From assembly GCA_035389265.1 (NCBI GenBank), contig DAOORM010000001.1, positions 1-28,524 on the forward strand: DNA of 28,524 bases, written 5' to 3'. Of this stretch, positions 1 through 28,524 are shown in pieces. Both the position numbers and the translations under genes were made by a program. The notes below the pieces were generated by a model that worked only from the letters and a program-made list of their open reading frames with translations, searched no databases and was not told where the DNA came from. The stretch comes from Flavobacteriales bacterium. Lineage in GTDB: Bacteria > Bacteroidota > Bacteroidia > Flavobacteriales_F > PHOS-HE28. The number at the start of each line of letters is the position of its first letter. Positions within the stretch are counted from its first letter, which is position 1.

Positions 1-29
1 CGCAACTCGTCTGGGCTGGGGGTATCCAT
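1..29 (-). CDS. Possible 5' end of a gene running off the left edge (MDTPSPDELR...)
   Basis: ATG at 29 on the minus strand, open to the window edge and co-oriented with the neighbouring minus-strand genes. Only ~10 codons are visible. Confidence 0.25.
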
Positions 30-281
30 GGGATCGACGGGGAATTGAGCAAGCCGCTGATGGCATGATACGCACGGCGAAGGGCGGGTGGTGGGGTGTT
101 GGGAACTTTAATGCGGCGAATGGCACAGCCTGCCTGATCCGAGCCTTGTCTACGTGCGCTCGCACCCTAGTGGAGAGAGAGCCTAGCGTGGTGCAATAAG
201 CTCACACAACGAACAAAGGATCCTTGCGGATCCCTTGCCCTAGTGGCTGGCAGCGTTGGCTGACCAACCTCCCCAGGATGG

Positions 282-767
282 TTACTTGCCGTCGCCGTCC
301 TTATCGGCTTCGGTCTTCGCGTCCACCCAATCCTTCTGACGATCCCACCAGTTCTTGGTCTCATCCACGGCCTTACGACCTTCCATCTTCACCTCGTTCC
401 AGTTGTCCTTGGTGCTGCCATCGTAGCTGACCATGCTCGCATCGATACGGGCGATGTTCTGCTCCAGTTCGGCGATGTGGCGTTCGGTCTCGGCACGCTT
501 CTCGGCGTTCTTGATACCGTCGGCCAGGTCCTTGCGCTCGCGCTCCAAACGGTTGCTCAGCGTTTCGCGGAGGTTGGCCATCTCCTTACGGGCCTCCTCA
601 CGTTCGTTCATCCACTCCTGGGCGTCGTCGGCCTTGCCCACCTCGTTGCGGTTCTCTTGCATTTGCTCGTTCACACGCTCCGTTTCTTTGCCAGCCTCGG
701 TGCCACAGGCTACCAGCAAACCACCGCTAAGCAGGAGGGTCGCCAGGAAATAGGGTTTGGTACTCAT
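282..767 (-). CDS. Coiled-coil lipoprotein (161 aa), probably stress-related
   Basis: Starting at ATG 767 gives MSTKPYFLATLLLSGGLLVAC-G, a signal peptide II with a lipobox Cys, followed by an E/K/R-rich helical body. The ORF-track extension to 929 is not protein-like. Confidence 0.8.
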   Translation of the reverse strand: MSTKPYFLATLLLSGGLLVACGTEAGKETERVNEQMQENRNEVGKADDAQEWMNEREEARKEMANLRETLSNRLERERKDLADGIKNAEKRAETERHIAELEQNIARIDASMVSYDGSTKDNWNEVKMEGRKAVDETKNWWDRQKDWVDAKTEADKDGDGK

Positions 768-992
768 GCCCTGCCGGTGGCAAATGCCGCGCCCGATGTG
801 CGGATCATGGAAAAAGCCCGTCAACCGTGCACATTCCATAGAACCGTGCAGAGGGATCGGTCCCGTTATCTCCCCACGACTGGGTGGGAAATCCCCAAGA
901 GACCACAACGCAGCATCGCTGCTTGTCACGCCAAGGTCTTCGTCGACAGACCATGACTCGGTTCCCCTTCAACCCCGTAGGAAGGTAAGGGA

Positions 993-1265
993 TCACATCC
1001 AGCCTTGCGATGCCGCAAAGCGCCCGATCAATGCAGCAACCGCCAAGGTGAAGGCCACGAGCATCACCATGCGCCAACGACTGCTCTGATAGCGACGTGC
1101 GAGCAGCAGGGCCACTAGTGCAACAACGATGAGCGCGGTGGAGATCGTTTTGGGCCAGTAGCCATCAAGAAGGTCCACGACCAAGGCGATGGAAGCAAGG
1201 GTCAGCAACACCCACACCACGGCGTTGCCGGGCCGGATTTCTCGTGGGGCGGGTGCTGCGTTCAT
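993..1265 (-). CDS. Small 3-TM membrane protein (90 aa), unknown function
   Basis: Three hydrophobic segments separated by short basic loops. A TAACTTCA -7-like box lies at 1270-1277, just upstream of the ATG. Confidence 0.65.
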   Translation of the reverse strand: MNAAPAPREIRPGNAVVWVLLTLASIALVVDLLDGYWPKTISTALIVVALVALLLARRYQSSRWRMVMLVAFTLAVAALIGRFAASQGWM

Positions 1266-1402
1266 CCGGTGAAGTTAACTCGGCTGTTCAACGAAAGTGC
1301 ACTTCATCGTCCAGACGTGTTCTCCTTCTTCACGCCATGCATTTCGGCGAGTCATACCAGCGCCTTTATGTGAGCACCTGACATGAGTCGAACGCTTCTG
1401 CC

Positions 1403-2548
1403 CTACTTATCCTCCGTACCGTTGAACAGGCGCTTGATGAATCCCTGCTTCGGCGCTTCCGGCGCCTCTACCGAGGAGAGGTTGATCTGTTGGTCCACGG
1501 CCGGCTGAAGCGCTTGGATGAAGGCGTTGCGCACAAGATCGACGATGGCGTAAAGCACGTTCGTCCGCGGTCCATCCATGCGCCCCTGGAAGCGCACCTT
1601 GGTGGCCACCTGTTCTTCTTTGCGGTTCTTGAACAGGCCACCCACACCACCAACCACCACCTCCCAGAGCTTTCGTAGGGCGTTGTCGTTGCGGTCCTCC
1701 TTGCCCACCACATCCAGGTCCTTGATGATGGGTTTCACATACCCTGCGAAGCCTCCGTCCTTCGCCGCCATCTCGGTGTAGAGGCCCATGTTCCCCTTGT
1801 TCACATCGAACTTGCCGTAAGCCTGCATGAAGCCGTTGAGTTCGGTCAGCTCCAGATCCTTCAACTCAGCGTTCAGGTCGAACGTGGGCATGTCAGCGAG
1901 CGGGTTCAACTTCATGCGTATGGCCATGGTGCCGCCATACACGTTGGCATCCAGGCGTACGGTGGAGGGCAGGATATCCCCTTCATCGTATTTGTTCCGC
2001 AGGTTCAGGGCCAACAATTCGATGCGATCCATCTGGATATCCACCGCCGGAGTGGTGGTGGGGTCGCGGAACCGGAGGATACCGTCGTGGATCTCCACCC
2101 GGTTCACCCGGATCGGAAGCAAGTCGTTCAACAGTTCGCTGAAGGTGGTGGTATCCTCCTGCACGGCAGCGGGCTCCACGGCATCCTTGGTGAAGATCAC
2201 CGCCGGACGCTCAACCACCAGTTCACCCACTACGGAACCGCGGAACAGGGCCTTCCACTCCACCGACAGGTCGATCACATCGGCTGCCACGAAGGGGGTG
2301 CGGTCCTGCGTCACGGAGTCCACCTGCTCGATCACAAGCTCTTCGATCTGGTAGGCACCACGGATCAGCGCGAGGTCAAGGTCCTCGATATGGCCGTGGT
2401 ATCCGGGGAGTTCAGCCAGCCGGTCATTCACCAGCTCGAGCAGTACGTAGGGCAGGATGATGCGGATCGTGAGCAACACGCCCAAGACGATCAACAGGAT
2501 GCGGAGCTTGCGCTTTCGCCGTGGATGAACGGTGGTGTCCAAGGACAT
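1403..2548 (-). CDS. DUF748 (AsmA-like) domain protein, N-terminal membrane anchor
   Basis: Basic stretch (RRKRKLR) then a TM helix, followed by a beta-rich body with family-like motifs (GELVVERPAV, YGKFDVNKG, GYVKP, FIQAL). Confidence 0.75.
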   Translation of the reverse strand: MSLDTTVHPRRKRKLRILLIVLGVLLTIRIILPYVLLELVNDRLAELPGYHGHIEDLDLALIRGAYQIEELVIEQVDSVTQDRTPFVAADVIDLSVEWKALFRGSVVGELVVERPAVIFTKDAVEPAAVQEDTTTFSELLNDLLPIRVNRVEIHDGILRFRDPTTTPAVDIQMDRIELLALNLRNKYDEGDILPSTVRLDANVYGGTMAIRMKLNPLADMPTFDLNAELKDLELTELNGFMQAYGKFDVNKGNMGLYTEMAAKDGGFAGYVKPIIKDLDVVGKEDRNDNALRKLWEVVVGGVGGLFKNRKEEQVATKVRFQGRMDGPRTNVLYAIVDLVRNAFIQALQPAVDQQINLSSVEAPEAPKQGFIKRLFNGTEDK

Positions 2549-2590
2549 GCTATTTCGTGAATGCCGTCAGCATTCAGTGGTGTTTCTCAG

Positions 2591-2782
2591 TTATTCGATG
2601 AAGCCTTTCAATATCCGCTCGGTTCCGGAGTCGCTCAGTACCACGGTCAGCTCCCTGGTATCGCACAGGAGGTCGACTACAACTACATTGTCCGCGAGCA
2701 AGTACTTCATCAACTTGTTCGAGTCGGGCACCTTGGCCTCCTACTTCAATGCGCTGGTTTCAAGGTCTTCCGGCATCGTCAT
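2591..2782 (-). pseudogene. Short ORF-like segment interrupted by one TAG (2741-2743), or a 39-aa ORF starting at 2710
   Basis: Translates as MTMPEDLETSALK*EAKVPDSNKLMKYLLADNVVVVDLLCDTRELTVVLSDSGTERILKGFIE*. The composition is globular-protein-like and it fills the katE-DUF748 gap in the same orientation. Confidence 0.3.
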
Positions 2783-2800
2783 GCTTGCGCCAATGTACGA

Positions 2801-4939
2801 TCAGGCCTTCGTCGCGTAGACCGGATCCTTCTCGCGTGCCCAATGGCGATGAGCCGCGATGGCGTCGATGAAAGCATTGATCACCGCTTTGCCGGTACGT
2901 CCGTGCACCATCCCGGGTCCCTCCTTGTCCTCCGCCATACCCCAGGCATCGAACAGTTGGTCGGCATTGCCGATCAGCGCGATTGCTTTGGCGTGGCGAT
3001 GGGCATCGCATACGAAGTCCTTCGCATCGGGGTAGTGCAGCCACGGTTCTTGGTTCACCACGGCAATGGCATCGAAGACCACGGAAGTGCTCGTCATCAG
3101 GGTCTGATCCACTCCTTTCGCCAAGGTCGGTGCGATCACCTTCACCATGGCGCCTTCGGCTTCCAGGGCGGCCTTCAGCGCTGTGGCATCGCGTATGCCA
3201 TCCATGTCCGCCAGGATGCCCACACGTCGTGTACGGATCCCTTCCTTGAGAGTGTTCGCCATGCTCAACGCTTCGGAGCGCTCCACCACGGGCTTCTCCT
3301 CGTAGGGTTGCACATCATCGGGTGATGTGTCCGCCGGAATGCTATGGTTGAGGGGTTCCACCACTGCGGGCACTTCCAGATCGAAGGCTTCGGCCACACG
3401 GGTGGCGAGGTCATGATCCACATAGGCCAGCAGACCGATCATCCGTTCACGCACTGCGGCGGTATCCAGCTTGGCCAGTTCGAACCGGAGCGCGTTGATG
3501 ATGTGGTTCTGCTCAGGCGTGCTTTGGCTTCTGTAGAACAACGTGGCCTGGCTGAAATGGTCCATGAACTTCTCGCTCTTGGCGCGCACCTTCATGTCTT
3601 CCATGGGCTCGGGAAAGGAGGTGGAACCGCCGTTCTTCATGGCCGCTTGGAAGGGACAGCCACCGCCGAGTGAATTGGGCTCGTAGTTGATGTGGTTCTT
3701 GTTGATGGTCTGTCGCATGTGTCCATCGCGGTGGTTGTTGTGCACCGGTGCGAGCGGCCGATTGATGGGGATCTCGTTGAAATTGACACTGCCCAGGCGG
3801 GAGAGCTGCGTATCGGGGTAAGAGAACAGCCGCCCCTGCAACAACGGATCGTTGCTCAGGTCTATCCCGGGCACCAAGTGGCCTGGATCGAAAGCCACTT
3901 GCTCGGTCTCAGCGAAGAAATTGTCCGGATTGCGGTTCAAGGTCATCTTGCCTACGCGCTGCACCGGCACGAGTTCTTCCGGGATCAACTTAGTGGGATC
4001 GAGAAGGTCGAAGGGGTATTTATGTTCATCCTTGGCCGGTACGATCTGTACACCCAGTTCCCATTCCGGGTAGTCACCGTTCTCGATGGCCTCCCACAGA
4101 TCACGCCGGTGGAAATCCGGATCCTTACCACTGATCTTGGTGGCTTCGTCCCAGGCCACGGAATGCACGCCGAGCAGGGGTTTCCAATGGAATTTCACGA
4201 AGCTGCTTTCTCCCTTAGCATTGACGAAGCGGAAGGTGTGCACACCGAAACCCTCCATCATGCGGAGGCTGCGCGGGATGGCACGATCGCTCATGGCCCA
4301 CATGATCATGTGCATGCTTTCGGGCATCAGACTGATGAAGTCCCAGAAGGTCTCGTGCGCGCTGGCGGCCTGTGGCATTTCGTTATGCGCTTCGGGCTTC
4401 ACGCTGTGGATGAGGTCGGGGAACGTCATCGCATCCTGGATGAAGAAGACCGGGATGTTGTTGCCGACCAGATCATAGATGCCCTCATCGGTGTAGAACT
4501 TCACGGCGAAGCCGCGCACGTCACGCGCCAGATCGGTGCTACCCCGCGAACCGGCCACCGTGCTGAAGCGCACGAACACCGGCGTGCGGCGCGCAGGGTC
4601 GTTGAGAAAACCGGCCTTGGTCCACTTGGCCAGTGGCTCATAGACCTGGAAGTAGCCATGCGCCCCGGACCCACGCGCGTGAACCACCCGCTCGGGGATG
4701 CGCTCATGATCGAAGTGCATGATCTTATCCCGCAGGATATGGTCCTCCAGCAACGTGGGACCACGCAACCCGGCCTTCAGACTGTTCTGGTTGTCGTTGA
4801 TGGGAAGACCCTGATCCGTCGTTAGCCTTTGATCGGCCGCGTCGGTGGTGTTCCTTCGGAGATCGGTGGTCTTCGCGTTCTCGTTGGATTCTGGTTTGCG
4901 CGTTGAAGTGCGCTTGCGGGGCGTATCACGTTTGGCCAT
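2801..4939 (-). CDS. katE: Large-subunit monofunctional catalase HPII (clade 2) with C-terminal DJ-1/PfpI-like domain
   Basis: Distal His motif [38 protein letters not shown], proximal Tyr motif [13 protein letters not shown]-terminal AHRHW; 712 aa. Confidence 0.97.
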
Positions 4940-4965
4940 GGTGCGTGGGGTCTAGGTGCTCACAC

Positions 4966-4981
4966 AGAAAGGACCGTGCCC
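4966..4981 (-). promoter_or_regulatory. Sigma54-like -24 box upstream of katE
   Basis: GGGCACGGTCCTTTCT versus consensus TGGCACGnnnnTTGCW. The -24 half matches well, the -12 half is imperfect; the box ends 26 nt before the ATG. Confidence 0.3.
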
Positions 4982-5265
4982 AGCTGATGCCCAACTCGCG
5001 CATGCCCACATACCACTGCGGAAGTCCGTAACACATGAGCGCGGGCATTCACCACCAATGAGGCGCAGCTTTCCCGATCGTGGTCGGCTATGTCCCCGAT
5101 CGGGGCCAGCTCCCGAAGCTTCGTAGGTCTCCGACTTCGGGCCAATGCGTTCTTAACTATCGCCGCCGAGTGCCTCTTCGAAAGTGATCTTGGCACCGCT
5201 TGGAAGTACCACCCACAACAGAACCAGCGACGAAGGACACCACATGGTCCTCCCCCACTGCGACA

Positions 5266-5373
5266 TCACTCCACGTCATCATCACGGTGGTCCCTGTCCA
5301 TCCGCCAGAATCGGTAAGCCACGTAGCAGATCACAACAAAGTAGAGGACGACTAATGAGGTATGTAGCAGCAT
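5266..5373 (-). CDS. Putative 35-aa single-pass membrane peptide
   Basis: MLLHTSLVVLYFVVICYVAYRFWRMDRDHRDDDVE: a ~20-residue hydrophobic helix followed by a charged tail. Confidence 0.4.
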   Translation of the reverse strand: MLLHTSLVVLYFVVICYVAYRFWRMDRDHRDDDVE

Positions 5374-5545
5374 GCATGTAGCTGCGTTCACGATCCGGGG
5401 AAGGATCTCCCCAGACGCAGCGTTGGCGAAGCAAGCGAAGTGGCGGAGGGATTTGGACCAAAACCGGACCAGCGACTGCAAAAACTCCACGGGTATGAAC
5501 CGATGTTCGACGAATTCGCGGAGGGTGTTAGCCGCATACGTTGAG

Positions 5546-5561
5546 TGGCACGCCTATGGAG
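5546..5561 (+). promoter_or_regulatory. Sigma54-like -24 box upstream of the DUF892-like paralog
   Basis: TGGCACGCCTATGGAG: perfect TGGCACG, weak -12 half; the box ends 23 nt before ATG 5585. Confidence 0.3.
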
Positions 5562-5584
5562 CATTCAGGTTCAAAAGCACCACC

Positions 5585-6076
5585 ATGGCTACCCGACCAT
5601 TCATCCGTATGCTGGAAGTGAAACTGGACGAAGCCTTTTTCGTGTTCTCCCAGCTACCCAAACAATTGAACGGTGCCGCCAGGCGGCTAGGACTGCATGC
5701 CCTGCGTACCGATGTACTGGCCCGTGCGAGTGTGCTCGGCGCGCGCGCTATTAAATTGATGACGGCCCTGAGCAAGTGGGGCGGCCGCAAACCGGCCCCT
5801 TGCGATTGCGCCGATCTCGCCACCGAGCTGAACGACCTGCGCTACGCATCGAAGACGACCGCGCCGGAACGCTGGCTCTATTCCAAAGCACTGCATATCA
5901 CGAACAAGCTCACGGGCATGGTGCACGAGCGCTTGGTGCAGGCGCGGCGCTTGGCGATCTTGCTGGGCGAGCGGGTCCTTGCCGCCGACATCAAAGAGTT
6001 GTTGGAGGAAGAGCCTGTAGCAGAGGCCCAGTTGAACATGGCTGAAGGTGACCACAGCCCCTCCAACGGTACGTAG
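5585..6076 (+). CDS. Divergent DUF892/YciF-like ferritin-fold protein lacking most metal-ligand motifs (163 aa)
   Basis: Aligns by hand to the YciF at 6438-7019 over ~145 residues with one single-residue gap (e.g. MLEVKLDEAFFVFSQLPKQL vs LFEDQLADLYYVEKQLLKAL; AADIKELLEEEPVAEAQL vs VALIEETMDEEKAADEKL; the mid-protein Cys is conserved). The start is set at ATG 5585 rather than the ORF-track 5372. Confidence 0.7.
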   Translation: MATRPFIRMLEVKLDEAFFVFSQLPKQLNGAARRLGLHALRTDVLARASVLGARAIKLMTALSKWGGRKPAPCDCADLATELNDLRYASKTTAPERWLYSKALHITNKLTGMVHERLVQARRLAILLGERVLAADIKELLEEEPVAEAQLNMAEGDHSPSNGT

Positions 6077-6437
6077 CGGTTGAAGTGTTGGTGCATAGCT
6101 GCGTGCCATGCGCACAAAGGTCAGTACCGCCGCCTTGGTCCGATAGGCACAATCCATCTTGCGCGCTGCTCATCGGTTGTACGAGCGCCCAGGTTCCACG
6201 GGCCTCCCGAGCGCGACGTGCATGATCAGCATGGTACACGAGATCGGTGTACAGAAGTGCTGGCTGCCGATAACAACAGATGACCGCTGCACCATCATTT
6301 TACTTGGCAACCGATATTGGCGACAATGGGCACCTCCGATCTCTTGACCCCGCTCGTTGCCTTGGCGGCACACGACGAATACCATCAACACGAAAACCCT
6401 GCACAGGGCAGGGCATTCGTGTAGGTCGCTTTTCCGC

Positions 6438-7019
6438 TCAAGACGCTTTGCGCCCTGCCTTCTTCGCGACCGTTCTGGTGCGCGTGGCCGTGACCACCTC
6501 TTCTTCCTCTTCTTCCTCGTCGGCCTCGATGTTCACCACGGTCTCGGCGATCTCGCTGAGCTTTTCGTCAGCGGCCTTTTCCTCATCCATAGTCTCCTCG
6601 ATCAGCGCGACAGCTTCGGTCAGCTCGAGCTGTTCGGCCCAAGCCTTCAAACTGCCGTAGGAGGTGATCTCGTAATGTTCCACCTTCTGGGCTGCGCTCA
6701 CCAAGCCGGCATCCAGCGCTGCATCATCGGCGAACTCCTCCATGATCTCCTTGCCCTCTTCGAGGATCCCATCGATCGCAGGACATTTCTTGGCCTTGGC
6801 CGTCTTTCCGATGCTGGCGAAGATGTCCTCCAGACGACCCACCTGGGTCTCGGTTTCGGCGAGGTGATCGGTGAAGGCTTCGCTAAGCTCCTCGTTGGTG
6901 GCCTTCTTAGCCATCTTCGGCAGTGCCTTCAGCAGTTGCTTCTCCACGTAGTACAAGTCGGCGAGCTGGTCCTCGAACAGTTTCATCAGACCGGTGCTCT
7001 CGTTCTTCTTGGTCGTCAT
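6438..7019 (-). CDS. yciF: YciF/DUF892 ferritin-like stress protein with acidic-then-basic C-terminal tail
   Basis: LADLYYVEKQLLKALPKMA, HLAETETQVGRLE, KCPAIDGILEEG, AAQKVEHYEITSYGSL, DEEKAADEKL motifs. Confidence 0.92.
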   Translation of the reverse strand: MTTKKNESTGLMKLFEDQLADLYYVEKQLLKALPKMAKKATNEELSEAFTDHLAETETQVGRLEDIFASIGKTAKAKKCPAIDGILEEGKEIMEEFADDAALDAGLVSAAQKVEHYEITSYGSLKAWAEQLELTEAVALIEETMDEEKAADEKLSEIAETVVNIEADEEEEEEEVVTATRTRTVAKKAGRKAS

Positions 7020-7058
7020 CGCTTGGGTTCGTTGTTGGTCAAGTGTTCCACTCAGCGA

Positions 7059-7406
7059 TCACTTCATGGGCTTATCGATCTGGGTCTTCTGTCCTTCGGG
7101 CATCTTGTCGCCACGATGTGCATCGGGCCCCTTGTCCTCGGCGCGGGTGCGGCTGGCGTCGTTACCTTCTTCGCGCTCGGTGTTGTGGTCCGGCTTCGGA
7201 TGCGCAGGTTGGCGGTCGTCCTTTTTGCTGTCGGGCTGACCACTACGATCCTGTCCTGGGTTCGTACGCGTGGCATCGGTTGCATCACCGGCCTTGCCCT
7301 GCTCGTTCGGGCGGCGTTCCTGGTGCTTCTCGGTACCTGGAGCGGTGTCTTTTCCCTGGGTTCCACGTGGTGTGTTGTCCGGGGTGTTGGTTTGATCGCG
7401 TTCCAT
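7059..7406 (-). CDS. Intrinsically disordered hydrophilin-like protein (115 aa)
   Basis: From ATG 7406 the protein has no L, V, F, W, Y or C, one I and 11 Gly, and is rich in D/E/K/R/Q/T/P. It ends 39 nt upstream of yciF on the same strand. Confidence 0.7.
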   Translation of the reverse strand: MERDQTNTPDNTPRGTQGKDTAPGTEKHQERRPNEQGKAGDATDATRTNPGQDRSGQPDSKKDDRQPAHPKPDHNTEREEGNDASRTRAEDKGPDAHRGDKMPEGQKTQIDKPMK

Positions 7407-7876
7407 GATGCTGATGTATTTTGATGATGATGCCGCACAGGTCCGTTTCTCGGAACTTCCATACGACTTCATGAACAACCACGCAGATCACCGGCCATTG
7501 AAGTGGCACGCACGACAGCGCGTTATCAACGGGGAATGACGGGGTATGTACACCACAGAGATGCACGATCGCGGGAAATAGCACCACGCGGTGACCAGGA
7601 AAACGCCGACGGTGCTGGTCGCCCCCCTTGCACTCACCCCCTCTGACGTGAACAGAGGAACTCCACGATCACGTTCGCCTTGGACGAACGTTGATCAAGG
7701 CATGAACACCAACTGCTGCACGTGGGAACGACCATGACGATCCGCGACGCGAATGCCCAATACACCACCGGCTTGCACCTGCAAAGGCAACGAATGGTCG
7801 AGACAGCCGACGTGTTCTCCAAGCAAGAGAAAGAAAGTTGGATCATCGCCAGGGGGGCACGATCTAGCGGTATACT

Positions 7877-7904
7877 TGTAACAGCCGCTGTCACCAGCGC
7901 GTAA
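7877..7904 (+). promoter_or_regulatory. Candidate ECF-type promoter for the methyltransferase-prenyltransferase operon
   Basis: TGTAAC-N17-CGTAA fits the AAC/CGT pattern of many ECF promoters. An overlapping TATACTTG (7871-7878) could instead be a housekeeping -7 variant. Confidence 0.3.
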
Positions 7905-7954
7905 TGGGAAGGACGCGCAGGTGATGACCACATCGGCGCACGGGTCGCCCGACC

Positions 7955-8671
7955 ATGAAGGAACTTGAGGACCAGCGTTGGTTCCCAGCTATGTTGAGGA
8001 ACTACCAGACGGAGTTCATCGGATCGGTGGTGGTGTGGCTGCGGGTCTATGTGCCTGTGACGCGTAGGTTGCGCCAACGCCTGGGTAAACCCGTACCAAT
8101 GGTGGACCTGTGTTCGGGCAGTGGTGGACCGGCAATCACCATATACCGCGAAAGCGGCGCATTCTCCAGCTTGACGCTCACCGATAAGTTCCCCGGAAGC
8201 CCACAGCCACCAAATGCCCCATGGAGCTACGTGCAGGAACCGGTGGATGCACTTGACCTAGAACCCGAACGGGGGACATGCTACACCATGTTCAATGCCT
8301 TCCATCATTTCAGTGATCAGGATAAGCTGCGGATCATACGCCGCCTGCGTGACAGCGGATGCGAAGCCTGCTTCGTAGAGCTGCTTGAGCCTACGGTCCT
8401 GTGTGCGTTGAAGGTGATCCTGATGGGCACGATGGGCACCCTGCTGTTCACCCCCTTCGTTCGTCCGTTCTCGCTGGGGCGCTTGTTCTTCACCTACATC
8501 GTTCCAGTGAACGTGGTCAGCATCACCTATGATGGTGTGGTCTCCGTGCTACGTGCCCGCTCCGCGACGCGATACGCAGCCTTGTTCGCCGGCGAGGACG
8601 GAGCTGTGCAGGTCACCAGGCTGGCCGGCCGAATACTCCCTCTAACCTTGATCACCCTCCGCGCCCGATGA
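7955..8671 (+). CDS. Class I SAM-dependent methyltransferase with hydrophobic C-terminal insert (membrane-associated)
   Basis: Motif I VDLCSGSGGP, acidic end of beta2 (TLTD), DA motif, TMFNAFHHF post-II motif, and a hydrophobic segment at TVLCALKVILMGTMGTLLFTPFV...FFTYIVPV. The stop overlaps the next start (ATGA). Confidence 0.8.
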   Translation: MKELEDQRWFPAMLRNYQTEFIGSVVVWLRVYVPVTRRLRQRLGKPVPMVDLCSGSGGPAITIYRESGAFSSLTLTDKFPGSPQPPNAPWSYVQEPVDALDLEPERGTCYTMFNAFHHFSDQDKLRIIRRLRDSGCEACFVELLEPTVLCALKVILMGTMGTLLFTPFVRPFSLGRLFFTYIVPVNVVSITYDGVVSVLRARSATRYAALFAGEDGAVQVTRLAGRILPLTLITLRAR

Positions 8672-9600
8672 GACGGTTGGCTGTGCTTTGGCATTTCGCT
8701 CGACCGCACACCGTGCTGGGCAGTGCCATCAGCATTTGCACACTTTATGTGATGGTAACGCATGGCAACGCGGACCATCATGTCCTGCTGCTCGCTGCAG
8801 CGTTGGTCATGGGGATCACGTGCAACATCTTCATCGTAGGGATCAACCAGATCGCCGATGTGGAGATCGACCGCATCAACAAGCCACGATTACCACTACC
8901 CTCGGGTGACCTGACCCCTGTTCAGGCGTATTGGATCGTCGCTCTTTGTGCGCTCACCAGTCTCATTACGGCAGCATTCATCTCGCGCTACCTGCTCGGC
9001 ATCATCGCATTCTCGATCGCCATCGGTTGGGCCTATTCCATGCCTCCCCTTCACCTGAAACGGCACCACATCACAGCTGCTTTGGCTATTGCCAGTGTGC
9101 GGGGTTTGGTGGTGAACATGGGAGGCTTCCTCATCTTCAACCACTTGGTCAATGGCAGGTGGGAGTTACCGCCGGACATGCGTGTGCTCACCATGTTCAT
9201 CGTCGCCTTTTCGGTGGCCATCGCCTGGTTCAAAGACCTACCTGACATGGAGGGCGATGCGCGACATGGCATCCGGACCCTCGCCATCCTCTACTCACCC
9301 TTGACCGCGTTCTACGCTGGTCATCTGCTGATCGGGGCTGCGTATCTCTGCACCATCGGATTGGAGTTGAACAACCAGCGGATCAATGGAACCTACCTGG
9401 TCAAGGACATGGTCCTCCTCATCGGCCACGCGCTTCTTGTCGTGTTGTTCGTCGTGAACGCGTTCTCCATTCGTATGAGCGATGTAGGTTCGGTCCGAAA
9501 GTTCTACCAGCGATTCTGGTTGTTCTTCTTCGCTGAATACCTCTTGTACTTAGCGGCGTACCTGGCAACCTCCGGAACCGTCGTTCCCGGGTCGATGTGA
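8668..9600 (+). CDS. hpt: UbiA-family prenyltransferase, homogentisate phytyltransferase (Slr1736/VTE2)-like
   Basis: N-terminal F-x-RPHT, NIFIVGINQIADVEIDRINKPRLPLPSG (NQxxDxxxD), AYSMPPLHLKR, VRGLVVNMG, IAWFKDLPDMEGD (KDxxDxxGD), C-terminal FYQRFWLFFFAEYLLY; ~8-9 TM segments. Confidence 0.85.
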   Translation: MRRLAVLWHFARPHTVLGSAISICTLYVMVTHGNADHHVLLLAAALVMGITCNIFIVGINQIADVEIDRINKPRLPLPSGDLTPVQAYWIVALCALTSLITAAFISRYLLGIIAFSIAIGWAYSMPPLHLKRHHITAALAIASVRGLVVNMGGFLIFNHLVNGRWELPPDMRVLTMFIVAFSVAIAWFKDLPDMEGDARHGIRTLAILYSPLTAFYAGHLLIGAAYLCTIGLELNNQRINGTYLVKDMVLLIGHALLVVLFVVNAFSIRMSDVGSVRKFYQRFWLFFFAEYLLYLAAYLATSGTVVPGSM

Positions 9601-9955
9601 AGGCTCAGGTAGGTGCAACATCGTAGGGGGAGGTCATTCCGCGTGCATCCCTTCTTCACTGGGGCGACACAGGCTTGCTCGTGTACCGGTCCCACCGCCG
9701 ATCCATGCGGAACGCCGTTAAGGATCACACGAAGCAGATGTACCTGCATCCCCATCGAAGGACAACAGAGGATGCGCGAACATGGTGTTACGCTGTACAG
9801 AGGGATCTTGAATAGACAGCTCCGGATATCGTGAAGCGTGCACATGGCAGGCATACCTCCGCCGGGTTGAAGTTATCGAACCCGGATGACCGGCTTCTGA
9901 AATTAATGATCGAATTCAGGCGACCTGGTTCCCTGAACGAGCCCACTACTCGCGC

Positions 9956-10549
9956 TCAGGCCTCCAATTCAGAGATCAACACGCGCAGGTTGTCCACTTC
10001 GCGTCCGAAGGCCTCGCGGAACATCCAGCGCGCCAACCACGCGCAGAGCGGACTGAAAATGAGCGCCAACACACCAAGCAGGACAAGGAAACCGGGTTCG
10101 CCAAGGAGTGCGCTCAAGGGTTCATCTCCACCAGCAAGCGCACCGAGCAGGCCACCGGCTACCACACTGATCGGGTAGAAGAACCAACCAGCGCGCTGCT
10201 GCACATGCATCCACCGATCGAAGGCATCACGTTGGCGTCGCAGTTCGTCAAGGACGGTGAACTCAGCACGCACCGTAGTGTCGAGCCCACGTGCTAATAG
10301 CCATGTATCGAGCATGGACCAAAAACAGAAGGCGGTGACCAACCACAAGAGCACGATCAATGGCATGTCCTGTGCGCGAAGAGCGAGATAGCCCATAACG
10401 ATGGTAAGGATAACGCCATAAGCCATATTGATGCGCAGTGCACGTTGCAAGCGTATGAGCGGATGTCGCGATCCCCTAGTCGTGCTGAAAGGATCCAAAG
10501 GTCTTTCCTCCCGTGTGTCCGGTGCTTCCCAAATGCGTTGCAGCTCCAT
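9956..10549 (-). CDS. 4-TM membrane protein, putative anti-sigma partner of the upstream ECF
   Basis: Starts 2 nt after the ECF stop. MELQRIW N-terminus, two TM pairs flanking a cytoplasmic helix, and a C-terminal amphipathic LRVLISELEA. Confidence 0.7.
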   Translation of the reverse strand: MELQRIWEAPDTREERPLDPFSTTRGSRHPLIRLQRALRINMAYGVILTIVMGYLALRAQDMPLIVLLWLVTAFCFWSMLDTWLLARGLDTTVRAEFTVLDELRRQRDAFDRWMHVQQRAGWFFYPISVVAGGLLGALAGGDEPLSALLGEPGFLVLLGVLALIFSPLCAWLARWMFREAFGREVDNLRVLISELEA

Positions 10550-10551
10550 GG

Positions 10552-11037
10552 TCAGTGTGGGTTCAGTAGTTCCGTTAGGCGGGCCTTGATGCGGTGAAGT
10601 TTCACCGCCACATGATTCGCCGTGAGCCCGAGCATGACACCGGCCTCTGCATGATCGAAGCCATCGAGGTGAAGCACCAGCAGCGCCCGATCAGCGGATG
10701 GCAATCGACGCATAGCGGTCTGGAGGCGTTCGCGTTCGTCGTTCGCGCGTATGGGTTCATCACTTCCGGTGTCGGGCAGCTCACCTTCGGTGGTCGTGCG
10801 CACGATGGCAGGCCGGCGGTTCCAGGTCAGGGCCGTGTTCAAGGCGATGCGGTACAACCAGGTACTGAACTTGGCTTCGCCCCGGAAGCGCGACCAACCC
10901 TGCCAGGCTTGCAGCAGCATTTCCTGCTCCAGATCCTTGCGGTCATCCGGATGACCGGTGTACAAGCCCGCTATCCGGTACACGATACGGCGATGCTCGT
11001 GCACCAGCCCTAGGAAGCGCGCCTGTTCCGGATCCAT
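10552..11037 (-). CDS. ECF RNA polymerase sigma-70 factor
   Basis: Region 2: DLEQEMLLQAW...FRGEAKFSTWLYRIALNTAL. Region 4: LPSADRALLVLHLDGFDHAEAGVMLGLTANHVAVKLHRIKARL. Confidence 0.93.
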   Translation of the reverse strand: MDPEQARFLGLVHEHRRIVYRIAGLYTGHPDDRKDLEQEMLLQAWQGWSRFRGEAKFSTWLYRIALNTALTWNRRPAIVRTTTEGELPDTGSDEPIRANDERERLQTAMRRLPSADRALLVLHLDGFDHAEAGVMLGLTANHVAVKLHRIKARLTELLNPH

Positions 11038-11038
11038 C

Positions 11039-11311
11039 CTAGATGCGATCGCCCAAGCCTATGGCCCAGCCGAGCGCTGCCGCGGCCAGTCCTAGGTGCA
11101 CCAACAACCACGCGCGTTGCCACAAGGGCCGCTCGCTCCACGTGACTTGCTGGTCGAACGGATCGGCCACCAGCGCTATGCCCAGGAAGGTGATGGGGAG
11201 CGTGCGATCATCGGTCACCAGCCAGAAGACGATACCGGTGAGGGTGAAGGCGAGGTAGGCCCAACGGTTCCAGTTACGCGAGCGGGGGTCGATGGTTCGG
11301 GTGGGTTCCAT
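11039..11311 (-). CDS. Small membrane protein (90 aa), first gene of the ECF unit
   Basis: From ATG 11311: three hydrophobic segments and a DPFDQQVTWSERPLWQRAWLLVHL motif. The stop is 1 nt from the ECF start. Confidence 0.75.
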   Translation of the reverse strand: MEPTRTIDPRSRNWNRWAYLAFTLTGIVFWLVTDDRTLPITFLGIALVADPFDQQVTWSERPLWQRAWLLVHLGLAAAALGWAIGLGDRI

Positions 11312-11702
11312 GGAGATGGGTTCTATTCCATTGGTAGCACTTCCCTGTGGAACATTACAGCTTCGATCGAACAAACCGGCCACACACATGGTTCATGGCG
11401 CTCAGCGACCACGATCCAGCGCTTGGGGTGGTATGCAGCACGACTAGTGGTGCGGAATATCAGGAGCAGTCCTTGGAAAACCGCGGTCCGGATGAAATGG
11501 ACCGACCGCAACGACGTGCAAATGCGCAGCGCCCACCCTGCGCGGTGGAACTTCCGCCTCGACCTGAGCGGAAGACCGGAACCGCACGAACAGCGGACAA
11601 CATGGATACGGTAGTGCTCGCTAGTGGATCCATCTGCCTGCTTCGGGTCCGCCGTCCATCCATCCCGTTACTAGGTGACTGCGCCTCACAATAGCAGGAC
11701 CT

Positions 11703-12488
11703 TCATTCCGTACGATCCATCTCTACCCGCAGTTCATGGAGCAGTTGATCCGATGGATCCAAACGGACGAAGCCGCGTCTCGGGAACTCCAACTCCAGGA
11801 TCATCCACATGGAGAACGCCGTCGCGAGCGCGAAGGCCACCATGTGCACCATACTTCGACGAGTATGCATGCCGATGCCATAGCCGGCGATGAGAGCGCA
11901 CAACAACGCATGTAAGGCGAGCACCACATAGATCACGGCTGGCGGATGCGCACGCGTGATGGCCGCACGGGTAGTGGTCAGGTCGAACATCCGGTTCAGT
12001 GAAGGCACGAGGAGCAATTCGGCGGTGTCATCGCTCACCCGGCGAGTAGCCTTGAGCGTGCTGCTCCAGATGCTATCCTGCAACAGTTCCACACGGGCGG
12101 TCTCCAACGCGGGTGGTTCCGTGCTGTGCAGCGCGGCGTAAAGGGCGATGCGCGCCTCTACGTACTGTTCCAATCGAGATCGAAGTCGTTGGCGGTCATC
12201 ACCGTCCAAGAGGTCGGCGCGTAGGTAGGCCTCACCGATGGCATTGACCTCCTCCACCACGAGGCGCCTGCGGTGCTCCCATCGTTCCATGGCATCACCG
12301 AAAGTGAACCCGATGAGCAGGGCCAGCAAGCTGAACACGCCCGCTTCAACGGGACCGAAACTGCGGGCTTCGGTGCTTTCGCGTTGGTTACGCCGCCCCC
12401 AGCGCACCCCAAGTTCCATAGTGAGGTGGATACCGGCCAACAGGAAAAGGGCGAAGCCGGCTATGCCGATGGAGTCGATGATGATCAT
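11703..12488 (-). CDS. DUF4239 (bestrophin-like) membrane protein (261 aa)
   Basis: LLALLIGFTF...RRRLVVEEVNAIGEAYLRADLL and ILELEFPRRGFVR motifs. Start set at ATG 12488. Confidence 0.8.
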   Translation of the reverse strand: MIIIDSIGIAGFALFLLAGIHLTMELGVRWGRRNQRESTEARSFGPVEAGVFSLLALLIGFTFGDAMERWEHRRRLVVEEVNAIGEAYLRADLLDGDDRQRLRSRLEQYVEARIALYAALHSTEPPALETARVELLQDSIWSSTLKATRRVSDDTAELLLVPSLNRMFDLTTTRAAITRAHPPAVIYVVLALHALLCALIAGYGIGMHTRRSMVHMVAFALATAFSMWMILELEFPRRGFVRLDPSDQLLHELRVEMDRTE

Positions 12489-12771
12489 GCCGGACCCGGA
12501 GGTGATGTGTTGATGGCAGCACGTGAGCCACGCTGTAAGGTAGGCCGATCCTGACCCGATGGACCTGACGACTTGGTATTCGGCGATCACATGAGGATGC
12601 GAACCCTGGGCTGAAGGCTTCCATGCTCGGATGTCCACGTTCGGGATAGCAAGGGGACATCCAAAGTGAACCTGCACGCTCTGTCGCAGCGACTATGAAA
12701 CGAGCGTGGTCCTCCACCTGACCGATGCCCTTCGGACCGAATACTGTCCGGAACGGCGCTACCTTTCTGCC

Positions 12772-13572
12772 ATGCAACTGAAGATCGCCCTCGTACAATT
12801 GGACATCGCGCCGATGGATCCCTTGAAGAACCTCGCGCGGATCGAAGAATTCGCCGAGAAAGCGAAAGCAGCGGGCGCCGATCTGGTGATCTTCCCGGAA
12901 GACGCGGTATGCGGTCCGCTCGGTGGTCAGACGGCCTTCGTGGAGTATGCACCCCAATACTTGCAACGCATGCAGGCACTCGCGCATCGGTTGGCCATCG
13001 ACCTCGTACCGGGCTCTTGGACCGTGGCCGAGCACGGATTGCTTTACAATCAAACGCACTACATCAATGCCGATGGCACCTTGGCCGGCTGGTACCGCAA
13101 GGTGAACCTCTGGGATACTGAGAAGATCCACATCACACCGGGGCCGGGCGTTAGCGTATTCCCAACGCGTTTCGGTCTCACTGGACTGATCATTTGTTGG
13201 GACATCTCCTTTCCCGAGATGTTCCTGGCCATGCGCGCTCAAGGAGTGCGGTTGGTGATATCCCCCACTTACTGGTCGTTCCCGAAGAAGGCCATGCGCT
13301 CGGAGGAACTGCTGGACGACGAAGTGCTGTTGATCGATTCACTCTGCACCACACGCGCCTTCGAGAACAACATCATCTTCGCATACTGTAACGCTGCTGG
13401 TGAACTGGAGAACCCAGATGGCAGCATCGCTGTGCTCAGTGGACGCAGCCAGGTGACGCACCCGTTGGACAAGGTGCTGGTGCAGTGCGCCGACAATGCC
13501 GAGGAGATGATCGTGTGCGACGCGGCTTTGGCGCCGATACCACCGGTCGTGGCACCCCTACCTGTGGTGTGA
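12772..13572 (+). CDS. Carbon-nitrogen hydrolase (nitrilase superfamily), 266 aa
   Basis: MQLKIALVQL start; catalytic triad E (IFPED), K (YRKVNL), C (ICWD); RAFEN and SGRSQV motifs. A TACCTTTC -7-like box lies at 12760-12767. Confidence 0.9.
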   Translation: MQLKIALVQLDIAPMDPLKNLARIEEFAEKAKAAGADLVIFPEDAVCGPLGGQTAFVEYAPQYLQRMQALAHRLAIDLVPGSWTVAEHGLLYNQTHYINADGTLAGWYRKVNLWDTEKIHITPGPGVSVFPTRFGLTGLIICWDISFPEMFLAMRAQGVRLVISPTYWSFPKKAMRSEELLDDEVLLIDSLCTTRAFENNIIFAYCNAAGELENPDGSIAVLSGRSQVTHPLDKVLVQCADNAEEMIVCDAALAPIPPVVAPLPVV

Positions 13573-13687
13573 TCGCTGAGCGCCGACGGAGACACCTTGG
13601 TCGAGGCGGACTTCAAGGCGCTTGGGCGTCCCATTTTCCGTAGCGATCGTCACCGTTCGCCCCATCCACTTGGGATAACTTGCGGTC

Positions 13688-15907
13688 ATGATGCGAACCC
13701 GTACCTCTCTTGCTTTTGTGGTCGCTGGCGCGATGGCGCTGGCCACCACGGATATCACCGCGCAACTATCATTTGGTGGCCGCCCGTGGGCACAGCACGC
13801 CGAGAAGATCGGCCTTGACCAGCCACCAGTATTCGCCCTACCAGCCCTGGACCGTGCCGCCTTGTTCGCCGAGGACGAGGTACGCGCCGCAGCAGGTAAC
13901 AAGCGCATGCGTTTCGGTGTGAACCACGCCACTGACCTGAGCTTGGACAACAGTGGCGTGTGGAACACCCTGCCCAACGGCGACCGGGTATGGCGCCTTC
14001 GTGTCGAGCTGGAAGGTGCCCTGAGCATCAACTTCGAGTTCCACGAATTCGTCGTACCGGAGGGAGCCATGGTCTTCGCGTATACGCCATCGGGCGAACG
14101 CCTCGGCGGCTTCACGGCCGATAGCAATCCAGGACGCACGGAATTGGGTGTAGGCCTACTGCCCGGCGGTGTGATCACGATCGAGTACAACGAACCTGCA
14201 GCGGTTACCGGTCAAGGTCGCCTGCGCATCGGTCAGGTCACCCAAGGCTACCGCGACAGCTTCCACCTCCTGAAGGGTTTCAACGAGAGCCTCGATTGCA
14301 ACAACAACGTGATCTGCGAAGTGGGCGATCCCTGGCGCGACCAGATCCGCTCGGTGGCACGCATCGTGGTGGGAGGTGGAGACTGGTGCACCGGTCAGCT
14401 GATCAACAACTGCAACAACGACGGTACACCCTACTTCCTCACTGCCGACCACTGCCTCGAAGGCAATGTGGGTACCTGGGTCTTCGCCTTCAACTGGGAA
14501 AGCACCAACTGCGCCAATAATGTGAACACACCGATGAACGAGACGGTGAGCGGTGCGCAGCTCTTGGAGAATAACCCCGGCTCGGACATGGCCTTACTGC
14601 AACTGAACACCGCACCGCCAGCCAGCTACGAGGTGTACTACAGTGGCTGGGATGCGACCAACACGCCGCCACAGGACCCGATCGGCATCCACCACCCCAG
14701 CGGTGACCAGAAGAAGATCAGCTTGAACGAAGAGCCCGGAACAGCACAGCCATACGGTGGCGCTAGCTGCTGGCAAGTGGAAGAATGGGAGGACGGCACC
14801 ACCGAAGGGGGTAGCAGCGGCAGCGGCCTCTGGAACCAGAACGGCTTGCTCGTGGGCCAGCTTTACGGAGGAACATTCGGCTGCAACTGCACCGACTACT
14901 ACGGGCGCTTCGACGTGAGCTACCCCTTCATCGACGACATCATCGGCACCTGTGGCCCTGTACTGCTGGGCTACGACCCCAACCAGACCTCCTTCGCGGT
15001 GGATGGTTCGGTGCAATCCATCAATGGCATACCCGCCATCGTGTGCAACAGCAGCTCGGTGGCGCCGCAGGTCACCATCCGTAACGCGGGTACCGACCCG
15101 CTCACCAGCTTGGTGATCGCTTGGCAGGTGACCGGAGGCGCGAACGGACAACAGCCCTGGAATGGAAACTTGAACCCGGGTGCTACAACCACCATCACCC
15201 TGCCTGCACTGGCCGTGGGCAATGGCAGCCAGACGTTGACCGTCACCGCCAGCCAACCCAACGGCATCGCCGACCCGAACGCGTTGAACAACGTGCGAAC
15301 GGTCAATTTCACCGTAGCATCCCCAGCCACGCTCGCGGATCTGTCCATCACCTTGGATGCCTATGGATCCGAGACCACATGGGAGCTACTGGGACCCGAC
15401 AACAACGAAGTGCTCTTCAGTGGTGGCCCCTACAGCGACGGGGCCGATGGTCAGGAGGAGAACTCCGAACTCTGCCTCGCTGAAGGCTGCTACACCTTCG
15501 TGATGTTCGACGACGCGAGCGATGGCATCTGCTGCGGGTACGGCGAAGGCTTCTACAGCATCAACGCCAGCGGCACCGTTTTGGTGGATGGCGATGGTGA
15601 GTTCCAAGACATCATCGACCACGACTTCTGCATCACCAGCACCGGCCTTGTGGAGCATGCGACCACCGCAATACGCTTGCGCCCCAACCCGACATCCGGC
15701 CGCGTGGAGCTGATCCTGCCCACCGATATCGGGGCCGGCCTCGTGGAAGTGTATGATGGCACCGGACGGCGTGTGCTGCAATCGCGTACCAACGGCTTGA
15801 ACGGGGTCTCCACGTTGGACCTTACAGGTCAGGATGGAGGCATCTACCTCGTGAAGGTGATCACCGGCGAGAACACCTACACGGAGCGATTGGTGGTTCG
15901 TCCTTGA
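13688..15907 (+). CDS. T9SS-secreted lysyl-endopeptidase-like S1 serine protease with CARDB-like domain and type A CTD
   Basis: Signal peptide; triad H (LTADHC), D (SDMALLQL), S (EGGSSGSGL); propeptide-like N-terminal region; CTD RPNPTSG...VYDGTGRRV...GIYLVKV...ERLVVR. Confidence 0.88.
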   Translation: MMRTRTSLAFVVAGAMALATTDITAQLSFGGRPWAQHAEKIGLDQPPVFALPALDRAALFAEDEVRAAAGNKRMRFGVNHATDLSLDNSGVWNTLPNGDRVWRLRVELEGALSINFEFHEFVVPEGAMVFAYTPSGERLGGFTADSNPGRTELGVGLLPGGVITIEYNEPAAVTGQGRLRIGQVTQGYRDSFHLLKGFNESLDCNNNVICEVGDPWRDQIRSVARIVVGGGDWCTGQLINNCNNDGTPYFLTADHCLEGNVGTWVFAFNWESTNCANNVNTPMNETVSGAQLLENNPGSDMALLQLNTAPPASYEVYYSGWDATNTPPQDPIGIHHPSGDQKKISLNEEPGTAQPYGGASCWQVEEWEDGTTEGGSSGSGLWNQNGLLVGQLYGGTFGCNCTDYYGRFDVSYPFIDDIIGTCGPVLLGYDPNQTSFAVDGSVQSINGIPAIVCNSSSVAPQVTIRNAGTDPLTSLVIAWQVTGGANGQQPWNGNLNPGATTTITLPALAVGNGSQTLTVTASQPNGIADPNALNNVRTVNFTVASPATLADLSITLDAYGSETTWELLGPDNNEVLFSGGPYSDGADGQEENSELCLAEGCYTFVMFDDASDGICCGYGEGFYSINASGTVLVDGDGEFQDIIDHDFCITSTGLVEHATTAIRLRPNPTSGRVELILPTDIGAGLVEVYDGTGRRVLQSRTNGLNGVSTLDLTGQDGGIYLVKVITGENTYTERLVVRP

Positions 15908-15926
15908 TAGACCGCGACGAACTAGA

Positions 15927-15956
15927 ACGAACGCCCGGAACTGACCGGGCGTTCGT
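15927..15956 (+). terminator. Stem-loop after the protease gene, probable intrinsic terminator
   Basis: Perfect 12-bp inverted repeat ACGAACGCCCGG / CCGGGCGTTCGT with a 6-nt loop, 19 nt after the stop. The U-tract is weak. Confidence 0.6.
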
Positions 15957-16072
15957 GTTGTAGGAAGTACCGCTAAGCGGTAGCAAGCCCGTACGTGCAA
16001 CAGAGTGAATCGCTACGAACAGGACCGTGATGGTTGTGATGGGGGAGATGTTGCACGGCAGCCGCGCCCACC

Positions 16073-16080
16073 TACTTTTG
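16073..16080 (+). promoter_or_regulatory. Bacteroidota -7 box (TACTTTTG) with TTG -33 element at 16051
   Basis: Exact TAnnTTTG match, 19-bp spacing from the TTG, 15 nt before ATG 16096. Confidence 0.7.
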
Positions 16081-16095
16081 ATGCAAACACCAACC

Positions 16096-16647
16096 ATGGC
16101 CAAGCGCAAGTCCACCCCAGTGAAGAAGGCAACGTCCCGCACTAGCGGGAAGACAGCCGTCAAGAAGACCGCGAAAACGTCGTTATCCCGAACAGGCGGT
16201 AAAGCCGCCAAGAAAGCGGTGAAAGCGGTCAAGAAAGCAGTCTCAGCAAAGAAGGCTGCTGCGAAACCTGCTGCGAAAAAGGTCGCCAAGAAAGCGGCCA
16301 AAGCGGTGAAGACCGTGAAGAAGGCTCTTTCGCGCCAGACCGGAAAAGTCGCGAAGAAGACCCAAGGATCCGCCAAGAAAGCGGTGAAGCAAGTGAAGGC
16401 CTCGGTGAAGAAGACCGAGCGCAAATCCACCAAGGCCGTGAAGCAGGTAAAGGCCTCCGTGAAGAAGGCAGCCAGCAAACCTGCTCGCAAGGCGGCCAAA
16501 AAGAGCCCCGTACGCAAGGCGATGGTGAAAGCCATTGCGGTCGTGATGAACACGGTGCAGGATGTACGGGAGAAGGTGAACACCATGTTGGGAGATAGCC
16601 CCGATACCGCCACCGCGACCAGCGAAGGCTCGGAAAAGAAGGATTGA
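16096..16647 (+). CDS. Histone H1-like Lys/Ala-rich nucleoid protein (183 aa)
   Basis: AAKK/AVKK/PAAKK repeats and a duplicated AVKQVKASVKK. Only one acidic residue occurs before the C-terminal segment. Confidence 0.8.
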   Translation: MAKRKSTPVKKATSRTSGKTAVKKTAKTSLSRTGGKAAKKAVKAVKKAVSAKKAAAKPAAKKVAKKAAKAVKTVKKALSRQTGKVAKKTQGSAKKAVKQVKASVKKTERKSTKAVKQVKASVKKAASKPARKAAKKSPVRKAMVKAIAVVMNTVQDVREKVNTMLGDSPDTATATSEGSEKKD

Positions 16648-16771
16648 ATACCCGCCGGGCAATAAGATAAGCTCGAGGGACAACGGCTGTGGCGACATGC
16701 GGGCAGGGAGCTTCCCGGCCTGATGTCCCACGGCCGTTGCGCATTCGTACACCAGTCTACACGGAACTGCA

Positions 16772-16779
16772 CACCTTTG
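16772..16779 (+). promoter_or_regulatory. -7-like box CACCTTTG before the GT4 gene
   Basis: One mismatch to TAnnTTTG, 4 nt before ATG 16784. Confidence 0.5.
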
Positions 16780-16783
16780 CGCC

Positions 16784-17926
16784 ATGCGCATCGTGGTGAA
16801 CACCCGCCTGCTCCTGGCCGATAAGCTGGAAGGCATCGGCTGGTTCGAGCATGAAGTGTTGCAACGGATCGTTGCGGCACATCCCGAGCACCACTTCATC
16901 TTCCTGTTCGATCGTCCGTTCGACAAGCGCTTCATCTATGCGGCCAACGTGGAAGGCGCGGTGCTCTTCCCGCCCACGCGACATCCCCTGCTCTACCGCC
17001 TTTGGTTCGACTGGCTGCTACCGCGCAAACTGAAAGCACTCCGAGCCGATGCCTTCATCTCGCCCGACGGCTATCTCGCCTTGCGCAGCACTGTGCCTAC
17101 ACTGGCCGTGATGCACGACCTCAACTTCGAGCACTATCCCGAAGACCTGCCCAAGGCTTACCGCGACTATTACCGCGGGTATTTCCCACGCTTCGCTAGG
17201 CACGCCACGCGATTGGCCACGGTGAGTGAGTACTCCCGCCGCGACATCGCCACCACCTACGGTGTGAACGAAGGCCGGATCGACGTGGTTTACAACGGCG
17301 TGGGCGCGGTATTCAGACCACTCACGAAAGAGGAGCGCAAGGCCGCTGCACAGGAATTCACTGATGGGCACCCGTACCTCGTGTGTATCGGCTCGCTCAA
17401 TCCGCGCAAGAACATCGCGCGGCTCCTCCTCGCCTTCGATGAACTGGTTGAGCGGCACCGGTCACCCATGCGGCTGCTCGTGGTGGGCGAACGCATGTGG
17501 TGGGATGGTCGCATGGAGGATGCTTGGGAGAACATGCGCCACCAGGACCGTGTCATCTTCACCGGGCGCCTACAGCAGGATCGTTTGCACCGCGCGCTGG
17601 GTGGCGCCGCCGCCCTGGCTTTCGTGAGCTACTTCGAAGGCTTCGGCATTCCGGTGGCCGAGGCCATGCGTTGTGGCGTGCCGGTGGTGGCAGCCGAAGC
17701 CACCAGCTTGCCAGAGATCGCCGGTGATGCGGCACATTACTGCGACCCGTTCAGTGTGGAGGACATCACACGCGCGCTGTATGACGTGAGCACCGACCCC
17801 GAACTGCGCGCCACCTTGAGCGCTACCGGCATCGAACGGTCAAAACGATACACCTGGGATCAAGCGGCCGACACGTTGTGGGCTTCGTTCCAGGGCATGG
17901 CCGCTGATGCCGGTCTACCCCGTTGA
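16784..17926 (+). CDS. Glycosyltransferase family 4 (GT-B)
   Basis: VMHDLNFEHYP, TVSEYSRRDI, VVYNGV, IGSLNPRKNI, EGFGIPVAEAMRCG (EX7E). Confidence 0.92.
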   Translation: MRIVVNTRLLLADKLEGIGWFEHEVLQRIVAAHPEHHFIFLFDRPFDKRFIYAANVEGAVLFPPTRHPLLYRLWFDWLLPRKLKALRADAFISPDGYLALRSTVPTLAVMHDLNFEHYPEDLPKAYRDYYRGYFPRFARHATRLATVSEYSRRDIATTYGVNEGRIDVVYNGVGAVFRPLTKEERKAAAQEFTDGHPYLVCIGSLNPRKNIARLLLAFDELVERHRSPMRLLVVGERMWWDGRMEDAWENMRHQDRVIFTGRLQQDRLHRALGGAAALAFVSYFEGFGIPVAEAMRCGVPVVAAEATSLPEIAGDAAHYCDPFSVEDITRALYDVSTDPELRATLSATGIERSKRYTWDQAADTLWASFQGMAADAGLPR

Positions 17927-17930
17927 TGCG

Positions 17931-18533
17931 ATGAGCCGTCTTGCTGCCTACCACACCAAAGGCCTGCTGGAAGCGGGCTGCGACGAAGCTGGCCGTGGTT
18001 GCCTCGCTGGTCCGGTGGTGGCCGCTGCGGTCATCCTGCCCGCTCGAGCACGGATCCCCGGTCTTGACGACAGCAAGAAGCTGACCGCCGCGAAACGCGA
18101 AGCCCTACGCCCGTTGATCGAAGCCCACGCCCTCGCCTGGGCCGTGGTGGCCGTGGAACCGGCGGAGATCGACACGCTCAACATCCTACGCGCCTCCTTT
18201 GTGGCCATGCACCGTGCCTTGGATGCCTTGCCCCAACGGCCGCAACACTTGTTGATCGATGGCAACCGCTTCATCCCCTACCGCGATATTCCACACACCT
18301 GTTTGGTGAAGGGTGATGGACGCTTCCGAAGCATCGCTGCGGCAAGCATCATCGCGAAGACCCACCGCGATGAATTGATGACGCGCTTGCACGCCGAACA
18401 TCCCGCATACAACTGGGCTATCAACAAAGGCTACCCCACCGAGGACCACCGTGAAGCCCTCAACCGGTTCGGGCCCTGTGCGCACCACCGCAAGAGTTTC
18501 CGGCTGAACTACGCGGAGCCGGAGTTGTTCTGA
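17931..18533 (+). CDS. rnhB: Ribonuclease HII
   Basis: GCDEAGRGCLAGPVVAAAV, DSKKL, IDGN, KGDG...SIAAASIIAK..RD, NKGYPT. Start set at ATG 17931. Confidence 0.96.
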   Translation: MSRLAAYHTKGLLEAGCDEAGRGCLAGPVVAAAVILPARARIPGLDDSKKLTAAKREALRPLIEAHALAWAVVAVEPAEIDTLNILRASFVAMHRALDALPQRPQHLLIDGNRFIPYRDIPHTCLVKGDGRFRSIAAASIIAKTHRDELMTRLHAEHPAYNWAINKGYPTEDHREALNRFGPCAHHRKSFRLNYAEPELF

Positions 18534-18703
18534 TCGACCGGCGACGCTTTCCGCGGATCCGCTTCAGCACGTGCGAAAGCCGGTGGCCAACATCGATGGC
18601 CATGTTGTTGTACGGGGCATGATCATAGGCCTGCGACATTCGAATCCACAAGCTCCTGTGCAAAGGCCACGTACCGCGCGGAAAGGTGCTCTTGCATCGC
18701 CGG

Positions 18704-18711
18704 TACCTTTG
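18704..18711 (+). promoter_or_regulatory. Bacteroidota -7 box TACCTTTG
   Basis: Exact TAnnTTTG match, just upstream of the 18716/18722 start. Confidence 0.65.
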
Positions 18712-18721
18712 AACATTGGCC

Positions 18722-21370
18722 ATGCGTCGTCTCCTGACCGTTCTCCTCTTGCTTGCCATAGCTGGTGCTACCGCTTGGACGTTGTACCGCTGGAACAGTA
18801 CGACCACGACACAGGCCGATGCATGGTCCGCCATTCCCGAGCGCGCAGCGGTGATCATAGAAGTTCCCGATGCGTGGGTCACCTGGGATCGCTTCACGCA
18901 CACCTCGCAACATTGGACCACACTGGAACACCTACCAGCGATGGCAGCAGTAGCTCGTCTGATGGCACAGACCACCACCCGTGCCGAGAACGATGCGGCT
19001 TTGCGCGCGGCCATCACCGACGTGACCATGCTGGTGGCCCTGATGCGAACGGGCAATGAAAAGGTGGATGTATTGCTCGCCTGTGCGCCGCGCATGTTGG
19101 ACGGTGTACCCATGCGCACGTTCGCTGAGTTGTTGAAGATCGATGAAGCGGCCATCAGCACCTTACAGCAAGGCGGTGTGGTACAGTGTACTCCCGACAC
19201 CGCATTGACCAGCCTCTCCATCGCTCTACGTGAAGGTGTTTGGCTGGTGGCGTCCTCTCCGGCCATGATGGACGAAGCGCTGCTTCACGCCAAGAGCGGC
19301 AGTAACATCACGCGTGACCCTTTGGTGAAGGAAGCCATGAACACAATGGGCGGAGGCGCAGACGCCCATGTGCTCGTTCACCTCGAACGTGCGCGTGGTC
19401 TCTTGCATACATGGTGGAAACCTGGCGTGATCGACCGTTACGATCCGCCAACGGGTTGGGTGGCCCTTGACGTGAGTGCTCGACCCGATGCCTTCCTGCT
19501 CAGCGGTCTGATCCTTCCGGACACGGCGCACACGATGCTCACCATGATCGATGCGCAAGGGAGCGGTCGCAACGACCTCGGCCGATGGTTGCCCGTGGAA
19601 GTATCCGCATGGGATGTACAGCAGGTAAGCGACGGCGAAGCCTACCTGCGCGCGAACGGCACGGCCAGCGACAGCGCCATCACCACCCTCGGTCCGAACC
19701 TGTTCAACTGGGTCAACGGCAGCTTCGGTCTGGCCCACAGCAGCGACACCACGACCAACGGATCACGCATGTGGGCGCTCTTCCAAACCGGCGATCCTGA
19801 AGGCGCCGCTGTTGAGCTGAGTAGGCTCTGTCCCGATGGTGCCACCTGCGACACCTTGAACCATCGTGGTATCCGGATGACACGGATGCCGGTGGCGCAC
19901 GCTTATGAACGCTTGCTTGGCGACGCGTTCGCCGCATTCGACCAACCGTGGTGGAGCGTACTGGGCGATGTGGTGGTGGTGGCTCCTGAGGCCGATGTGT
20001 TGCGTACGGCCATCGATGCTTGGAACGACGGGCGCACGCTCGCGGAAGATGCGCGCACCAACGCGTGGACCGAACGCATCGCTTCCACCGCAGGAAGGAC
20101 CATGCGCTGGGACATCGCGCGCCACTGGGCGCATTTCTCAGCGGACATGAAAACCGCGGCAGCTGAGGCGTACACGAATGAACAGGCCACCTGGCAGCGT
20201 TTCGGAGGGCTCGCCATCCAACTCACACCGGCGATGCACGGCCGCACACACATCACCATCGGTCTGGAACATGCGCCGGTGGCAGCACGGAGTAACGGCA
20301 TCCACTGGAGCACACCGCTGCCACCAGGCATTTCGCGCCGACCGGACATCCTCCTCAACCATACCAACGGGACACGTGAAGTACTGGTACAGGATGGCGA
20401 CCACCGCATCCATCTACTGGGCTCATCGGGCAAGGTGCTCTGGCGTTACGCGCTCGACGGGCCTATCCTCGGTGAGGTCCACCAAGTGGATCGTTTCAAG
20501 AACGGCAAATTGCAACTGCTCTTCACCACGGCCGGTCGCATCCACTTGATCGACCGCAACGGCAAGGATGTCGGAGGGTTCCCGATCGATCTACCCGCGA
20601 AAGCGACCGCACCGCTGGCCGTGTTCGATTACGAAGGCACGAAGGACTACCGTGCAGTGGTCGGCCTGGCCGATGGGCGTATCGTGAATTACGGCATGGA
20701 CGGCGCTGCCACGACGGGTTGGGAAACGCCTCGCTTGAACGGGCCGAGCACCAATGCAACGCAGCACCTGCGTATCAAGAACAAGGACTACCTGGTGGCC
20801 TTCGATCGCAACGGACCGATCAAGGTGTTGGACCGGCGCGGTAGCGAGCGGGAAAAGGCGACCCTTGAGCTCGGCGAGGGAGCTCGTGTACTTGCACTGA
20901 CACCCGGCTTTGAATGGAGCACCTCGCAGGTGATCTGGGCCGATACCACCGGCACATTGTATTCTGCTGCGCTCAACAGTACACCCAAAGCGCTCAGCGG
21001 CCCGGGCACCAACCAGCTCGGTGAAATGGCCGATGATGGCATCCAGGACATCGTACAGGTGAAGAGCGATAGTGTGTTGGTAAGCCACAGCGGTAAAGAA
21101 GTATGGTCACGCTCGTTCGGCGCGTTGCTACACCCTGAGGTGGAGCGGTACAAGCTTTCCTTGGGTACGGTGTACGGCGTAGTGATCCCCGAGCGCGAAC
21201 AGATCACCTTGATCGATGCGACGGGGCGTGAGGTTGATGGACTCCCTGTACGGGGTAATACGCCCTTCCGGATCGCCGACCTTGACCTCGACGGCACCTT
21301 GGAATTGGTGACGGTGACCTCAGACGGCCATGTGGTGGCCTACAACGTGTTGCCGAGCACGGCGAAGTGA
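18722..21370 (+). CDS. Large membrane-anchored hypothetical protein (DUF3352-like N-terminal region, C-terminal PQQ/FG-GAP-like beta-propeller)
   Basis: N-terminal anchor MRRLLTVLLLLAIAGATAWTLY. C-terminal repeats GKVLWRYALDG, LIDRNGKDVGGFP, LIDATGREVDGLP, IADLDLDGTLELVT. The start may be ATG 18716 or ATG 18722. Confidence 0.75.
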   Translation: MRRLLTVLLLLAIAGATAWTLYRWNSTTTTQADAWSAIPERAAVIIEVPDAWVTWDRFTHTSQHWTTLEHLPAMAAVARLMAQTTTRAENDAALRAAITDVTMLVALMRTGNEKVDVLLACAPRMLDGVPMRTFAELLKIDEAAISTLQQGGVVQCTPDTALTSLSIALREGVWLVASSPAMMDEALLHAKSGSNITRDPLVKEAMNTMGGGADAHVLVHLERARGLLHTWWKPGVIDRYDPPTGWVALDVSARPDAFLLSGLILPDTAHTMLTMIDAQGSGRNDLGRWLPVEVSAWDVQQVSDGEAYLRANGTASDSAITTLGPNLFNWVNGSFGLAHSSDTTTNGSRMWALFQTGDPEGAAVELSRLCPDGATCDTLNHRGIRMTRMPVAHAYERLLGDAFAAFDQPWWSVLGDVVVVAPEADVLRTAIDAWNDGRTLAEDARTNAWTERIASTAGRTMRWDIARHWAHFSADMKTAAAEAYTNEQATWQRFGGLAIQLTPAMHGRTHITIGLEHAPVAARSNGIHWSTPLPPGISRRPDILLNHTNGTREVLVQDGDHRIHLLGSSGKVLWRYALDGPILGEVHQVDRFKNGKLQLLFTTAGRIHLIDRNGKDVGGFPIDLPAKATAPLAVFDYEGTKDYRAVVGLADGRIVNYGMDGAATTGWETPRLNGPSTNATQHLRIKNKDYLVAFDRNGPIKVLDRRGSEREKATLELGEGARVLALTPGFEWSTSQVIWADTTGTLYSAALNSTPKALSGPGTNQLGEMADDGIQDIVQVKSDSVLVSHSGKEVWSRSFGALLHPEVERYKLSLGTVYGVVIPEREQITLIDATGREVDGLPVRGNTPFRIADLDLDGTLELVTVTSDGHVVAYNVLPSTAK

Positions 21371-21400
21371 TCGAACGTGCCGCTTAGCGGAAGCATGCCC

Positions 21401-21408
21401 TAGTTTTG
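21401..21408 (+). promoter_or_regulatory. Bacteroidota -7 box TAGTTTTG for the K+ uptake operon
   Basis: Exact TAnnTTTG match, 43 nt before ATG 21452. Confidence 0.65.
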
Positions 21409-21451
21409 TCCGCTCTCCTTCGCCAGGGGTGGCGAACCACACCCCGGCCGC

Positions 21452-23212
21452 ATGAAACAAGCCCTTCTCCGCACTGCATTACGCAAGGAAGTGGTCGGGC
21501 TCGCCCGCCTTACGGTCATCATACTGGCGGTGTTCCTGTTACTGCTCGAATTCGGCTACCGTGCCGACGCCTCCACCAACGCCTTGCTCGATCAGTTGAG
21601 CTACGGCCTGGTGATCGGTGCCACCTTCGTGATGTTCGGCAGCTTGCTGCGCACCAACCTGCGCAAGGAGCATTTGCGGAAGGCGGAGCTGGCCTGGTTC
21701 GTCGCGGCATTGGTGCTCATCCTGGTGGAACCCTTGGGATTGAAGGCACTTGTGACGGAAAGCCGGTGGCCGAACCTCATCTTCCTGTTCCTCTTCGTGT
21801 TCATCGAACTTTCGCGGCTCGAGATCGGACGTAACAGCGCGCTCTTCAATCCGGCACTACTCTTCACCACCAGCTTCATCCTGGTGATCGCCATCGGTGC
21901 GGCCTTGCTCATGCTCCCAAAGGCGACCACCCGACCCATGGCCTTGGTGGATGCCGTGTTCACCTCCACCTCGGCGGTTTGCGTCACTGGACTAAGTACC
22001 ATCGACGTGGGCAAGGACCTCACCTTCCTCGGTCAATGCGTGCTGTTGTCGTTGATCCAGATCGGTGGTCTGGGAGTGATGACCTTCACCAGCTTCTTCG
22101 CGTTCTTCTTCAAGGGTCGCAGCTCCTTGGAGGAACAGTTGCGCATCCGCGACATCGCCAACACCTCGCTAAACAGTGCGCGCTCCTTCATCACGCAGGT
22201 CATCCTCTTCACCATCAGCGTAGAGATCATCGGCGCGGTGTTCATCTACCTCTCCATACCGGCTATGGAATTCAAGGATGCGGGTGAACGCGTCTTCTTC
22301 GCGGCATTCCACTCCATTTCCTCGTTCAACAACGCAGGGTTCTCCACGGAGACCTTGGGTATGTACGAACTGCCCTACCGGTTCAACTACCCGCTCATGT
22401 GGGTCCTGGCGCTGCTCTTCATCTTCGGCGGCTTGGGCTTCGGCATCATCTTCAACTTCAGCCGCTACACGCGCTTGTGGATCACGGGGCGTATCAAACG
22501 GCTCATGACCGGCGAACCTTGTCAGCGCAATCCACGAGTGGTGAATCTGAACAGTCGCATGGCCCTACAGGTGACGGCACTGCTCATCGTGATCGGCACG
22601 GTGGCTGTGCTCGTCTTCGAATGGAACGGCGCATTGGCTGCACACCCCACGTGGTGGGGCCGCCTCAGCACGGCCTTCTTCACAGGTGTGACCCCACGAA
22701 CAGCCGGCTTCAACGTAGTGGACTACAGCACGCTCGCGGTACCCACGCTCATGATCACCCTCCTCTTGATGTACGTGGGCGCTTCACCGGGTAGTACGGG
22801 TGGTGGCATCAAGACGACCACCCTTGGCGTGGCCACCTTGAACATCTTCGCGACGGCGCGCGGGCGACGGCGCATCGAGTACGGTGGACGTGAACTGAGC
22901 AACCTGAGCGTGCGCAGGGCATTCGCGGCCATCGTCCTTTCACTGGTCTTCCTCGGCCTCTCCATCAGCATCGTAGCCTCCATGGAAAGCGGGCTCGGGC
23001 TGATGCCCATTGCCTTCGAATGCTTCAGCGCGTACAGCACAGTGGGTTTGAGCATGGGCATAACGGGCCAACTGGGCGACCCGACGAAACTGGCCCTTGT
23101 CGTGGTCATGTTCATCGGTCGTGTCAGCGCGCTCACCCTGCTCATCGGCGTGCTCCGGCAGGTGCAGACCACCGCGTACCGGTACCCCAAGGAGGACATC
23201 ATCATCAACTGA
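21452..23212 (+). CDS. ktrB: TrkH/KtrB-family K+ uptake membrane subunit with N-terminal TM extension
   Basis: Four pore-loop motifs: SAVCVTGL, SSFNNAGF, TPRTAGF, SAYSTVGL. Also GASPGSTGGGIKTTT and MFIGRV. Confidence 0.9.
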   Translation: MKQALLRTALRKEVVGLARLTVIILAVFLLLLEFGYRADASTNALLDQLSYGLVIGATFVMFGSLLRTNLRKEHLRKAELAWFVAALVLILVEPLGLKALVTESRWPNLIFLFLFVFIELSRLEIGRNSALFNPALLFTTSFILVIAIGAALLMLPKATTRPMALVDAVFTSTSAVCVTGLSTIDVGKDLTFLGQCVLLSLIQIGGLGVMTFTSFFAFFFKGRSSLEEQLRIRDIANTSLNSARSFITQVILFTISVEIIGAVFIYLSIPAMEFKDAGERVFFAAFHSISSFNNAGFSTETLGMYELPYRFNYPLMWVLALLFIFGGLGFGIIFNFSRYTRLWITGRIKRLMTGEPCQRNPRVVNLNSRMALQVTALLIVIGTVAVLVFEWNGALAAHPTWWGRLSTAFFTGVTPRTAGFNVVDYSTLAVPTLMITLLLMYVGASPGSTGGGIKTTTLGVATLNIFATARGRRRIEYGGRELSNLSVRRAFAAIVLSLVFLGLSISIVASMESGLGLMPIAFECFSAYSTVGLSMGITGQLGDPTKLALVVVMFIGRVSALTLLIGVLRQVQTTAYRYPKEDIIIN

Positions 23213-23218
23213 TCAACC

Positions 23219-23908
23219 ATGAAAGTAGCGGTCTTCGGCCTCGGCAACTTCGGTAGGCACCTCGCCATCAAGCTCACGCAACTGGGTCACGAGGTCATCG
23301 CCATCGATCACGACATGGAGAAGGTGGACAGCCTCAAATCAGAGGTCTCGTACGCGGTTTGCCTGGAGAGCAACGACCCGAAGGCCGTGGGTACATTGCC
23401 CTTGGACGATGTGGATGCGGCGGTGGTCGCGATCGGGGAGGACGAAGGCGCCAACATCATGACCACCGCGTTGCTGGTGAACCTGAAGGTGAAGCGCGTG
23501 ATCAGCCGGGCCATCAGCCCCCTGCACGAAATGGTCTTGAACTCCATGGGCGTAACGGACATCGTACACCCCGAGGAGAAAGCCGCGGAGGGTCTGGCCC
23601 GCAAGCTCAACCTACGGCGATTGGTGGATCAGTTCGAACTGCCTGGTGGCTTCATCATCGCGGAGATCGTGGTGCCCGACAAATTCGTAGGCAAGGCGTT
23701 GAACCAGGTCGGTGAACTGCGCGAACGCAAACTCGGTCTCGTCACCGTGCTGCGTAAGGAAAGCGAGAGGGACGTCTTCGGCCGGCGCTCCATCAAGCTC
23801 GGCGCCTTAGGTGTGATGGATCCCGGCTTCGTGCCCGAGAAGGGCGACATCCTCGTGCTCTTCGGCACCAAACAGGATGTGGTGCGTTTCACGGGCGAGA
23901 ACGACTGA
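23219..23908 (+). CDS. ktrA: TrkA/KtrA-family K+ uptake regulatory subunit (RCK_N + RCK_C)
   Basis: MKVAVFGLGNFG (GxGxxG), VIAID, VVAIGED, IVHPEE; begins 6 nt after the ktrB stop. Confidence 0.92.
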   Translation: MKVAVFGLGNFGRHLAIKLTQLGHEVIAIDHDMEKVDSLKSEVSYAVCLESNDPKAVGTLPLDDVDAAVVAIGEDEGANIMTTALLVNLKVKRVISRAISPLHEMVLNSMGVTDIVHPEEKAAEGLARKLNLRRLVDQFELPGGFIIAEIVVPDKFVGKALNQVGELRERKLGLVTVLRKESERDVFGRRSIKLGALGVMDPGFVPEKGDILVLFGTKQDVVRFTGEND

Positions 23909-23956
23909 TCGGCATCAGCGTGATCCGCCGCTGTGGAGCACAACTTTGACCGCAGC

Positions 23957-24316
23957 ATGCAACAGGATATCCTCGACCCAGCTGACACACGCGCACTCAT
24001 CGAACGGTTCTATACGCGAGCACGTCCCGATCCTTTGATCGGTCACTTCTTCACCGAACTGGACTGGGACCACCACATTCCGCACATCACCGCGTTCTGG
24101 AACATGGTGCTTTTCGGTGATCGATCCTTCCAAGGCGACCCCATGACCGCGCATAAGAAGTTGCATGCACGACTTCCGATGAAGCCCGCGCACTTCGCTC
24201 GCTGGGTGGAGTTGTTCCAAGCCACGGTGGATGAGCTCTTCACCGGACCGAAGGCCGAAGAAGCGAAACAGCGGGCAGCGACGATCGCCGGTGTGATGAT
24301 GCACAAGGTGCTCTAG
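23957..24316 (+). CDS. Group III truncated hemoglobin (trHbP)
   Basis: LIERFYTRARPDPLIGHFF, WDHHIPHITAFW, PMTAH (proximal His), HFARWVELFQATVDELF. Confidence 0.9.
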   Translation: MQQDILDPADTRALIERFYTRARPDPLIGHFFTELDWDHHIPHITAFWNMVLFGDRSFQGDPMTAHKKLHARLPMKPAHFARWVELFQATVDELFTGPKAEEAKQRAATIAGVMMHKVL

Positions 24317-24319
24317 CGC

Positions 24320-25315
24320 CTACTTCCGCGGTTTCCGCAACACGATGCGCTGTCCGGTGCTCAAGGTGGCATCCACGCCCAACCCATTGTACTTCGCCAG
24401 CTTCTCGAGTTTCACGCCGTATTGCTGGCTCACATCCCAGAGGGTCTCGCCCGGGCCGGCCACGTGCTCCGCAGCGCTCTTGGAGGCGTTGCGCTTCGGT
24501 TGGATGTAGATGCGCTGCCCCGCTTCGAGCTTCGCGTTCTTATCCATGTCGTTCCACCGCGCGAGCATGCCGTGGGTCATCTCCAGGTCCTGGGCCAACT
24601 TGCGGAAATCGTCGCCCTCCTTGGTGACCACGTACTTGATGCGGCCTTCGTAGCTCTCCACCGCGCGGCCGGCACCAGCGCTCCAGGTGATCACATCGCT
24701 ATCGTTACCACGCTTGGCGGGCTTGCGGCCACTGGGTTTCGTGGTGTTTGGCTTGGAAGCGGTAGGGCTGCTCGGTTTAGGTCTGTACGTCACATCGATC
24801 CCCTTGTCCAACTTGTGCAGCTCGTAGCGATCGATGAGCGCGATGAGTTTGGTGGGATAATTGGGATCGGTGGCGTAGCCGGCCTTCTTCAGACCGCGGG
24901 CCCATCCTTCGTAGTCGGTGGGCTTCAGTTCGAACAGCGCGGCATAGCGGGGTTTCTGGAGGAACTTGGCGTGGTCCTCGTAGCTCTGCGCCGCATCCTT
25001 GTATTTGCGGAAACAATCGTCCTTCTTGTCATCGTCGTGGTAGGTGCGGCCACCGGTCCAATCGGGGGTGCACTTGATGCCGAAGTGGTTGTTGCCTTCG
25101 CGGGCCAGCTCGCTATTGCCGTTACCGCTCTCCAACAACCCTTGGGCGAGCGTGATGCTGGCCGGAATGCCGTGCTCCTTCATCTTCTTCACGGCCACCT
25201 CCTTCCACTCCTGGATGTACTCCTCCGGGGTGAAACGACGCTCGGGCGGCTGCCCCTGTGCGGAGAGGGCCGTGGTCAGGACCAGGGCAAGCGGCAGGAT
25301 GGCGGTTTTCAACAT
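24320..25315 (-). CDS. GH73 glucosaminidase/muramidase with two LysM domains
   Basis: Signal peptide; GIPASITLAQGLLESG, NNHFGIKC, GYATDPNY; LysM-like YVVTKEGDDFRKLA and HVAGPGETLWDVSQQYGV. Confidence 0.92.
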   Translation of the reverse strand: MLKTAILPLALVLTTALSAQGQPPERRFTPEEYIQEWKEVAVKKMKEHGIPASITLAQGLLESGNGNSELAREGNNHFGIKCTPDWTGGRTYHDDDKKDDCFRKYKDAAQSYEDHAKFLQKPRYAALFELKPTDYEGWARGLKKAGYATDPNYPTKLIALIDRYELHKLDKGIDVTYRPKPSSPTASKPNTTKPSGRKPAKRGNDSDVITWSAGAGRAVESYEGRIKYVVTKEGDDFRKLAQDLEMTHGMLARWNDMDKNAKLEAGQRIYIQPKRNASKSAAEHVAGPGETLWDVSQQYGVKLEKLAKYNGLGVDATLSTGQRIVLRKPRK

Positions 25316-25433
25316 TTGAACACGGACCTTGGACCGGGTAAGGCGGTCGTTGGGATGGTGCGAAACTATTGGGGTGCAGGAGGGTTATCCACGATCCATC
25401 CACAGAGTAACGCACCATGCCGTGTGGAAATAA

Positions 25434-25676
<243 letters not shown>

Positions 25677-25725
25677 ATCCAGGCAGCGTTCGAAGCGATC
25701 GTGCTATCTTCACGAAAAGCCATCC

Positions 25726-27225
25726 ATGCGTTCCTGTATCGCCCTATTTATCATTCTGGTGCATTCCGTTGCCATGGGCCAGGACTGGGACCTGATCAAC
25801 CCGGCCTATCGGTACAACTACAGCGATGATGGGACGGATACGATAAGTAACCAGATCTTCGTCACAGACATCGACACTTTGGGCGGGGATGGCTTGAGGT
25901 ATACGCTGAACCGGATCGGAATCCCTTGTGACACCTGCTCAATAGCACTGGGCGGCCTGTGCCCTGGCTGTTACGTGTGGGTCGATCAACCGCAATTCTT
26001 GCAGCGGACCACGTTGGTTCAGAACGGGGAGTGGTCGTTCCTCGATCCAGACACTGTTCTGTTGAAGCCTCACGCCCCTGTGGGTAGCACGTGGCTCTTC
26101 TCCACCCAAGCGAATGTGACTGCCACGATGATCGCCCGTGAAGATTCCCTGCTCTGGGGGGCGAGCGACAGCGTGGCCCACATTGCCCTATCAACGGCGG
26201 ACACGATCATCATATCCATGGAGCACGGTATTCTCCAATTCCCGAACACGGCTGGTAGCGCCTTGTTCACGGCAATTGGGGTCCATGGACCGGATCTAGG
26301 GGTCCTGCTTCCGGCTCCCCTATCCTACTTCGAGTACCACCCTGGCGATGTGCTACAATACAGTGCTCAAGGCGCATGGCACGCGGGGAACGACATGTTC
26401 CCGTGGGCATTCTATTCGGGGATACAACAGATGGCGATCATTGGTCGTGAAGATTCTGACAACGGTTACGTAGCACAATACCTAGCAGGTCACTCCTATT
26501 CAAGTGGACCTCCACCATACGCTGGATTCTGGATGACCGGCTTAAGCGGGTCCTTCACGATCGATGAGGACGTGCTTGAAGATCGCTATCATCCAGTGAC
26601 GACCTATCCGAACCAGATCACCAGCGGAGGCTGCACGTATTTCGGGGACCCCCTTGATGGCTTCGAACGCACACTCGCACTGCACAGTACCGATCAGGAT
26701 GGCAAACACCTGATCTCCTCGTTCATACGCTATGACCAGAGCGGTCGTGGACATAGTGTGCTTGCCTCCGAGCCAGTATCCGGACATCCACGTTTATTCC
26801 CGCTCGAATTCTGGACGGCCAATGGAACATTCAAAGAAGGTGTAGGGCTTCTCGAAGGCGGAGAGAATTCATACTTCGAACCGTGGTGTCAGCTCACCTT
26901 CACCGGAGCCTATCTATCGAGTGATACTATAGGGTCGCTCAGTGATGCAATTTACCTGAACGGTCCACTTTCATCCAGCGATGAGGCGCAGCCTTTTCAC
27001 AGCACGCTCCTTCACCTCACCGTTGGTGACTTTCTTGAGATCCCTCCTACCTCACAAGGAACGCCCTATAGGATCCTGGACTTACAAGGTCGGTTGATTT
27101 TATCTGGGACACTGCCGAACGAAGGGAAGGTTGTGCATACGGGGACACTCAGCAATGGCTGCTACTTATTCACGATGAACCACGAGCAAGAGCAATGGTC
27201 TCAGCGATTCACAATTGCCCGCTGA
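25726..27225 (+). CDS. Secreted hypothetical protein with T9SS type A-like CTD
   Basis: Signal peptide ending AMG-Q; C-terminal PYRILDLQGRLILSG...LSNGCYLF...SQRFTIAR. No recognisable catalytic domain. Confidence 0.75.
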   Translation: MRSCIALFIILVHSVAMGQDWDLINPAYRYNYSDDGTDTISNQIFVTDIDTLGGDGLRYTLNRIGIPCDTCSIALGGLCPGCYVWVDQPQFLQRTTLVQNGEWSFLDPDTVLLKPHAPVGSTWLFSTQANVTATMIAREDSLLWGASDSVAHIALSTADTIIISMEHGILQFPNTAGSALFTAIGVHGPDLGVLLPAPLSYFEYHPGDVLQYSAQGAWHAGNDMFPWAFYSGIQQMAIIGREDSDNGYVAQYLAGHSYSSGPPPYAGFWMTGLSGSFTIDEDVLEDRYHPVTTYPNQITSGGCTYFGDPLDGFERTLALHSTDQDGKHLISSFIRYDQSGRGHSVLASEPVSGHPRLFPLEFWTANGTFKEGVGLLEGGENSYFEPWCQLTFTGAYLSSDTIGSLSDAIYLNGPLSSSDEAQPFHSTLLHLTVGDFLEIPPTSQGTPYRILDLQGRLILSGTLPNEGKVVHTGTLSNGCYLFTMNHEQEQWSQRFTIAR

Positions 27226-27269
27226 ACCTCCCGCCCTGTTAAGTGTTGAGCAGGGTGCCCGAAGCCCCG

Positions 27270-27277
27270 TAGTTTTG
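27270..27277 (+). promoter_or_regulatory. Bacteroidota -7 box TAGTTTTG for hutU
   Basis: Exact TAnnTTTG match, 16 nt before ATG 27294, with TTG ~21 nt upstream. Confidence 0.65.
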
Positions 27278-27293
27278 GAGCACTACTAGCAGC

Positions 27294-28524
<1,231 letters not shown>

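What the first reader, a model, noticed from the sequence alone, without database searches (positions are those of the whole stretch)
7955..9600. Homogentisate-phytyltransferase-like gene coupled to a methyltransferase in a heterotrophic Bacteroidota: possible vitamin-E-like or new prenylquinol antioxidant pathway
Seen: the 310-aa protein carries the features of the homogentisate prenyltransferase branch of UbiA rather than UbiA/MenA/COX10: F-x-RPHT at the N-terminus, NQxxDxxxD...INKP.LPL.SG, AYS.PP..LKR, VRG.VVN.G, KDxxDxxGD and FY..FW..FF.EY at the C-terminus. Its start overlaps the stop of a SAM methyltransferase (ATGA, 8668-8671), which implies translational coupling. Known: HPT (Synechocystis Slr1736, plant VTE2) makes 2-methyl-6-phytylbenzoquinol, the committed step of tocopherol synthesis, a pathway regarded as essentially restricted to oxygenic phototrophs; the next steps are methylation and cyclisation. 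Many Bacteroidota degrade Tyr via HppD and so have homogentisate. Inference: this operon prenylates homogentisate (or a similar aromatic acid) and methylates the product, giving a tocochromanol, plastoquinol-like or new lipid antioxidant. Its position next to a katE/yciF stress cluster fits that role. No tocopherol cyclase or hppD is in this window.
Basis: partly seen in the sequence, partly recalled or inferred. Interest (0 to 1): 0.85.

Follow-up and report, generated by a model that had tools for sequence, protein, structure and literature searches.

The report
Homogentisate-type prenyltransferase plus methyltransferase cassette
A non-photosynthetic Bacteroidota genome carries a tightly coupled two-gene unit, an unannotated type of methyltransferase plus a membrane prenyltransferase of the vitamin-E/plastoquinone family, that probably makes a methylated prenyl-quinol lipid but lacks the enzyme needed to close the vitamin E ring.

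Summary
ORF 8668-9600 (310 aa) is a UbiA enzyme of the homogentisate prenyltransferase family. It scores 276 bits against NCBIfam NF009525 (cut-off 226). Its best reviewed structural match is Synechocystis Slr1736 (37% identity, TM 0.89). It keeps about 14 family-specific residues and groups with cyanobacterial HPTs and plant-length family members, apart from chlorophyll-synthase-type outgroups.

ORF 7955-8671 (238 aa) hits no Pfam or NCBIfam model but folds as a class I SAM methyltransferase. The ATGA stop/start overlap is kept in 17 of 18 related loci, down to about 40% identity.

The cassette is patchy: 23 of 132 genomes in the order, and hundreds of Bacteroidota metagenome proteins. Its flanks vary, so the catalase/YciF link is local.

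No tocopherol cyclase was found here or in four 98-100% complete carriers. No VTE3/VTE4-type methyltransferase was found either, so tocopherol is unlikely. HppD is near-universal in the order.

Best reading: homogentisate is prenylated and the ring methylated once. These are the same two steps as the plant HST+VTE3 plastoquinol route.

The substrate, chain length and role are inferred, not shown. The scan noted the same cassette in another genome (e1-4592773). I found no paper on it.

The parts
7955..8671 (+). 238-aa class I SAM-dependent methyltransferase of an unannotated family, the upstream gene of the cassette
   Evidence: ORF. No Pfam or NCBIfam hit. 1282 homologues. AF2 model with pLDDT 91. 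Foldseek probability 1.0 to methyltransferases; the best full-length matches are MenG/UbiE at TM about 0.6.
8105..8125 (+). Methyltransferase motif I, D51-L-C-S-G-S-G57 (glycine-rich SAM loop)
   Evidence: D51, L52, C53, G55 and G57 are invariant in 30 homologues. The motif follows the first beta strand of the model.
8393..8455 (+). Hydrophobic helix of the methyltransferase cap (residues 147-167), probably a membrane or lipid-binding element
   Evidence: Kyte-Doolittle 19-residue mean of 1.89. Lies within helix 148-168 of the model.
8668..8671 (+). ATGA stop/start overlap between the two genes
   Evidence: Sequence. The same ATGA junction is in 17 of 18 related loci.
8668..9600 (+). 310-aa UbiA-superfamily membrane prenyltransferase of the homogentisate prenyltransferase family
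   Evidence: PF01040. NF009525 at 276 bits against a cut-off of 226. Foldseek top hit Slr1736, 37% identity, TM 0.89. Tree.
8845..8871 (+). First Asp-rich motif, N60-Q-x-x-D64-x-x-x-D68
   Evidence: Invariant in alignment A3. Q61 is specific to this family; the outgroup UbiA enzymes have D there.
9232..9258 (+). Second Asp-rich motif, K189-D-x-x-D193-x-x-G-D197
   Evidence: Invariant in alignment A3 and across all three groups compared.

Best explanation
This is a two-gene operon for a prenylated, methylated benzoquinol lipid. The UbiA-type enzyme (8668-9600) condenses homogentisate, supplied by HppD from tyrosine breakdown, with a polyprenyl diphosphate. The reaction includes decarboxylation and gives a 2-methyl-6-prenyl-1,4-benzoquinol. 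The co-translated methyltransferase (7955-8671) has a hydrophobic cap helix and adds one methyl group to the ring, giving a 2,3-dimethyl-prenyl-benzoquinol. These are the same two steps as the plant HST+VTE3 route to plastoquinol.

The product is not cyclised to a chromanol. It probably acts in the membrane as a redox-active quinol, either as an antioxidant or as an auxiliary quinone.

Shown: family membership of the prenyltransferase, the methyltransferase fold, conserved coupling of the two genes, no cyclase found, and HppD present. Inferred: homogentisate as acceptor, C-methylation, the prenyl chain length and the physiological role.
For: Family membership of the prenyltransferase:
- NF009525 scores 276 bits, above the cut-off of 226. 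That equals the scores of eukaryote-length (plant/algal-type) family members (279-292).
- The top reviewed structural matches are all homogentisate or plant aromatic prenyltransferases: Slr1736 37% identity, HPT1 32%, HST 29-31%. Chlorophyll synthase and DGGGPS come in at 18-21%.
- The family is split from the outgroup UbiA enzymes by a branch of 1.78 with SH-aLRT 99.
- 38 columns carry the same residue in the window's clade, cyanobacterial HPTs and the eukaryote-length group. About 14 of these residues, including H14, N53, G58, Q61, L75, R145 and W284, are absent from the outgroups.

Methyltransferase:
- Class I fold. The closest reviewed models are the quinol C-methyltransferases MenG/UbiE.
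- Invariant DLCSGSG, LTDK and YTMFNAFHHF motifs.
- A hydrophobic helix at residues 147-167.

Coupling:
- The ATGA overlap is kept in 17 of 18 loci, down to about 40% identity.
- The genes are adjacent in 20 of 24 carriers in the order, while the flanks differ.

Pathway context:
- No PF14249 cyclase in G000 or in four 98-100% complete carriers.
- HppD is in this genome and in 112 of 132 genomes of the order.
- An NAD(P)H-quinone-reductase-type gene (Flavodoxin_2/FMN_red) lies directly upstream of the pair in two contexts.
Against: - No biochemical data exist for any member of this clade.
- The clade (34 rows, SH-aLRT 99) is separate from cyanobacterial HPT and from the eukaryote-length group, and its deep position is unresolved (supports 45-79). 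Orthology to HPT or HST is therefore not shown.
- Plant members of the same family have switched acceptor to flavonoids, coumarins and acylphloroglucinols (names), so family membership does not fix the substrate.
- HppD is no commoner in carriers (18 of 23) than in non-carriers (94 of 109). One 98%-complete carrier, G409, shows no HppD.
- The methyltransferase fold does not tell C- from O-methylation. The top PDB matches are mostly aromatic O-methyltransferases.
- G000 is only 72.65% complete.
Confidence: 0.55

Rival explanations
1. Same enzyme family, different chemistry. The prenyltransferase uses another phenolic acceptor, such as 4-hydroxyphenylacetate, gentisate, hydroquinone or a resorcinol/polyketide phenol. 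The methyltransferase O-methylates it, giving a meroterpenoid unrelated to plastoquinol or vitamin E.
For: Acceptor switching is documented inside this family; reviewed plant members act on naringenin, umbelliferone, acylphloroglucinols and olivetolate. The window's clade is a distinct subfamily with an unresolved position. The top PDB fold matches of the methyltransferase are aromatic O-methyltransferases. HppD is not enriched in carriers.
Against: No gene for an alternative phenolic precursor (polyketide synthase, chorismate-using enzyme) recurs next to the cassette in eight contexts. The residues shared by the groups that hold the homogentisate-using enzymes are all kept. Its score against the cyanobacterial HPT model equals that of the eukaryote-length family members.
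Confidence: 0.25
2. A full tocochromanol (vitamin-E-like) pathway. The chromanol ring would be closed by an unrecognised cyclase or without an enzyme.
For: HPT-family enzyme plus methyltransferase. HppD and a geranylgeranyl-reductase-family gene are present in the genome.
Against: No PF14249 cyclase in G000 or in four 98-100% complete carriers. There is only one methyltransferase, and it is unlike VTE3/VTE4. Non-phototroph genomes that do look tocopherol-competent (Rhodothermales G128, Calditrichaceae) have a different layout: two canonical methyltransferases, an HPT scoring 378-381 bits, a geranylgeranyl reductase and, in G128, a cyclase homologue. The reductase family is near-universal in the order, so it says nothing about the cassette.
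Confidence: 0.1
3. The UbiA enzyme does not act on a small phenolic at all. It would prenylate a tetrapyrrole, a glycerol phosphate or a sugar phosphate, as chlorophyll synthase, DGGGPS or DPPR synthase do, and the methyltransferase would be functionally unrelated.
For: Weak cross-hits to chlorophyll synthase and DGGGPS models (72-96 bits). The only solved relatives are DGGGPS and chlorophyll synthase.
Against: All those models score far below their cut-offs. A long, well-supported branch separates them in the tree. Family-specific residues differ from the outgroups. The conserved ATGA coupling argues for a shared pathway with the methyltransferase.
Confidence: 0.05

Closest known systems
Homogentisate phytyltransferase Slr1736 (Synechocystis, P73726) and plant VTE2/HPT1
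   Same: Same UbiA subfamily. 37% and 32% identity and TM 0.89 in model comparison. The NF009525 cut-off is passed. The NQxxDxxxD and KDxxDxxGD motifs and about 14 family-specific residues are shared.
   Different: It forms its own clade and scores 276 bits against 470-486 for cyanobacterial HPTs. The host is not a phototroph. No tocopherol cyclase and no VTE3/VTE4-type methyltransferases were found. The substrate is untested.
Plant/algal homogentisate solanesyltransferase (HST) plus VTE3 (MSBQ/MPBQ methyltransferase): the plastoquinol-9 route
   Same: The logic is the same two steps: an HGA prenyltransferase, then one ring methylation, with no cyclase. HST is 29-31% identical. That the plant route needs only these two enzymes after homogentisate and solanesyl-PP is established knowledge.
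   Different: The methyltransferase here is not a VTE3 homologue. It hits no Pfam methyltransferase model, and its fold resembles MenG/UbiE only at TM about 0.6 and 13-18% identity. Chain length is unknown. The two genes are fused into a translationally coupled operon.
HPT-containing clusters of Rhodothermales (G128, OZ244956.1) and Calditrichaceae MAGs
   Same: These are also non-phototrophs carrying an HPT-family gene next to methyltransferase genes.
   Different: Their HPTs are much closer to cyanobacterial HPTs (48-54% identity to G128's HPT, 378-381 bits). They sit with two canonical class I methyltransferases and, in L039, a geranylgeranyl reductase. G128 also has a tocopherol-cyclase homologue and lacks the 238-aa methyltransferase family.
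UbiE/MenG (demethylmenaquinone / 2-methoxy-6-polyprenyl-benzoquinol C-methyltransferase)
   Same: Best full-length fold matches of the 238-aa protein among reviewed proteins. These enzymes methylate the ring of membrane prenylquinols.
   Different: No sequence-level family match; PF01209 is not hit. Identity is 13-18%. The N-terminal helices and the hydrophobic cap are distinct.
EboC / Ubi-297-type UbiA prenyltransferases of marine Flavobacteria (PMC9235831, PMC5133447)
   Same: UbiA-superfamily aromatic prenyltransferases found in Bacteroidota.
   Different: A different subfamily. The EboC model scores only 25.7 bits. PMC9235831 reports that no homogentisate prenyltransferase was found in the flavobacterial genomes it surveyed.

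Membership tests
UbiA prenyltransferase superfamily (PF01040) | Pfam model above gathering score; two Asp-rich motifs; a bundle of about nine membrane helices | tested here: met
   139 bits against a cut-off of 34.2. N60QxxD64xxxD68 and K189DxxD193xxGD197 are invariant. The AF2 model is an all-helical bundle with pLDDT 95.7.
Homogentisate prenyltransferase family (HPT/HGGT/HST; NCBIfam NF009525) | Score above the curated cut-off of the equivalog model | tested here: met
   276 bits against 226; the next family scores 96 bits. For comparison: cyanobacterial HPTs 470-486, eukaryote-length members 279-292.
Homogentisate prenyltransferase family (HPT/HGGT/HST; NCBIfam NF009525) | Groups with cyanobacterial and plant-type members to the exclusion of chlorophyll synthase, DGGGPS and other UbiA enzymes | tested here: met
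   The family branch is 1.78 long with SH-aLRT 99 in IQ-TREE and 99 in FastTree. Foldseek shows a clear drop from 24-37% to 18-21% identity.
Homogentisate prenyltransferase family (HPT/HGGT/HST; NCBIfam NF009525) | Family-specific conserved residues outside the general UbiA motifs | tested here: met
   F10, H14, G18, N53, I56, G58, Q61, L75, A137, R145, I185, W284 and others are conserved in the window's clade, cyanobacterial HPTs and the eukaryote-length group, but are different in most or all of the six outgroup sequences.
HPT proper (orthologue of Slr1736/VTE2, EC 2.5.1.115) | Nested within the clade of characterised HPTs | tested here: inconclusive
   The window lies in a separate 34-row clade (SH-aLRT 99). 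Branches joining it to the cyanobacterial and eukaryote-length groups have supports of 45-79.
HPT proper (orthologue of Slr1736/VTE2, EC 2.5.1.115) | Decarboxylating prenylation of homogentisate with phytyl-PP or GGPP | not testable with these tools
   Needs an enzyme assay or heterologous expression with LC-MS.
Tocopherol pathway (VTE1-VTE4) | Tocopherol cyclase (PF14249) in the genome | tested here: not met
   No hit in G000, which is 72.65% complete. No hit in G039, G378, G379 or G409, which are 98-100% complete. The positive case is G128, at 78-91 bits.
Tocopherol pathway (VTE1-VTE4) | VTE3- and VTE4-type class I methyltransferases | tested here: not met
   The partner methyltransferase hits no Pfam or NCBIfam model. 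G128's CMAS-like methyltransferase, which I take to be of the VTE4 type, finds only generic hits of 42 bits or less in carriers. G128's other, UbiE-like methyltransferase was not used as a query.
Tocopherol pathway (VTE1-VTE4) | Homogentisate supply (HppD) | tested here: met
   HppD fragments lie at contig ends of G000. Full HppD is in four of five carriers tested and in 112 of 132 genomes of the order. It is not specific to carriers.
Class I SAM-dependent methyltransferases | Rossmann-like seven-strand fold with a glycine-rich motif I and an acidic residue after strand 2 | tested here: met
   AF2 model pLDDT 91. Foldseek probability 1.0 to many SAM/SAH-bound methyltransferases. D51-L-C-S-G-S-G57 and D77 are invariant. 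SAM binding itself was not tested.
UbiE/COQ5/MenG family (PF01209) | Sequence-model match | tested here: not met
   No Pfam hit at E of 0.01 or below. The resemblance is at fold level only, TM 0.5-0.6 and 12-18% identity.

The most novel reading that the evidence does not exclude
Non-phototrophic Bacteroidota use this cassette to make a homogentisate-derived, plastoquinol-like dimethyl-prenyl-benzoquinol. That would be a benzoquinone class not known in this menaquinone-only phylum. It would be made by the plant-type HST+VTE3 logic, which cyanobacteria do not use for plastoquinone, but with a non-orthologous methyltransferase. The clade might then also bear on where the plant and algal homogentisate prenyltransferases came from.
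Probability: 0.35. Interest if true: 0.75.

Novelty: new variant of a known kind. Interest (0 to 1): 0.6.

Why it matters
Homogentisate-derived prenylquinols (tocopherols, tocotrienols, plant plastoquinone) are treated as a hallmark of oxygenic phototrophs. Bacteroidota are regarded as menaquinone-only.

A conserved, translationally coupled cassette of this family in many heterotrophic Bacteroidota points to an unrecognised membrane quinol. It could be a lipid antioxidant or a second, higher-potential quinone. The cassette also gives a compact two-gene target for expression and lipid analysis.

It defines a methyltransferase family with no Pfam or NCBIfam model. Current pipelines name the prenyltransferase 'homogentisate phytyltransferase'. 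That name goes beyond what is known, because the cyclase and the canonical methyltransferases are missing.

The comparison also turned up separate clusters in Calditrichaceae and Rhodothermales that look tocopherol-competent.

Tried and rejected
1. Naming tree clades through the listing of cluster members gave no organism names. Named cyanobacterial and Calditrichaceae references came from the search for related loci instead, and reviewed names from Foldseek.

2. HppD co-occurrence as a test of homogentisate use was not discriminating. HppD is in 18 of 23 carriers and 94 of 109 non-carriers.

3. Geranylgeranyl-reductase co-occurrence as a test of a phytyl donor was not discriminating. The family is in 117 of 132 genomes of the order.

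4. I rejected the catalase/YciF neighbourhood as a functional link. It is not seen in L006, L007, L009, L117, L118, L119 or L120.

5. Promoter leads went nowhere. No Bacteroidota -7 motif (TAnnTTTG) lies upstream of the cassette. An ECF-like AAC-N17-CGT at 7880-7902 recurs in only 5 of 16 relatives, at varying positions, which is about chance.

6. Eight literature searches found no paper on homogentisate prenyltransferases in Bacteroidota. PMC9235831 reports none in the Flavobacteria it surveyed.

7. The deep branching order within the family stayed unresolved in both FastTree and IQ-TREE. I ran no AU test.
Full report
**The observation**

The window holds two same-strand ORFs, 7955-8671 (238 aa) and 8668-9600 (310 aa). 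The stop of the first and the start of the second share the bases ATGA at 8668-8671.

**The prenyltransferase: family assignment**

The 310-aa protein matches Pfam UbiA (139 bits). Among NCBIfam models only NF009525, 'homogentisate phytyltransferase', passes its cut-off (276 bits against 226). The next models are a generic prenyltransferase, chlorophyll synthase and DGGGPS at 52-96 bits, all far below their cut-offs. PDB holds no close relative by sequence; the best is DGGGPS at E 6e-12.

An AlphaFold model built on 39 sequences has pLDDT 95.7. Its Foldseek matches among reviewed proteins were:

| Match | Identity | TM |
|---|---|---|
| Slr1736 of Synechocystis | 37% | 0.89 |
| Arabidopsis and rice HPT1 | 32% | 0.89 |
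| HGGT | 28-29% | 0.86-0.89 |
| HST | 29-31% | 0.87 |
| Plant flavonoid, coumarin and phloroglucinol prenyltransferases | 24-28% | 0.83-0.89 |
| DGGGPS and (bacterio)chlorophyll synthases | 18-21% | 0.64-0.76 |

**The prenyltransferase: tree and conserved residues**

I built trees from 145-152 sequences. They comprised the 150 best 50%-identity cluster representatives from a full HMMER scan, relatives from the same order, named cyanobacterial and Calditrichaceae sequences, and six outgroup UbiA enzymes.

- The whole family is separated from the outgroups by a branch of 1.78 with SH-aLRT 99. FastTree gives 99.
- The window falls in a 12-row clade (support 100) inside a 34-row clade (support 99).
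- The order in which this clade, the cyanobacterial HPTs, the Calditrichaceae/Rhodothermales group and the eukaryote-length group join is not resolved (supports 45-79).

NF009525 scores give the same picture:

| Group | NF009525 bits |
|---|---|
| Cyanobacterial HPTs | 470-486 |
| Calditrichaceae and Rhodothermales | 378-381 |
| Eukaryote-length members | 279-292 |
| The window protein | 276 |
| Other members of its clade | 239-308 |

Thirty-eight alignment columns carry the same residue in the window's clade, in cyanobacterial HPTs and in the eukaryote-length group. About 14 of them, including H14, N53, G58, Q61, L75, R145 and W284, are different in most or all of the six outgroup enzymes.

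So membership of the homogentisate prenyltransferase family is well supported. Orthology to HPT or to HST specifically is not.

**The methyltransferase**

The 238-aa protein hits no Pfam or NCBIfam model but has 1282 homologues, almost all unannotated. Thirty of them share these invariant features:

- DLCSGSG, a glycine-rich motif I.
- D77 in LTDK(F/Y)P, the acidic residue after strand 2.
- YTMFNAFHHF.
- E142, L144 and P146 of the (F/V)VE(I/L)LEP stretch.

The AlphaFold model (pLDDT 91) is a class I SAM methyltransferase. The best full-length reviewed matches are MenG/UbiE quinol C-methyltransferases (TM 0.5-0.6, 12-18% identity). The best PDB matches are aromatic O- and C-methyltransferases. 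The ESM Atlas finds only unannotated or generic 'class I SAM-dependent methyltransferase' clusters.

An inserted helical cap includes a hydrophobic helix at residues 147-167 with a Kyte-Doolittle 19-residue mean of 1.89. That fits a membrane or lipid substrate. The fold cannot tell C- from O-methylation.

**Coupling and distribution**

The pair is the conserved unit.

- In 18 loci spanning 39-100% identity, 17 keep the ATGA overlap and one has an 8-base overlap.
- In the window's order, 23 of 132 species genomes have a homologue of the prenyltransferase.
- The methyltransferase lies directly upstream in all 10 genomes of the 51-100% identity group (this genome included), and in 10 of 14 of the 40-44% group.
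- In a sample of 301 Bacteroidota genomes, only three passed the NF009525 cut-off.
- Flanking genes differ in all seven other contexts read. The catalase (2801-4939) and DUF892/YciF (6438-7019) neighbours are therefore local to this genome.
- A Flavodoxin_2/FMN_red gene, the NAD(P)H:quinone reductase type, sits directly upstream of the pair in two contexts.

**What the product is likely to be**

The genome is a MAG of 2.79 Mb in 608 contigs and is 72.65% complete.

- *Cyclase.* No tocopherol cyclase (PF14249) was found in it, nor in four carriers that are 98-100% complete.
- *Second methyltransferase.* None of the VTE3/VTE4 kind was found. The query was the CMAS-like methyltransferase of G128's cluster, which I take to be of the VTE4 type; it gave only hits of 42 bits or less.
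- *Chlorophyll synthase.* The genome's only other UbiA hit to the HPT model scores 22 bits. I ran no direct search for photosynthesis genes.
- *HppD.* It is present as fragments at contig ends and is in 112 of 132 genomes of the order. It is no commoner in carriers (18 of 23) than in non-carriers (94 of 109). One 98%-complete carrier, G409, lacks a detectable copy.
- *Geranylgeranyl reductase.* A gene of this family is present, but it is in 117 of 132 genomes of the order.

Homogentisate is therefore available, but its use is inferred from family membership alone.

A useful contrast comes from a Rhodothermales MAG (G128) and from Calditrichaceae MAGs:

- Their HPTs score 378-381 bits. Cyanobacterial HPTs are 48-54% identical to G128's.
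- These HPTs sit next to two canonical class I methyltransferases and, in one Calditrichaceae locus (L039), a geranylgeranyl reductase.
- G128 also has a tocopherol-cyclase homologue and lacks the 238-aa methyltransferase family.

That layout is what a tocopherol pathway in a heterotroph would look like, and the window's cassette does not have it.

**Mechanism proposed**

1. Homogentisate and a polyprenyl diphosphate are condensed by the UbiA enzyme.
2. The coupled, membrane-associated methyltransferase adds one ring methyl group.
3. There is no cyclisation.

These are the two steps that in plants turn homogentisate and solanesyl-PP into plastoquinol (HST, then VTE3; established knowledge). 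Here the methyltransferase is non-orthologous. I put this at 0.55. The rivals are a different phenolic acceptor and/or O-methylation (0.25), a true tocochromanol made with an unknown cyclase (0.10), and a non-aromatic substrate (0.05).

**Novelty**

Annotation pipelines already name these genes 'homogentisate phytyltransferase'. I found no paper on them in eight searches. One survey of flavobacterial UbiA enzymes reports no homogentisate prenyltransferase (PMC9235831). An earlier first-reader note of this scan describes the same cassette in another genome (e1-4592773).

I rate this a new variant of a known kind. It is a homogentisate-family prenyltransferase in non-phototrophs, fixed to an unannotated methyltransferase family, with no cyclase.

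Noticed in passing
L037 2090-4885 (Rhodothermales MAG OZ244956.1 = G128); L039 1945-6113 (Calditrichaceae MAG); L032 1117-2085: Candidate complete tocopherol-type gene sets in non-phototrophs. A UbiE-like methyltransferase, a CMAS-like methyltransferase, an HPT scoring 378-381 bits and, in L039, a geranylgeranyl reductase lie side by side. G128 also encodes a tocopherol-cyclase homologue (PF14249, 90.7 bits) elsewhere on the chromosome. I found no paper on this.
   Followed up: partly
L006 8588-9223; L118 4660-5262: A Flavodoxin_2/FMN_red protein, the NAD(P)H:quinone oxidoreductase type, lies directly upstream of the methyltransferase-prenyltransferase pair in two of seven other contexts. This fits a quinone/quinol product. 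I did not test whether the two contexts are independent.
   Followed up: no
G000 contigs C165:2-628, C201:4510-4614, C438:2209-2313: HppD is split across contig ends in this MAG, and its last 35 residues appear on two contigs. Many related MAGs also have HppD broken at contig ends. The locus seems hard to assemble, so missing HppD in a carrier is weak evidence.
   Followed up: no
Order-level genomes G366, G367, G369, G370 and G384: Four genomes have the 40-43% identity prenyltransferase but no methyltransferase hit at E of 1e-10 or below. One genome (G384) has a methyltransferase-like gene (127 bits) but no prenyltransferase hit at E of 1e-40 or below. These are exceptions to the pairing, or more divergent partners.
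   Followed up: no
window 7880-7902: An ECF-sigma-like AAC-N17-CGT lies 75 nt upstream of the methyltransferase start. An ECF sigma gene (10552-11037, -) and a possible anti-sigma gene (9956-10549, -) lie just downstream. The motif recurs in only 5 of 16 relatives at varying positions, so it is probably chance.
   Followed up: yes
window 16073, 18704, 21401, 27270 (+): All four TAnnTTTG matches (the Bacteroidota -7 promoter motif) are on the + strand. Three sit shortly upstream of long + strand ORFs (18716, 21452, 27294), although the total count equals the chance expectation. None precedes the cassette.
   Followed up: no
window 2801-4939 (-), 6438-7019 (-), 5372-6076 (+), 7059-7478 (-): A large-subunit (HPII-type) catalase with a Catalase_C domain and a DUF892/YciF-family protein lie upstream on the opposite strand. 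The ORFs between them and the cassette (234 aa and 139 aa, the latter low-complexity) have no Pfam hit and may not be genes.
   Followed up: partly
L009 8917-9291; L010 52-426: In one lineage a 124-aa ORF with no Pfam hit overlaps the start of the methyltransferase gene by four bases. It could be a third coupled gene. I saw no counterpart in the window.
   Followed up: no
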